Source: Alphaproteobacteria bacterium (GTDB taxonomy: Bacteria; Pseudomonadota; Alphaproteobacteria; UBA9219). Taken from it: a stretch of 64,000 nucleotides of DNA. Positions 1 to 64,000 of this stretch are shown one piece after another (the stretch's first letter is position 1; the number at the start of each line of letters is the position of its first letter). The translations under genes were made by a program, and so were the position numbers. The notes below the pieces were generated by a model. That model searched no databases and was not told the origin of the DNA. It worked only from the letters and a program-made list of their open reading frames with translations. The stretch spans positions 21,638-85,637 of the forward strand of contig JAFALY010000038.1 in NCBI GenBank assembly GCA_019233975.1, written 5' to 3'.

Positions 1-110
1 GACTGCGGACTTCCAAGGCTGGGTAGCCCGAATAATTTGCCCAGAAAATGCCATAGGCATAAAGATCGATACACGACAAAGAAGAAACAACAACAGTCGG
101 GAATATCCCA

Positions 111-689
111 ATGCAACTTTCCGTTAAAGGCAAGCAAATCGACGTCGGTGACGCCTTACGCCAGCATGTAGAAAACCAATTGCAGGAAGTGATCGGCAAG
201 TACTTCAGCGGTTCGCTGGACGCGCAGGTTACTTTTTCGCGCGAAGCGCACCTGTTCCGCTCCGACATCACCGTGCATGCGGGCCGCGGCATAACTCTGC
301 AGGCGAACGCCAGTGCAACGGAACCCTATCCCGCCTTTGACAACGCGGCCAACCGCATCGCCAGTCGCCTGCGCCGTTACAAGAAGAAGATTGTCGACCA
401 TCACCACGAGCAGCAACGCAGCGAAGCCGCACAAATTGCCAGCAGCTTTATCCTGCAGGGCGCCGAGGCAACACAGGAAGAAGAAGCCAATGACAACCCC
501 GTTGTCGTTGCCGAAATGACGACCCCGATTGAAACCCTGACGGTCAGTGAAGCCGTGATGCGTCTGGATCTGGGTGACCTAACGGCCTTGATGTTCCGCA
601 ACCGTGCACACGGTGGGTTGAACATGATCTATCGCCGCAATGACGGCCATATTGGTTGGGTCGACCCCGACCAGGGTAAAAAGGCCTGA
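111..689 (+). CDS. hpf: ribosome hibernation promoting factor (long HPF/RaiA, sigma-54 modulation protein family)
   Basis: 192 aa ORF. The N-terminus MQLSVKGKQIDVGDALRQHVE..VTFSRE..HLFRSDITVHA is the classic HPF/YfiA fold signature and a C-terminal dimerisation extension follows. It sits immediately upstream of ptsN, as in rpoN-hpf-ptsN loci. Confidence 0.85.
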   Translation: MQLSVKGKQIDVGDALRQHVENQLQEVIGKYFSGSLDAQVTFSREAHLFRSDITVHAGRGITLQANASATEPYPAFDNAANRIASRLRRYKKKIVDHHHEQQRSEAAQIASSFILQGAEATQEEEANDNPVVVAEMTTPIETLTVSEAVMRLDLGDLTALMFRNRAHGGLNMIYRRNDGHIGWVDPDQGKKA

Positions 690-704
690 GGCGGGATTAG
701 TAAC

Positions 705-1187
705 ATGACTGATACAAAAGCCATTATGCACGCCCTGCTGCCTGCGCAATCCGTTCTCATTGATGTTGAAGCCGAGAGCAAGAAAGACCTTCTGCAATCC
801 GTCGCCCAAGTGGCATCGGGACAATCCGGCCTCGACTCCCACGTCATTTTCGACGTCCTTTGGGAACGCGAAAAACTAGGCAGCACCGGCGTCGGTTACG
901 GCATTGCCATTCCGCATGGCCGCGTGCCTGGCGTTGAAAAGGTTGTCGGCCTGTTTGCGCGCCTGAAGTCGCCGCTGGCCTATGAATCGCTGGATGAGAA
1001 ACCGGTTGATCTGGTTTTCCTGCTAATGGCTCCCGAAAATGCGGGCGCCGACCATTTGCAGGCGCTGTCCGCCGTTTCGCGTCTGTTACGCAATAAGGCT
1101 CTGTGCCAGAATTTGCGTACGGCCAAGGATGCCGAAAGCATCTATCGCTTCCTGACGGAAACCGAACCCGACGAACAGGCCGCCTAA
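705..1187 (+). CDS. ptsN: PTS IIA-like nitrogen regulatory protein (EIIA-Ntr)
   Basis: 160 aa with an EIIA fructose/mannitol-type fold and a GIAIPHGR phosphorylatable-His motif. It lies 16 bp downstream of hpf. Confidence 0.8.
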   Translation: MTDTKAIMHALLPAQSVLIDVEAESKKDLLQSVAQVASGQSGLDSHVIFDVLWEREKLGSTGVGYGIAIPHGRVPGVEKVVGLFARLKSPLAYESLDEKPVDLVFLLMAPENAGADHLQALSAVSRLLRNKALCQNLRTAKDAESIYRFLTETEPDEQAA

Positions 1188-1197
1188 AATCTGAAAC

Positions 1198-1962
1198 TCA
1201 AGGACAAGCGGGCGCATCAAGTGCTGATGCTGCCTGTGCGTCCAGCAGTAGCGCCACATTGTCGTGCCCGCGCAAGGCCGTGGCAGGGCATGCAGGAGAT
1301 ACGGACGCGGACATTAGCTTACAGATCGCCTCACGCTTCGCTTCGCCAAAAGCCAGCAGCAAAATCCGTCGCGCCCGTAAAATGGACGCGATACCCATGG
1401 TGAGGGCGGATGTCGGCACGGCATCAAGATTATCAAAGAAACGCGCGTTGTCTTTGCGCGTTTTGTCCGCCAACGTCACGATGTTCGTGTCGCCATTCAG
1501 ATCAGCGCCGGGTTCGTTGAATCCGATATGCCCGTTGACGCCAATCCCCAGTATCTGCAGGTCAACCGGACCATATTCCCGCAACAACGCTTCGTAACGC
1601 CGGCATTCAGCCTGTAAATCTGCGGCCATGCCATTGGGTATAAACGTGCGATCTGGCATCGCGTTGATATGGTCAAACAGATGCTCGCGCATAAAACGAT
1701 GAAACGACGCCACATGTTCACGCGGCAGGCCGACATATTCATCAAGATTGAAAAAGGTCGCGCGTGAGAAATCGAGCCCATCTTCGCGGTGCATGCGCAC
1801 CAACTCGGCATACAGGCCGATTGGCGTCGATCCAGTCGCCAGCCCCAGTACGGCATTCGGCTTGGCTCGCAGTAGTTCGGCAATAAGCTTCGCGGCGGCT
1901 ATGCCCGCCTCATGCGCTTCATGAAATACAGCAACCGCAGGTTTATGTTCATAAACAGACAT
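1198..1962 (-). CDS. nagB: glucosamine-6-phosphate deaminase
   Basis: 254 aa. Motifs LGLATGSTP, FNLDEYVGLP.EH and GIGVNGHIGFNEPG, ending ..ARFFDN, match the NagB/6-phosphogluconolactonase superfamily, and the NagB-type FNxDEYVGLP is present. Confidence 0.75.
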   Translation of the reverse strand: MSVYEHKPAVAVFHEAHEAGIAAAKLIAELLRAKPNAVLGLATGSTPIGLYAELVRMHREDGLDFSRATFFNLDEYVGLPREHVASFHRFMREHLFDHINAMPDRTFIPNGMAADLQAECRRYEALLREYGPVDLQILGIGVNGHIGFNEPGADLNGDTNIVTLADKTRKDNARFFDNLDAVPTSALTMGIASILRARRILLLAFGEAKREAICKLMSASVSPACPATALRGHDNVALLLDAQAASALDAPACP

Positions 1963-2060
1963 GGGTTATCCCTAACATGGCGCACCAGCATCCCCAAAGA
2001 AAAAGGGGAAAGCCACAGCCTTCCCCTTCATTCGTTGTCGTGCACTGCAACAGAGGCGGC

Positions 2061-2936
2061 TTAGGCAGCCATCGCCTTTTGCATGGTGGTGCCCAGCGCG
2101 GCGGGGCTGTCTGCAACCAGAATGCCAGCTGAGCGCATGGCTTCGATCTTGTCGTTGGCGGAACCCTTACCACCAGAGATGATCGCGCCCGCATGGCCCA
2201 TACGGCGACCCGGAGGAGCCGTAACGCCGGCGATAAAGCCGACCATCGGCTTCTTGCGCTTGCTGTGCTTGATGAACTCAGCGGCTTCTTCTTCAGCCGA
2301 ACCACCGATTTCACCAATCATGATGATGCCCTGCGTTTCGTCATCGGCCAGGAACATTTCAAGGCAATCGACAAAGTTCGTGCCGTTGACGGGGTCGCCG
2401 CCAATACCAATGCATGTTGTCTGACCAAGGCCTGTAGCAGTCGTTTGCGCGACAGCCTCGTATGTCAACGTGCCGGAGCGCGAAACAATCGCGATCTTGC
2501 CGCGCTTGTGAATATGGCCGGGCATGATGCCAATTTTGCATTCGCCGGGCGTGATAACGCCGGGGCAATTCGGCCCAATCAAGCGCGTCTTGGAACCCTG
2601 CAGCGCACGCTTCACCTTCACCATATCCAAAACCGGAATGCCTTCCGTGATGCAGACAACCAGCGGGATTTCGCAAGCGATCGCTTCCAGAATGGAGTCG
2701 GCCGCGAACGGCGGCGGCACATAGATGACAGAGGCATTTGCCTGCGTCTTTTCCACGGCTTCCGCAACCGTGTTGAACACGGGCAGATCCAGATGTTCAG
2801 AACCGCCCTTACCCGGCGTGACACCGCCAACCATTTTGGTGCCGTAGGCAATGGCCTGTTCGGAGTGGAACGTGCCCTGCGAACCTGTGAAACCCTGGCA
2901 TATAACGCGGGTGTTCTTGTTAACGAGTACGGACAT
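2061..2936 (-). CDS. sucD: succinyl-CoA synthetase alpha subunit
   Basis: 291 aa with [33 protein letters not shown] and a CoA-binding/ATP-citrate lyase-like fold. Its start abuts the sucC stop. Confidence 0.95.
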
Positions 2937-4120
2937 TAGGCAGCCTTCCTTTTCACAGCAGCAACAATCTTTTCAGCCCCATCGGCGAGGTTATCGCCCG
3001 ACAGGATGGGCAGGCCGCTTTCGGCCAAAATCTTTTTGCCCAGATCAACATTCGTGCCTTCCAGACGGACAACCAGCGGCACGTGCAATTGCACTTCCTT
3101 CGCCGCCGCGATAATGCCTTCGGCGATAATGTCGCAACGCATAATGCCGCCGAAGATATTGACGAAAATGCCCTGCACATTGCGGTCCGACAGGATGATC
3201 TTGAAAGCCGCCGTCACACGTTCCTTGGTGGCACCACCGCCAACGTCGAGGAAGTTCGCGGGCGATCCACCATACAGCTTGACGATGTCCATGGTGGCCA
3301 TAGCGAGACCAGCGCCATTCACCATGCAACCAATGTTGCCATCCAGCTTAACGTAGTTCAGGCTGTACTTGCCAGCTTCGATTTCGGCGGGATCTTCTTC
3401 CGCTTCGTCGCGCATAGCTTCGACATCCTTGTGGCGATAGAGTGCGTTGTCGTCAAACGACATTTTGCAATCCAGCGCGATAATATCATCGCCGCCTGTG
3501 ACGACCAGCGGATTGATTTCAACAATCGCGCAGTCGAGGTCGATGAAAGCACTGTACATCGCCTGCAGGAAACTGACGCACTTGCCGATCTGCTTATCCT
3601 TCAGGCCAAGGCCGAAGGCAATCTGGCGCGCATGATAGGGTTGCAGGCCCGTGACCGGGTCAATGGCAACCTTGATGATTTTTTCAGGCGTCTTGGCAGC
3701 CACTTCTTCGATTTCCATGCCGCCTTCGGTTGAGGCCATGATGGTCACGCGGCTGGTCGCGCGGTCGATCAACAAACCAAGATACAGTTCGCGCTTGATG
3801 TCGCAACCTTCTTCGACATAAATACGTTGAACCTTCTGACCGGCGGGGCCCGTCTGGTGCGTTACCAGTTGCATGCCCAGCATGCGCTTGGCTTCGGATT
3901 CCACGGTGTCCATGGTTTTCACGACCTTGACGCCACCACCCTTGCCGCGACCGCCAGCATGGATCTGAGCCTTGACGACCCAAACCGGCTCCTTGAGATC
4001 GAGCGCCAATGCTTTGGCGACATCAATGGCTTCGGCCGGAGTAAAGGCCACGCCACCGCGCGGAACGGTCACGCCGTATTTCTTCAGAAGGCTTTTGGCC
4101 TGATACTCATGGATATTCAT
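2936..4120 (-). CDS. sucC: succinyl-CoA synthetase beta subunit (ATP-grasp)
   Basis: The conserved N-terminus [17 protein letters not shown] begins at the ATG at 4120, so the ORF-track N-terminal extension to 4198 is probably spurious. It is about 394 aa and its stop overlaps the sucD start. Confidence 0.93.
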
Positions 4121-4266
4121 CGAGAACGAACCTCTCTTATGCCGGTTAGGAAAGAAGCAGCGCCAAGACGGCAAACTGCAGGCACTCATGTCAGGCATGG
4201 ATTACTGCGATTTCGCAATCGCAGCAAGCATATTTTTGCCTTAAAAATAAAAGGCTTAGACTTCCT

Positions 4267-4944
4267 TTACGCCGCCGTCGATTCCGCCATTGCGCAGCCT
4301 TTGTCGCCATGAACCTCGCTTAGGAAATCCCATAGGGTCTGCGCCGCCTTACGGGCGGCCATAAGGGCTTCTACCTGTCGGTCGGCGGGAATGGCGTCGA
4401 TCAGTTTTTCACAAGTCGCCGAATGATACACATCCGCCGTTTCATGAACCTTGAAGAAAGCCAAAGCCTCCGGCGTTTCAATACCGTAAAAGGACTTCAG
4501 GCCTTCGATCTTGGTTTTGGAGATTTCGGGCGTCTGATACTCGTAGGCGTAAAGGGCGCACAGGCCGCCTTCGTAAGACGAACGGCAGACATCCAGATAG
4601 GTGTCACGTGCCGCCAGTGCCGCCTGACCAAACTGCTGTGCCTTGTGCGAGCCCAGCCCATCCATGAAATCCTGCCACAACTGCGGATGCGGGGCCGAAC
4701 GTCCTGTCGTGCCTTCTTCATCCATCAGATTTTCAAGGATCATCGTGCGCGCTTCAGCGTTATCGCAACGACTATGCAGGCCGCTCACATAACGTGGGAA
4801 AGCTTCCACAAACGGCTGGTACTGTGCGGCATAATGCTGCAATTCCTGCTGCGATAATTCGCCGCGTGTCCATGCCTGGTAAAAGGGGTGAGACAGAAGA
4901 TGCAGATCAGCGATAGTTGCCTTTAACTGTTCAGAAAACGTCAT
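4267..4944 (-). CDS. CADD-family (PqqC/TenA-like, heme-oxygenase-like di-iron) protein, a possible non-canonical pABA synthase homolog
   Basis: 225 aa. HPFYQAWTRGELSQQELQHYAAQY, FPRYVSGLHSRCDNAEAR..ILENLMDEEG, HPQLW, ALYAYEYQTPEI and KVHETADVYH align closely along their length with Chlamydia CADD (CT610), as recalled from memory. Confidence 0.65.
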   Translation of the reverse strand: MTFSEQLKATIADLHLLSHPFYQAWTRGELSQQELQHYAAQYQPFVEAFPRYVSGLHSRCDNAEARTMILENLMDEEGTTGRSAPHPQLWQDFMDGLGSHKAQQFGQAALAARDTYLDVCRSSYEGGLCALYAYEYQTPEISKTKIEGLKSFYGIETPEALAFFKVHETADVYHSATCEKLIDAIPADRQVEALMAARKAAQTLWDFLSEVHGDKGCAMAESTAA

Positions 4945-4985
4945 GTCATACCCCTTTTCAGTTTGTGGTTATTGCCTCACTTAAT

Positions 4986-5957
<972 letters not shown>

Positions 5958-6124
5958 CTAAAGTAAGAAAGTACGGGCGAATCCCGAAAAGATTGGATGA
6001 ATTTTGATTACGCCTGAACAGCTTCAGGCGCAAGCCCGTTCCTGTTCACGCCCCGTTCACGCTTGCCCTGACCGTCTATCCCTGTTAGCCATTGATGATC
6101 CTCATTTATTAATGGAATCGTATC

Positions 6125-6877
6125 ATGGCATCGCAGCAGAGCACCGCCGCCACTCAAGATAACAGCCTTCCCATGTTTTACACAGCGCCACGCCCACTCG
6201 ATCGTGTGCGTGATTTGGACACCAAGCTGTCACGCCCCAACGGTTTCGGCTTTGCGCGCAACACGAATGCCATCCCCCTGCTGATTGACGAATTTCCCGC
6301 CGCCTGCGTCCATTATCCCATCGTCTTTGCCGCAGGACCGGCCCCCATTCCGACCGCCGTCGTTGGCCTGAAGAACAACGAGAACCTGTTGGTGAACAGC
6401 AAGGGTGAATGGCTGAACGGTACCTATCTACCGGCCTATGTGCGCCGCTATCCCTTCATTCTGATGGATGACCCGGTGCAGCAGCAATTTGTTTTGTGCA
6501 TCGACGAAGGCAGCGGCCTGTTCGGCAAGCAGGGTGAATTTCCCCTGTTTGAAAATGGTGAACCTTCGGCTTTCACCAAAAACGCGGTGGAGTTTTGCTC
6601 CACCCTGCGTGCGCAAGGTGAAAACACGGACCAGTTCATCAAAGCCCTGCAGCAGCATGATCTGCTGATGCAAAACGATGCGCAAGTCGATCTGGGTAAC
6701 GGCAACAAGATCCAGCTTTCTGGCTTTCTCGTCATCAATCCGCAAAAATTTGATGCCCTGCCTGATGATGTCGTGCTGGACTGGCGCCGTCGCGGCTGGT
6801 TAGGACTTATCTACGCGCACTTCATCTCGTCCCATCGCTGGCAAGGCCTTGTGAACCTGCTACATAGCCCCACATGA
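6125..6877 (+). CDS. SapC family protein
   Basis: 250 aa. The YVRRYPF motif and overall length match the SapC-related family (PF07277-like). Its TGA overlaps the ATG of the next gene (ATGA). Confidence 0.65.
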   Translation: MASQQSTAATQDNSLPMFYTAPRPLDRVRDLDTKLSRPNGFGFARNTNAIPLLIDEFPAACVHYPIVFAAGPAPIPTAVVGLKNNENLLVNSKGEWLNGTYLPAYVRRYPFILMDDPVQQQFVLCIDEGSGLFGKQGEFPLFENGEPSAFTKNAVEFCSTLRAQGENTDQFIKALQQHDLLMQNDAQVDLGNGNKIQLSGFLVINPQKFDALPDDVVLDWRRRGWLGLIYAHFISSHRWQGLVNLLHSPT

Positions 6878-8700
6878 TGAAAAACATTGTACGCGCTCTG
6901 GGCTTGATCATCGCGCTGACGGCAACGCCGGTATTCGCGCAAACAGCGCAACATGGATTGGCCCTGCATGGCACACCGAGATATCCCGCTGACTTTCAGC
7001 ATTTTGATTATGTCAATCCGAATGCTCCAAAGGGCGGTGATATCCACCTGTCTGCCCTTGGCACCTATGACACATTGAACCCCTTTACCTTAAAGGGGTT
7101 GGCGGCGGATGGGGCAGCGTTGCAATTCGAAACGCTGATGGCAGCGTCGATGGATGAACCGATGAGCCAGTATGGCTGGATCGCCGAAAGTGTGACGGTC
7201 GCGCCGGATCACAGTTGGGTTTCTTACAAAATCCGCCCAACTGCGCGTTTTCATGACGGCAGCCCAATTACCGCCGATGATGTGATCTTTTCCTTTGAAA
7301 CACTGCGTGATAAGGGGCACCCCTTCTATCGCAGTTATTACAAAGACGTCGTGAAAGCGGAAAAGCTGGGTGAACGCGAAGTAAAATTTACATTCCGCGA
7401 CACAACGAACACCGAATTGCCGCTCATCATGGGCCAGTTGCCTGTTCTGTGCAAAAAATTCTGGCAGGGCAAGGATTTCGCCGCAACGACTTTGGATCCC
7501 GTCATGGGCAGCGGCCCATATGAAGTAGACAGCATGACGCCGGGACGCACCATTTCCTATAAACGCGTCAAGGATTGGTGGGCGAAAGACCTGCCCATCA
7601 ACCGTGGGCGCTACAATTTCGATGTCATGCGCTTTGATTATTACCGCGACACAACAGTATCGCTTGAAGCGTTTTTGCGCGGCAGCTACGACTTCCGCCT
7701 AGAAAATGTCGCCAAGAACTGGGCGCTCGGTTACGACACGGATGCCGTACGCAACGGCAACATCGTCAAAGACACAATAACCAACCAACTGCCTGCCGGC
7801 ATGCAGGGGTTTGTTTTCAATATGCGGCGCGATCTTTTCAAAGACCGCCGCGTGCGTGAGGCGCTGAATTACGCGTTTGACTTCGAATGGTCTAACAAGA
7901 ACTTCGCCTATAACGCCTATACACGCACACAAAGCTATTTTGAAAACTCTGAACTTGCGGCACGCGGAATGCCCAGCGCGGATGAGCTAAAACTGCTGGA
8001 ACCCTATCGCAACCAGCTCCCGCCTGAATTGTTTACCGAGCCCTTCAAGCTGCCCACGACGGATGGCAGCGGCGACAACCGCGATAATATGCGCAAAGCC
8101 GCTGAGCTGCTGCGCGAGGCCGGATGGACGCTTAAGAACGGTGTTTTGGTTGATGCGAACGGCAAACCGTTGACGTTTGAAATTATAGACGCGGAGCCCA
8201 TGTTTGAACGCTGGACACAGCCCCTGCTCCGCAATCTTGAACGTCTGGGCATTAAGGCGACATTCCGCATTGTTGATGCCGCACAGTTCCAGAACCGCAT
8301 GGACAATTTTGATTTTGACGTCACGGTTTCGGTTTTCTCGCAATCCCTGTCGCCGGGGAACGAGCAGTTTGATTACTGGTCCTCTACCAAAGCCGATGTG
8401 CATGGCAGCCGCAACCTGATTGGCGTACACGATCCCGTTGTAGATGCATTGCTGGAGAAACTGGTACATGCGACATCACGCGAAGATCTGGTGACCGCCT
8501 GTCACGCGCTCGACCGCGTTTTGCTATGGCAATATTACGTGATCCCGCACTGGCATATCGATTCATTTCGTATTGCCTATTGGAACCGATTTGGCCAACC
8601 CGCCACGCACCCGCCCTATGGCTTGGCCGTTGACGACACCTGGTGGGTTGATACCGCCAAGGCCGCCAAACTTGACGCCCAACACGCACGTGGACAATGA
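6874..8700 (+). CDS. ABC-type substrate-binding protein, family 5 (YejA/MppA-like), periplasmic
   Basis: 608 aa with a signal peptide (MMKNIVRALGLIIALTATPVFAQ), SBP_bac_5-like size and motifs. Its start overlaps the SapC stop and its stop overlaps the next ORF's start. Confidence 0.8.
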   Translation: MMKNIVRALGLIIALTATPVFAQTAQHGLALHGTPRYPADFQHFDYVNPNAPKGGDIHLSALGTYDTLNPFTLKGLAADGAALQFETLMAASMDEPMSQYGWIAESVTVAPDHSWVSYKIRPTARFHDGSPITADDVIFSFETLRDKGHPFYRSYYKDVVKAEKLGEREVKFTFRDTTNTELPLIMGQLPVLCKKFWQGKDFAATTLDPVMGSGPYEVDSMTPGRTISYKRVKDWWAKDLPINRGRYNFDVMRFDYYRDTTVSLEAFLRGSYDFRLENVAKNWALGYDTDAVRNGNIVKDTITNQLPAGMQGFVFNMRRDLFKDRRVREALNYAFDFEWSNKNFAYNAYTRTQSYFENSELAARGMPSADELKLLEPYRNQLPPELFTEPFKLPTTDGSGDNRDNMRKAAELLREAGWTLKNGVLVDANGKPLTFEIIDAEPMFERWTQPLLRNLERLGIKATFRIVDAAQFQNRMDNFDFDVTVSVFSQSLSPGNEQFDYWSSTKADVHGSRNLIGVHDPVVDALLEKLVHATSREDLVTACHALDRVLLWQYYVIPHWHIDSFRIAYWNRFGQPATHPPYGLAVDDTWWVDTAKAAKLDAQHARGQ

Positions 8701-10592
8701 AACTTGATCTTACCGCGATAAAACACAACACCGTCAATTGTATTGATCAATTCAGAACATGGCTTTGTGCGCCCCCCTATGAAGGCGTGCCGTGGATGTG
8801 CTGGCTTTATGTCCTGTTTTGCGGCCTGTATGCCGGTGGTGCGCCGTTTCATGGACAGTTGGCATGGTTTGATGACAATGTGCGCATGGTCCAGATACTG
8901 GAATGGATTAACGGCGTTCATGGCTGGTACGACCACGTCCTGATGCGCGTCAATGCGCCCGAGGGTTTCCACACCATTTGGTCGCGTGTTGTCGATGCCC
9001 CGATTGCCGCCGTGATTATCGCCTTTCAGGGGCTTGTCGGTCAGCGGCAAGCGATTGTGGTCGCCGTCACATTGATACCCATGCTGCAAACGCTGATGCT
9101 GTTTTTCGCAGCTCCCTATTTCGCCGCACCGCTCATCGGGCGCGATAAAGCGCAACTGGTCAATCTGTTCGTTCTCTTTACGCAATGCCTGAACCCCGAT
9201 TATTTCACTTTGTCGGGATTTGAAATGGGCGCGGTCAGCCACCACACCTGGTATATCCTCTTAGGGCTAACGCTGCTGGGCAGCGCCATACGGTTGCTGA
9301 CTGAACCCGGCCGCAAGACAACAGCCATTTTTGTTGCGAGTAACGTAACGCTTCTGCTTGTGGGAATTGAAGCATTTCCGCTTCTGGCACTGGCTGCGTT
9401 CCTTCTGGCGGTCATTACGTGGCAAAGACAGGATGCGATGCTGGCGCGCGCGTCAGCCGTGGCGTTCGGGCTTGTTGCCATTATTACGGCCATCGACCAG
9501 CCCATCAACCACCCACCCGCAGAATGGCTGAATGTCTCGTTCTCTGAACCGTCCATTTTTGGTGCGATCATCACCGCCTGTGCTGCCGTATTTTTTCTGC
9601 TGACGGAACAGATCGTCAAGCGGAAACCCGGCAGCCGCCAATGCTTCGTTATGATGACCCTTCTTGCGGCGGCCATGGGCGGTGCCCTGATCGCCCTGTT
9701 CCCTGAACTGTTAAACGGTGCGGCGGCAGGATTGACACCAGAGGAACGCATGCTGGCCCACCGCGAGCACACAGAAGCGGTCGGCCTCTATGCCGTTGCC
9801 ATCAACACGGTTGATTATGTGCGCCTGATCATGCCGTCGGTTATTGCCTTTATCTGGATGCGGCATCTGGTCCGCAACAGGAAAGGCGCCGAAGAACGCC
9901 CTATCTACATATACTTTTACGGGTTGGTGATTATCACATTCATCTACGCGTCCATTTTCTCACGCCTGGTTTTCTATATGGCGCTAAGCGACAGCGTCGT
10001 TCTGATGCATCTCTGGCTGCATACTGCGGCCAAGATGAAAGACGACCAGAATGCGAGCCTGAAGAAGTTTTTACTGTATGTTTTTTTAGGGCCGCTGTGG
10101 ATGTTGATTGTCCCCGCCGCGAATTACAACAGCGGCTTTGGCGACAAGGTTCTGATGTTCCCCGCCAAAAAGCAATTCGGCAAACAAACCTGTGACATGA
10201 CCGGTATCGCCGAATATCTGCATTTCCATTACAGCAACGACAAAACGATTATGGTGCAGATGTACACGTCGGATAAGTTTCTGTATTGGACAGACCTGAA
10301 AGTCTATTTTCTGGCGAATTTTCCATCCCAGAACAAATTCATCAATGCACGACGGTTTTACATGACAAAAGACGCCGATATAGCGCACACGATTGCGACC
10401 GAAGGCCATGTAGATTTGGTCGCGGTCTGTCAGGATGACGTCAAACTGGGCGCTGATACGGCCTTTGCAAACAGCCTGCTACACAACAAGACATTTGAAC
10501 AACAACTGACGACAGGCGAAATACCGTCATGGCTGAAGCCAGTGCGAATGCAAATGGCTTCGCCCTATTTACTGTTTGAAGTTGTGAAGTAA
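8697..10592 (+). CDS. large polytopic inner-membrane protein of unknown function (about 12-13 TM helices plus a 150-aa C-terminal soluble domain; possible GT-C-type glycosyltransferase)
   Basis: 631 aa with many hydrophobic helices. The first loop carries FDDNVRMVQ, a DD motif resembling GT-C first-loop acidic motifs. It is translationally coupled (ATGA) to the preceding SBP. The ORF itself is secure, but the functional call is speculative. Confidence 0.55.
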   Translation: MKLDLTAIKHNTVNCIDQFRTWLCAPPYEGVPWMCWLYVLFCGLYAGGAPFHGQLAWFDDNVRMVQILEWINGVHGWYDHVLMRVNAPEGFHTIWSRVVDAPIAAVIIAFQGLVGQRQAIVVAVTLIPMLQTLMLFFAAPYFAAPLIGRDKAQLVNLFVLFTQCLNPDYFTLSGFEMGAVSHHTWYILLGLTLLGSAIRLLTEPGRKTTAIFVASNVTLLLVGIEAFPLLALAAFLLAVITWQRQDAMLARASAVAFGLVAIITAIDQPINHPPAEWLNVSFSEPSIFGAIITACAAVFFLLTEQIVKRKPGSRQCFVMMTLLAAAMGGALIALFPELLNGAAAGLTPEERMLAHREHTEAVGLYAVAINTVDYVRLIMPSVIAFIWMRHLVRNRKGAEERPIYIYFYGLVIITFIYASIFSRLVFYMALSDSVVLMHLWLHTAAKMKDDQNASLKKFLLYVFLGPLWMLIVPAANYNSGFGDKVLMFPAKKQFGKQTCDMTGIAEYLHFHYSNDKTIMVQMYTSDKFLYWTDLKVYFLANFPSQNKFINARRFYMTKDADIAHTIATEGHVDLVAVCQDDVKLGADTAFANSLLHNKTFEQQLTTGEIPSWLKPVRMQMASPYLLFEVVK

Positions 10593-10618
10593 CCTGCGGA
10601 AAATCAGAAGTGGAAAGA

Positions 10619-11038
10619 TTATGCCGCCGCGGCAACCTCAACACAGGCCAGCTTGACCTGTGCGGCCTCAATCGCCTTTTCAAGACGCATACGCTCGGCA
10701 TCCGACTTCGCCAAGGCGATATCGTCATGCAGCTGGGCAAGCGCCTGTACAACCGCCGCGCGATCGATGGATGAAACCGCCACGGCTTCTTCGGCCAAAA
10801 TGGCGCAACGCGTGGCGCTCACTTCCGCAAACCCCCTGGAGACAAACAACCGTTCGGAAATGGTCGTTTCATCGCTTTCGTAAACATTGATAACGCCGGG
10901 GCGCAGCGTCGTAATCATCGGTGCATGGCCAGCCAGAACGCCATAATCCCCCTCACCACCCGGCAAAGTGACCATAACGACCGGCTTGCTGAGCAGCAGC
11001 TTTTCCGGCGAAACAAGTTCCAACTGAAAGGCGGTCAT
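10619..11038 (-). CDS. atpC: F0F1 ATP synthase epsilon subunit
   Basis: 139 aa, MTAFQLELVSPEKLL..LPGGEGDYGVLAGHAPMITTL. Confidence 0.9.
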   Translation of the reverse strand: MTAFQLELVSPEKLLLSKPVVMVTLPGGEGDYGVLAGHAPMITTLRPGVINVYESDETTISERLFVSRGFAEVSATRCAILAEEAVAVSSIDRAAVVQALAQLHDDIALAKSDAERMRLEKAIEAAQVKLACVEVAAAA

Positions 11039-11043
11039 GTTGA

Positions 11044-13378
<2,335 letters not shown>

Positions 13379-13497
13379 GGGCCTACATGTCAAAGGGTTA
13401 AAATTGCGAGGCTTTTGTCGCCGAAACAGGCCCTTGGGTCAAGGACTAAATGTTGCGCGCCCCCTCTTTTTTTCGGCCTAAATCAGAGGGTTAGAAA

Positions 13498-13818
13498 TTA
13501 CGGATTTTTGGGCAGTTTAAAGCGCAGCCCATCCATTTGCGGGGTCAGCATAATCTGGCAGGCCAGCCTGGAAAGGCGGGTGGGGTGTGAGGCCAGCGCA
13601 AGCGTATCGCTTTCTTCAACCCGTATGGGTGGCAATTGGGCAGACCATAAAGAATCAATGATAACGTGGCAGGTGCTGCAGGCCATGGCCCCATCACACG
13701 CCCCTTCTATCTCAACACCCGCATTGCGGGCGGCAAGCATCAGGGATTGCCCTGTTTCCACGTCCAGCACGCTTTCCCGCCCCTCCCGGTCCGTGACATG
13801 TAAACGGATGGTAGTCAT
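13498..13818 (-). CDS. 2Fe-2S ferredoxin (adrenodoxin/putidaredoxin type)
   Basis: 106 aa with the cysteine ligand pattern CDG.MACSTCHV..(34)..C. Its start overlaps the livM stop (ATGA). Confidence 0.8.
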   Translation of the reverse strand: MTTIRLHVTDREGRESVLDVETGQSLMLAARNAGVEIEGACDGAMACSTCHVIIDSLWSAQLPPIRVEESDTLALASHPTRLSRLACQIMLTPQMDGLRFKLPKNP

Positions 13819-15224
13819 GGCGTTTCCTGAGCCCCGGCCCCCAGTTTGGCAATTGGTTGGCGCGTCGAAGCTAAACCGCCCGGACGCCAGACCATGATGA
13901 TCACCATGCCTGCGCCGAAGGCCAGCATGCGGTATTGATCCAACCCGCGGAAAAGTTCCGGCATGCCGACGATGAATAAAGCCGCCAGTGCAATGCCAAC
14001 CGGGTGACCAATGCCGCCCAGAATGACAATCGCCAGAATGGTCGCAGACTCATTGAAGGTGAAGCTTTCGGGGCTAACGAAGCCCTGACGCGTGGCAAAA
14101 AATGCACCTGCAATCGCCGCGATCATGGCGCTGAGCATATAGGCAGCAAGCTTGATACGCGGCCGGTCGATACCCAGTGAGGCACACGCAATTTCATCTT
14201 CGCGAAACGCTTCCCAGGCACAACCGATTGGCAAGTGGCGCAACCGCACGACAACATAACCAACAATAACCGCGATCAGAAGGATGACGTAATAAAGAAA
14301 CATGACGCGTTGCACGGGGCTGAACTCCACCCCCAGCCATTCGTGAAAGGGCCGCATGCCTTCAGTTGCCTGACGTGCAAATTCAAGGTTGAACAAGGCC
14401 GGACGCGGTATGCCAGAAATACCGTTCGGCCCATGGGTCAGTGATGTCCAGTTAATAAGGACCAGGCGCGTAATTTCGCCAAACCCCAATGTCACCACGG
14501 CAAAATAATCGCCACGCAAACGCAGAACCGGAATGCCAAGCAGCAATGCCGTAACAACGGCGATGACGGCGACAAGCGGCAGCGCGCTCCAGAACCCTAA
14601 TCCAGCATATTGTGCCAGAAGGGCGTAGCCATAGGCGCCTATAGCGTAAAAGCCCGCATAGCCGAGGTCGAGCAATCCGGCAAAACCAACCGTGATATTC
14701 AACCCCCAGGCCAGCACGATATAGGTCATGACCATAATACCAACGTCGAGCAGATAGCGGCTGGAAAATGGCAGGAACGGCATGACAATGACAAAGGCAA
14801 ACAGAAACGCGCCGAGCGTGTTGAAGTTTGTCAGGCGCCGTTTAGCCGTCGTTATAAGGGGCGGCAGCAAACCTGCTAGATGAACGGGATGTTTTTCTAA
14901 CCATATCAGTAACGCGCGCAGCGCCAAAGCATAGCCACCGGCAACAGCCGCGCAGCGCAAAAACGCCGTTGGCCATGTTATGAATAAGGCACCGGTTCCG
15001 GCCATCAGTCCCGCCGCAAAAACTACCGGTAAGGCACCAGCAGCCAAAGCCGCAAGGCCTGCCCGACCAAGCAGAATAAGCGCAGCAGCAATAGCGGTAT
15101 CCGCCCAGCGCCATTCCAATGCCATGCTGCCCACCACTTCGCCCGTATGTACACCGGCGAGCGGCAGAAGCAGAACAAAAGCCAGCAACGCCACAAGGAA
15201 GGATTCTTTCAACCCGCGCAGCAT
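13815..15224 (-). CDS. livM: branched-chain amino acid ABC transporter permease LivM-like
   Basis: 469 aa with the LivM signature LRLRGDYFAVVTLGFGEITRL and an N-terminal hydrophobic extension. Its start overlaps the livH stop. Confidence 0.85.
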   Translation of the reverse strand: MLRGLKESFLVALLAFVLLLPLAGVHTGEVVGSMALEWRWADTAIAAALILLGRAGLAALAAGALPVVFAAGLMAGTGALFITWPTAFLRCAAVAGGYALALRALLIWLEKHPVHLAGLLPPLITTAKRRLTNFNTLGAFLFAFVIVMPFLPFSSRYLLDVGIMVMTYIVLAWGLNITVGFAGLLDLGYAGFYAIGAYGYALLAQYAGLGFWSALPLVAVIAVVTALLLGIPVLRLRGDYFAVVTLGFGEITRLVLINWTSLTHGPNGISGIPRPALFNLEFARQATEGMRPFHEWLGVEFSPVQRVMFLYYVILLIAVIVGYVVVRLRHLPIGCAWEAFREDEIACASLGIDRPRIKLAAYMLSAMIAAIAGAFFATRQGFVSPESFTFNESATILAIVILGGIGHPVGIALAALFIVGMPELFRGLDQYRMLAFGAGMVIIMVWRPGGLASTRQPIAKLGAGAQETP

Positions 15225-16162
15225 CAGACTTTCTCCACCGACGGGCGGCCCAGCAGACCATTAGGTCGAACCAACAACACAAGCATAAGCAACACAAAAA
15301 CGGCGACATCCTTATATTGCGCATTCACATAGGTGGCCCACAGGCTTTCCACCACACCGATAATCAGACCGCCCAACATGGCGCCGGGCAGCGAGCCGAT
15401 GCCACCCAGAACCGCAGCGGTAAAGGCCTTCATGCCCGCCAGAAAGCCCATATAGAAATCGACCACACCGTAATACAACGTGACCATAAAACCAGCGATG
15501 GCGGCCAACACGGCGCCCAGAACAAAGGTCAGAGAGATGGCACGGTTCACGCGTATGCCGCACAGGGCAGCCATGGTTTGGTCTTGTTCACACGCTCGTT
15601 GCGCGCGACCAAATGGCGTGGCGTGCACCAAGGCCGTCACCGCAGACATTAAAACCAGCGTCAGGACAAAGATGGTGATTTGCAGATAGGAAACAGAAAC
15701 CACAAAACCATCCGCGCGGTGTGACAGTTCGATTGTTCCCTGCAAGACAGGTGCAAGCGTCTTCACACGCGCACCCTGCAACAACTGCACATAGTTTTGC
15801 AGAAAGACGGACATGCCAATCGCCGATATCAACGGCGCCATGCGCCCCGCCTTGCGCAGCGGCTTATAGGCAATACGCTCAATCGACCATCCATAAAGGC
15901 CCGTAATCACTGCCGTAGTCAGCAGCACAATCGCCAACACAAACGGCAAGGACGTCACACCGATGGCGGTCAGGACCACATAGCTGATGACTGTGATAAA
16001 GGCGCCGATCATGTAAATCTCGCCATGCGCGAAATTGATCATGCCGATGATGCCGTAGACCATGGTGTACCCGATGGCGATCAGCCCATAAACGGCCCCC
16101 AGGGTCAAACCATTGATCAGTTGCTGCAGAAAATAATCCACGCCCGCCACTATGTTATGCAA
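15224..16162 (-). CDS. livH: branched-chain amino acid ABC transporter permease LivH-like
   Basis: 312 aa, LINGLTLGAVYGLIAIGYTMVYGIIGMINFAHGE. Confidence 0.9.
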   Translation of the reverse strand: MHNIVAGVDYFLQQLINGLTLGAVYGLIAIGYTMVYGIIGMINFAHGEIYMIGAFITVISYVVLTAIGVTSLPFVLAIVLLTTAVITGLYGWSIERIAYKPLRKAGRMAPLISAIGMSVFLQNYVQLLQGARVKTLAPVLQGTIELSHRADGFVVSVSYLQITIFVLTLVLMSAVTALVHATPFGRAQRACEQDQTMAALCGIRVNRAISLTFVLGAVLAAIAGFMVTLYYGVVDFYMGFLAGMKAFTAAVLGGIGSLPGAMLGGLIIGVVESLWATYVNAQYKDVAVFVLLMLVLLVRPNGLLGRPSVEKV

Positions 16163-16188
16163 TGAATCGGATAGTTCACTCTACCCGA

Positions 16189-16692
16189 TCAAGGATTCTT
16201 GGCAAGGGTTGCGCCCTTGGCCCCGCATAAGGGTAGACGTGACATGCCCGCGTCGTTCATTGTTTTGACCTGGGCGCCCAGCTCTGCCGCCGTGGCTTTA
16301 TACAAACGCGCAACTTCCTGCCGGTACTGTCCGCAAAATCCCGGTGCCGATAAATTGGCGATTTTCTGGCCATATTCGTTAGCCAATTGCGTGTGCAACT
16401 TATCCAGACGCGCCGTACCGTTGCCACTGAAATGACTGTTATAAAAAGCAGTCATGGTTCCTTCGGCATCATGCAGGGCGTCGACATGCGCGTTGGTAAA
16501 GGCCGTATAACCGGCAATAAGGTCCTGCCCGTCTTCATCTTGTTTGCAGGTAATGGCCACGACCATCAGTTCGGTATGCAGGCGCAATAGTTGCTCAGCA
16601 TCCTGTTCAGCGGGCGTGTAGCATTGTTTTTGCCCCGCCCAAGCGGGCACTGGCAACAGCAGAAAAATAAGAAGAAACAAGCGCAGCATCAT
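16189..16692 (-). CDS. hypothetical secreted protein (signal peptide, no recognisable family)
   Basis: 167 aa with N-terminal MMLRLFLLIFLLLPVPAWA. Its start overlaps the stop of the upstream DMT transporter (ATGA). Confidence 0.5.
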   Translation of the reverse strand: MMLRLFLLIFLLLPVPAWAGQKQCYTPAEQDAEQLLRLHTELMVVAITCKQDEDGQDLIAGYTAFTNAHVDALHDAEGTMTAFYNSHFSGNGTARLDKLHTQLANEYGQKIANLSAPGFCGQYRQEVARLYKATAAELGAQVKTMNDAGMSRLPLCGAKGATLAKNP

Positions 16693-17570
16693 GTAGCCCT
16701 CTGTCCCGCTGCCTGTACAGGTTTTGGTTTGCGCACCACAAAAGTGGTTCCGGTAATAATCAGGGCAATGCTGATAATCACATGAAGCCCGATCTGTTCA
16801 TGCAGAAAAAGTGCGCCCCACAGTGTTGCAAAAACCGGGATCAGGAATGTGACTGTCAACGTAGACGCAGGGCCCAAGGCTTTCACCAGATTGAAGTAAA
16901 TCAGGAAGGCAAAACCACTGCACAATAGCCCCAAGCCTGCCAGCGCGCCCCATGCCGTCGGGTCAGGAACTTCACGCACGGGCACGAAAAACAAAGCTGG
17001 CACCAAAACAATGGCACCGGCCAGCAGGCTGCCGCCGGAATTCAGGACGGGGTCCACCGCGGTCATGCCGCGCGCATAATTGGTCGCAATGCCATAGCAC
17101 AAGGCCGCCGTCAGGCCGCAGGCCGCCGCCCATAGCGAGTCAGACTGTAAAAACAGATCATCGCCAAAAAATAAAGTCACAACGCCGGCCACGCCAAGCA
17201 CAAGCCCCGCAAGCCTGCGATAAGTGAATTTCTCCACCCCCAACACCGCGCCGATCAGGAATCCCCATATGGGCGCCGTAGAGTTCAAAATGGCGGATTG
17301 GGCGGCAGAAAGTTTAAGGGCGCAGATAGCAAACAAAACAAAGGGCAGCACGCAATTAAGAAGGCCAAAAATAAAAAACTGCTTCCAGTGCCTGCCCATG
17401 CCCTTGATATCCCGCTTCAGCCACAAGCCAACACCAAGCATGCATAGGGATCCCAACAACAACCGCCCCTCAACTAGATAGACAGGACCAAATACATGTG
17501 TCGCCATGCGCATAAACAGGAACGACCCGCCCCAAATAGCCGCCAGCAGCAACAATTGAGCAATATTCAT
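16689..17570 (-). CDS. DMT superfamily transporter (EamA-like, 10 TM)
   Basis: 293 aa with two EamA-like repeats and a hydrophobic profile. Confidence 0.8.
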   Translation of the reverse strand: MNIAQLLLLAAIWGGSFLFMRMATHVFGPVYLVEGRLLLGSLCMLGVGLWLKRDIKGMGRHWKQFFIFGLLNCVLPFVLFAICALKLSAAQSAILNSTAPIWGFLIGAVLGVEKFTYRRLAGLVLGVAGVVTLFFGDDLFLQSDSLWAAACGLTAALCYGIATNYARGMTAVDPVLNSGGSLLAGAIVLVPALFFVPVREVPDPTAWGALAGLGLLCSGFAFLIYFNLVKALGPASTLTVTFLIPVFATLWGALFLHEQIGLHVIISIALIITGTTFVVRKPKPVQAAGQRAT

Positions 17571-17597
17571 ATGACCTCCATCAATACGGACACGACC

Positions 17598-19142
17598 TTA
17601 TTCCCACTCAATCGTGCCGGGCGGTTTACTGGTGACGTCATAGGTCACACGATTGATGCCGGGGACTTCGTTGATGATACGCGTCGCGACTTGCGCCAAA
17701 AACGCATGTTCGAACGGATAGGATTCAGCCGTCATGCCGTCAACCGAAGTCACGGCGCGCAGCGCCAGCACATGGTCGTAAGAACGGCCATCCCCCATAA
17801 CGCCGACCGAGCGCACAGGCAACAATACCGCGAAAGCCTGCCATATCTCGTCGTAAAGACCCGCCTTGCGGATTTCATCGAGATAGACCACATCCGCCTT
17901 ACGCAGGATGGCAAGCTTCTCTTCGGTAATATCGCCAAGAACGCGTATGGCAAGCCCCGGTCCCGGGAAAGGGTGGCGGCCAACAAAGCTTTCCGGCAGC
18001 CCCAATTCACGGCCCAGCGCGCGCACTTCATCCTTGAACAATTCGCGCAACGGCTCAACCAGTTTAAGGTTCATGCGCTCAGGCAAACCGCCGACATTGT
18101 GGTGGGATTTTATCGTGACACTCGGCCCGCCGGTAAAGGAAACGCTCTCGATTACGTCCGGATACAGCGTGCCCTGCGCCAGAAATTGCACATCCCTGAT
18201 TTTATGCGCTTCGGCATCGAACACTTCGATAAATAACCTGCCGATTGTCTTGCGTTTCACTTCCGGGTCGGTCACGCCATCCAGCGCTGACAGAAATGTT
18301 TCACCCGCATCAACGGCGACCAGCGGGATATTGTAATGCGAACGGAACAGGTCGACCACCTGTTGCGCCTCGCCCTGACGCATCAGGCCCGTATCCACAA
18401 AGATACAAGTCAGTTGCTCGCCGATCGCTTCGTGGATCAGAACGGCTGCGACGGCGCTGTCTACTCCGCCGGACAGGCCGCAGATAACCTTGCCTTTGCC
18501 GACCTGAGCGCGGATTTTGGCAATCTCATTTTCACGGAAAGCGGCCATGCTCCAGTCGCTGCCGCATCCGCAGATTTTGTGCACAAAGTGCGAGAATAAT
18601 TTGGCCCCGTCCAGCGTATGCACAACCTCGGGGTGGAACATGGTGCCGTAGAAATGGCGCTTTTCATCGACGATACAGGCAAAGGGCGCGCCTTCACTGG
18701 TCGCCGTCACGCGGAACCCCTGCGGCAATTGCGTGACGCGGTCTCCATGGCTCATCCACACTTGTTGCTTGGAGCCGGCGGGCCAGATGTCGCTGTAAAA
18801 ATCGCACGGCTCGCGCACATCAATCATCGCCTTGCCGAATTCACGCGCGTGACCGCCTTCGACCTTGCCGCCCAACTGCATGCACATGGTCTGCTGACCG
18901 TAACAGATACCCAAAACCGGCACGCCCAGTTCGAACACAATCTGCGGCGCGCGGGGACTACCCTCATCCAGGGTCGAGCACGGGCCGCCGGACAGAATGA
19001 TGCCCTTAGGGTTAAAATCTTTGATTTGTTCATTCGTGCGGTTAAAGGGCTGTATTTCACAGTAAACGCCGGCTTCGCGTACACGGCGGGCGATCAATTG
19101 CGTAACTTGAGAACCGAAATCCAGAATAAGAATTTTGTCCAT
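17598..19142 (-). CDS. guaA: GMP synthase (glutamine-hydrolysing)
   Basis: 514 aa, [23 protein letters not shown].., ending ..TIEWE. Confidence 0.95.
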
Positions 19143-19261
19143 TGTACCCCACCGGTCTGGATAAAGGCGGCCTTGCGCCGCGTGTCAGTAAAAGAGTCGG
19201 GAATTGTATAGCATCGACGGAGTGCCAATGCCACCCGCCAGAAATAACAGGAAACCGGGCT

Positions 19262-20194
19262 TTATTGGCTATTACGGCGTTTCTGCAGCTCCGCGAAATC
19301 AGCGTCGGCATGGTAGGAAGAACGCGTGAGTGGTGAACTCGATACCATCAAAAATCCCTTAGCGCGGGCCAAGGTTGCGTAGCTGTCAAATTCTTCAGGC
19401 GTCACGTAACGGTCGATCGCCGCATGTTTGGGCGTCGGCTGCAGATATTGGCCGATGGTCAAAAAATCAACATCGGCTGCACGCAGGTCATCCATCACCT
19501 GCCCCACTTCTTCACGCGTTTCGCCAAGGCCGACCATGATGCCGGACTTGGTGAAAATGGTGGGGTCGACTTCCTTGACGCGCTTTAGCAGACTGAGTGA
19601 CGTAAAATATCGCGCGCCCGGGCGAATGGTTGGGTACAGGCGCGGCACCGTTTCCAGATTGTGGTTGAACACATCCGGCTTCGCCTTGGCGACAACCTCA
19701 ACAGCGCCATCCTTCTTCATAAAATCGGGCGTCAGAATTTCAATCGTCGCGGTAGATGTGCTGCGCAAGGCGCGAATGGTCTGCGCGAAATGTTCAGCGC
19801 CCCCATCCGGCAGGTCATCACGGTCAACGGACGTGATGACGACATGCTGCAACCCCAACTGGCCCACGGCCTTGGCAACATTGTCGGGTTCGTGCGGGTC
19901 GAGCAAATCCGGCTTGCCGGTCGCAACATTGCAGAACGCACAAGCACGCGTGCAAACAGAACCCAAGATCATAAAGGTCGCGTGTTTGTGTTTCCAACAT
20001 TCGCCGATATTGGGGCAAGCCGCTTCTTCACACACCGTATTCAGAGACAAGGTACGCATCAATTCGCGCGTCTGGTTATATTCGCGGCTGATGGGCGCCT
20101 TGACACGAATCCAGCCCGGTTTTGGCGGCGCGGGATTATCCGCACGATGCGCCTTTTCTGGATGGCGTAGCTTGCTTTGGGTTTCAGTGCTCAT
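19262..20194 (-). CDS. lipA: lipoyl synthase
   Basis: 310 aa with [13 protein letters not shown] and radical-SAM CxxxCxxC motifs. Confidence 0.95.
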
Positions 20195-20197
20195 GTC

Positions 20198-21595
20198 TTA
20201 AATATGCACCGCATGGCCATAGGCGTCCAGCACTGCTTCATGCATGGTTTCCGAAATGGTGGGATGCGGGAATACGGTGTGCATCAGCTCTTTTTCCGTG
20301 CTTTCCAACGTCCGCGCAATGACATAACCCTGTATCATTTCAGTGACTTCGGCGCCGATCATGTGCGCGCCCAGCAGCTCACCCGTTTTGGCGTCAAACA
20401 CCGTTTTCACCAAACCTTCGGGTTCGCCCAACGCAATCGCCTTGCCATTGCCGATGAAGGGGAAGCGGCCCACACGCACTTCACGGCCTGCCGCCTTGGC
20501 TTTGGCTTCGGTCATGCCGACACTCGCCACCTGCGGCGTGCAATAAGTGCAGCCCGGAATGTTAGCCGTATTCAGCGGATGCACATCCTTCACGCCGACG
20601 ATCTTTTCAACGCAGATGACACCTTCGTGGCTCGCCTTATGCGCCAGCCACGGCGCACCGGCAACGTCACCGATGGCGTATACGCCGGGTTCGTCCGTCG
20701 CGCACCATTCGTTAATTTTGATATGGCCCTTTTCTAGTTTGACCTTGGTGTTTTCAATCCCGAGATTTTCAGTATTAGCAACAATGCCGACGGCCATGAT
20801 AACGCGTTCAAAGGTCGCCTGTGTTGCCTTGCCGCCCTGTTCAATAGTTGCAGTCACAGTCGTGGCGCTGCGGTCCAGTTTCTTGACAACGCCGCCGGTA
20901 ATAATCTTCATGCCCTGCTTTTCAAACGCTTTACGCGCAAAGGCAGAAATTTCTTCGTCTTCCACCGGCAAAATGCGGTCCATCACTTCGACAACCGTCA
21001 CATCAACGCCAAGGTTGCGGTAGAAGCTCGCGAACTCAATACCAATGGCGCCAGAACCGACAACCAGAAGCGACTTCGGCAAGGTATCCGGCACCATAGC
21101 TTCCTTATAGGTCCAGACGAGCTTGCCGTCCGGTTCCAGTCCCGGCAAAGCGCGCGCACGCGCACCCGTCGCGATGATGATATTCTTGGCCGACAATGTT
21201 GTTTTTTTGCCGTCCTTGGCCGTGACTTCAACCTGACCTTTGCCCAGCAGCTTGGCCTGGCCATCCACCACTTCGACCTTGTTCTTTTTCAAAAGATGTT
21301 TCACGCCGCCCGACAATTGCGCCGCCACTTTGCGTGAGCGTTCGGTAATTTTCTTCAGATCGAACGAAACACCCTGCACCGACAACCCAAAGGCTTCGGC
21401 GTGCTTGATATGGCTCAATATTTCAGCCGAGCGCAGCAACGCCTTGGTCGGGATACAACCCCAGTTCAAACAAATACCGCCCAGATGTTCGCGCTCAACC
21501 AGTGTAACCTTTAACCCCAGCTGCGCCGCGCGAATAGCCGCCACATAACCGCCCGGGCCACCACCGATAACGATAAGATCAGATGCTGTTGTCAT
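20198..21595 (-). CDS. lpd: dihydrolipoyl dehydrogenase (E3)
   Basis: 465 aa with GGGPGGYVAAIRAAQLG and the redox-active CLNWGCIPTK. Confidence 0.95.
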   Translation of the reverse strand: MTTASDLIVIGGGPGGYVAAIRAAQLGLKVTLVEREHLGGICLNWGCIPTKALLRSAEILSHIKHAEAFGLSVQGVSFDLKKITERSRKVAAQLSGGVKHLLKKNKVEVVDGQAKLLGKGQVEVTAKDGKKTTLSAKNIIIATGARARALPGLEPDGKLVWTYKEAMVPDTLPKSLLVVGSGAIGIEFASFYRNLGVDVTVVEVMDRILPVEDEEISAFARKAFEKQGMKIITGGVVKKLDRSATTVTATIEQGGKATQATFERVIMAVGIVANTENLGIENTKVKLEKGHIKINEWCATDEPGVYAIGDVAGAPWLAHKASHEGVICVEKIVGVKDVHPLNTANIPGCTYCTPQVASVGMTEAKAKAAGREVRVGRFPFIGNGKAIALGEPEGLVKTVFDAKTGELLGAHMIGAEVTEMIQGYVIARTLESTEKELMHTVFPHPTISETMHEAVLDAYGHAVHI

Positions 21596-22119
21596 TGTTT
21601 CTGCCTCATTTCTTCAAGATTGATAGCATAAATGCATTCGTTGTCTTCGTTGCCGTCCGGCCAAATCATCGGTTCGTTATGCGTGAATTGAAAACCAGCC
21701 GCAAGTATGGCCTTACGTGACCCCTCGTTCCCGGCACGGTGCGTTACAATAACGCGTTTCCATGCCCGATGACCGAGAGCCCAATGAATGCAAGCCTGAT
21801 ACATCGGAACCGACAGGCCGCGTCCCCTATAGTCAGGTTTAATGTAATGCGCGACAACCGCACCGGGGTATTCGCCAGAGGGATCATCTTTCCAGGTAAT
21901 TATGCCAATCAGTCCGACAATTACGCCGTTATCCATTAACCCAAAGAAACAGCGGTCTTCGCCGAAAAGCACACTACGCCATTCATCCGGCCCACGTTTC
22001 ACTTCGTTTTCGTACTTGGATAGAAAGACCGAAGGATGGTCGCGCAACGCCTCCAGCCTGATCTGTGAGGCCTGAACAAGATCGCCGTCACTGAGGGCGC
22101 GTACAATACAAGCCATCAT
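21592..22119 (-). CDS. GNAT family N-acetyltransferase
   Basis: About 175 aa from the MM at 22119. A GNAT motif region (..HYIKPDYRGRGL..) is present. Its start overlaps the stop of the upstream small ORF (ATGA) and its stop overlaps the lpd start. The ORF-track extension to 22320 is probably spurious. Confidence 0.65.
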   Translation of the reverse strand: MMACIVRALSDGDLVQASQIRLEALRDHPSVFLSKYENEVKRGPDEWRSVLFGEDRCFFGLMDNGVIVGLIGIITWKDDPSGEYPGAVVAHYIKPDYRGRGLSVPMYQACIHWALGHRAWKRVIVTHRAGNEGSRKAILAAGFQFTHNEPMIWPDGNEDNECIYAINLEEMRQKQ

Positions 22120-22388
22120 GATTGCCCTCGACCCTTCCAGCAGTTTTGTAGCCAGACAGATTTCAACACCGGCAGGGACAGCGTCGACAACACATAGCCG
22201 ACAACCGGTACTAAGGCGTTGAGCCATGCACCGTTGCCGCCAAGCGCCGATAACAACACGACAGCGCAGATATAGGTGGTCAAGGCGATACTGCCCCGAC
22301 GCACCCAGCTTGTTTCCCAAGCCTTATCCCCTTCGACCCGCGCGTTGCGCAGCTCGATAGCGGATAATCTGTTGTCGATGTCAGACAT
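22116..22388 (-). CDS. small membrane protein (1-2 TM), hypothetical
   Basis: 90 aa with a hydrophobic core ALTTYICAVVLLSALGG..LVPVVGYVLSTL. It starts exactly at the pdhC stop and is translationally coupled on both sides. Confidence 0.5.
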   Translation of the reverse strand: MSDIDNRLSAIELRNARVEGDKAWETSWVRRGSIALTTYICAVVLLSALGGNGAWLNALVPVVGYVLSTLSLPVLKSVWLQNCWKGRGQS

Positions 22389-23680
22389 TAGACGACCAGG
22401 CTGTACGGCTTTTCAATCAGAGGCTTGAAAGCTTGCAGGAATTCCGCACCGACAGCGCCGTCAACCGAGCGATGGTCAACCGACAGGGTCACCGTCATTA
22501 CCGTCGCGACGGCCAACTGACCGTTTTTGACAACGGCGCGCTGTTCGCCTGCACCGACCGCCAGTATGCATGACTGCGGCGGGTTGATGATGGCCGCGAA
22601 TTCGCGCACACCGTACATGCCGAGGTTGGAGATGGAGAAACCGCCGCCCTGGAATTCTTCCGGCTTCAGCTTGCCATCACGCGCACGCGCGGCCAGATCC
22701 TTCATTTCGGACGAGATTTGCGCCAGCGACTTGGTGTCCGCCTTTTTCACAATCGGCGTAATCAATCCGTTGGGTGTCGCGACCGCGACGGAGACATCCG
22801 CATCCTTGTATTGCAAAATGGCTTCGTCCGTCCATGACGCATTGGCCGCCGGTATTTTCTTCAATGCAACGCCAACGGCGCGAACGATAAAGTCGTTGAC
22901 CGAGATTTTGGTGGCCGAGACTTCGTTCAACTGCTTACGCAGCGTCAGCAATTCATCCAGTTCACAATCGACCGACAGGTAGAAATGCGGAACCTGTTGT
23001 TTGGATTCCAGCAAACGACGCGCAATGACCTTGCGCACGCTGCTGTTCGACAGAGCATCATAGGCCATACCCAGCTTATCGGCATAGTCGCGCACATCGA
23101 GACCCTGCGATTGCGGAGCGGCTGCGCGTTGCGGCGCGGCACTCCTGGCGGCGGCCGGATTCTTGGCAGCCGTTTCCACGTCCGCCTTTACGATACGGCC
23201 ATTCGGGCCTGTGCCGCGTACCAGTTTTAGATCAACGCCTGATTGTTCAGCAACGCGACGCGCCAGCGGGCTGGCAAACACACGGTTACCTGCATGTACC
23301 GGAGCCGAAGCAGGAGCCTGTGTCAGAGCTTGCGGCGCGACGGCAACAGGTGCCGATGTAGCGGCAGTAGGCGCGGCAGCCGGAGCATTCGCAGCTCCCT
23401 TGGTCAGCGCGCTGATAGCATCGGCGGAAACCTCTTCGCCTTCTTCGGCCAAAATGGCGATGGGCGTATTCACTTTGACACCCTGCGCCCCGCCGGGGAT
23501 CAGGATTTTGACAATCTTGCCTTCATCGACCGCTTCGACTTCCATCGTCGCCTTGTCGGTTTCAATCTCGGCCAGAACCTGACCGGATTTCACAACGTCG
23601 CCTTCCTTTTTCAACCAACGCGCCAGGTTGCCCTCGGTCATGGTTGGCGAAAGGGCCGGCATCAAAATTTCAATCGGCAT
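22388..23680 (-). CDS. pdhC: pyruvate dehydrogenase E2 (dihydrolipoamide acetyltransferase)
   Basis: 430 aa with an N-terminal lipoyl domain ([27 protein letters not shown]), an Ala/Pro linker and a catalytic domain (DHRSVDG). Confidence 0.9.
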
Positions 23681-23690
23681 GACTTTATCC

Positions 23691-25064
23691 TTATGCAGCT
23701 TGGCGGAAGCAGACTTGGCGAACGGCCTTCACAATATCATCGACATTGGGAAGCGCCAGCTTTTCCAGATTGGCGGCATAGGGCAGCGGAACATCCGCGC
23801 CGCATACACGCACAACCGGCGCATCCAGATAGTCGAAAGCGTGTTCCATCATTTGCGCGGCAAGTTCGGAGCCGATGCCAGCGAAAGGCCAGCTTTCTTC
23901 GGCCGATACCAGACGGTTCGTCTTCTTGACGCTTTCGACGATCGTGGCCGTATCCAGCGGGCGAATGGAGCGCAGGTTGATGACTTCGGCGCTGATGCCT
24001 TCGGCAGCCAGCTTTTCCGCTGCTTCCATCGCAAAGCCGACCATGCGCGAAAACGCGGTGATGGTCACATCCGTACCGGCGCGCATAACCTTTGCCTTGC
24101 CGATCGGCAGCACAAAATCGGCATCGTCCGGCACGTCAAAGCTTTGGCCGTACATCATTTCGTTTTCAAGGCAGATGACCGGATTCTGGTCACGAATGGC
24201 GGCCTTCATCAAGCCCTTGGCATCGGCCGAGTCATAAGGCGCGATGACCTTGAGGCCCGGCACATGTGCATACCAGCTGGCGTAGCATTGCGAATGCTGC
24301 GCGCCAACACGGGCCGCGGCGCCGTTCGGGCCACGGAATACAATGGGGCAACCCATCTGACCGCCGGACATGTACAATGTCTTGGCGGCAGAGTTGATGA
24401 TCTGGTCAATCGCCTGCATCGCGAAGTTCATGGTCATGAATTCGATGATCGGACGCAAACCCCCGAACGCCGCACCAACGCCCAGACCCGCAAAACCCAT
24501 TTCCGTGATGGGACTGTCGATCACGCGCTTCGCGCCGAATTCATCCAGCAAGCCCTGGCTGACTTTGTAAGCGCCCTGATACTGCGCGACTTCTTCGCCC
24601 AGCAGGAACACGTTCGGATCGTTCCGCATTTCTTCCGCCATGGCTTCGCGCAACGCCTCGCGTACTGTCAGCGTCTTAAAGCTGCTGTACTGCTTTTCTT
24701 CCACGCTGGCGGCGACAGGTGCCACAACAGACAAAGCCGGACGCGCTGCATCAGACGCGGCGGCAGGCGCAGGCGCTGCAACCGCTGTCGTTTTAACGGC
24801 ATTCAAGGCATCGGCCCCTTCACCTTCTTCCAGAAGGATGGCGATCGGCGCGTTCACCTGAACATTTTCGGTGCCGGCTGCGACCAGAATTTTACCAAGG
24901 GTGCCTTCATCCACCGCTTCGACTTCCATCGTCGCCTTGTCGGTTTCAATTTCGGCCAGAACCTGACCGGACTTTACCGTGTCGCCTTCTTTCTTCAGCC
25001 AACGGGCCAGCTTGCCTTCTGTCATTGTGGGCGACAGGGCCGGCATAAGAATTTCGATGGTCAT
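23691..25064 (-). CDS. pdhB: pyruvate dehydrogenase E1 beta subunit with N-terminal lipoyl domain (alphaproteobacterial type)
   Basis: A lipoyl domain ([17 protein letters not shown]) is followed by a transketolase-like E1 beta domain. The likely start is the ATG at 25064; an alternative upstream start lies at 25094. Confidence 0.88.
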
Positions 25065-25086
25065 CGCTTTCTCCTGATCAATATCG

Positions 25087-25506
25087 TTAGCCAAAGCGCT
25101 TCATACGCATAGCCAGAGATGGTTTGGGATTCAACCCGGTTTTGCGCGAAGAGCGATCTTCACGCGTCATAACAAAAGCCAGATAATCACCGGCATGAAT
25201 AACTTCGTTTTCATCCATCGGTACCAGACCGGACACCGTGCCGTAACTGACTGACTGAACGGGATAAACGCCACTCTGCGTCCATAGTTCGACAACCGTC
25301 TGGCCGGGGCCGACATTATCCCCCTCTTCAACCAAACAGCTGTGCAGGCAGGCAACGTCCTGGTCACGGGATTCCGTCAGATGGTTCTGACCGTACTCGA
25401 TAACCTGCCCCAGACCTTCGGCGGCATCGCCATACGCGATTTCCCACCTTTTTCCAGTCAAAACGGGCGCAGCCTCGACCAGCGGGGCCTTAATGATTTG
25501 CATCAT
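25087..25506 (-). CDS. hypothetical small protein with a lipoyl/biotinyl-like barrel-sandwich hybrid signature that lacks the modifiable lysine
   Basis: 139 aa. [56 protein letters not shown] mirrors the AccB/lipoyl pattern (V.EGD.V..GQ..h.hEAMKh..h.A..sG.V..h.V..G..V..G..L..h), but the hairpin Lys is replaced by W-T-Q. It is wedged between pdhA and pdhB. Confidence 0.4.
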
Positions 25507-25516
25507 GGCTTGAGTC

Positions 25517-26539
25517 TCAGGCTTCTACGAGAACATCCGTCCAAAGTTCGGACGCATCCGGCTCGGGGCTGGTGCGCGCAAATTCGGCCGCATCATTGAC
25601 GATATCCTTAATCTCACGCTCCACAACCTTCAGACCTTCTTCGGTCGCGATGCCATCTTTCAGGATGCGCAAACGCAGCGTTTCGATCGGATCGTGCTTG
25701 CTGCGCCATTCCTCGACTTCATCCTTCGTGCGGTACTTTGCGGGATCAGACATGGAATGACCGCGATAACGGTAGGTTTCCATTTCCAGCACAACGGGTC
25801 CTTTGCCGGAACGCGCATGCTCGATGGCTTCCATGGCCGCTTCGTACACTTTCTGTACGTCCATGCCGTCAACCTTCTTGCCGGTAATCCCGTAGGGTTC
25901 GCCGCGCCTGTACAACTCACCAGCCGCGTGGCGTGCCTGCGATGTGCCCATGCTGTATTTATTGTTTTCGATAACGAACACGACAGGCAGTTTCCACAAC
26001 GCCGCCATGTTAAAGCTTTCGTACACTTGCCCCTGATTAACGGCGCCATCGCCGAAATAGGTCAGACATACACCGCCGTCATTCAGATATTGATGGGCAA
26101 ACGCCAGACCGGCGCCAATCGGCACCTGCGCGCCGACAATACCGTGACCGCCGTAAAATTTCTTTTCGCGGCTGAACATATGCATCGAGCCGCCCTTACC
26201 CTTGGAATAGCCGCCGATGCGACCGGTCAATTCGGCCATGACGCCACGGGCTTCCATACCGGCGGCCAGCATATGGCCATGATCGCGGTAAGAGGTGATG
26301 ACGCTATCGCTCGCTTTTTGTGCAGCCTGAATACCGACGACCACGGCTTCCTGACCAATATACAGATGGCAAAAACCACCGATCAGGCCCATGCCGTAAA
26401 GCTGACCGGCCTTTTCTTCGAAGCGGCGGATCAAAAGCATATCCCTAAAATAACGCATTAACATTGCGTGAGACCCTTCCGCAGGTTCATTGACACCACC
26501 CGCGACTGTGGCGGCCCCAGACTTTTGTGATTGCTTCAT
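25517..26539 (-). CDS. pdhA: pyruvate dehydrogenase E1 alpha subunit
   Basis: 340 aa with a TPP-binding E1 alpha region (GGFCHLYIGQEA.., ..RGHSMSDP..). Confidence 0.9.
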   Translation of the reverse strand: MKQSQKSGAATVAGGVNEPAEGSHAMLMRYFRDMLLIRRFEEKAGQLYGMGLIGGFCHLYIGQEAVVVGIQAAQKASDSVITSYRDHGHMLAAGMEARGVMAELTGRIGGYSKGKGGSMHMFSREKKFYGGHGIVGAQVPIGAGLAFAHQYLNDGGVCLTYFGDGAVNQGQVYESFNMAALWKLPVVFVIENNKYSMGTSQARHAAGELYRRGEPYGITGKKVDGMDVQKVYEAAMEAIEHARSGKGPVVLEMETYRYRGHSMSDPAKYRTKDEVEEWRSKHDPIETLRLRILKDGIATEEGLKVVEREIKDIVNDAAEFARTSPEPDASELWTDVLVEA

Positions 26540-26691
26540 AATGACCCTCTATAACGTCAAGCGTTAACAAGACTGCCTGCCGGTTGTTATTCATCTAGTT
26601 TGGGCGTGTCCATTAGCAGGCACGTTGATCAAAAACGCGCGTACTGCGCTTCATGGTTTAACCCATGTTAACACATCCGGGCGCACTCTTC

Positions 26692-26714
26692 ATTGCCAAT
26701 TTACTTTTGGCAAT
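26692..26714. promoter_or_regulatory. 23-bp perfect palindrome ATTGCCAA-n7-TTGGCAAT upstream of pdhA; candidate operator (GntR/PdhR-type?)
   Basis: Read directly from the sequence. It lies about 150-175 bp upstream of the pdhA start in an AT-rich intergenic region. The arms are AT-rich and no T-tract follows, so it is unlikely to be a terminator. Confidence 0.3.
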
Positions 26715-26753
26715 AAAAATAGTTTTTGCACTGCAATATGTTAGGGTGGGTTT

Positions 26754-27068
26754 CTAATGTTTATCCTGCTGCGGGGTCAGGATAACCGTCTCATTTTGTT
26801 TAGAATAGTTAAGGGTTTTGCGAGCTTCTTCATCCAGTAGATCAGGATCAAGATTGTTCGACCGCAAAAGGTTAACACGGTGGTCGAGGTCCTTGTGTTC
26901 CTTCTTGAGTCCCTCAAGCTTTTGTTCAGCCTCCACCACCTTGTTCTTGAGGCGAACCATGGCGACCCAGCCGCGTTCCCCTTCTATGGTGTGATAGAGG
27001 AATGAACCGACAATGGCCGTGCCGACAATCGACACGAGAATCTGCAGAATGCCACGAAGCTTTTTCAT
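26754..27068 (-). CDS. ftsB: cell division protein FtsB-like (septum formation initiator)
   Basis: 104 aa with one N-terminal TM plus a coiled coil (VVEAEQKLEGLKKEHKDLDHRV). It occupies the conserved position between eno and pdhA. Confidence 0.7.
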   Translation of the reverse strand: MKKLRGILQILVSIVGTAIVGSFLYHTIEGERGWVAMVRLKNKVVEAEQKLEGLKKEHKDLDHRVNLLRSNNLDPDLLDEEARKTLNYSKQNETVILTPQQDKH

Positions 27069-27070
27069 GC

Positions 27071-29456
<2,386 letters not shown>

Positions 29457-29460
<4 letters not shown>

Positions 29461-30035
29461 GCGTGATCATGAAAGCTGCCGCCCAATTGCCGACACGTTA
29501 TGGCGCGTTCTGGATTCTGGTTTTCCATGATGACGCTGGTGCCGAACATATGGCCATGGTCGCAGGTGCGCCGAGCGACGGCTGTCTGGTCAGGCTTCAT
29601 TCCGAATGCGCGACCGGTGATATTATGGGGTCGCTGCGCTGCGATTGCCGTGACCAGTTGGAACAGTCGTTGACGATGATCGAGGAAGCGGGCGAAGGCG
29701 TCGTGATCTATATCCGCAATCACGAAGGCCGAGGCATAGGCCTCGCCAACAAAATAAAGGCCTATATGTTGCAGGACGAGGGCGTCGATACGGTTGACGC
29801 CAATCTGGAGCTCGGCTTTACCTCCGACCAACGCGAGTATTCAACCGCATTGGCCATTTTACGCCATTTCGACCTGAAATCTGTGCGCCTGATGACTAAC
29901 AATAAGGACAAGGTCAAAGCGTTGCAGGAAACAGGTATAGAAGTTGTGGCGCAAGTCCCCCTGTGGACCGCCACAAATCCGCATAACCGCAAATATATAT
30001 CAACCAAACGCGACCGCATGGGACATGTGGGATAG
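29457..30035 (+). CDS. ribA: GTP cyclohydrolase II (GCHII only, no RibB domain)
   Basis: About 192 aa with ..HSECATGDIMGSLRCDCRDQL..NHEGRGIGLANKIKAY. It is ATGA-coupled to ribD. Confidence 0.85.
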
Positions 30036-30109
30036 GTCAACCCATGCAACTATTGCGTGCGCGGCTATCGTGCGCTTAAACACTTAGAACGCAGATGCAT
30101 GGGACACAG

Positions 30110-30442
30110 ATGCCAAACGTCTATATTAGGCACGCCAATTTTGTAAAACCTGACGACAAGTTGTCGCAGGATTGCGCTGCCCTTATCGCAGCAACATGGG
30201 AACTGACCGCCGAAGATACATGCGCTGTCTGGGCGCCCTACCCACCGAATGCGCTAAACGCACCGATGATAGAAATCGAAGTTGAGGCTCTTCCCGGTGA
30301 GGGCACCCTGCGTCAAGACACCGCTCAGGAACTGGCCGAAGGCCTGCGGAAACTTGCGCAGGCTTATGCCGCCAAAACCGGGTATCAGGGAACAATAAAC
30401 GCGTTCGTCAAACTGTTGGCCGGCGAGCACTACGCCTGCTGA
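30110..30442 (+). CDS. hypothetical protein, possibly tautomerase-superfamily (tandem beta-alpha-beta halves, N-terminal Pro after Met)
   Basis: An MPNVYIRH.. N-terminus with a second PMIEIEVEA half. This is a weak, by-eye call. Confidence 0.35.
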   Translation: MPNVYIRHANFVKPDDKLSQDCAALIAATWELTAEDTCAVWAPYPPNALNAPMIEIEVEALPGEGTLRQDTAQELAEGLRKLAQAYAAKTGYQGTINAFVKLLAGEHYAC

Positions 30443-32080
<1,638 letters not shown>

Positions 32081-32114
32081 TTAAAATTAAACCCTAACGA
32101 CTACGCCCGGCCCC

Positions 32115-32462
32115 TTACTTGGCCATCGGCACGGTAGGCGCTGCGGGCGGCGCATCCGTTTTGGCCGGTTCGTTTGTTGTTGACGTGTTGGTAACGGGTG
32201 CTACCTGATCCAGAATACTTTTCTGCTTATGCTGCGCGCTGGCGATATAACCCAGAACCAGACTGTTCAGAATAAACACGGTCGCCAGAATGGCCGTAAT
32301 GCGTGTCAGAATGTTCGCCGAACCGCGCGCCGTAAACAGGCCGCCCATGGTGGCCCCGCCGCCCATCAAACCACCGCCGTCCTGCGCACTTTTTTGCAGA
32401 AGGATAACGACAATCAGGGCTACGGCGATCAGCAATTGCAGGATCAGTAGAACATTTGACAT
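32115..32462 (-). CDS. secG: preprotein translocase subunit SecG
   Basis: A start at MSNVLLILQLLIAVALIVVILLQ (32462), two TM helices and a Gly-rich loop. The pyrG-secG adjacency is conserved. Confidence 0.8.
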   Translation of the reverse strand: MSNVLLILQLLIAVALIVVILLQKSAQDGGGLMGGGATMGGLFTARGSANILTRITAILATVFILNSLVLGYIASAQHKQKSILDQVAPVTNTSTTNEPAKTDAPPAAPTVPMAK

Positions 32463-32758
32463 AAAAACTCCTTTAACCTCTCCGGTTATCAAAAAAACTG
32501 CCTGCGACGCCGACGATCACAAAGCGCGGCGCTGTTGACAGATTTAATTTCGGGCTGGAATGACTTTATAGATGACAAAGCCATAAAAGACCAGTGATAA
32601 TCTGCCCTGCTTCTATTTTGTGGAAAACCCGCCATAAAACAGCCAAAATGCCCTTCACAATCAAAGCCACAAGGTACAGGGTCTGCACCCTGCCCCTTGA
32701 AAGGCCAATCTGCAATTCCTACGTCCGTTAATGCGCCAACCCTGTCAGGCTAAAGGTT

Positions 32759-34252
32759 ATGATGATGCAGAAAGCACTCAAACGAATCGCCCTCTCCCTT
32801 ATCATGTTGCTGCCAGTTTTTGCGGTACCGCCACAGGCCAGCGCGCATAGCGGCCCCGCAGGCTTTGCAGATTTGGCAGAGAAGCTTTTACCCGCCGTTG
32901 TCAACATCTCGACCACCCAAACCGTGAAAACGCATGGCAGCATGGAAGACATGCCAGACCTGCAATTACCACCGGGCTCACCTTTCGAACAATTCTTCCA
33001 CGACTTTATGGACAAGCAGAAAAACGCCCCGCGCAAACACAAGGCAACAGCGCTCGGCTCCGGCTTTATTATTGACCCCACCGGCTATGTCGTCACAAAT
33101 AACCACGTTATCGAAGACGCGGATGAAATCACCGTCATCCTGCAAGACGACACCAATCTGCCTGCTACGGTAGTTGGTCGTGACAAGAAAACCGACCTTG
33201 CGCTTCTGAAAATCGACAGCAAGAAACCGCTGACCGCCGTCACTTGGGGCGATAGTGACAAAGCGCGCGTTGGCGACTGGATCATCGCCATCGGCGATCC
33301 GTACGGCCTTGGCGGCACCGTAACAGCCGGGATCATTTCCGCGCGGTCGCGTGATATTAATTCTGGTCCCTATGATGAATATCTACAAACCGATGCGCCG
33401 ATTAACCGCGGCAATTCCGGCGGACCGATGTTCAACATGGAGGGCGAGGTTATCGGCATCAATACCGCAATATTCTCTCCCTCAGGCGGATCCATCGGCA
33501 TCGGTTTTGCCATTCCGTCCTCGCTGGCGAAAAACATCATCGAGCAGCTAAAGAGCAACGGCCACATCCGCCGTGGCTGGTTGGGCGTGCACATTCAAAC
33601 TGTCACGCCCGATATCGCTAAAGGTCTGGGCATGGATCACGCCCATGGCGCTCTGGTGTCTGATGTCACGCCGGACGGCCCCGCCGCCAAGGCCGGCGTG
33701 CAGCAAGGCGACGTCATTACCAGCTTTGATGGCAAAGACGTGCCGGACATGCACCGCCTGCCTTTGATGGTCGCCGAAACAGATGTTGATAAAACCGTTG
33801 GCCTGAATGTTTTCCGTAAAGGTCAGGAAATACAACTGAAGGTCAAAGTCGGCGAGCTGAAAGCCAAGGATGACAGCGCGAACGACGATGATGACCAGAA
33901 GGATGAGCAACCCGCCGCACCGAATGCGGAGAAGATCAGCGACCTTGGTCTCAGCGTATCGGTTCTGAATGATACGCTCCGTCAACGCTATGACATCAAG
34001 AAAGGCGTATCCGGTCTGGTTGTCACGACAGTTTCGCCGGATGGTGTTGCCGCTGATCAGGGTATACAACCTGGTGACGTGATTACCGAAGCGTCACAGC
34101 AAGAAGTCAAAACCGCCAAGGCGCTGAAAGACATTACGATGCAAGCCAAGAAGGACGGCAAACCGTTACTCCTGCTGGTCAGCCGTCAGGATGATCTGCG
34201 TTTTGTTGCCATCAATTTCGGGAAGAAAAAGCCGAAAGCCAAAGACGAATAA
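32759..34252 (+). CDS. degP: periplasmic serine endoprotease DegP/HtrA (Do family, two PDZ domains)
   Basis: 497 aa with a signal peptide, a trypsin-like catalytic triad region (GNSGGP) and two PDZ-like segments. Confidence 0.9.
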   Translation: MMMQKALKRIALSLIMLLPVFAVPPQASAHSGPAGFADLAEKLLPAVVNISTTQTVKTHGSMEDMPDLQLPPGSPFEQFFHDFMDKQKNAPRKHKATALGSGFIIDPTGYVVTNNHVIEDADEITVILQDDTNLPATVVGRDKKTDLALLKIDSKKPLTAVTWGDSDKARVGDWIIAIGDPYGLGGTVTAGIISARSRDINSGPYDEYLQTDAPINRGNSGGPMFNMEGEVIGINTAIFSPSGGSIGIGFAIPSSLAKNIIEQLKSNGHIRRGWLGVHIQTVTPDIAKGLGMDHAHGALVSDVTPDGPAAKAGVQQGDVITSFDGKDVPDMHRLPLMVAETDVDKTVGLNVFRKGQEIQLKVKVGELKAKDDSANDDDDQKDEQPAAPNAEKISDLGLSVSVLNDTLRQRYDIKKGVSGLVVTTVSPDGVAADQGIQPGDVITEASQQEVKTAKALKDITMQAKKDGKPLLLLVSRQDDLRFVAINFGKKKPKAKDE

Positions 34253-34375
34253 GACGTTCTACGCTGTGCCCGTGGCCCGCAAAGGGCTGCGGGTGCGATG
34301 CAGCAACGAATTGTCTTTTTACTTACGTCACCGCCGCCTAATCTGCCCCTGTATTTTAAAATATTGAGGACGGAT

Positions 34376-34624
34376 ATGGGCACTAATGCCGCAGATGACG
34401 AAGGCCCATCTCCGTATGCTGGCCTTTCTGATACCCAACTACTCTCACTGGCAAAGAAAACTGCAAACGGCAAAAGCAGTGGTATTGCCTCCATAATCAA
34501 ACGGGCCATGGCTGGCCTGCTGGATGCTATCGTTTCAACCGAAGAAAATGACGCTGGCGTTCATGAAGAGGCGCGCAGAAGGCTGATTGCTGATATTTCT
34601 CAATATGATGACATTCATTTTTAA
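34376..34624 (+). CDS. hypothetical small protein
   Basis: 82 aa counted from the ATG at 34376, which follows a GAGGA RBS. There is no recognisable family. Confidence 0.3.
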   Translation: MGTNAADDEGPSPYAGLSDTQLLSLAKKTANGKSSGIASIIKRAMAGLLDAIVSTEENDAGVHEEARRRLIADISQYDDIHF

Positions 34625-34702
34625 AACCTACTTGTAAACACAAAATTAACCCGATTTGCCCCCATACTTGAAGCAGAAGCTGCTACCAAAGGGAGGGATG
34701 TC

Positions 34703-34957
34703 ATGACCATACTTCGTCATCAAGTCATCAAAACAATGGCTGCCGTTTCCTTAATCGCGCTTGCCGGATGTTCTGATATGAACAGCCAGCAGCAGCGCAT
34801 GGTTTCAGGCGGTGCGACAGGTGCCGCAGTGGGTGCTGTTGGCACCGTTATGACAGGCGGATGTGTTGCCTGTGGTGCTGCCATCGGCGGTGCCGTGGGT
34901 ACGGCCGCCGGTTATGTGGTCGATAAGATGGATACCAACAAATCGTCGTCGAAATAG
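34703..34957 (+). CDS. glycine-zipper (YMGG-like) lipoprotein
   Basis: 84 aa with a lipobox LAGC after a signal peptide, then a GxxxGxxxG-rich region, SGGATGAAVGAVGTVMTGG. Confidence 0.5.
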   Translation: MTILRHQVIKTMAAVSLIALAGCSDMNSQQQRMVSGGATGAAVGAVGTVMTGGCVACGAAIGGAVGTAAGYVVDKMDTNKSSSK

Positions 34958-34967
34958 GCGGCCGGTC

Positions 34968-36078
34968 TTATTCGACGTGGCCCTGAATACGTTGCGCGAG
35001 TGACGCTTGCAGGAACATATCGATATCACCGTCAAGGACGGCCTGCGTCTGACTGGTTTCAACTTCGGTGCGTACATCCTTGACCATCTGGTACGGCTGT
35101 AGCACGTAAGAACGAATTTGATGCCCCCAGCCGATGTCGGTCTTCTGCGCCTCGATCGCCGCCGCAGCCGCTTCGCGCTTTTTCAGCTCAAGCTCGTACA
35201 GCTTTGCGCGCAGCATTTCCATCGCCTTGGCGCGGTTCTTATGCTGTGAACGTTCCTGTTGGCAGGCCGCAACGACACCCGTCGGCATGTGGGTGATGCG
35301 GATGGCGCTTTCTGTCTTGTTGACGTGCTGACCGCCTGCCCCGGACGAACGATAGGTGTCAATCTTCAGATCTTTTTCATTAATGTCGATGGGAATTGAA
35401 TCATCGACCACCGGCGTCACCGCGATACTGGAAAAACTGGTGTGGCGGCGCGCGTTAGAGTCGTACGGGCTGATGCGCACCAGACGATGCACGCCGGATT
35501 CCGTCTTGAGCCAACCATAGGCGTTGGCACCTTTGATCTGCACTGTCGCTGATTTCAGGCCCGCTTCTTCACCTGCGGATTCTTCGATCCATTCAACCTT
35601 GTAACCGCGCTTTTCGGCCCAGCGAATATACATGCGCAAAAGCATTTGCGCCCAGTCCTGCGCCTCGGTACCGCCAGCACCGGCGTTGACTTCCAGATAA
35701 CAATCATTGTGGTCGGCTTCACCGGACAGCAGGCTTTCCAGTTCGCGTTCAGCTGCGACCTTGCGGAGCGTAAACAGGGCGTTCTCCGCCTCTGTCACCA
35801 TGGATTGATCGCCTTCGACTTCGGCCATTTCGATCAATTCAAGATTTTCTTTGACGCCGTTCTCAATTTCGCGATAGCCGCGCACGGCCTGATCCAACTG
35901 CGTACGTTCACGCATGATGGTTTGCGCCTTGTTACTGTCGTTCCAGAGATTGGGGTCTTCGGCTAATGAATTGAGCTCATCGAGGCGGGCAAGTGCTTTC
36001 TCGAGGTCAAAGATGCCTCCTCAGCAGGCCCAGCGATTTCTCGATGTCTGCTAAGGTTGATGCGATTTCGGCGCGCAT
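34968..36078 (-). CDS. prfB: peptide chain release factor 2, with programmed +1 ribosomal frameshift
   Basis: The main frame covers 34968-35915 and carries the GGQ motif ([11 protein letters not shown]). An upstream short frame starts at the ATG at 36078 ([23 protein letters not shown]) and terminates at the in-frame TGA within CTT TGA C (about 36007-36012), preceded by an AGGAGG SD-like element. A +1 shift continues into the RF2 body. Confidence 0.9.
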
Positions 36079-36156
36079 GTTCGTGTCCTAAAACCAAAAT
36101 GTAACGGCGCATGAAAATGCATATTCACGGGCCAAAGTCAACCGACAGCCACAACC

Positions 36157-38769
36157 TTAATACAATCCGCCTGTTCCGACGGTTGAATTGGCGGCAGGCG
36201 CCGCCTGTTTATTGACGATAGGCGGCGGCACGACGGCAGCGGGAGCTGGTGATGGTGCTACAGCTTGTGCCGGGATACCGGCTTGCGACGGTACTGCAGG
36301 AGCTGGTGCTGTTGTTGATTGCGCCGGCGTTGCGGATATCGTGGCCGGTTTGGTCATGGCTGCCGCGGCCCCCTCACTAGCCGCGCCCGTCACGCTGCCA
36401 TCCAGAATGGGACGTTGCTGCCCTTCCTGTGGCTCTGTGCCCGGAATATAGGCTTCCCAAATAGACTCTTTATCACCCATGGAGGCCAGCGCGCCCGTTT
36501 CGGGATTGATGCGCACCATGCGCAGGCCCGGCGGCACGCGGAATGGGGTCAAGGGCTTGCCCTTCATTGTTTCAGTGATGAACTGCTTGAAAATCGGCAC
36601 TGCTACGCTGGCTCCGGTTTCGTGCGAACCCAGCGGTTTCGGATCATCAAAGCCGACATAAACGGCACAAACAAGGTCAGGCGTGAAGCCAATGAACCAT
36701 GCATCCTTGCTTTCATTTGTCGTGCCTGTTTTGCCCGCCAAAGGAATGCCAGTGTCCCGCAGTTTGGCAGCCGTGCCACGCTGCACGACCCCCTGCATGA
36801 TGGAAACCATTTGATATGCGGTACGCGGATCCTCCACCTGCTCGCGGGTATCCGGCACATCAGGTGGGGTCATTTCCGGCGACCATGCGAGCACCTGACA
36901 ATCGTTGCAATCACGATGGTCGGCACGCCAGATGGTTTTACCGTCACGGTCCTGCACGCGATCGATCAGGCTCGGTGTAATTTTGCGCCCACCATTGACG
37001 ATCATCCCATAGGCGGTCGCCATGCGCAGTGGCGTTGCTTCCTTGGCCCCCAGCGCGAATGAAAGCAGTTCAGGCATTTCGTCAGCGATGCCGAATTTCT
37101 TGGCGTACTCCACCACCGTTGGCATGCCAATCGCGTTGGCCAAACGCACAGTCATGACGTTTCGTGACTTTTCGATACCTACGCGCAGCGGCGTCGGACC
37201 ATAAAATTCCTGCGAATAGTTTTCGGGATGCCAGAGCGGCAAGCCCGGCCCCTGGAAATATTCAAATGGCGCATCGAGGATAAGGCTGGACGGCGTAAAT
37301 CCTTTATCCAGCGCCGCCATATACACAAACGGTTTGAACGACGAACCGGGTTGACGCGCCGCCTGCGTCACGCGATTGAACTGGCTGATTTTTGCGCTGA
37401 ACCCGCCATTCATCGCAAAAACACGCCCCGTATTCGGGTCAAGCGCTACGATGGCACCTTGAATAACAGGCACCTGACGCAACGTGTAGGTATGTTCCGG
37501 ATACGGCTTGCCGTCTTCGCCTGCCTTGACCGGCTCAACCAGAATAATGTCACCGACATTCAGGACGTCAGCGGGTCTGTGTATCGCAGGTCCAAATTCA
37601 TCATTCGGCATTTCACGACGCGCCCACTTCAATTCATTCCATGGAATAACGCCGCGCTGATTATCAGCAAAGGCGATCTGCGCCTCGCTGTCCTTGATGG
37701 CCATAACAACCGCCATCATCCATTCTTCGCCACCCGGTGGCACGGCGATTTTCTTCATCTGACGCTGCCAGTCAGAGAACCCCGTCAACCGCGCCACAGG
37801 GCCGCGCCAACCACGTTCGCGCCGGTCAAACGACACCAAACCATCACGCAATGCTTTTTCGGCAATGCCCTGCAGTCGGGAGTCAAGACTGGTTTTTACC
37901 GCTAACCCGCCTTCCAGCACGTCATCCTCACCGAATTGCGCAACCAACTGCCGCCGCACCTCTTCGGAGAAATAATCAGCGGATACAGTTTCCGCTTCAC
38001 CACGCTTATGCATCTCAAGCGGTTCAGCCTGCGAAGCAATACGCTGGTCATCATTGATATAACCATTCAACTGCATGCGTTCCAGAACCCAGTTGCGGCG
38101 CGCAACGGCTGCATCATGGTCGCGCACGGGATTGTAGCTGTTCGGCGCCTTGGGCAACGCCGCCAGATACGCCGCTTCTGCGTAGGAAAGTTCGTCCAGC
38201 GATTTGTTGAAATAATTCAGCGCCGCCGCCGCTACGCCATAGGAATGGTTACCCAGGAAAATCTCGTTCAAATAGATTTCCAGAATACGGTCCTTGCTCA
38301 GCACTTTTTCAAGGCGCGTGGCGAGGATCGCCTCTTTCACCTTACGCTCAATCGACACTTCATTGGTCAGCAGCATGTTTTTGGCGACCTGCTGCGTGAT
38401 GGTGGACGCCCCCATCGGGTGCCGTTCATGCCCCAGATTGCGCAGGTTGATAAGAACGGCACGGGTAATGCCGAAATAATCAACCCCGTTGTGATTATAA
38501 AAATCTTCGTCTTCCGCCGACAGAAACGCCGCCTTCACCCGCGACGGTATAGCTTTGATCGGTACAAAGATGCGTTGTTCTTCGGCAATGGTGGCCATCA
38601 TGCGACCATCGTCGGCATAAATGCGCGTCAAGGTCGGCGGCTGGTAGTCCTTAAGATAGGTATAGTCCGGCAGGTCACGTCCATAATGGTCGAACAGCCC
38701 AACGACAGCCACGGCCGCCAGCCCCGCCAGCAAGAGACCGAATGAGAACAAGGAGATGATAAAGCGCAT
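36157..38769 (-). CDS. mrcA: penicillin-binding protein 1A (bifunctional transglycosylase/transpeptidase)
   Basis: 870 aa with an N-terminal TM, a GT51 domain (..EDEDFYNHNGVD..), a TPase domain (SSFKPF) and a C-terminal Pro/Ala-rich low-complexity tail. Confidence 0.9.
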   Translation of the reverse strand: MRFIISLFSFGLLLAGLAAVAVVGLFDHYGRDLPDYTYLKDYQPPTLTRIYADDGRMMATIAEEQRIFVPIKAIPSRVKAAFLSAEDEDFYNHNGVDYFGITRAVLINLRNLGHERHPMGASTITQQVAKNMLLTNEVSIERKVKEAILATRLEKVLSKDRILEIYLNEIFLGNHSYGVAAAALNYFNKSLDELSYAEAAYLAALPKAPNSYNPVRDHDAAVARRNWVLERMQLNGYINDDQRIASQAEPLEMHKRGEAETVSADYFSEEVRRQLVAQFGEDDVLEGGLAVKTSLDSRLQGIAEKALRDGLVSFDRRERGWRGPVARLTGFSDWQRQMKKIAVPPGGEEWMMAVVMAIKDSEAQIAFADNQRGVIPWNELKWARREMPNDEFGPAIHRPADVLNVGDIILVEPVKAGEDGKPYPEHTYTLRQVPVIQGAIVALDPNTGRVFAMNGGFSAKISQFNRVTQAARQPGSSFKPFVYMAALDKGFTPSSLILDAPFEYFQGPGLPLWHPENYSQEFYGPTPLRVGIEKSRNVMTVRLANAIGMPTVVEYAKKFGIADEMPELLSFALGAKEATPLRMATAYGMIVNGGRKITPSLIDRVQDRDGKTIWRADHRDCNDCQVLAWSPEMTPPDVPDTREQVEDPRTAYQMVSIMQGVVQRGTAAKLRDTGIPLAGKTGTTNESKDAWFIGFTPDLVCAVYVGFDDPKPLGSHETGASVAVPIFKQFITETMKGKPLTPFRVPPGLRMVRINPETGALASMGDKESIWEAYIPGTEPQEGQQRPILDGSVTGAASEGAAAAMTKPATISATPAQSTTAPAPAVPSQAGIPAQAVAPSPAPAAVVPPPIVNKQAAPAANSTVGTGGLY

Positions 38770-39154
38770 GGGTATTGTTAACTTTTCAGTCCGGATTCAA
38801 GGCACGCCACGGTTCTAGCCCGTTAACCATTGGGTTTCCACGGAAATCGAACGGTTAATAACATCATTGTCAAATCGCGCGGTTTCGGTTTATGATGGCC
38901 ACCGCGTTACGTGTGCCGCCCAAGGACCTCGCGGTCTGTCAGGCGAAGGGCTGTTAGGCCAGCACCAAGCTCTGCATGAGCGACGCGGGCGACGTCAGCT
39001 ATATGATCTTAACATTATATAGCCTGCCGCTTAGGTTGGTACCTGTTTGGTTCATGATGGCCACAGGGTTGATTGTAAACGAATTTGCCGATGCAGGCGC
39101 CTCAGGGAACAGTATTCATCCTTCAGGGCGACGTGTTGGCAGGAGATATATAAT

Positions 39155-41674
39155 ATGACGAAGCGAATGCTTGTGGACGCCACGCATCCCGAAGAAACGC
39201 GTGTGGCAATTGTTGAAGGCAACTGGCTCAATGACTTTGACTTTGAGCGTGCCAGCAAAAAAGAACTCAAAGGCAACATATACTTAGCCAAAGTGATCCG
39301 CATTGAGCCGTCACTGCAGGCGGCCTTTGTCGAATATGGCGGCAACCGCCATGGGTTCCTGCCCTTCTCGGAAATTCATCCTGATTACTTCCGCATACCG
39401 ATGGCCGACCGCCCGCATGACGAGCTGGACGAAGACGAAGAAGAAGGCGATGAAATCAGCGCCGACGAAGCCGCCCTGTATCAATCACAAGATGACGCTG
39501 TTGCGGCTGAACTCGCCCACCATGACAGTGAGCATCAACACACCTTCGAACCGTCCGAGTTGGCCGCAGCGCCTGAAGCCGGGCAAGAGGCCACTGAAGG
39601 CGCCCCAATGGACGCAAGCGAATTCGCGCAGGATCCGGCACAGGATCTGGGCCTGATTACCGATTTCGGCAATGCCGCGGCCCCGATGGATTTGGCTGCC
39701 CCTATTCCGGTTGAAACAGTTGGCGGCGAAATTGTTGAAGAAGAACAACGCCCCCGCCGTCAGGCCCGCCCGCGCTACAAGATTCAGGAAGTCGTAAAAC
39801 GCCGCCAGATCATGCTGATCCAGGTGGTTAAGGAAGAACGCGGCAACAAGGGCGCTGCGTTGACAACCTTCCTGTCGCTGGCCGGCCGTTATTGCGTCTT
39901 GATGCCCAACACCGACAATGGCGGTGGCGTGTCACGCAAGATCACCAGCCATCAAGACCGCCGCCGCATGAAGGAGATCCTGGATCAACTCGAAATTCCG
40001 GAAGGCATGGCGGTCATCCTGCGTACCGCCGGTATGGAACAGGAACCCGCCGAAATTCAGCGCGATCTTGAATACCTGCTGCGCCTTTGGAACAACATCC
40101 GCGAAGAAACGCTGCAATCGACAGCGCCCAGCCTGATTTACGAAGAAGCGAACCTGATCAAGCGCTCGATGCGGGATTTGTACTCCAGCGACGTCGGTGA
40201 AATTCTGGTGTCCGGCGAACGCGGTTATCAACTGGCTGGCGACTTTATGCGCACCATCATGCCGGACCAGATGGACAAGGTGAAGCTGTATACTGACGCC
40301 GTCCCCCTGTTTTTCCGCTATAATGTCGAAAAGCAGATCGACCAGCTTTACAACCCGGTCGTGCAACTGCGTTCGGGCGGTTATATCGTGATCAACCCGA
40401 CCGAAGCGCTCGTTTCGATCGATGTCAATTCCGGCCGCGCCACGCGCGAGCGCCACATTGAAAGCACGGCACTGAAGACCAATCTGGAAGCTGCGGATGA
40501 AATTGCCCGCCAGTTACGCCTGCGTGACTTGGCCGGTCTGGTCGTTATCGACTTCATCGATATGGAAGATGGCCGTAACAATGCCGCCGTTGAACGCCGC
40601 ATGAAGGAAGCCATGCGCGCCGACCGCGCGCGCCTGCAAATTGGCCGCATTTCTCCGTTCGGCTTGATGGAGCTGTCGCGCCAGCGCCTGCACCCCAGCC
40701 TGATGGAAATTAATTTCGAAAAGTGTTCCCACTGCTCCGGCATGGGTCTGGTGCGTTCGGTTGACTCAGCCGCCATCACCATTCTGCGCGTCATCGAAGA
40801 AGACGGCATCAAGAATGGCAGCGGCGAATTGATGCTGCATGTACCCAGTACGGTCGCCCTGTACGTCCTGAACCAGAAGCGCGAAGCGCTGAGCGCCATT
40901 GAGCGCCGTTATGGCCTGACCGTCTTCCTGCACGGTGATGACACGCTCGTGGCGCCGGACTTCAAACTTGAACGCACGCGCGGCAATGGTGAACGTGGCA
41001 ATCGCGGTCCCGCTGTGAATGCCGAACAGATTATGGCCGACACCGAACGTGATATGCCGACACCGCCCGCGTCGCCCGATCAGGAACGCGGAAGCGACGA
41101 AACCGCCGCATCAGAACAGGAACAAGGCAATGGTGGCCGTGGCCGCCGCTTTGGTTTCGGTGGTCGTGGCCGTGGCCGCGGTCGTGGTCGCCACAACGAC
41201 AACAACAATCAGCAGCAACAGGCCGAAGCCAATGGTAATGTGGTCGACAATGCCGCCGAACCTGATGACAATGTAGGCAATGTTGAAACCCAAGCCGAAG
41301 ACGGTGAAGGGCAGCAGCAGGATCCGCAACGCCGTGGCCGCCGCCGTGGCCGCCGCGGTGGCCGTGGCCGCCGCAATAACGGTTATGGTCAGGAACGCGG
41401 TCCGCGCCAGGAAAACGGCAATAACGGCCAGGCTGCGCAGAGCGACCAAGGCAACCGCCAGCCTGCGCCCAGTGCAAGCTATCCAACCAATATCCATGAA
41501 ATTGACACAACACCGCGCGAATATGTCCAGCCGGTAGCCGCCTCCGTGGCCAGTTCCGTGACTGCGTCGCCGTCGGCATCATCGGCCCCGGCAGCACCGC
41601 CGCCGTACGAAATCGTCAACACCCCGCCGGATAAGCCCCGGGGTGGGTGGTGGCGCAAGCTGACGGGCCAATAA
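39155..41674 (+). CDS. rne: ribonuclease E
   Basis: A start at MTKRMLVDATHPEETRVAIVEG (the ATG at 39155 follows an AGGAGA RBS), an S1 domain plus catalytic domain, and a C-terminal Arg/Gly-rich scaffold region. The ORF-track extension to 39047 is spurious. Confidence 0.9.
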   Translation: MTKRMLVDATHPEETRVAIVEGNWLNDFDFERASKKELKGNIYLAKVIRIEPSLQAAFVEYGGNRHGFLPFSEIHPDYFRIPMADRPHDELDEDEEEGDEISADEAALYQSQDDAVAAELAHHDSEHQHTFEPSELAAAPEAGQEATEGAPMDASEFAQDPAQDLGLITDFGNAAAPMDLAAPIPVETVGGEIVEEEQRPRRQARPRYKIQEVVKRRQIMLIQVVKEERGNKGAALTTFLSLAGRYCVLMPNTDNGGGVSRKITSHQDRRRMKEILDQLEIPEGMAVILRTAGMEQEPAEIQRDLEYLLRLWNNIREETLQSTAPSLIYEEANLIKRSMRDLYSSDVGEILVSGERGYQLAGDFMRTIMPDQMDKVKLYTDAVPLFFRYNVEKQIDQLYNPVVQLRSGGYIVINPTEALVSIDVNSGRATRERHIESTALKTNLEAADEIARQLRLRDLAGLVVIDFIDMEDGRNNAAVERRMKEAMRADRARLQIGRISPFGLMELSRQRLHPSLMEINFEKCSHCSGMGLVRSVDSAAITILRVIEEDGIKNGSGELMLHVPSTVALYVLNQKREALSAIERRYGLTVFLHGDDTLVAPDFKLERTRGNGERGNRGPAVNAEQIMADTERDMPTPPASPDQERGSDETAASEQEQGNGGRGRRFGFGGRGRGRGRGRHNDNNNQQQQAEANGNVVDNAAEPDDNVGNVETQAEDGEGQQQDPQRRGRRRGRRGGRGRRNNGYGQERGPRQENGNNGQAAQSDQGNRQPAPSASYPTNIHEIDTTPREYVQPVAASVASSVTASPSASSAPAAPPPYEIVNTPPDKPRGGWWRKLTGQ

Positions 41675-41728
41675 ACCCGAAAGTTCAGGCACCAGCCTGT
41701 CCTGTCGTCGAGCGAGGAGTTACGGTTT

Positions 41729-43198
41729 ATGCCCGCATCCGGTTCACGCGTGTCAAAAAGCCTTAAACGCATCGGTCTTTTTGTTGCACTTTCGCTCGCC
41801 ATGAATGGCAGCGTCGGCACTGTGGTGCTGGCACAGGAAAGCGGTCGCGCATCCGACCAACCTTCCTTTATTCGCGATGCTGAGATCGAAAACTATCTAC
41901 ATGCGTTGGCCGATCCGATTTATCGGGCCGCCGATATAACCCCCAGCAGCATCACCATTAACATCGTTGAGAGCAACGTCGTCAACGCGTTTGTCGCCGA
42001 CGGCATGAATGAGTTTTTCTATACCGGCCTACTGCAACTCACCGATACGCCCGAACAGTTGGCCGGTGTTATAGCCCACGAAACAGGCCACATTGCAGGC
42101 GGCCATCTGATACGTAGCCGCGAAGAAATGCGCAACGCATCGGCAGAGGCGATTTTCGGCATGATCATCGCCGTCGCAGCCGGTGCCGCGAGCGGCAATG
42201 GCGGCGCCGCAGCGGGTGCAATGAGCGGATCAGAACAAATTGCGGAACGCAGCTTCCTCAGCTTCAGTCGTACAGTAGAAGCCTCAGCCGACGCAGCGGG
42301 CATGTCGTTTCTGGATCGCGCCGGCATAACAAGCCGTGGCATGCTGGAATTCTTCAAAAAGCTACAGGGGCAGGAACTGATGCCCACCAGTCAACAAGAC
42401 GCCTATGTCCGCACCCACCCCCTGACACGGGACCGTATTGACGCCGTTCAGGATCATCTGGATCACTCAAAGTACAAAGACGCCAAACTCGACGAAAAAT
42501 TTTATGTCATGCATGAACGCATGAAGGCAAAATTGATGGGTTACCTACAACCCGAAACCGTCCTGCTGCGTTACACTGATAACGACAAACGCCTATCAAC
42601 ACGCTACGCACGCGCAATTGCACTCTATCGCACCAGTCAAGCGGATCATGCATTGACCGTGACAGACGGCCTGATTAAGGAAGAACCAGACAACCCTTAT
42701 TTCCACGAATTAAAGGGGCAGATATTGTTTGAAAATGGCCGCACTGAGCAGTCAATCGACTCCTATAAAAAAGCCAACGACCTGCTACCGCACTCAGCCC
42801 TTTTGCGCGAGGCGTATGGTCACGCTTTGTTAGAGTCGAAAGACAACGACAAGCTGGACGCTGCGGTTGAGCAACTTCAGGAAGCGAACCGTTTGGAAGA
42901 ACGCACGCCTATTGTCTGGCACCTATTGGCCTCGGCCTGGGGACGCAAGGCAGAATTGACCAAGAAGACCGAATTTGAAGCCATGGCGACCTATGCTCTG
43001 GCTGAAGAAGCTGAGGCTCAGGGCAAAGACCGCGCGGCGCAACAACTGGCTGAACGCGCCATGAAGGGACTGCCTAAAGGGTCGGTTTATTGGCTGCGCG
43101 CACAAGATATCAAGCTTTCGACCACATCCGATAGCGCATCCGACAAAGATAAAAAGCAATTTAGCGGCGGAAAACCGCTATCTGATGCCAATCATTGA
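41729..43198 (+). CDS. M48-family periplasmic metalloprotease with TPR region (BepA/YfgC-like)
   Basis: 489 aa with a signal peptide, HETGHIAGGH (HExxH) and C-terminal TPR-like helices. Confidence 0.8.
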   Translation: MPASGSRVSKSLKRIGLFVALSLAMNGSVGTVVLAQESGRASDQPSFIRDAEIENYLHALADPIYRAADITPSSITINIVESNVVNAFVADGMNEFFYTGLLQLTDTPEQLAGVIAHETGHIAGGHLIRSREEMRNASAEAIFGMIIAVAAGAASGNGGAAAGAMSGSEQIAERSFLSFSRTVEASADAAGMSFLDRAGITSRGMLEFFKKLQGQELMPTSQQDAYVRTHPLTRDRIDAVQDHLDHSKYKDAKLDEKFYVMHERMKAKLMGYLQPETVLLRYTDNDKRLSTRYARAIALYRTSQADHALTVTDGLIKEEPDNPYFHELKGQILFENGRTEQSIDSYKKANDLLPHSALLREAYGHALLESKDNDKLDAAVEQLQEANRLEERTPIVWHLLASAWGRKAELTKKTEFEAMATYALAEEAEAQGKDRAAQQLAERAMKGLPKGSVYWLRAQDIKLSTTSDSASDKDKKQFSGGKPLSDANH

Positions 43199-43253
43199 CT
43201 TGCACGTCAAAAATTGGTTGTTTCATCTGTCCGTTAACACTTGGGAGTCGTTT

Positions 43254-44015
43254 ATGCGCATTGTTCTGGTCGCCCTCAGCCTTCTTCTCACCGCTGCCCT
43301 GCCCGTGCAGGCCGCGCAATTGTCCACCAACAGCGATGGTGGCTTTTCAGATGACGACAAGGCTGCGATTGAAAATGTCGTTAAGGAATACCTGACCAAA
43401 GAACACCCCGAAGTTCTGATGGAAGCGATGAAAGAACTGCAGCGCCGCGAACAGGCGACCGCAGAAACCAAGACGCAGGACGCCATCAAGACGGCCAAGG
43501 ATAAGATCTATAACGATGCCGACACTCCCGTTGGCGGCAACCCCAAGGGCAAGGTCACGGTTGTCGAGTTTTTCGATTACCAATGCGGCTATTGCAAAAT
43601 GAGCGAAGAAGCCGTTCAGCAGATGCTGAAGGATAACAAGGACGTTAAGTTCATCTATAAAGACTTCCCGATCCTGGGGCCCATGTCGACGACTGCTGCC
43701 AAGATTGCGCTGGCCGCCGCCCGCCAAGGCAACGCCAAGTACATCAAGTTCCATGATGGGTTGATGGGCGTTAAAGAGCATCTGAGCGAAGACATCATCT
43801 ATAAGGTCGCCAAGGATGTCGGCCTGGATGTCGAAAAGCTGAAAAAGGACGCGGCGGATGATTCCGTTGCCAAAATTGCCCAGACCAATGTCGAGTTGGG
43901 CACTGAAATTGGCGTCCGCGGCACCCCGATGTTCATCATCGGCGACAAGGTCTATCCCGGCGCCTTGCAGGCCGAACAACTGAAGAAAGCCGTAGAAGAC
44001 GCCAGAAAAAACTAA
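43254..44015 (+). CDS. DsbA-family thiol:disulfide interchange protein
   Basis: The ATG at 43254 follows a GGGAG RBS. A signal peptide, a CGYC active site and a thioredoxin-fold C-terminus are present. Confidence 0.8.
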   Translation: MRIVLVALSLLLTAALPVQAAQLSTNSDGGFSDDDKAAIENVVKEYLTKEHPEVLMEAMKELQRREQATAETKTQDAIKTAKDKIYNDADTPVGGNPKGKVTVVEFFDYQCGYCKMSEEAVQQMLKDNKDVKFIYKDFPILGPMSTTAAKIALAAARQGNAKYIKFHDGLMGVKEHLSEDIIYKVAKDVGLDVEKLKKDAADDSVAKIAQTNVELGTEIGVRGTPMFIIGDKVYPGALQAEQLKKAVEDARKN

Positions 44016-44047
44016 CTGGCTGATAGAACTGTTACCAAGGGAATACT

Positions 44048-44509
44048 ATGTCTGAGAAAAAGCTAGATATCGATAGCGATTTTATCCGCAAGCTGGCCAA
44101 GCTGCTGGAAGAAACCGGCCTGACCGATATTGAATATGCCGAAGGCGACAAGCGCATTCGCTGCTCCATGCAACGCAATACGATTGTTGCCGCTGCAACC
44201 CCTGTGGCTGTCGCTGCTCCGGCTGCTACTGCACCCGCTGCAGGTGGCGCAGCCGCCGCTGGCGCAGCCGCAAATGGCACGCCCGTTAAATCACCGATGG
44301 TCGGTACGGTTTACCTGTCACCTGCCCCGAACTCTCCTGCCTTTGTCAAGGTAGGGGACACGGTTAAGGCTGGCGACACCCTTCTGATTATCGAAGCCAT
44401 GAAGGTCATGAACCCGATCAAAGCGCAGCAAGGCGGTACGGTAACGGCCATCCTTGTCAAGGACGCGCAGCCGGTCGAGTTCGGCGAAACGCTTCTGACA
44501 ATAGCCTAG
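44048..44509 (+). CDS. accB: acetyl-CoA carboxylase biotin carboxyl carrier protein
   Basis: 153 aa with an Ala/Pro linker and an EAMKVMN biotinylation motif. Confidence 0.9.
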   Translation: MSEKKLDIDSDFIRKLAKLLEETGLTDIEYAEGDKRIRCSMQRNTIVAAATPVAVAAPAATAPAAGGAAAAGAAANGTPVKSPMVGTVYLSPAPNSPAFVKVGDTVKAGDTLLIIEAMKVMNPIKAQQGGTVTAILVKDAQPVEFGETLLTIA

Positions 44510-44519
44510 GGCGATATCC

Positions 44520-45860
44520 GTGTTTGAAAAAGTTCTGATTGCAAACCGTGGTGAGATTGCGCTGCGCATTCATCGCGCCTGCCACGAAATGGGCATCCAG
44601 ACCGTCGCGGTACATTCGACGGCGGACGCGGACGCCATGCATGTCCGCCTTGCGGACGAAAGCGTGTGCATTGGCCCGCCGCCATCCAAAAGCAGCTATC
44701 TGAACATCCCCGCCATTTTGACGGCGGCGTCCATCACCGGCGCAGATGCCATCCACCCCGGCATCGGCTTTATGTCGGAAAACGCGAATTTCGCCGAAAT
44801 GGTGGAACAACACGGCTTCACCTTCATCGGCCCGACGCCGGAACATATCCGGATTATGGGCGACAAAGTGACCGCCAAGAAAACCGTCAAGGATCTGGGC
44901 TTGCCCACGGTTCCGGGTTCGGATGGCGGCATTGCGACAGTGGAAGAAGCCAAGTCGGTTGCCGAAGATATCGGTTATCCGGTACTGATCAAGGCGGCGG
45001 CTGGCGGCGGCGGTAAGGGCATGAAGGTCGCGCGCGATGCGGCTGGCCTGCCTGAAGCTTACCAATTGGCGCGCAGTGAAGCCATGGCAGCCTTCGGCAA
45101 CGACGAAGTCTATATGGAAAAATATCTGGAGAAGCCGCGCCATATCGAAGTCCAGTTACTTGGCGATATGCATGGTAACGCCGTCCATTTTGGCGAACGC
45201 GATTGCTCCATACAGCGCCGCCATCAAAAGGTTATCGAAGAAGCTCCCTCGCCCGGCCTGAACGCGACCGAACGCGAACAGATCGGCGCTTTGGCTGCGG
45301 ATGTCATCCGCAGGCTAGGCTATCGCGGTGTGGGCACCATTGAGTTTCTTTATGAAAATGGCCGTTTCTATTTCATTGAAATGAATACGCGCCTGCAGAT
45401 CGAACACACCATTTCTGAAATGATCACGGGCGTTGACCTCGTGCGTGAACAGATCCGGGTCGCGGCCGGCCTGCCCCTGACCTATAAACAGGAAGACATC
45501 GTTTTTAACGGCCATTCCATCGAATGCCGCATTAACGCCGAAAACCCCGAAACCTTTACGCCGTCACCCGGCCAGATTCAGGGTTACCACCCGCCCGGCG
45601 GGTTAGACGTACGCGTCGATAGCGCCCTGTATGACGGTTATCGCGTGCCGCCGCATTATGACAGCATGATCGCGAAATTGATCGTGCACGGCACCAACCG
45701 CAATGAATGTCTGCTGCGCCTGCGGCGCGCGCTGGAAGAATTCCATATCGGTGGCATTGATACGACTTTGCCCCTGCATCGGACCCTGATCGCCCAGCCG
45801 GACTTCATCAACGGTGATTATGACATTCACTGGCTGGAAAAATATCTGGCCCGCAAGTAA
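44520..45860 (+). CDS. accC: acetyl-CoA carboxylase biotin carboxylase subunit
   Basis: 446 aa with a GTG start and MFEKVLIANRGEIALRI. Confidence 0.95.
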   Translation: MFEKVLIANRGEIALRIHRACHEMGIQTVAVHSTADADAMHVRLADESVCIGPPPSKSSYLNIPAILTAASITGADAIHPGIGFMSENANFAEMVEQHGFTFIGPTPEHIRIMGDKVTAKKTVKDLGLPTVPGSDGGIATVEEAKSVAEDIGYPVLIKAAAGGGGKGMKVARDAAGLPEAYQLARSEAMAAFGNDEVYMEKYLEKPRHIEVQLLGDMHGNAVHFGERDCSIQRRHQKVIEEAPSPGLNATEREQIGALAADVIRRLGYRGVGTIEFLYENGRFYFIEMNTRLQIEHTISEMITGVDLVREQIRVAAGLPLTYKQEDIVFNGHSIECRINAENPETFTPSPGQIQGYHPPGGLDVRVDSALYDGYRVPPHYDSMIAKLIVHGTNRNECLLRLRRALEEFHIGGIDTTLPLHRTLIAQPDFINGDYDIHWLEKYLARK

Positions 45861-45863
45861 GCC

Positions 45864-46559
45864 GTGTCGAAGGGTAACGACAAAAACCCGCCCATTACAC
45901 CGGACCTTTTGTTGCACGGATATGCCGCCGGAATATTTCCGATGGCAGACAGCGCGCATGCCAAAGAACTGTACTGGTATGATCCGCCCGTACGGGCCCT
46001 GATCCCGCTCAGCATCACCGGTGAACATCGCTTTCACATCGCACGACGCCTCCGCCGTACCGTGCGGCAACGCCCGTACGGTATCAGCTTTAACACAGCC
46101 TTTACTGATGTCATGCGCGCCTGTGCCGCACCACGACCCGATCACCCTGAAACGTGGATTAATGCGGAAATTATTGATCTCTATACCGCCTTGCATAACC
46201 GAGGCTATGCGCATTCCGTTGAAGTCTGGCAACAAGATGTTTTGGTCGGCGGCCTGTACGGCGTCAGTCTGGGCAGCGCCTTTTTCGGCGAAAGCATGTT
46301 TAGCACCGCAACGGACGCCAGTAAAATAGCATTGATATATCTAGTCGCCCTCTTGAAGCACAGCGGCTTTACCCTGCTGGACACACAGTTCCAAACCGAA
46401 CATCTGGCGCAGTTTGGCACTTATGAGGTTTCACGCGACGATTACCACGCAATGTTAGAGGACGCGCTGCAGAACCGCACCTCGTTCACCTTACCGGAAA
46501 GCGGGTGGGATCACTTGGTCGGCGCGTTACTTTTGCAGCCGATGAGCCAGATATCGTAA
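45864..46559 (+). CDS. aat: leucyl/phenylalanyl-tRNA--protein transferase
   Basis: 231 aa with a GTG start and LLLHGYAAGIFPM..ELYWYDPPVRAL. Confidence 0.8.
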   Translation: MSKGNDKNPPITPDLLLHGYAAGIFPMADSAHAKELYWYDPPVRALIPLSITGEHRFHIARRLRRTVRQRPYGISFNTAFTDVMRACAAPRPDHPETWINAEIIDLYTALHNRGYAHSVEVWQQDVLVGGLYGVSLGSAFFGESMFSTATDASKIALIYLVALLKHSGFTLLDTQFQTEHLAQFGTYEVSRDDYHAMLEDALQNRTSFTLPESGWDHLVGALLLQPMSQIS

Positions 46560-46897
46560 ACCGGGTGCTCCATTGCCGACAATGCGGGGCTGGACGCAAA
46601 CATCCAACCACGGAACACCGGCGCATCGGGATGACCCGGTTTCAATTCGCCGATTTCAAGAAAAGCCGCAGCCTCCGGCGTTTCTTCAGGCAGTGACGCC
46701 TTACAGGAACGTGGCGTTACCAGCAGTGTGCCAAAGGTGATTGTTTTGTTGGTTTCGGCTTCCACTTCTTCGACGCGCGCTGTTGCCTTATCCAGAACGC
46801 GCAGAACTACAATCGGCATGTCCTGTGTTGGAACGGCAGCCAAGGCGGGGAAGGTTGCCGTCAGTAACAGAAGCGTCAGGATGGCGGGGCGCAGCAT
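46511..46897 (-). CDS. DUF2155-like secreted protein
   Basis: 128 aa with a signal peptide. Its start overlaps the MlaD-like stop (ATGA). The NDUFA12-MlaD-DUF2155 trio is conserved in alphaproteobacteria (from memory). Confidence 0.55.
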   Translation of the reverse strand: MLRPAILTLLLLTATFPALAAVPTQDMPIVVLRVLDKATARVEEVEAETNKTITFGTLLVTPRSCKASLPEETPEAAAFLEIGELKPGHPDAPVFRGWMFASSPALSAMEHPVYDIWLIGCKSNAPTK

Positions 46898-47406
46898 CAG
46901 GGATGCGCGTCAGCCGGTTGTTTGGCAGGCGCGGCGTCAGAACGTTTGTTGCTATAGATCATCTGGCCGATTAAATCATCCAGTCGCATCGGCGCCTGCG
47001 TACGCGTAATGCGTCCGGTGCCGTCCGTCTTGACCATGTCGTCTTCCACGCCGGGTTCCAGAGACATATATTTACCACCCAGCAAGCTTTCACTGGCTAT
47101 GTGCGCGAGCGTGTCCGTCGGCAAGCGCACGGCGGGGTCAACCGTCATACGCACCTTGACCAGAAACTGGTTTGGGCCCGGGTCGGTGATCAGGTTCATG
47201 CCGACAACGGTACCGACTTTCACGCCGTTGATCTTGACGTCAATGCCTTCCTTCAAGCCATCGACCATCGGGAAGTTGGCGTTGATCTCGTACCCCTGCA
47301 CCACATGCAGATCCGAGCTTTTATAGGCAAATACCAGGAACAAGGCAGCGACCGCGACAACAACCGCACCGAGCACCGTTTCAAACATACTGCGTCCCAT
47401 CGTCAC
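46897..47406 (-). CDS. mlaD: MCE-domain protein (MlaD-like outer membrane lipid asymmetry component)
   Basis: 169 aa with an N-terminal TM followed by an MCE domain (VQGYEINANFPMVDGLKEGIDVKINGVKVGTV). Confidence 0.75.
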   Translation of the reverse strand: MTMGRSMFETVLGAVVVAVAALFLVFAYKSSDLHVVQGYEINANFPMVDGLKEGIDVKINGVKVGTVVGMNLITDPGPNQFLVKVRMTVDPAVRLPTDTLAHIASESLLGGKYMSLEPGVEDDMVKTDGTGRITRTQAPMRLDDLIGQMIYSNKRSDAAPAKQPADAHP

Positions 47407-47430
47407 TCCCCTTCAGATTGAAGCAAAATA

Positions 47431-47820
47431 TCAGGCGTCCGGCGTCCAGGCTTCATAATCACCTGTCGCCTTGGCGCGCGCACCACCGGCCAGCAAATGT
47501 CCGGGCGGCAGGTAAGCCTGATCGGTACCGGTCATGTTTTCCTGATACGGCTTCTGCCACGGTTTACGGTACGGACTGTTGGCTGCAATCGGCGCATCGG
47601 CGCCATGATGCAGCCAGATATGCCATTCAGGCGGTACCTTGCTGGCCTCGGGCTCGCCCTTGTACAAAACCCAACGGCGCTCACGCACGCCGGGCGGAGT
47701 TTTCTTGTCACGGAAATAGCGATTACCGAACGAATCGGTGCCGACTTCGACACCGTAAAAGCGCGTCTGCAACAGGGTGCCGATCTGCGACAGGCGTCGG
47801 ATGAATGAAAAATTTTCCAT
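47431..47820 (-). CDS. NADH:ubiquinone oxidoreductase 17.2-kDa subunit (NDUFA12) family protein
   Basis: 129 aa with GTDSFGNRYF..RRWV.Y......PPEWH.WLHH, characteristic of NDUFA12. Confidence 0.8.
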   Translation of the reverse strand: MENFSFIRRLSQIGTLLQTRFYGVEVGTDSFGNRYFRDKKTPPGVRERRWVLYKGEPEASKVPPEWHIWLHHGADAPIAANSPYRKPWQKPYQENMTGTDQAYLPPGHLLAGGARAKATGDYEAWTPDA

Positions 47821-48045
47821 GCGGGAATCACGCTGTGGGTTAGCTCTAACGAAAGCCAGTTATAAATTATTCCTCGCCCTTGTCTATCGTCATCTACCTG
47901 CCGGATTCGAAGCCATTCTAATTCAAAAACTTGTATGCATGTGTGCAAGTAACATCTGCAGTTTGCAGCGCATAGAACCATCCCCATCCTTATCCCCAAC
48001 AAACCATCCGAAACGCATGGTTTGTGAGTAAGTTTTGGTTTATGC

Positions 48046-48061
48046 CCACCATATTTTGTGG
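48046..48061. promoter_or_regulatory. candidate NrdR box (CCACCATATTTTGTGG) upstream of the RNR-like gene
   Basis: A 16-bp palindrome matching 12 of 16 positions of the NrdR-box consensus acaCwAtATaTwGtgt (recalled from memory), about 80 bp upstream of the ATG at 48143. Confidence 0.45.
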
Positions 48062-48142
48062 CATATTCTGCACCGCATACAAAGGATTGTGGATAACTTA
48101 CCTGCCGCCTACCCCCTCCGCCACCACCTACAGGCTCTTTTG

Positions 48143-50227
48143 ATGTCAAAAGCGCAGATAACACAGGATCCCACGCTACGTTTCGGGCGTGTTTTTTCTC
48201 GCGCCGACCACGATGCCTATGCCGACATCCACTTCACAACCGGCCCTGTTGATGACGCGCAGCAGATGCTTATCTATCCGGCGCATTGGTCAGAATTATC
48301 GGCGGCAGAGTTTGCAGAAACAGCACTTTGCCGCGAAGCGCCCCAACAGACAAAACCGGTCGAAGAAAACACTGTTCCGTCATGGCTGTGGCGTCACACC
48401 GCCACCCCCGGCACCGCGACTGAACCCGAAGATGACGCCGCTGTTGTTTTTGACCGTGTTGTAGGCAGCGCAACCTACAGGGCCTGGCGCGAAGGTTTGT
48501 TTAACACCGAAGACGACGCGCATATTTTCTTCAATGAATGCCGCGCGGCACTCGCGCAAAAACAAATCATCATTGATCCGGTTGCCCTGCGCGATATTGG
48601 CCGCGACTGGGCCTACGGCCAAACAAGCTTGAAATCGGCGAGCAAGGGCGCTAAGCCTGCCGCGTCGATTGAACCCTACCACCTTAGCAACACAATGATC
48701 GATGGCATGGTGGGTGGTCGCCGTGACGCCTCGACATGGACATTGTGGAACAGGTTGACAAAGCAGAAACATAAGACATGCACGGCAGATGTGCGTTTCG
48801 ACACAACGGCGGGCGAATGGTCCGACGCGCCACAACATCTGGCTTCGGCAACGCCGATGCTGATCGACCTGCTGTGGCACAGGCATATGGACGGTTCTGT
48901 GAATGCCGAAGGATTGCGTCAGGCGACGCGCCTACTGGTCACGCTGGCTGACCTGCTTGGCCTGGACAATCAGGGCACACTGGCGATCGGGTTTGGTAAT
49001 TTGTCATCACTTCTGATGGCGCTTGGCCTGCCCTATGACAGCGAAGCGGGTCGCGCCACGGCGGCAGCCATTGCCGCCATTATAACGGCGGAGGCTTATG
49101 CAGCCTCCGCACGGCTCGCGGCACTGCGCGGTGTCAGTTCAGCCTTCCAGTACCAACGTGAAAGCGTGTTACGCGCGCTTCGCAATCATCACCGGGCCGC
49201 CTATGACGAACAGAATGACTATGAAAAACTGTCTGTCCTGCCGCGCCCGCTCTCGGTCGCAAGCGGCGTAGACCTTTCATTGGCGGCAACAGCGCGCACC
49301 GCATGGGACCGCGCCGAACAATTGGTCAGCGCGCATGGCTTACGGCACATCGCCTTTACAAGCGTAAGCCTTTCGTCTTCCGTCGTCGCATTTGCCGCCC
49401 TGCAAGCCTATGGCGTTGAAGCCAGTCCTACCCTGCTGGAACAGGGAGACCTGCACCCGACCGCACTGGAGGCTTTGACGCGCCTCTCTCTGTCAACGAC
49501 AGCGACACGCGAAGTTCGCGCCCATATTGCGGGACATCGTTCACTGGCCCACGCGCCTGCCATCAACCATGCAGCACTGCGTGCAAAGGGTTTTGATGCC
49601 GACGCCATTACGCGCGTAGAAAGCGCCCTGCAAAGCGCGACGCATCTGCGTCAGGTCTTCACACCCGTTCACCTGGGCACAACATTTTGCGCCGACCAAT
49701 TGAACCTGAATCCCGCACAGATCGATAACCCCGCGTTTAATCTGCTGGAGCATCTGGGATTTGATGCGGTTGATGTCATGCGCGGCAACCAATATTGCTT
49801 TGGCTATGCAAGCCTGAAAGAAGCGCCACACCTGACGCAACAACAGAAAGCCGTTTTTGCGACAACATCAGACCTGCGCCCCGAAGCCGTCATTCATATG
49901 GCGGGCGCGGTACAAGGCTTCTTCTCTGGCACAACGGGCGTGACGCTGTCGCTCGCGGCATCGACACCACCCGAACAGACCGAACGGCTGCTGCTGGCCG
50001 CGTGGCGTGTCGGATTGCAGGGCCTGCGCCTGATCTTTGACGTTGAGGTTCAGCCATCACAACGCCGCGCCAAGAAAGTGGCGACGACAAAGGCCAGCTA
50101 TCTGAACAAACAGCCGAAAATCACAGCCAAGCGCATTACATCCGGCAATCCCCGCTATCGCACGCCCCAACATGTGGCGCGTACGCGCGACCTGCGCGGC
50201 AAAAATACACCTGATACAGGCCGTTAA
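48143..50227 (+). CDS. highly divergent class II (NrdJ-like) ribonucleotide reductase homolog; canonical catalytic motifs not recognisable by eye
   Basis: 694 aa from the ATG at 48143. The N-terminus (RFGRVFSRADHDAYADIHF..PAHWS..A) parallels the NrdJ N-terminus. IGFGNLSSLLMALGLPYDSEAG matches the RNR IG.qGl.daL..LglPYDS block. The C-terminal AAWRVGLQGLRLIFD resembles the AW..GLK..ALYRD block. No NPCGE and no C-terminal Cys pair were found. Confidence 0.55.
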   Translation: MSKAQITQDPTLRFGRVFSRADHDAYADIHFTTGPVDDAQQMLIYPAHWSELSAAEFAETALCREAPQQTKPVEENTVPSWLWRHTATPGTATEPEDDAAVVFDRVVGSATYRAWREGLFNTEDDAHIFFNECRAALAQKQIIIDPVALRDIGRDWAYGQTSLKSASKGAKPAASIEPYHLSNTMIDGMVGGRRDASTWTLWNRLTKQKHKTCTADVRFDTTAGEWSDAPQHLASATPMLIDLLWHRHMDGSVNAEGLRQATRLLVTLADLLGLDNQGTLAIGFGNLSSLLMALGLPYDSEAGRATAAAIAAIITAEAYAASARLAALRGVSSAFQYQRESVLRALRNHHRAAYDEQNDYEKLSVLPRPLSVASGVDLSLAATARTAWDRAEQLVSAHGLRHIAFTSVSLSSSVVAFAALQAYGVEASPTLLEQGDLHPTALEALTRLSLSTTATREVRAHIAGHRSLAHAPAINHAALRAKGFDADAITRVESALQSATHLRQVFTPVHLGTTFCADQLNLNPAQIDNPAFNLLEHLGFDAVDVMRGNQYCFGYASLKEAPHLTQQQKAVFATTSDLRPEAVIHMAGAVQGFFSGTTGVTLSLAASTPPEQTERLLLAAWRVGLQGLRLIFDVEVQPSQRRAKKVATTKASYLNKQPKITAKRITSGNPRYRTPQHVARTRDLRGKNTPDTGR

Positions 50228-50317
50228 CACTTGCGGCATTAGCGCTGGCAGACGCCTGCAACATATGCTATCGCGGCAGCCTGACTGATTGGCAACACAC
50301 AGGTTTGATTTTAGAAA

Positions 50318-51097
50318 ATGACCGCACTTTCCGTTGTAATTCCGCTTTTGAACGAATCCGGCAACGTCATGCCGTTGATCGATGAAATATCCGCCGCCCT
50401 GAACGCCTATGCGCCCACAGCAGGCCAGTTTGAAATTATCTGCGTTGATGACGGCAGCACCGACACAACCGCCACCGAAGTACGTCAGGCGCAGGAAAAA
50501 CACAGCTTTGTTCGTCTGGTACGCCATCCGCGTTCGCTGGGCATGAGCGCCGCGTTGCGCAACGGCATCCGCCGCGCCAACAGCGTCTGGATACTGACCA
50601 TCGACGGCGACAGACAGAACGACCCGAACGACGCCGCCAAGCTTCTGGACATCGCCTGGGCGGGCGGCAAGACCGACCGCAAGATTCTGGTCGGTGGCAT
50701 CCGCGTCAACCGCCGCGATACATGGGGCAAACGCTTCGCCAGCAAATACGCCAACAAGATTCGCCGTGCGGCGCTCAAGGATAACTGCCCCGATACCGGA
50801 TGCAGCCTCAAAGTGTTCCCGCGTGATTCTTATCTAGAGTTGCCGTTTTTCAATGGTTTGCACCGCTTTATGGCAGCGCTACTTAAGCATTACGGCCATG
50901 AAACCAGCTTTATCCCGGTCAATGACCGCCCGCGTGAGGTTGGCCTGTCTAAATCAGACTTCACAGGCCGTGCGATCAAAGGCCTGTTTGACCTGCTGGG
51001 CGTGATGTGGCTGATCCACCGAACCCCCGCTCCACTGCGTGGCAGTGAAGAAATCTTGCAGCACGGGCAGGAAAACGGGCGCAAAGCGGCTTTTTAA
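50318..51097 (+). CDS. family 2 glycosyltransferase, polyprenyl-phosphate sugar transferase type (DPM1/ArnC/GtrB-like)
   Basis: 259 aa with LSVVIPLLNESGNV..IICVDDGSTDTT.. and a DxD-type GT-A fold region. Confidence 0.8.
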   Translation: MTALSVVIPLLNESGNVMPLIDEISAALNAYAPTAGQFEIICVDDGSTDTTATEVRQAQEKHSFVRLVRHPRSLGMSAALRNGIRRANSVWILTIDGDRQNDPNDAAKLLDIAWAGGKTDRKILVGGIRVNRRDTWGKRFASKYANKIRRAALKDNCPDTGCSLKVFPRDSYLELPFFNGLHRFMAALLKHYGHETSFIPVNDRPREVGLSKSDFTGRAIKGLFDLLGVMWLIHRTPAPLRGSEEILQHGQENGRKAAF

Positions 51098-51229
51098 CGA
51101 TTAAAGGGTTAAAAATCGGGCTTTACCCTTGACTTTCACCCCGGTTTTCGCCAATAACGCCCCTTCGCGGCGCTGCTTACGGCAGTTGGCCGTCCGAGAG
51201 ATTGACGTAACGACGTAAGGATTAAAGTC

Positions 51230-51541
51230 ATGTTCGCAGTGGTTAAAACCGGCGGCAAACAATACAAAGTTGCCCAGGGTGACATCATTCAGGTTGAAAA
51301 GCTGGCCGTTGAAGCCGGTAAGTCGGTTGACCTGTCCGACGTTCTGATGCTGTGCGATAACGGCAAGGTAACTGTGGGCACGCCGGTTGTTTCTGGCGCC
51401 AAGGTAACGGCCGAAGTCGTTTCGCAGGACCGCAGCGAAAAGCTGATCGTCTTCAAGAAGAAGCGTCGCCAGAACTATCGCCGCAAGAATCATCATCGTC
51501 AGGAATACACAACGCTGAAGATCACGGCCATTAAGGGCTAA
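51230..51541 (+). CDS. rplU: 50S ribosomal protein L21
   Basis: 103 aa, [14 protein letters not shown]. Confidence 0.95.
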
Positions 51542-51570
51542 GGTCAGCGGGTACTTAAAGGAGTCAGGAA

Positions 51571-51831
51571 ATGGCACATAAAAAAGCAGGCGGTTCATCC
51601 CGCAACGGTCGCGACAGTGCTGGCCGCCGTTTAGGCGTCAAGCTGTATGGCGGCGAACAGGCCAAGGGCGGCGCGATCATCGTCCGTCAGCGCGGCACCA
51701 AGTATTACGCCGGTGAAAATGTCGGCATGGGCACGGACCACACCCTGTTTGCCAAGAACGACGGCGTTGTCTCGTTCCGCGAAACCAAGGGCGGCCGCAC
51801 CTACGTCTCTGTCACTACGGCGGCAAAGTAA
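51571..51831 (+). CDS. rpmA: 50S ribosomal protein L27
   Basis: 86 aa, [16 protein letters not shown]. Confidence 0.95.
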
Positions 51832-51850
51832 GCCTCTCGCAGAAGTATTC

Positions 51851-51888
51851 AAGCAGGGCCAGCCCGTTCTGGCCCTGCTTTTTTATTG
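51851..51888 (+). terminator. Rho-independent terminator after rpmA
   Basis: An AAGCAGGGCCAG / CTGGCCCTGCTT stem with a CCCGTT loop, followed by TTTTTTATT. Confidence 0.7.
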
Positions 51889-51904
51889 CCGAAAAATGGT
51901 ATAG

Positions 51905-52923
<1,019 letters not shown>

Positions 52924-52924
<1 letters not shown>

Positions 52925-53811
52925 TGACGGTTGTCGTCTTTGGAAGCATCAACATGGATATCGTGACACGCTGCCGTCACCATCCCCATATTGGTGAAAC
53001 CATACATGGCGATAGCGTCACCTTTTATCCCGGCGGCAAAGGAGCTAATCAGGCGATTGCCAGTGCAAAAGCAGGCGCTGAAACGCATTTACTGGGTGTT
53101 GTTGGCAAGGACGCCTTTGGCACACAATTACTGGATTACCTGCGCAACAACGGCGTGCTTGTTGACAATATCCTGCAAATAGAACTGCCAACAGGTATCG
53201 CCGCCATCAACGTAGCAGATGACGCATCGAACACCATTGTTGTCGTCGCCGGGGCAAATGGTGAAACCAAAGCAAGTCCATCCATTATTCAAGCCCTAGA
53301 ACACCCCGTGGGATTAGCACAGCTAGAGACTCCGATAAAGGAAGTTGCTCATTTCTTCAGCCTCATCAAAGGCGCAAATGGGGTCACCATTCTAAACCCG
53401 TCACCCTACCAGCCCATCGAGAAAAGCCTGTTGCAGGTTACGGATATTTTGATACTGAACGAAGTTGAGTTTTCCAAGTTTGCCGGACTAAGTGGGAATA
53501 TTGATGCCACAAATGCAGCGCACATTCTGGGCAATATGGAGTGCGACATATCTTGCTTGATTGTAACCCTTGGTCGTGACGGTTGCGTGGTGAAAACAAA
53601 TAACTCCGTTGAATACATCAAAGGCGTGCCCTGTAAGGCCATTGATACGACCGGTGCGGGGGATTGTTTCGCGGGTGTGTTTGCCGCGAGCCTCAATGAC
53701 GGTAGAACCTATTGCAGTGCAGCGGAGCGAGCCAATCGCGCAGCAAGCATTAGCGTAACCCGCGCAGGCGCAGGCCCATCTATGCCAGAGCAGGCAGAAA
53801 TAGACATTTAG
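52924..53811 (+). CDS. rbsK: ribokinase / PfkB-family sugar kinase
   Basis: 295 aa with an N-terminal GG motif (YPGGKGANQA) and C-terminal DTTGAGD. Its ATG overlaps the obg TAA (TAATG). Confidence 0.7.
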
Positions 53812-53883
53812 GCTCCTCCTGCCCCAATTTTGTCTTTTTGACGTGAGAGGGTATGCTCCCGCCCTAGGTAATGGGAATCTCGC

Positions 53884-55290
53884 ATGCGTTTGGACCGCTT
53901 ATTCTGGTTATACCCTGTTTTACTCGCCGCTGCTTGCGACGTGGGCCCCGATTATGAAAAACCTGCCGTACAGACACCAACAGCCTTTAAGGAAGCAGGC
54001 ACATGGCAGCAGGCAGAGCCCGCCGATACTGTTGAGCGCGGCGCGTGGTGGAAAGTTTTTCACGACGCAACATTGGATAAGCTTGAAGAACAGATTGCCC
54101 TGTCTAACCAGAACGTCAAATCATACGAAGCGGCTTATCGTCAGGCGCAAGCGCTGACCGACGAAGCACGCGCGGGTTGGTTCCCAACCGTTTCCCTAAA
54201 CGGATCAGACACACGCTCGGCCACCGGAAAGTCCGGCACAAAATCGGCGTCGGCCTATGCGTCATCGCTTAACGCAAGTTGGACAGCGGATGTGTGGGGT
54301 CGTATTGGCCGCACGGTGGAAAGCAACGAAGCGAAAGCCGAAGCAAGCGCCGCAGATCTGGCAGGCGTCCAGCTTTCAGCACAAACGACATTGGCCACCG
54401 ACTATCTGGATCTGCGCTGGCAGGATGAGCAGATTACCACGCTGCGCCTGATCGCGGAGGCGAACCGCAAGCTGGCCGAGATTGAAAAAAGCCGGTACGA
54501 CGCCGGCACGGATGGCAAGCAGGCGTGGCTGGCGGCACAACAAAATCTGGATGCCGCCGAAGCGACTCTGTCGAATGCGCAAATCACGCGCGAACAACTG
54601 GAACATGCCATCGCCACCCTTATCGGCACACCCGCATCGCAGATTGCCGTGCCGAAATCCGGCGTACCGTCGCATGTGCCCCATATTCCGGCACAGATAC
54701 CCTCAAACCTGTTGCAACAACGACCCGACATTGCCTCAGCCGAGCGTGCTGTAGCGGCAGCCAATGCAGATATCGGCGTCGCAACGGCGGCATGGTTTCC
54801 GACATTCAGCTTTGACGCCTCGTATGGTTACAGCGCAGCCATTTTGCCCCGCTTGTTACAGTCCCCCTACAGTCTGTGGTCATTCGGGCCGACTGTTGCT
54901 GAAACATTGTTTGATGCCGGTAACCGCGAAGCGACGATAGAAGCCGCACGCGCCGGTTATGACCAGACAGTTGCGACGTATCGCCAGACGGCACTGACAG
55001 CGTTTCAGGAAGTGGAAGATGACCTTTCATCCCTGCACCATTTGACAGACCAAGTTCAGCAGCAACAATCCAATCTGGAACATGCGCGCGCCGCGCAGGA
55101 TATTGTCGAAGCGCAGCAGAAAGTCGGCACATCAGCGGTCAGCGACGTTCTGACCGCCCGCATCACGCGCCTGAAGGCACAGCAAAGCTGGCAAATTGCC
55201 CAACAACAGCGATATGAGACCACCGTCGCCCTGATCGAAGCCTTGGGTGGCACATGGACAACCGGAACGGTAGAGAACAAAAAGGAATGA
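53884..55290 (+). CDS. efflux outer-membrane factor lipoprotein (NodT/OprM family)
   Basis: 468 aa with a lipobox LAAAC, PDYEKP after the signal peptide, and two coiled-coil repeats. Confidence 0.85.
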   Translation: MRLDRLFWLYPVLLAAACDVGPDYEKPAVQTPTAFKEAGTWQQAEPADTVERGAWWKVFHDATLDKLEEQIALSNQNVKSYEAAYRQAQALTDEARAGWFPTVSLNGSDTRSATGKSGTKSASAYASSLNASWTADVWGRIGRTVESNEAKAEASAADLAGVQLSAQTTLATDYLDLRWQDEQITTLRLIAEANRKLAEIEKSRYDAGTDGKQAWLAAQQNLDAAEATLSNAQITREQLEHAIATLIGTPASQIAVPKSGVPSHVPHIPAQIPSNLLQQRPDIASAERAVAAANADIGVATAAWFPTFSFDASYGYSAAILPRLLQSPYSLWSFGPTVAETLFDAGNREATIEAARAGYDQTVATYRQTALTAFQEVEDDLSSLHHLTDQVQQQQSNLEHARAAQDIVEAQQKVGTSAVSDVLTARITRLKAQQSWQIAQQQRYETTVALIEALGGTWTTGTVENKKE

Positions 55291-56729
55291 CGGCAACCAA
55301 ACATAAAATGACGCCCGCAATGATCCGCGTATCATTGATTGTTGCGTGCGGCCTTTTTATGGAACAGTTGGACGGGTCGATCATCGCCACCGCCCTGCCC
55401 AAAATCGCCCAATCCCTGCAAACGGAACCGTTGCACCTTAATCTCGCCATCACGTCCTATATGTTCAGTCTGGCCGTCTTTATTCCGCTGAGCGGATGGG
55501 TGGCCGACAGGTTGGGCGCGCGCACAGTCTTTAAGTCCGCGATTATTGTCTTTACGCTAGGCTCCATCCTGTGCGGCCTGTCATTTGACCTATTTAGCCT
55601 TGTCATATCTCGCATTTTGCAGGGTATAGGCGGCGCCATGATGGTACCGGTCGGGCGACTTATCCTGCTACGCACGGTTCCCAAATCCGGCCTTGTCGAT
55701 GCTATGGCATGGGTCAGTGCACCTGCCCTCCTCGGCCCCGTGCTGGGCCCACCGATTGGCGGATTGATCGTGTCAGCCTTTTCATGGCGATGGATCTTCT
55801 TTATCAATGTGCCTATCGGCATTGCCGGTTACATCTTATCCGCTTTGTACATCGACAATATTCGCGGCCGTACGCGTGAAAAGCTGGATATCCCCGGATT
55901 TTTACTGGTCGGCGCATCCATGGCGGGGATGGTTTTTGCTTTTGAAACCGTGGGACGCCACTTGGTCCCTGACTGGCTGGTTGCCAGCATGCTCGGTCTG
56001 GGCATCGTGTGCATGATCGGCTATTTGCGGCACGCCACACGCATCGAATTGCCCATCATCGACTTTAAATTATTACGCTATAAGACCTATCGCATTTCAA
56101 TCTTTGGCGGTTCGTTGTTCCGCATCGCTATTGGTGCATTGCCCTTTCTGATGCCACTGATGCTGCAATACGGCTTTGGCATGACACCGGCCGCCTCTGG
56201 CTTCATCACATTGGCCAGCGCGGCGGGCATGGTGCTGCTACGCATTATTGCAACTGCCGTTTTACGCCAGTTCGGGTTTAAACGCGTATTGTTGGTGACC
56301 GCTGTCATCAACGCCATTTTCATGGGCGGCTGCGCCCTGTTCACCCACATGACGCCACAAAGCGTTATTTTTATATTCCTGCTCATCGGTGGCATCTTCC
56401 GGTCTTTGGAATTCACGGCCCTGAACACAATTGCGTATGCCGACATGCCCGAGAAATATTTGAGCCGCGCCAACACGCTTTACAACATGTTACAACAACT
56501 GATGCTCAGCATGGGGGTTGCCGTTGGCGCATCGTTCCTGAACTTGACGCTGTATTTCAGGCACGAAACGGCCCTGAGCGAACCGGCCTTTGCCCCAACA
56601 TTTACGACTATTGGCCTGTTCTCGATTGTTTCTCTGCTGTTCTTTACTAAACTATCACCACAAGCTGGCGGTGACATGAGCGGCCACCGTGTCAGCGGCG
56701 AAGAAGTTGAACGCCGTGGTATGTCCTGA
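55287..56729 (+). CDS. MFS transporter, DHA2 (EmrB/QacA, 14-TM) family
   Basis: About 480 aa with the MFS motif GWVADRLGAR and 14 predicted TM helices. It is ATGA-coupled to the OMF gene. Confidence 0.85.
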   Translation: MTATKHKMTPAMIRVSLIVACGLFMEQLDGSIIATALPKIAQSLQTEPLHLNLAITSYMFSLAVFIPLSGWVADRLGARTVFKSAIIVFTLGSILCGLSFDLFSLVISRILQGIGGAMMVPVGRLILLRTVPKSGLVDAMAWVSAPALLGPVLGPPIGGLIVSAFSWRWIFFINVPIGIAGYILSALYIDNIRGRTREKLDIPGFLLVGASMAGMVFAFETVGRHLVPDWLVASMLGLGIVCMIGYLRHATRIELPIIDFKLLRYKTYRISIFGGSLFRIAIGALPFLMPLMLQYGFGMTPAASGFITLASAAGMVLLRIIATAVLRQFGFKRVLLVTAVINAIFMGGCALFTHMTPQSVIFIFLLIGGIFRSLEFTALNTIAYADMPEKYLSRANTLYNMLQQLMLSMGVAVGASFLNLTLYFRHETALSEPAFAPTFTTIGLFSIVSLLFFTKLSPQAGGDMSGHRVSGEEVERRGMS

Positions 56730-56746
56730 GCCATGGAGGTTATGTC

Positions 56747-57055
56747 ATGACTGATAATGTTACCCTGATCCTATCGGCGATTATGATGGTCACGATGGTC
56801 TTCCTGATTGCACCAGGCGTTTTCGCGGTCAATCGCGGGCATATACTGCACAACATAGCCCTGTGGTTGGCCATCTTTCTGGCACTGGGTTTGTTCTACC
56901 ACAATTTTGGCCCCGAAAGCCCGCACCCGCTTTTCAAAATTCCCGAAGCCATGACGGGCTTACGGCACAACGCGCCGGCACCCACCCCGCAAGCGCCGAC
57001 ACCTGAGCCAACCACGCCTGCACCAGCACCGGCACCAGAAGGCAAGTCTCTATAA
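56747..57055 (+). CDS. small membrane protein with Pro/Ala/Thr-rich tail, hypothetical
   Basis: 102 aa with two hydrophobic helices, ending ..APAPTPQAPTPEPTTPAPAPAPEG. Confidence 0.4.
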   Translation: MTDNVTLILSAIMMVTMVFLIAPGVFAVNRGHILHNIALWLAIFLALGLFYHNFGPESPHPLFKIPEAMTGLRHNAPAPTPQAPTPEPTTPAPAPAPEGKSL

Positions 57056-57832
57056 CGGGAAGCTCGCTTCGTTGATCGATGCCTGCGCATCGAATTGTTG
57101 CATGAGCGCCAAGATTTCTGCACTCGCCTTGCGCAGAGCGTCCTGATCTGTCCCACGTGAAACCAAAGCTGTTCCATGCCGGGCGCTACGCACCCAAGGA
57201 TAGGACCCGATATCAAGCATACCATAACGCCGCGCGATGTCTTCCAGAGCCGCCGCCACCAGACTTTCAGCGACAAAGCCGGATACGCTGACGCTATGTA
57301 TCTTCGGCCCATGTTTCAGACCCGCCACAACGTTATCCAGCATGGCACGCATAATGTTTGGCACACCTGCCATGACATAAACATTTTCAACACAGAACCC
57401 CGGTGCGGCACTAACAGGATTATCAATCAGCTCCGCTCCAACGGGGGTGCGTGCCATGCGCAGCCGTGCAGGCGTCAAATTCTCAGCGCCATAGCTGCGC
57501 AATAACCTGTCACGTGCGGCTGGGTTTTCAGCAACGGCAAGCCCGAAAGCTGCGCCAATGCTGTCGGCGGTGATATCATCATGGGTGGGACCAATACCAC
57601 CCGTTGTCAGCACATAGGTATAACGCTGCCTCAGCGTGTTGACGGCATTCACAATCTCTTCCTGAATATCGGGCACGACGCGCGCTTCACTCAACCGTAC
57701 ACCGATTTCCGCCAGTTTGATGGCAATAGCGTTCAGGTTCACGTCCTGTGTGCGTCCTGACAAAATCTCGTTACCGATAATAAGGACAGCGGCTGTCGGG
57801 GTTTGCACGTTATCAGTGTTGGAACTGGACAT
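57050..57832 (-). CDS. CinA-like / MoaB-MogA-type molybdopterin-binding domain protein
   Basis: 260 aa with AAVLIIGNEILSGRTQDVNLNAIA.. and TTGGIGPTHDDIT. Confidence 0.75.
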   Translation of the reverse strand: MSSSNTDNVQTPTAAVLIIGNEILSGRTQDVNLNAIAIKLAEIGVRLSEARVVPDIQEEIVNAVNTLRQRYTYVLTTGGIGPTHDDITADSIGAAFGLAVAENPAARDRLLRSYGAENLTPARLRMARTPVGAELIDNPVSAAPGFCVENVYVMAGVPNIMRAMLDNVVAGLKHGPKIHSVSVSGFVAESLVAAALEDIARRYGMLDIGSYPWVRSARHGTALVSRGTDQDALRKASAEILALMQQFDAQASINEASFPL

Positions 57833-57858
57833 AAAGGCTCCCTAGACGGATCAAACCG

Positions 57859-58365
57859 TCACAACATGCGCTGAGCCACGTTTTGAATCAAGACATCCAA
57901 GACGCCGGAGCCTATCGCATCATTCAAGGCAGTCAGGGCTTTGCTTTTAATGCGTGTTACATCAACCAACTTGCCGTTTCGGAGCGAACCGTTGCCCAAA
58001 CCACCATAGAGCGCACGCATCAGGGAGTCTCTGACTTTTGGCATGTTGGTGTGGATGTTATCCGCCACGTCAAAGTCTTTAACTTCCACGTCGATCTGAA
58101 CTGTGACCAATTGCTCAACACCACTGTCGGCAATAACAGGCAATACGATCGGCGCCAAGTGGACGTAGACGGGGTCGCCCTTAAAACGACCGCCCGAGAC
58201 ATCTTCGTCGCCGCCTTTTTTCTTGGCCCCTGACTCGCCGCCACCTTCACCGCTTGTCGCCTGTTTTTTCCCGCCACCCTCTTCTTCTGCCGCGAGCACA
58301 AGCGCAGGCAGGCATAGGCTGCCGATAATAATGGCGAGTAACAGATAAAAGCGGCGACAGGACAT
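57859..58365 (-). CDS. FliL-like protein (flagellar basal-body-associated protein family), orphan
   Basis: 168 aa with an N-terminal TM, a Gly/Glu/Lys-rich linker and a C-terminal region PVYVHLAPIVLPVI..LVTVQIDVEV..M.KVRDSLMRAL, ending VLIQNVAQRML, which resembles FliL. Confidence 0.45.
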   Translation of the reverse strand: MSCRRFYLLLAIIIGSLCLPALVLAAEEEGGGKKQATSGEGGGESGAKKKGGDEDVSGGRFKGDPVYVHLAPIVLPVIADSGVEQLVTVQIDVEVKDFDVADNIHTNMPKVRDSLMRALYGGLGNGSLRNGKLVDVTRIKSKALTALNDAIGSGVLDVLIQNVAQRML

Positions 58366-58424
58366 GCGAAAACCCTTGGCTATCCTCTGAGCCTAGAACC
58401 AATGGTTTGACAACTTGTTAAGAT

Positions 58425-58889
58425 CTAAGCGCGCAGTGTCTTGCCGACACGGTCCAAGACCGCATTCACAAGGCCGGGTTCACGCGCATTAAAATAGGCA
58501 TGCGCCACATCGACATAGTCGTTGATGACAACCCCGGTCGGCACAAAGGAATGGTCGCGCAGTTCAAAAATACCGGCCCGCAAGATGGCTTTCAGAAGCG
58601 TTTCGACGCGTTCAGCGGTTACTTTGGCGTCAACGGCCCCGGCGATCATCCCGTCGATGTCAGCAAGGTTGTCATGGGTACCCTGCGCTACCTGTACAAA
58701 CAGGTCACGATCCACGGACACAGCCAAACCACCCTCGTCCTGATCTTGCAGCAACACTTTAGGGTCAGCCAAAAAATCTTTGATAATCAATTGAATGGGG
58801 CGTTGCGTTAATTCAGTTTGATAGAGCGCCTGCACGGCCGCCAACCGCGCTAGACGCTTCGCATTATAATCTTGTCCTGACTTAGCCAT
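58425..58889 (-). CDS. nusB: transcription antitermination factor NusB
   Basis: 154 aa, RLARLAAVQALYQTEL. Confidence 0.9.
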   Translation of the reverse strand: MAKSGQDYNAKRLARLAAVQALYQTELTQRPIQLIIKDFLADPKVLLQDQDEGGLAVSVDRDLFVQVAQGTHDNLADIDGMIAGAVDAKVTAERVETLLKAILRAGIFELRDHSFVPTGVVINDYVDVAHAYFNAREPGLVNAVLDRVGKTLRA

Positions 58890-58897
58890 CTTATCCC

Positions 58898-59416
58898 TTA
58901 TCTGGCAATCCAGCGCTTTTTAGGAAGCAACCTGAATTGCTGTTTGATCTCAATCATGCGCAGGCAGGCTTCCGCCGCCTCGCCCGAACGGTTCAGTTTT
59001 GTCTTGTCCGCACGCTCCAACGCCTGATCTTTATTGTCACAGGTTAAAATGCCGTTACCAATGGCCAAGGCATAGCGCATGGACAATTCCTGCAAGCCGC
59101 GCGCACTTTCCGTGGCGACAATCTGGTCATGCATCGTGCCACCCTTGATGACGGCGCCAAGCGCAACATAACCGTCATAACGGCGACGCACAGCGTCATA
59201 ATCCAAAGCCTTCAGCGCGTATACAATCGCGGCCGGAATCTCCAATGCCCCGGGCACAGTCAAAACCTCATAGGACGCCCCTGCCCGGTCCAGTACCGTC
59301 TTGGCGCCATCCAGTTGAAGATTAGCGAGATCATCGTAATACCGCGCTTCAACGATCAGAATATGCGGCTTGACTTCAAAGTTGAAACTGGCCGGCTGTT
59401 GGCGTTCGCTCTGCAT
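58898..59416 (-). CDS. ribH: 6,7-dimethyl-8-ribityllumazine synthase
   Basis: 172 aa, ILIVEARYYDDLANLQLDGA..VPGALEIP. Confidence 0.9.
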   Translation of the reverse strand: MQSERQQPASFNFEVKPHILIVEARYYDDLANLQLDGAKTVLDRAGASYEVLTVPGALEIPAAIVYALKALDYDAVRRRYDGYVALGAVIKGGTMHDQIVATESARGLQELSMRYALAIGNGILTCDNKDQALERADKTKLNRSGEAAEACLRMIEIKQQFRLLPKKRWIAR

Positions 59417-59487
59417 CCCTTAACCCCTTTTTGATCCCTGATTTACGCGCCGATAATGGCAAGATTGATGCCTACGTACAATAATGA

Positions 59488-60096
59488 TTATTGGCCCTGA
59501 AACGCTTTTTCTACGGTCATCATACGGCGCACATAACGGGCGACCATATCAACCTCCAAATTAACTTTATCCCCCACCCGCAAGGCATTAAGCGTTGTAT
59601 GGGTTAGGGTATGCGGGATAAGACACACACCGAAACGCAACCCATCGACTTCGTTGACCGTCAGGGAAACCCCTTCAAGCGCCACGGACCCCTTGGAAGC
59701 GATAAAGGAGGCAAACCGGTCCGGCACCTCGAAAACAAAGCGCTGGCTGTCGCCGTCCGCTTTACGTGACACAACCGTCGCCAGCCCGTCCACATGCCCT
59801 GAGACGTAGTGACCACCCAGCTCATCCCCCGCCCGCAGGGCAGGTTCCAGATTAATGCGTGCGCCCACTTGCCAGAACTGCGCCGTCGTCAGGCCCACAG
59901 TCTCGGCGGACATCTGCACCGTAAAGCTATCCACTGTTTTACGGATGACGGTCAGGCAGACGCCGTTACAGGCAATCGAGGCGCCAATAGGCGTCGCGGC
60001 CAGCGAAAAACCGTTTACACGGACGGTCATCACCCAGTCGCCTTGCTTGTCGAGCGAGGTAACCTCGCCCACATCCTGAATAATACCGGTGAACAT
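59488..60096 (-). CDS. ribE: riboflavin synthase alpha chain
   Basis: 202 aa with MFTGIIQDVGEV and two lumazine-binding repeats. Confidence 0.9.
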   Translation of the reverse strand: MFTGIIQDVGEVTSLDKQGDWVMTVRVNGFSLAATPIGASIACNGVCLTVIRKTVDSFTVQMSAETVGLTTAQFWQVGARINLEPALRAGDELGGHYVSGHVDGLATVVSRKADGDSQRFVFEVPDRFASFIASKGSVALEGVSLTVNEVDGLRFGVCLIPHTLTHTTLNALRVGDKVNLEVDMVARYVRRMMTVEKAFQGQ

Positions 60097-60105
60097 AAAG
60101 GCGCC

Positions 60106-60564
60106 CTAGTTTGTTTCTTTTTTCAGGGTGTCGACGAATTCTTCAAAATCGCCCGGCGACCGGAAGTCGCGATAAACCGAAGCATAGCGCACATACGCCA
60201 CATGGTCTGCGGCGCGCAGCGCCTGCATGACATGTTCGCCGATGATGCTGGTGGTAATTTCGTTTTCGCCCAAGGCTTCCAACTGACGTACGATGCTGCT
60301 GACCATCTGCTCCAGCCTTTCATCGTCGACGGGCCGCTTATTTAACGCGATCTTCATCGAACGTACCAGCTTTTCCCGCTCGAACGGTTCACGCAGGCCG
60401 TTGGTTTTGGCAACCACCAGTTCGCGCAACTGCGCACGCTCGAAGGTTGTGAAGCGCGCGCCGCAATGCCCGCACACCCTGCGGCGGCGAATGGCGGCGT
60501 TATCTTCGGCCGGGCGGCTGTCTTTGACCTGTGTATCTTCATGTCCGCAAAAGGGGCAGCGCAT
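60106..60564 (-). CDS. nrdR: transcriptional repressor NrdR
   Basis: 152 aa with [34 protein letters not shown], a zinc ribbon and an ATP-cone. Confidence 0.95.
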
Positions 60565-60614
60565 GTCACAATCTCCTCAACACACCACTTTCTATAGCAC
60601 CAAGCGGTAGCTTC

Positions 60615-60630
60615 CTACAATATATAGTGT
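60615..60630. promoter_or_regulatory. NrdR box (CTACAATATATAGTGT) upstream of nrdR
   Basis: 14 of 16 positions match the consensus acaCwAtATaTwGtgt. It is palindromic and lies 50-65 bp upstream of the nrdR start. Confidence 0.5.
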
Positions 60631-60711
60631 CTACAACGGGTTGATAGCGCAAATCAGGGCTACACAAGCCGCTGCGCCTATGTTACAAGCTTGGCCCTGC
60701 TTTGGCCGTTT

Positions 60712-60785
60712 GGGGGATCGTCTAACGGTAGGACAACAGATTCTGACTCTGTTTATCGTGGTTCGAGTCCACGTCCCCCAGCCAA
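60712..60785 (+). tRNA. tRNA-Gln (anticodon CUG)
   Basis: A cloverleaf read by eye: acceptor TGGGGGA/TCCCCCA, an anticodon stem ACAGA/TCTGT with loop TTCTGAC, a T arm CGTGG-TTCGAGT-CCACG, discriminator G and an encoded CCA. The ends match E. coli tRNA-Gln (UGGGG...CCCCAGCCA). Confidence 0.9.
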
Positions 60786-61042
60786 ACAGTTTACCTGCCA
60801 GAGAACAGTCCGGCTTCACCCCCTATTTCGCCCGCATTTTTGCGTGTTTTCAAGAGATGCCCGTTCTCTGGTTACCCATCTGGGGCCCCATAATGACCAC
60901 GTATTGCCACAAATTCTCCGGCCCTAATTTTCCAGTCCGGAGCGGTGAACGATCATTTGAGGCAATGGCCTTGCGTGTTGTCGTTGTTATCGATGGAACA
61001 CTTGTTCTTACTTTGAAAAGCCCGCTCTGTTTCTGGATCTAA

Positions 61043-62524
61043 TCATTCACTCTCTCCTGTGTTGTTGAGCGACAAGCTTGGAATCTTGCCCCTTTCACGA
61101 TGTCTATAAAGGGAACACATTTCCTCTAGAATTTTGGTCAAAATTGAATGCGATCTGCCTATGTTCACCTGAGAATACCATTCCACTGCATAGGCAAACA
61201 ACGCGGAATGCATCGCGTCTGGTAAACCTTGCCAAGGAGTACCCAGCGGGACAGGGAGGTTCGGCAACATTAGTCGCGAAGCACCGGCTGCAGTTGCTTC
61301 ACAAGTAGTGTATAGGGATCGCCCCGTCAGGGTTGCAAGTGCGTCACAGAATAGTGCGTTTTTGGAGAATGGGCCATCAATGACCGTCTCGCCAGATGCA
61401 TCGAGAAGACCGAGGCAAACGTTTGACATGAGTGCTAGATAAAGGCTAGCGGCAACACATTTTTCGCGTGGTGTCAATGTTTCCGGCAACACATTCCAAG
61501 ATCCCAACATGCTTGGAAAGGGACCACTCCCTGGCGCGAAACTAGGAAACACCATCAAGCGCCGATCCATCACTGCCAAGATTTCATCCGGTGAGGCCGT
61601 GATCATTGTTCCATTCGTAAGGACGTCAAACTCGCGCCCACCCATAAAACGAGATGAGGGAATTGGTAGCCCAAAAACATTAACGTTGGCGAATGTGCCG
61701 AGCTCTTCGTCTAGGTTGACGAGCGAACCACCAATGGAGAACAAAATCGCCCAAGTGCCACTCGAAACGATGCTTTTCGGCAATTGAGATGAGAGGTAAG
61801 GCAACAAAGATGCATTAGAATCATGAATGCCGCAAAAAATCGATGGTGGCACCTTTAATCCTAGATACCGTGCAAGATCGGGATACATTAGGCCGAGTAC
61901 ATCGTCTGCCTTTCGGATCGGTGCCATAAGATGGCTCCAACCAGCCCGAGCTACAAGCCCTGAAAATCTTCGATGCGCTGGCATCCACAAATCAGTGTGA
62001 CAGCCTAAAGAAGTGAATTCCGTTGCGACCGTCCCACAAAGTTTAAATGCCCAGTATTGCGGATATGTCACAAAAGTGCTTGCCGTATTAAATTGCTCCG
62101 GAAATCGACATTGTTGCCAGAATAGCTGCGCACCCAAATTTTGCCCTTCAGGAAGTCGAGGCGACATGGTTTCGTAGAAGGGTGGACGCAGTTTTGCGTA
62201 AGCCTCAGCAGTTTCATTAATGCCATCAAATTCGTAATCGAGCACCGGCAGTGCCAGAGCTTCACCCGCCAGCAAGGCACCAGAATTGCTATGAGTGGTG
62301 ACGGCAATACCGTCGACGAAACCGTTTCTCGATCGCCCCACATCTGCCAGACCATCAAGTAGAAATTTTTCTATTGCTTCAACATCAGCATGAGGGTAAG
62401 CGCCGTCCAAGCGCGTTGCATTAGGGCATGATCGACTCCACACCTCTGCGCCGTCCATTGCATCAAAAGCGACTAGCTTGATATTGGTCTTACCAATATC
62501 GAGAACAACAACTGTGCCGCTCAT
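61043..62524 (-). CDS. FGGY-family carbohydrate kinase (rhamnulokinase/xylulokinase-like)
   Basis: About 494 aa starting at MSGTVVVLDIGKTNIKLVAFD (the ATG at 62524), with two actin-like ATPase halves and the FGGY family N-terminal motif. The region is low-GC. Confidence 0.7.
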   Translation of the reverse strand: MSGTVVVLDIGKTNIKLVAFDAMDGAEVWSRSCPNATRLDGAYPHADVEAIEKFLLDGLADVGRSRNGFVDGIAVTTHSNSGALLAGEALALPVLDYEFDGINETAEAYAKLRPPFYETMSPRLPEGQNLGAQLFWQQCRFPEQFNTASTFVTYPQYWAFKLCGTVATEFTSLGCHTDLWMPAHRRFSGLVARAGWSHLMAPIRKADDVLGLMYPDLARYLGLKVPPSIFCGIHDSNASLLPYLSSQLPKSIVSSGTWAILFSIGGSLVNLDEELGTFANVNVFGLPIPSSRFMGGREFDVLTNGTMITASPDEILAVMDRRLMVFPSFAPGSGPFPSMLGSWNVLPETLTPREKCVAASLYLALMSNVCLGLLDASGETVIDGPFSKNALFCDALATLTGRSLYTTCEATAAGASRLMLPNLPVPLGTPWQGLPDAMHSALFAYAVEWYSQVNIGRSHSILTKILEEMCSLYRHRERGKIPSLSLNNTGESE

Positions 62525-62742
62525 GGTATCTGAAAAACTTGGCAAATCACCTACGTCATCTCCTTTGGCTGGCAGACCATATGTTTCCATCGAACAAAAT
62601 CAGAACCAAATTTTGGCATAGAATGACCGGATTAGTAATTCTCGATGAGAATTTTTTGGATGCGTCCGCGTACTAAAACACGTATGTCGTAAAAATATCT
62701 ACGCAACACCGCCCTGTATGTTTTTTGGTAATATTCGTACTT

Positions 62743-63471
62743 TTATTTGCCCTTGTAAAATTCAGGAAATGGGCCAAAGGTATTAAGCATAGACGAGAGA
62801 TGAATCTCGCGCACTTCGACATTCAAAGGCATCGCAAATAAAGTCTCAACAACACTTGATACTTCATCTATTGTCAGGCTGCCTGGTCTGTCACCAGGTT
62901 TCTTTCCACGAAAAAATGTATCAACGCCACCCATCACCAGATTTGTAATTCTGATGCCGTTGGCCCTCTTTTCCCGTCTTACAGTTTCAATTAGTCCGCT
63001 CAACCCCCATTTTGAAGCGCAATAACCACTCTGGTTCTCAAACGCAAAAATAGCAGACTGGGAGCCCATACCGATAATCTGACTGAATGGACATTTTTCC
63101 AATAATGGTAGAGCCACCTTCAAAGTAAAAAATGCTCCATCCAGATTGGTTGCTATCGTGGTTCGCCAATCATCATCAGAGAAATTCAGAATATTGCCGA
63201 ACGTAGCGGCACCGGCATTAAGAATACAGCCACGTAAGCTCTCAATTCCATCAAGTGTGGCTGTTCCGGCAGTAGTAACTGAATTTGAATTAGATACATC
63301 AACTGTAGCTACTCTGATTTGAGCTCCCAGGGAACGATAGTCATCCGCAAGCTCATTCAAATCCGATTCCGTTCTGGACCATAAAATCAGACCAAATCCT
63401 TTGCGTGCTAATTTTCTAGCAATACCAGATCCGATGCCACGGCTCGCGCCGGTGATGAGAACCCATTCCAT
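62743..63471 (-). CDS. short-chain dehydrogenase/reductase (SDR)
   Basis: 242 aa with TGASRGIGSGIA (a Rossmann TGxxxGIG) and catalytic YCASK. Confidence 0.85.
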   Translation of the reverse strand: MEWVLITGASRGIGSGIARKLARKGFGLILWSRTESDLNELADDYRSLGAQIRVATVDVSNSNSVTTAGTATLDGIESLRGCILNAGAATFGNILNFSDDDWRTTIATNLDGAFFTLKVALPLLEKCPFSQIIGMGSQSAIFAFENQSGYCASKWGLSGLIETVRREKRANGIRITNLVMGGVDTFFRGKKPGDRPGSLTIDEVSSVVETLFAMPLNVEVREIHLSSMLNTFGPFPEFYKGK

Positions 63472-63617
63472 CGATGCTTATCCCTCAATGATTGCAGATT
63501 TTGTATTCAAGGTACGATGTTTTGTGTGCATACACGTCCATAGGTTAACGTTGTCTGCACTGCAAAAAATTGCCTGGACTTGAGGGCAATTTCGTGCCGA
63601 ACATCGCTCCACTGTAA

Positions 63618-64000
63618 TCACAAGATCTCCTCTGCACAATGCAAGCTTGTCTGTGGCCAGAGTTCCATCTTAGCAGCGACAGGGGCCACAAGATCAGGAG
63701 CAATATCCCTAAGAAGATGGAAAGCTATTTCTACGCCCTTTAAGCCATCCCCAGGAGCAAACCCCCCGGAGGAAACCAGCCACTTGTCACGGATCACTCC
63801 CGCCCCAAGTCTGCAGCCTGATGCTGCGAGGAGGTGCGCTTTCTGACCGTGGCATGCGACAAGGAGGCCATCTAGCAGATGAAGATCTCTCAAAATAAGC
63901 ACGCCAGAGCATACGGTATAGAATGGGACACTGGCGTTTTTGGCGCTTAACAAAAAGTTTGAAAGGTTGGTATCTTGTACCGCAGCTGACGCACCTCTAC
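63618..64000 (-). CDS. DJ-1/PfpI-family protein (partial, 5' end beyond the window)
   Basis: The C-terminal region ..TVCSGVLIL..DKWLVSSGGFAPGDGLKGVEIAFHLLRDIAPDLVAPVAAKMEL parallels the DJ-1 C-terminus ([24 protein letters not shown]..). The ORF may extend upstream of the M at 63953. Confidence 0.4.
   Translation of the reverse strand, partial: RGASAAVQDTNLSNFLLSAKNASVPFYTVCSGVLILRDLHLLDGLLVACHGQKAHLLAASGCRLGAGVIRDKWLVSSGGFAPGDGLKGVEIAFHLLRDIAPDLVAPVAAKMELWPQTSLHCAEEIL

Follow-up and report, generated by a model that had tools for sequence, protein, structure and literature searches.

The locus described here raises the question of what a periplasmic substrate-binding protein does in an operon without ABC permease or ATPase genes, and whether it serves the membrane protein encoded next to it. 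In the window, that is, the whole 64-kb stretch of DNA analyzed, three ORFs (ORF1 to ORF3) constitute an operon on the forward strand. The features at this locus are as follows.

4986-5948, - strand: mdh, divergent from the SapC gene
5949-6124, + strand: mdh–SapC intergenic stretch, presumed promoter region of the operon
6125-6877, + strand: ORF1, SapC-family protein (PF07277), 250 aa, without signal peptide or transmembrane (TM) segment
6874-8700, + strand: ORF2, YejA-type family-5 periplasmic substrate-binding protein, 608 aa, start overlapping the SapC stop (ATGA)
6874-6939, + strand: Sec signal peptide predicted for ORF2, read from the translation as MMKNIVRALGLIIALTATPVFA followed by QT
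8697-10592, + strand: ORF3, divergent STT3/AglB-like GT-C membrane protein, 631 aa, start overlapping the binding-protein stop (ATGA)
10619-11038, convergent: atpC, 26 bp past the ORF3 stop

Both junctions, read directly from the sequence, are ATGA overlaps (CACATGATGAAA and GGACAATGAAAC). An earlier, sequence-only reading had described three ORFs with 4-bp ATGA overlaps and a convergent atpC 26 bp away, and the coordinates and junctions agree with it. The promoter role of 5949-6124 can only be presumed, since a scan of this stretch for the sigma-70 consensus found no site. The window ORFs scanned with Pfam, from 0.1 to 53 kb, are housekeeping genes. No N-glycosylation gene cluster was found near the 631-aa protein in the window, and GtrA and GT2 are absent from its scanned part (to 53 kb).

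ORF1 matches PF07277 SapC in Pfam with an E-value of 3.4e-66 and carries the YVRRYPF motif at residues 105-111, as the sequence-only reading had noticed. It is distinct from, and unrelated to, the SapC permease of SapABCDF. PF07277 was founded on SapC from the sapCDEF locus for S-layer secretion in Campylobacter fetus, and ORF1 is a clear member of the family. Alphaproteobacterial SapC homologs with 37-46% identity directly follow giant surface/adhesin-like genes (~4,000-5,400 aa), recalling the surface-protein setting of C. fetus SapC. In the window, the partner of SapC is a periplasmic binding protein instead of a type I secretion system or a giant protein.

ORF2 is a YejA-like periplasmic binding protein, in line with the earlier description. 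It matches PF00496 SBP_bac_5 (Pfam, E 1.1e-68), and its best relatives of solved structure are YejA of Sinorhizobium meliloti (7z8e, E 2.3e-165) and of Escherichia coli (7z6f, E ~1e-153), the binding proteins of the YejABEF peptide/microcin C importer. MbnE of methanobactin operons is another (5icq, E 1.4e-134). YejA and MbnE are both full-length relatives and have the signal peptide, predicted in ORF2, in common with it. YejA-type proteins are peptide binders. In contrast to YejABEF, no yejBEF genes are adjacent to the binding protein in the window or in 23 orthologous loci, where a SapC-family gene is found instead. In mbn operons, permease genes are not known to follow MbnE either.

The search for ABC genes with regular expressions, validated by the recovery of true ABC ATPases in control loci, revealed neither an ABC ATPase signature nor a permease EAA motif in the whole 64-kb window. 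No ABC ATPase signature was found across 382 kb around the 23 orthologous SapC–binding-protein loci either, bearing out the claim that the binding protein lacks a neighboring ABC permease or ATPase. The nearest cultured homologs, from Azospirillum, Rhizobium etli and Methylobacterium, likewise show no adjacent ABC motifs. For this metagenome-assembled genome, the search covered 64 kb, and permeases for the binding protein could be encoded elsewhere.

Across a large group of uncultured Alphaproteobacteria, the genes for SapC and the binding protein make up a conserved bicistronic pair. An ortholog of the binding protein (62-83% identity) lies directly downstream of SapC in 30 of the 33 SapC-ortholog loci with at least 500 bp of sequence downstream of SapC, although these metagenomic loci are not fully independent samples. 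The order of the pair is constant over at least five differing flanking contexts, and the next gene is usually convergent. The binding protein never accompanies SapC homologs of 48% identity or lower; thus, the pairing is specific to this orthologous group. Purifying selection on the binding protein is strong: its identity is 71-72%, compared with 78-80% for mdh and 45-48% for the membrane protein.

The distribution of the membrane protein gene is quite different. It is located downstream of the pair in only 3 of the 18 SapC loci with at least 4.3 kb of downstream sequence. Loci with the membrane protein group together on the binding-protein tree, so that a single gain explains them. Six loci have all three genes as neighbors on one strand. 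A gene for a GT9 glycosyltransferase lies between the binding-protein and membrane-protein genes in sister genomes and overlaps the start of the latter; it intervenes at four sister loci, one of which (L005) also has a 170-aa ORF and gaps of ~80-100 bp. GT9 adjoins subclade members in L001, L005, L007 and L098, and a GT28-like protein does so in L003. In the window and its closest relative, L099, the STT3-like gene is translationally coupled to the binding-protein gene (ATGA). One subclade member, P0012, has neither SapC nor the binding protein nearby. In the wider STT3-like family, SapC is a neighbor in 0 of 80 loci; no ortholog of this binding protein was found among them, and L054 alone gave a match, to a remote SBP_bac_5 relative (24% identity). 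The binding protein is equally conserved with and without the enzyme (62-76% identity). The co-occurrence of the three genes thus extends to relatives of this genome but is confined to one lineage, and shared ancestry accounts for it as well as functional coupling does.

ORF3 has no match in Pfam or NCBIfam. Its AF2 model, of medium confidence (pLDDT 72.7), shows ~13 membrane helices, with an alpha/beta domain of ~130-150 aa at the C terminus, close to the earlier description of a 12-13-TM protein with a soluble domain of ~150 aa. The pLDDT falls below 50 at residues 76-94 (EL1), 164-168 and 173-183 (EL2, ending at H183) and 357-372 (EL5, covering E360). All 21 Foldseek matches with E-values of 1e-3 or lower are AglB, STT3, PglB or DPY19. 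The GT-C fold suggested by the sequence-only reading is therefore supported, most specifically as STT3/AglB. The family profile matches the C-terminal domains of Archaeoglobus fulgidus AglB (AfAglB)-S1 and -S2 with E-values of 2.6e-9 and 1.9e-7. TIGR04154 archaeo_STT3 is matched by 29 of the 67 family members (best 6.9e-11) and PF22627 AglB_core-like by 5 of 67. None reaches the cut-off of a curated model (450 bits for TIGR04154), and the window protein has no TIGR04154 match at all. At E <= 1e-10, the family comprises 1,829 cluster representatives, and at E <= 1e-3 the number rises to 2,807; most are full-length (~600-650 aa). The 80 genome loci kept have titles that are all alphaproteobacterial or unclassified proteobacterial, including cultured Devosia, Alsobacter and Methylobrevis. 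Within the STT3/AglB/PglB superfamily, ORF3 belongs, as a divergent member, to an alphaproteobacterial branch that lacks annotation.

The definitions of the oligosaccharyltransferase (OST) motifs (DXD, TIXE/SVSE and the AfAglB residues) were taken from PMC8342417. The putative equivalents in ORF3 are listed below.

8871-8876, + strand: counterpart of the first OST DXD motif, D59-D60 within FDDNVRM of external loop 1
9237-9245, + strand: second DXD (DHH) motif including H182/H183, from column statistics of the aligned family
9765-9776, + strand: counterpart of the TIXE/SVSE motif, E357-H358-T359-E360 within external loop 5
9963-9965, + strand: counterpart of AfAglB R426, the conserved arginine of the phosphate site, R423
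10194-10589, + strand: globular domain at the C terminus (~residues 500-631), predicted to be periplasmic, a homolog of the minimal C-terminal domain of AglB-S
10260-10274, + strand: M522-Y523-T524-S525-D526 at the WWDYG position, motif not conserved

FDDNVRM occupies residues 58-64, as noticed earlier, and D59 is invariant (67 of 67 aligned sequences from the family). At the first motif position, the wider family reads D-x-D-D, and the subclade of the window has Trp in place of the first Asp of DxD. The second motif, D161-H162-H163 in AfAglB (PMC8342417), is conserved in the wider family (of 54 sequences, 52 have the D, all 54 the first H and 52 the second H). In the subclade and intermediates, G or S is followed by H-H in 12 of 13 sequences, and the thirteenth has H-H-H. 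The loss of this Asp possibly alters or abolishes metal binding, and would in that case speak against activity. E360 is kept in 64 of 67 sequences, within x-(I/V)-x-E-A-x-P in the wider family, and its spacing appears colinear with E360 of AfAglB. Arg is present at the R423 column in 66 of 67 aligned sequences, including 54 of 54 from the wider family; colinearity suggests that it corresponds to R426 of AfAglB, which is close to the phosphate site (PMC8342417). At the WWDYG position, hhalign pairs WDYGN of AfAglB-S1 with Y523-K527, and HMMER alignments concur. At the DK position, the window protein has N-A-R-R, and the consensus of the subclade is D-A-K. These catalytic equivalences are drawn from profile alignments, colinear spacing and the medium-confidence model.

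The best explanation, with a probability of about 0.68 as a whole, is that two evolutionarily separable modules are joined in the three-gene operon. The first would be the pair, with the working assumption that the secreted YejA-type protein has a peptide-like periplasmic ligand and that SapC is its soluble, probably cytoplasmic partner. The second would be the 631-aa protein with its ~13 TM helices, GT-C fold and small AglB-S-like periplasmic domain. It is most likely an active metal-dependent glycosyltransferase using a polyprenyl-phosphate-linked sugar or glycan donor at the periplasmic face, where activity, donor type and topology are predicted from sequence and model. The donor and metal side appears to be kept (D59/D60, H182/H183, E360 and R423). 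The acceptor side appears to be rewired, with WWDYG, DK and the DHH Asp lost, which makes glycosylation of Asn-X-Ser/Thr sequons unlikely. The second module probably reached the mdh-linked lineage in a single event, which placed a cassette downstream of the binding-protein gene; this comprised the genes for the GT9 glycosyltransferase and the STT3-like protein and a convergent gene for a membrane protein of 435-441 aa. In the lineage of the window, the STT3-like gene alone would be left of this cassette, now translationally coupled to the binding-protein gene.

The sequence-only reading had suggested a probable non-transport role for the binding protein, such as delivering or sensing a ligand for the membrane enzyme. 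One functional trio, in which the binding protein delivers or senses a peptide-like ligand for the GT-C enzyme or is its acceptor, would fit the ATGA coupling of all three genes in the window and L099, the adjacency at six loci and the periplasmic location predicted both for the C-terminal domain of the enzyme and for the binding protein. STT3-type enzymes moreover act on peptides (PMC8342417), the ligands of YejA-type proteins. Such a trio is nevertheless improbable. The enzyme is missing at 15 of the 18 loci while the pair is kept at 30 of 33, its loci represent only one independent event, GT9 and other sequence intervene in sister genomes, P0012 has the enzyme only, SapC accompanies none of the 80 wider-family loci, and the binding protein is conserved regardless of the enzyme. 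We infer that the binding protein and the enzyme are not functionally linked; their translational coupling in the window and L099 may leave room for co-expression and a lineage-specific link. There is a better, still minor, chance that ORF2 is an ordinary YejA feeding a YejBEF-type ABC importer encoded elsewhere, with SapC and the STT3-like gene as mere neighbors in a compact housekeeping region. Orphan binding proteins with a common distal permease are frequent, and the very high similarity to characterized YejA proteins, the strong purifying selection and the cultured homologs without adjacent ABC motifs are in its favor. However, pairing with SapC over so many flanking contexts is unexpected for chance neighbors, and it is specific to one orthologous group. 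This alternative is compatible with two modules; the sole difference is whether SapC matters.

As for ORF3, a canonical bacterial N-oligosaccharyltransferase, PglB- or AglB-like in function, is very hard to reconcile with M-Y-T-S-D at the WWDYG position, the altered DK position, Ser/Gly for the Asp of the second DXD motif and scores far under the curated cut-offs, although OSTs are the top fold matches and D59, E360 and R423 are kept. The loss of peptide-site motifs together with the retention of donor-site residues could also indicate a hydrolase freeing glycan from the lipid-linked donor into the periplasm, since OSTs hydrolyze lipid-linked oligosaccharide without an acceptor (PMC8342417), or, given the lost DHH Asp, a catalytically dead structural relative. 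Either is doubtful: 12 subclade sequences at 39-48% identity share 82 invariant columns, some of them in the external loops and the C-terminal domain, suggesting constraint on the active site and the existence of a specific binding partner.

For the preferred glycosyltransferase, archaeal AglB is the closest known system (the short A. fulgidus AglB-S1 and AglB-S2, and AfAglB-L; STT3/AglB/PglB superfamily, CAZy GT66). Both have the GT-C fold, ~13 TM helices, long EL1 and EL5, and a small C-terminal globular domain that matches by sequence, and the wider family has Asp-His-His, a TIxE-like Glu and the phosphate-site Arg in colinear spacing. ORF3 is, however, alphaproteobacterial rather than archaeal, lacks conserved WWDYG and DK/MI, has the two subclade substitutions in the DXD motifs, lies near no N-glycosylation gene cluster and meets no curated cut-off. 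Campylobacter PglB, a weaker match than AglB or STT3, has WWDYG and MI motifs and a pgl glycan-assembly locus, whereas ORF3 has neither. The DPY19 C-mannosyltransferase is eukaryotic, with a different luminal domain and no sequence-level relation to ORF3. The GtrA/GtrB/GtrC and ArnC/ArnE-F/ArnT systems resemble the predicted arrangement in that a periplasmic-face GT-C uses a polyprenyl-phosphate sugar from a cytoplasmic glycosyltransferase. The neighboring glycosyltransferase here is GT9, not GT2, and the GT-C is STT3-like, not GtrC- or ArnT-like. Further resemblances are that a cytoplasmic GT-B is encoded beside the GT-C at sister loci and that one wider-family member has an N-terminally fused GtrA domain (PF04138). 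This fusion and the GT-B glycosyltransferases beside subclade members are a hint to the donor.

The operon consists of three ORFs on the forward strand, joined by a 4-bp ATGA overlap at each of the two junctions, which read CACATGATGAAA and GGACAATGAAAC.

6125-6877, forward strand: ORF1, SapC gene (250 aa)
6874-8700, forward strand: ORF2, family-5 binding-protein gene (608 aa)
8697-10592, forward strand: ORF3, STT3-like membrane-protein gene (631 aa)

The mdh gene lies upstream of the trio in divergent orientation, and atpC is convergent, 26 bp downstream. The sequence-only reading had described the three overlapping ORFs, the neighboring atpC, a SapC protein with YVRRYPF, and FDDNVRM in the membrane protein. 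Coordinates and sequence confirmed all of these, with the motifs at residues 105-111 and 58-64, respectively. The window ORFs scanned against Pfam (0.1-53 kb) are housekeeping genes, which include sucCD, the ATP synthase operon, the pyruvate dehydrogenase complex, enolase, CTP synthase, PBP1 and RNase E. The promoter and terminator scan of the operon gave nothing bearing on operon structure above shuffled expectation.

Neither the ABC ATPase signature nor the permease EAA motif was found in a six-frame motif scan of the 64-kb window, with patterns that recovered true ABC ATPases in control loci. Both are likewise absent from 382 kb around 23 SapC-binding-protein loci, and yejB, yejE and yejF are missing from the operon in both sets of sequence. 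The earlier statement that no ABC permease or ATPase accompanies the binding protein holds for the window and for these orthologous loci. For 64 kb of an alphaproteobacterial chromosome, the complete lack of an ABC ATPase signature is unusual; the ~53 kb scanned against Pfam are crowded with housekeeping genes.

ORF1 belongs to the SapC family, matching PF07277 (E = 3.4e-66, 223.4 bits against a cut-off of 28.9) at profile positions 7-220 of 220. The SapC permease of SapABCDF, which shares the name, was considered and rejected: ORF1 has no BPD_transp_1 hit, and its model is a soluble alpha/beta protein. ORF2 matches PF00496 (E = 1.1e-68). Its best relatives of solved structure are Sinorhizobium meliloti YejA (7z8e, E = 2.3e-165, residues 26-594), Escherichia coli YejA (~1e-153) and MbnE (1.4e-134). 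ORF2 is a true YejA-type protein, and its N-terminus, in our reading, is a probable Sec signal peptide. The nearest homologues from cultured organisms are in Azospirillum (55% identity), on Rhizobium etli plasmids (45%) and in Methylobacterium (46%, two tandem copies). Motif scans found no ABC motifs within 7-8 kb of them, and the ORFs chosen in the high-GC Azospirillum locus mostly have no Pfam hit. The tandem YejA-like genes of Methylobacterium bullatum (L092, 7001-8761 and 8812-10617) are 46% and 44% identical to the window's gene, and no ABC motif lies within 7 kb of them. In Azospirillum, the SapC homologue (46%) and the binding-protein homologue are on different replicons.

SapC orthologues with 58-81% identity form more than 120 clusters. 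The metagenome scan and look-ups yielded 83 SapC loci, among which the metagenomic loci are not independent samples. A binding-protein orthologue (62-83% identity) is directly downstream in 30 of 33 loci, counted for SapC orthologues that are 58% or more identical and have 500 bp or more of downstream sequence. It was never seen beside SapC homologues of 48% identity or less. The STT3-like gene is present in just 3 of the 18 SapC loci with at least 4.3 kb downstream. By neighbor clustering, the flanks of the SapC-binding-protein pair fall into at least five different contexts, and the gene after the pair is usually convergent. When the binding protein is placed on a neighbor-joining tree, loci that carry the STT3-like gene group together within the mdh-linked lineage, of which one member (L110) lacks the gene. 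This distribution agrees with a single gain of the STT3-like gene and later losses.

These neighborhood counts and the tree indicate that SapC and the binding protein together make up the conserved functional unit, and that the STT3-like gene is a lineage-specific addition. The proposal that the trio is a functional unit and a new kind of system is not supported, as the loci with the STT3-like gene fall in one cluster. Conservation of the trio outside this genome was found in L099, the closest relative, which has the same arrangement as the window; most SapC-binding-protein loci with at least 4.3 kb downstream lack the STT3-like gene. L099 is 81% identical to the window in SapC, 83% in the binding protein, 60% in the membrane protein and 93% in mdh.

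In the related loci L001/L002, L005, L007 and L098, the order is mdh on the reverse strand, followed on the forward strand by SapC, the binding protein, a GT9 gene and the STT3-like gene, whose start is overlapped by GT9. A convergent polytopic membrane protein without a Pfam hit and then mfd follow. L005 additionally has a 170-aa ORF and gaps of ~80-100 bp between the binding protein and GT9. L001 is 80% identical to the window in mdh, 86% in sucC, 72% in the binding protein, 64% in SapC and 46% in the membrane protein. The convergent protein, 418-441 aa in length, was observed wherever the GT9-STT3-like cassette is present, and it may be a third cassette component such as a flippase, a polymerase or another GT-C enzyme.

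Genes for the 418-441-aa polytopic protein
L001, 11869-13194, reverse strand
L005, 10076-11383, reverse strand
L007, 4840-6096, reverse strand
L098, 15647-16954, reverse strand

GT9, the STT3-like gene and the gene for the convergent membrane protein came in together as a cassette. Of these, the lineage of the window has kept just the STT3-like gene at the locus; the GT9 gene and the 441-aa membrane protein gene were both sought in the window and both are absent. The ATGA coupling to the binding-protein gene shows probable co-expression in the window lineage, and counts as a single evolutionary event. The sequence-only reading had suggested, as one example of a non-transport role, that the binding protein serves the membrane enzyme. 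This association is probably an accident of gene order, and a binding-protein-assisted enzyme is an unlikely explanation; the coupling agrees with it, and the rarity of the STT3-like gene beside the pair does not. The most distant subclade member, P0012, has neither SapC nor the binding protein nearby and is close to a GT28-like protein. Three proteins are encoded upstream of P0012 (L003, 4604-9724): one of 780 aa for which Pfam gave no hit, one of 434 aa that weakly matches MGDG-synthase/GT28, and a divergent metallophosphoesterase-like one of 453 aa. This neighborhood could be another glycolipid or glycan context for an STT3-like enzyme.

The STT3-like protein, annotated in the database as a hypothetical protein of an alphaproteobacterial MAG, gave no match against Pfam, NCBIfam or PDB sequences. 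A word-indexed protein search recovered 12 full-length relatives at 39-48% identity plus the window protein itself, a total of 13 that underestimates the family; a rerun with the wide alignment brought in hardly any more. When the alignment of these relatives was used for an exhaustive HMM search, 2,807 cluster representatives were detected at E <= 1e-3 and 1,829 at E <= 1e-10, mostly of 600-650 aa and matching end to end. The AF2 model built from the 12-sequence alignment (pLDDT 72.7, pTM 0.71) has ~13 membrane helices and a C-terminal alpha/beta domain. All 21 Foldseek hits at E <= 1e-3 are AglB, STT3, PglB or DPY19. A transporter identity was rejected, as transporter folds appeared only at E > 0.2 with TM-scores of ~0.1. 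The GT66 architecture is present: a GT-C fold of ~13 TM helices in which the external loops EL1 and EL5 are long, followed by a globular domain at the C-terminus.

The profile of the 67-sequence alignment matches the C-terminal domains of AfAglB-S1 (E = 2.6e-9) and AfAglB-S2 (E = 1.9e-7), the short AglB paralogues of Archaeoglobus fulgidus. TIGR04154 (archaeo_STT3) is matched by 29 of the 67 members with a best E-value of 6.9e-11, far below the curated cut-off of 450 bits, and PF22627 (AglB_core-like) by five of 67, far below its own. The cut-offs of PF02516 and NCBIfam STT3 are not reached, the window protein itself matches no family, and no Pfam or NCBIfam model covers the STT3-like family. 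Because of the Foldseek and family-profile matches, the earlier guess of a GT-C fold, to be checked by a fold search, is right and can be sharpened to STT3/AglB/PglB. By profile and model, the 631-aa protein is a divergent member of this superfamily with a minimal AglB-S-like periplasmic domain.

In A. fulgidus AglB (AfAglB), the DXD motifs are G-N-D47 and D161-H162-H163, with D161 and H163 binding the metal; TIXE is T-I-A-E360, the phosphate site includes H81 and R426, and the peptide site consists of WWDYG (D552) and DK (K618) (PMC8342417).

Motif positions in the STT3-like family (wider family, 54 sequences; subclade, that of the window protein)
First DXD (EL1): wider family D-x-D-D, middle Asp 54/54; window and subclade W-F-D59-D60
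Second DXD (EL2): wider family D 52/54, H 54/54, H 52/54; subclade (G/S)-H182-H183
TIXE/SVSE (EL5): wider family x-(I/V)-x-E 52/54, then A-x-P; window E-H-T-E360
Phosphate-site Arg: wider family Arg 54/54; window R423
WWDYG position: wider family x-I-(D/N)-E-G; window and subclade M-Y-T-S-D
DK position: no DxxK in the wider family or the subclade

D59 is invariant in all 67 aligned sequences, and its position after TM1 and its colinearity suggest that it is the first DXD catalytic Asp, corresponding to AfAglB D47. In the second DXD of the subclade, the His pair is kept and the metal-ligand Asp of DHH is replaced by Ser or Gly. The Glu at E360 is kept in 64 of 67 sequences, and the window protein lacks the T-I residues that pair with the sequon backbone. 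R423, conserved in 66 of 67, is the likely donor phosphate-site Arg, as the E360-R423 spacing compares with that of E360-R426 in AfAglB. Taken together, D59, H182/H183, E360 and R423 are colinear with AfAglB D47, D161/H163, E360 and R426 and would be equivalent, according to profile alignments and to a model of medium confidence in which parts of the external loops score low. WWDYG, which forms the Ser/Thr(+2) pocket, is not conserved, and hhalign agrees with the alignment on its position. VDAAKFF of AfAglB-S1 aligns with INARRFY of the window protein, IDAKxFY of the subclade consensus and lDavafF of the wider family; the alignment found neither a DK nor an MI motif in the C-terminal domain.

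Based on these column statistics, the donor and metal side appears largely retained, and the Ser/Thr(+2) pocket appears to be gone. A free-glycan hydrolase or a dead enzyme would accommodate the lost acceptor pocket and is improbable: in the subclade, 82 alignment columns are invariant even though pairwise identity is 39-48%, which speaks against a pseudo-enzyme in decay. A canonical N-oligosaccharyltransferase, with which the fold and the donor-side residues would agree, is very improbable. Membership of that class was rejected, since WWDYG and DK/MI are missing and scores stay under the curated cut-offs. It is most likely that the window protein has STT3-type, polyprenyl-phosphate-dependent periplasmic glycosyltransferase activity, as predicted from motifs and model. 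The family forms a new branch of the OST superfamily in bacteria, and its acceptor site appears altered.

The distribution was examined in one genome per GTDB species by a pattern-based scan with a 14-sequence subset as the query; subclade patterns gave zero hits in the same collection, and the 54-sequence alignment is too diverse for patterns. The scan gave 168 confirmed hits. All 80 loci kept have alphaproteobacterial or unclassified proteobacterial titles, and carriers include cultured Devosia species, Alsobacter and Methylobrevis, as well as Arsenicitalea. No neighbor is common to more than 15 of the 80 loci, and those shared are mostly Devosia synteny. SapC and GT9 neighbors were found in none of the 80, nor was a binding-protein orthologue; the sole hit is a distant SBP_bac_5 relative with 24% identity (L054). 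Paralogues lie on different contigs of the same MAG in JABDFY01 (L009, L014, L023), JANRKK01 (L010, L011) and JARLJD01 (L020, L022). The presence of two or three paralogues in one alphaproteobacterial MAG suggests that a cell has several specificities for acceptor or donor.

GtrABC/Arn-type systems have a GT2 enzyme and a GtrA-type flippase beside the GT-C enzyme. In contrast, neither a GT2 polyprenyl-phosphate glycosyltransferase nor a GtrA-type flippase is among the scanned window ORFs (to ~53 kb), and the sister loci have GT9 in place of GT2. GtrA proteins accompany GT-C enzymes that use polyprenyl-monophosphate sugars. One distant member of the wider family shows a GtrABC-like trait: P0168 (762 aa; L180, 9001-11289) has an N-terminal GtrA domain (PF04138), a hint at the donor type rather than proof. 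An acyltransferase-3/HGSNAT-like gene follows the P0168 gene. P0019 (868 aa) is an apparent fusion of a GT9-like N-terminus and an STT3-like subclade member; its linker resembles out-of-frame translation, and an artefact of assembly or a frameshift may lie behind it instead of a true fusion.

The best explanation, with a probability of about 0.68, is that the operon combines two modules, the SapC-binding-protein pair and an active STT3-like enzyme. The pair would comprise an orphan, secreted, peptide-type binding protein and a soluble SapC partner, and a distal ABC importer could serve the binding protein. The predicted STT3-like GT-C enzyme would act at the periplasmic face, moving a sugar or glycan from a polyprenyl-phosphate donor to an acceptor other than the canonical sequon; in sister genomes it would work with the GT9 enzyme and the further membrane protein. 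An ordinary YejA with chance neighbors is a tentative alternative with some likelihood. The close YejA matches agree with it, the recurrence of the pair across flanking contexts speaks against chance, and it is partly compatible with the two-module explanation. More speculative, and rather remote, is an undescribed large alphaproteobacterial STT3/AglB branch retargeted to a non-sequon acceptor whose enzyme in the window lineage was recruited to the SapC-YejA module, with the binding protein presenting a peptide or itself for periplasmic glycosylation. If true, it would be binding-protein-assisted glycosylation without an ABC transporter.

To our knowledge, bacterial STT3 homologues have been described only as PglB, mainly in Epsilonproteobacteria and some Deltaproteobacteria. 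The literature search found no description of the STT3-like family, nor a relevant account of alphaproteobacterial STT3/PglB homologues, and nothing relevant on SapC-family function. An alphaproteobacterial STT3-like family with cultured carriers would be surprising to glycobiologists. Its ~2,800 cluster representatives in Alphaproteobacteria combine a predicted OST fold with metal and donor motifs like those of AglB, and their peptide-binding motif is degenerate. If active, they would constitute a new class of periplasmic glycosylation in a major bacterial group and a natural experiment on how the OST scaffold shifts acceptor specificity, a question directly testable because cultured Devosia strains carry members. 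The strongly conserved SapC-YejA pair gives a way into the uncharacterised SapC family, and into the question of why a YejA-type binding protein persists with no transporter next to it.

On large extra-chromosomal replicons (plasmids according to PLSDB) of Azospirillum, Thalassospira and Agrobacterium, the SapC homologue directly follows a giant surface-protein gene (~4,700-5,400 aa); the annotations of these giant genes are filamentous haemagglutinin-like, autotransporter-repeat or hypothetical. The 4,159-aa gene of Aminobacter is ~4 kb upstream of SapC, with six small genes between them, some of them tail-fiber-like.

Loci with SapC and a giant gene
L090, 1-8714
L093, 1-6741
L094, 1-6771
L095, 1-6744

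That SapC genes follow genes for giant surface- or adhesin-like proteins suggests that SapC is generally linked to large secreted surface proteins. This context recalls the S-layer secretion locus of the SapC founder of PF07277. Marine SapC homologues with 42-46% identity (L145, L146, L147, L149, L153, L159 and L162; SapC at ~10001-10730) have another conserved context in common: they have upstream forward-strand ORFs of ~261, 644, 352 and 270 aa and a convergent ORF of ~590-650 aa after SapC, and lack the binding protein.

Between sucC and mdh, L099 encodes a further 627-aa polytopic membrane protein on the reverse strand (7002-8885). This protein ends in a soluble domain, contains the motif KWDDFSHW and has no match in Pfam; the family HMM detects no relation to the STT3-like protein. 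The same place is occupied by a TENA/PqqC-like gene (4267-4944) in the window and by a gene for a 405-416-aa soluble protein without a Pfam hit in other relatives. The sucCD-mfd region looks like a hotspot for envelope genes.

Follow-up and report, generated by a model that had tools for sequence, protein, structure and literature searches.

An orphan livH-livM permease pair next to a conserved secreted protein in Micavibrio-related Alphaproteobacteria: probably the membrane half of a conventional HAAT-family importer

We analysed a locus in a 64,000-nucleotide stretch of alphaproteobacterial DNA (the window), in which an ORF check places five consecutive ORFs on the minus strand. Read along that strand, they encode an EamA/DMT transporter of 293 amino acids with two EamA repeats (16689..17570; Pfam, 1.2e-36), a secreted protein of 167 amino acids (p167; 16189..16692), two HAAT-family ABC permeases, livH (15224..16162; BPD_transp_2, 1.4e-46) and livM (13815..15224; BPD_transp_2, 3.7e-48), and an adrenodoxin/mitochondrial-type [2Fe-2S] ferredoxin of 106 amino acids with a Fer2 domain (fdx; 13498..13818). 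The same-strand gene row extends past these five, a feature absent from the initial annotation. Upstream it includes guaA, encoding GMP synthase (17598..19142; assigned by Pfam domains and tblastn synteny), and downstream it includes the conserved neighbours atpG-atpD-atpC for the gamma, beta and epsilon subunits of F1 (10619..13378); atpH and atpA do not lie upstream.

As read from the sequence, guaA and the EamA gene are separated by 27 bp, p167 and livH by 26-47 bp (depending on the livH start codon chosen), and fdx and atpG by 119 bp. The genes had been described as chained by 4-bp overlaps; ATGA overlaps of this length join EamA to p167 and livM to fdx, but livH and livM overlap by only 1 bp (TGATG). 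The true start of livH is likely a GTG at 16150 or 16141, judging by alignment to the Azospirillum N-terminus MDYFLQQ. An Rfam scan of 12.5-19.5 kb of the window found no RNA element, and consensus scans for promoters and terminators, run over 10.5-19.4 kb, yielded chance-level counts and were uninformative on transcription units.

Both permeases that a HAAT importer requires, one of LivH and one of LivM type, are present. The livH product scored 360.9 bits against the NCBIfam LivH model, slightly below the equivalog cut-off of 379, and the livM product scored 436 bits against the LivM model, over the cut-off of 366. LivH is 64% identical to its Azospirillum counterpart and 53.5% identical to that of E. 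coli, to which Azospirillum LivH is 53.6% identical. The core of LivM is 54.8% identical to E. coli LivM, and LivM is 51% identical to the Azospirillum protein. No extra domain was found in the N-terminally extended LivM: the extension is probably the usual LivM N-terminal region, aligning with the DUF3382 N-terminal region of the E. coli (425 aa) and Azospirillum (496 aa) proteins. The match to DUF3382 itself is weak in the window (17.9 bits; cut-off 28.9), and LivM of the relatives in its clade carries PF11862.

In a LivM tree the window protein falls inside a 93-sequence clade whose sister group is the Azospirillum-type LivM. The alignment of these orphan sequences has 193 columns that are at least 90% conserved. 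As no solved structure matched the LivH or LivM sequence, we used the conserved EAA-like motif instead of mapping ATPase contacts. This cytoplasmic coupling motif (PLGRAWEAxREDEIACxxLGI in the orphan clade) is mostly at least 90% conserved, with every position at or above 60%, and closely resembles that of the canonical clade and of E. coli. The window LivM carries one substitution in it, R335C, at a position at least 90% conserved in the clade. LivM of the orphan clade lies at a distance of 0.715+/-0.034 from E. coli LivM, and that of the canonical clade at 0.701+/-0.021; the orphan clade shows no rate acceleration.

By contrast with the permeases, neither a LivG or LivF ATPase nor a LivJ/K binding protein was found in the 84 kb inspected of this one 164-kb contig and genome, made up of the 64-kb window and 10 kb on each side of it (20 kb in total). 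Within the window, a six-frame Walker A/LSGGQ scan, tblastn queries using LivG/F/J/K from E. coli and Azospirillum, and Pfam scans covering most of the other large ORFs revealed no ABC ATPase and no type-I (Peripla_BP_6) binding protein. In the added 20 kb, LptB was the one ABC ATPase present. The livH/livM pair is thus an orphan at this locus, as first reported, across the window and the added 20 kb. A literature search on orphan livH/livM returned nothing relevant.

The arrangement recurs among relatives. Of 63 informative related loci, 34 have livH/livM after p167, and livG/livF was found downstream of livM in none of the 19 distinct loci with visible downstream sequence. In the orphan clade, all members sampled, the basal P0095 and P0101 among them, show p167-livH-livM and no livGF. 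Adjacent livGFK in close relatives had been named as the finding that would speak against a real orphan pair; no such genes were seen in the sampled loci, and the orphan state is common to near and far relatives. An assembly artefact can be rejected, as the arrangement occurs in dozens of independent assemblies. Upstream of p167, guaA is found in 24 of the 34 livHM-carrying relatives. No EamA homologue was found in the related loci, so the EamA gene, present in this genome only, is an insertion specific to it and lies outside the conserved unit; the five genes that the initial annotation had grouped together are not conserved as one.

Across about 1.07 Mb of DNA, mostly related loci amounting to less than 1% of those genomes, no LivG/F was detected and one LivJ-type binding protein was. 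The latter, a Peripla_BP_6 protein of 387 amino acids in locus L062, lies directly upstream of guaA-p167-livH, two genes upstream of livH, and shares 51% identity with the binding protein encoded in the Azospirillum operon; guaA and LivH of this locus are 87% and 77% identical to those of the window. Because L062 carries a LivJ-type protein, it shows that the clade can keep a cognate-type binding protein in a scattered position. Other candidates from these loci were rejected as LivG/F: the ABC ATPase match in L015 is an MsbA-like exporter, and the matches in L007 and L047 are only 25-30% identical to LivG/F, far under the expectation for orthologs. L007 has two tandem ABC domains.

We found p167 to be a conserved upstream partner of livH. 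Linkage of p167, livH and livM is the most stable at the locus, being kept when the upstream (guaA or other) and downstream (atpG or ubiA) neighbours change, and the p167-livH gap in relatives is often 0-50 bp. The protein carries a signal peptide of Sec type (MMLRLFLLIFLLLPVPAWA|GQ), is all-alpha with four invariant cysteines (alignments A1 and A3), and matched nothing in Pfam. With p167 alone, a first word-based search gave 2 homologues and a profile search was required; homologues came to 298 by word search and to 942 representative clusters. An AlphaFold2 model (pLDDT 91) predicts six helices after the signal-peptide helix, and the predicted fold had no match in the PDB. p167 was also retained in 29 loci that had lost livHM, and it therefore has a role independent of the permeases. 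Its family of secreted proteins is widespread, and the fold, predicted with confidence, has no counterpart among solved structures.

The ferredoxin has the features of the adrenodoxin type, namely a Fer2 domain, the cysteine ligands (C41-x5-C47-x2-C50-x36-C87, all four kept) and a resemblance to adrenodoxin, FDX2 and putidaredoxin. Matches in the PDB had E-values of 4e-21 to 1e-14, the best being FDX2, Yah1, Etp1, FdVI and adrenodoxin. Assignment as an ISC-system ferredoxin was rejected, given a TIGR02007 (fdx_isc) score of 50.4 bits (cut-off 132.1) and no isc genes nearby. In 17 of 19 loci livM is followed by a ferredoxin gene; at this position none of the 29 loci without livHM has one. The coupling of ferredoxin to permeases emphasised by the initial annotation is nevertheless loose. 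The 4-bp overlap is found in this genome, in L002 and possibly in L003; elsewhere the gap runs from about 20 to 650 bp, two genes intervene in L038, one opposite-strand gene does so in each of L041 and L042, and L037 and L015 lack an fdx behind livM. This looseness agrees with a separate transcription unit for fdx, the situation in which the proposed coupling had been expected to weaken. The ferredoxin is probably just a neighbour of livHM.

Taken at the level of sequence and gene order, the pair probably constitutes one half of a conventional HAAT-family (TC 3.A.1.4) importer whose partner genes lie elsewhere in the genome. LivH and LivM would be its membrane half, vertically inherited in an uncultured, Micavibrio-related clade of Alphaproteobacteria. 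The permease genes would have split, in the common ancestor of the clade, from the genes for the LivG/LivF ATPases and the LivJ-type binding protein, and livHM would have settled downstream of p167, between guaA and atpGDC in most genomes. We infer that LivG, LivF and LivJ are encoded elsewhere in this genome; a periplasmic LivJ-type protein would deliver the amino acid to LivHM, and the ATPases would power import via the conserved coupling helices. The ferredoxin would be an independent, general-purpose electron carrier of adrenodoxin type lodged between livM and atpG; the 4-bp overlap with livM would reflect local compaction in this lineage, and EamA would be a recent insertion. The idea that the module is an unconventional importer finds no support in a distance to E. 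coli like that of canonical relatives, a conserved coupling motif and the L062 binding protein.

Alternatively, LivHM might work without a dedicated LivG, LivF or LivJ, using an ATPase that is borrowed or shared (such as an LptB-like nucleotide-binding domain) and possibly p167 as an extracytoplasmic partner. The stable, closely spaced p167-livH-livM linkage, the lack of LivG/F in any related locus examined, and the position of LptB as the sole LivG/F-like domain on the visible contig all favour this. Yet p167 persists where livHM is gone, and its modelled small helical bundle is unlike known binding-protein folds. LptB already has dedicated partners, LptF/G. The unchanged LivHM rate and coupling motif, together with the LivJ-type protein of L062, favour standard partners, and we regard the alternative as unlikely. 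An absence of partner genes is conceivable in this group because Micavibrio aeruginosavorus, a cultured relative, reportedly lacks all known amino-acid transporters (PMC3189940). In a combined version, an order-level clade would long have kept LivHM without its own LivG, LivF and LivJ, relying on a borrowed ATPase and perhaps p167, with the ferredoxin gained and lost jointly with the permeases; this we consider decidedly unlikely.

A functional tie between ferredoxin and LivHM, through redox control of transport or a substrate needing reduction, would be in line with the translational overlap here and in L002 and with the co-occurrence of fdx and livHM. Divergence in this lineage is also jointly accelerated for livM, livH and fdx (0.66, 0.75 and 0.47 in the window versus 0.75, 0.81 and 0.64 in sister lineages), unlike guaA, which is equal between the two. 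Loss of a single contiguous block in related lineages, however, would yield the same joint presence and absence, and the wide gaps, intervening genes and two absences described above weigh against a tie. In L032, which lacks livHM, a related ferredoxin adjoins and pairs with a TrxR-like flavoprotein reductase. We know of no ABC importer that needs a ferredoxin, and such a tie is very improbable. That livHM is a decaying remnant heading toward the loss seen in Micavibrio-like relatives is scarcely credible, since in spite of the repeated losses in the clade, the raised divergence and R335C, the livH and livM ORFs are intact, full length and strongly scoring, the ferredoxin ligands are all kept and tight translational coupling is maintained.

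If the favoured reading, a conventional importer with scattered partner genes, is true, it corrects an over-interpretation, in that a ferredoxin overlap in one genome does not amount to a new transport module, and it indicates that orphan permease genes can persist stably throughout a clade. It would be of modest value for studies of Micavibrio-like predators, whose common ancestor seemingly possessed a LivHM importer, later lost from several lineages; the reported lack of amino-acid transporters in cultured Micavibrio fits such losses. Were the partner genes truly absent genome-wide, the locus would be a rare natural case of ABC permeases working with non-cognate partners.

Compared with known systems, the pair resembles the E. 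coli LivJ/LivK-LivHMGF transporter (HAAT, TC 3.A.1.4) in its BPD_transp_2 domains and its EAA-like motif; its LivM N-terminal region aligns with that of E. coli, which is DUF3382, a model matched only weakly here. E. coli has livK-livH-livM-livG-livF in a single operon and livJ close by, whereas the window has livH-livM only, flanked by p167 and the ferredoxin. The Azospirillum humicireducens locus, taken as representative of the clade that is sister to the orphan one in the LivM tree, is complete (livH-livM-livG-livF-DUF6867-SBP), whereas the window clade lacks ATPase, DUF6867 and binding-protein genes at the locus. The ferredoxin is comparable to human FDX2, yeast Yah1, FdVI of Rhodobacter capsulatus and putidaredoxin in its length (about 103-121 aa) and cysteine pattern. 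A precedent for scattered genes is the neutral amino-acid HAAT permease N-I (NatABCDE) of Anabaena sp. PCC 7120, in which five genes dispersed over the genome make one working transporter (PMC4500139). This organisation is the one that, by analogy, may apply to the window importer, although N-I is cyanobacterial and has natC and natA adjacent with natD alone, whereas the permease genes in the window stay together.

In the window, an unbroken row of minus-strand genes runs from PDH E1alpha through atpC. PDH E1alpha, E1beta, E2, a GNAT acetyltransferase, lpd and lipA come before guaA (17598-19142), after which follow the genes for an EamA/DMT transporter (16689-17570) and a 167-aa protein bearing a Sec signal peptide (p167, 16189-16692), livH (15224-16162, gene-caller start 16150), livM (13815-15224), the gene for a 106-aa 2Fe-2S ferredoxin (fdx, 13498-13818) and, at the end of the row, atpG, atpD and atpC (10619-13378). 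The transporter, livH, livM and fdx were assigned with Pfam and NCBIfam. Junctions read directly from the sequence comprise a 27-bp gap between guaA and EamA, a 4-bp overlap between EamA and p167, a gap of 26-47 bp between p167 and livH, overlaps of 1 bp between livH and livM and of 4 bp between livM and fdx, and a 119-bp gap between fdx and atpG. The gene assignments and layout of the initial annotation are retained, except that the livH/livM overlap is 1 bp and not 4. A lipoyl domain is present at the N-terminus of PDH E1beta, and an unannotated 139-aa ORF sits between E1alpha and E1beta (23691-25506, minus strand). This clade has a split F1 ATP synthase operon: atpH-atpA are missing upstream of atpG-atpD-atpC, neither atpH nor atpA was found in the 64-kb window, and at one fetched locus (L013, 13961-16147) atpH-atpA stands alone with no atpG after it.

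The absence of livG/livF and of a binding-protein gene from the livH/livM locus, as originally proposed, was borne out. Neither an ABC ATPase nor a type-I binding protein emerged in the 64 kb from a six-frame scan for Walker A and LSGGQ motifs, from tblastn with LivG, LivF, LivJ and LivK of E. coli and Azospirillum and the Azospirillum operon binding protein, or from Pfam scans of most remaining large ORFs. The window lies within a 164-kb metagenome contig that also exists as a MAG deposit labelled "Alphaproteobacteria bacterium"; ten extra kb on each side were inspected (84 kb in total). The only ABC ATPase in these flanks, located in an lptC-lptA-lptB-rpoN-hpf-ptsN cluster, is LptB by score (369 bits against a cut-off of 240) and is the sole LivG/F-like ATPase within the 84 kb, where LivG, LivF and LivJ for this genome were not found. 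The cluster has the classical order lptC-lptA-lptB-(GNAT)-rpoN-hpf-ptsN and lies just to the left of the window, extending over its start (13047-18360 of L043, the contig to the left). Elsewhere in the window (6113-10592, plus strand), a 608-aa SBP_bac_5 peptide-type binding protein is encoded between a SapC-family gene and the gene for a 631-aa membrane protein without a Pfam match; having no ABC permease or ATPase nearby, it constitutes a second orphan ABC component.

A LivM tree split the homologues into two sister groups. The first includes Azospirillum and Arenibaculum, and the one Azospirillum locus fetched is a textbook livH-livM-livG-livF-DUF6867-SBP operon. The second contains 93 sequences, including that of the window, and all visible contexts, those of two basal members included, are orphan. 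p167-family scans of GTDB species genomes and JGI metagenomes supplied many further loci, leaving 70 distinct ones after duplicate removal, 63 of them informative; the fetched loci sample less than 1% of the genomes in question. livH/livM come after p167 in 34 of the 63 and do not in 29. The pair invariably lies directly after p167, flanked by guaA and atpG or by an unrelated upstream gene and ubiA. Close 3' of p167 lies atpG in 16 of the 29 loci without the pair (directly adjoining in those inspected), and some of these come from MAGs labelled Micavibrio. In a poorly resolved p167 tree the livHM-less loci are interspersed with livHM-bearing ones, and its basal members agree with those of the LivM tree, so that the pair looks ancestral to the clade and lost several times. 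Micavibrio aeruginosavorus, a cultured relative, is reported to have none of the known amino-acid transporters (PMC3189940), so that gene loss in this group can be extensive.

Cumulatively, we consider it likely that LivHM belongs to a conventional importer of HAAT type, and that throughout a Micavibrio-related clade the permease genes have been stably separated from those for the ATPases and the binding protein; this reading is preferred to the unconventional module suggested earlier. Judged by sequence, the orphan permeases still resemble ABC importer parts. Identity to E. coli LivH is 53.5% for the window and 53.6% for Azospirillum, and identity to the E. coli LivM core is 54.8% and 57.0%, respectively. 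Over all sequences, distances to E. coli LivM are nearly equal (0.715+/-0.034 in the orphan clade, 0.701+/-0.021 in the canonical, Azospirillum-type clade), indicating no faster evolution after separation from the ATPase genes. Among the 93 orphan LivM sequences, 193 alignment columns are at least 90% conserved. In ABC importers the EAA-like loop is the docking site for ATPase subunits. The corresponding cytoplasmic motif of the orphan clade, PLGRAWEAxREDEIACxxLGI, is conserved to at least 90% at most positions and at least 60% at the rest, and closely matches that of the canonical clade and E. coli. The extended LivM N-terminus, proposed earlier for a check on extra domains, matches DUF3382 only weakly (17.9 bits); it can be aligned with the N-terminal part of LivM from E. 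coli and Azospirillum and is no added domain. Some relaxation of livHM in the window's genome is possible: livH, livM and above all fdx, but not guaA, are more diverged in its lineage than in sister lineages, and its LivM has R335C in the GRAWEA coupling motif, where Arg is clade-conserved.

That LivHM is ATPase-less or has swapped partners, perhaps cooperating with p167, is improbable in our estimate. p167, the constant upstream neighbour of the pair, belongs to a sizeable unannotated family of secreted proteins (298 word-search matches; 942 representative clusters at E<=1e-3), in which even distant members lack a Pfam match. It combines a signal peptide with four invariant cysteines, and its AlphaFold2 model is all-helical and confident (pLDDT 91, pTM 0.81); a PDB fold search with this model returned nothing significant (best E 2.6, TM <=0.34). 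p167 is unlike a substrate-binding protein, and its persistence where livHM is lost indicates a function of its own.

A functional tie between the ferredoxin and livHM is a minor alternative. The two are present or absent together at this position, the ferredoxin occurring in 17 of the 19 loci that extend visibly past livM as against 0 of the 29 livHM-less loci. The same co-occurrence would result if related lineages had lost a contiguous block by deletion. Coupling was also proposed as a feature of the module, but the 4-bp livM/fdx overlap recurs only in L002 and, given a GTG start, possibly in L003. Elsewhere livM and fdx are about 20 to about 650 bp apart, two genes intervene in L038 and one opposite-strand gene in each of L041 and L042, and in L037 and L015 livM is not followed by a ferredoxin gene, indicating that translational coupling is local. 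The ferredoxin is therefore probably a neighbour by position. Its ligand pattern is of the adrenodoxin type (C41-x5-C47-x2-C50-x36-C87), among solved structures it best matches FDX2, Yah1, Etp1, FdVI, adrenodoxin and putidaredoxin, and the ISC equivalog was ruled out (50 bits against a cut-off of 132). In the livHM-less relative L032 (2566-3927, plus strand), a 104-aa Fer2 ferredoxin sharing 36% identity with that of the window comes directly after a 341-aa TrxR-like flavoprotein (Pyr_redox_2), by appearance a reductase-ferredoxin pair. EamA occurs in the window and at none of the related loci, and is probably a recent insertion. An assembly artefact, which adjacent livGFK in relatives would have signalled, was rejected and the orphan arrangement confirmed, as livG/livF follow livM in 0 of the 19 loci with visible downstream sequence.

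Separation of the importer genes fits one further locus. In L062, from a JGI metagenome, the gene just ahead of guaA-p167-livH (6214-7377, plus strand) encodes a 387-aa Peripla_BP_6 protein of LivJ type. With the binding protein of the Azospirillum operon this protein shares 51% identity, about the same level as for LivM, which is consistent with partner genes that are scattered and not lost. No other LivJ-type gene occurs in the roughly 1.07 Mb of DNA that was fetched, mostly related loci. The arrangement of livHM in the window is unusual but precedented: the N-I HAAT importer of Anabaena, with five genes dispersed around the genome that together make one functional transporter, provides a worked precedent for scattered importer genes (PMC4500139).
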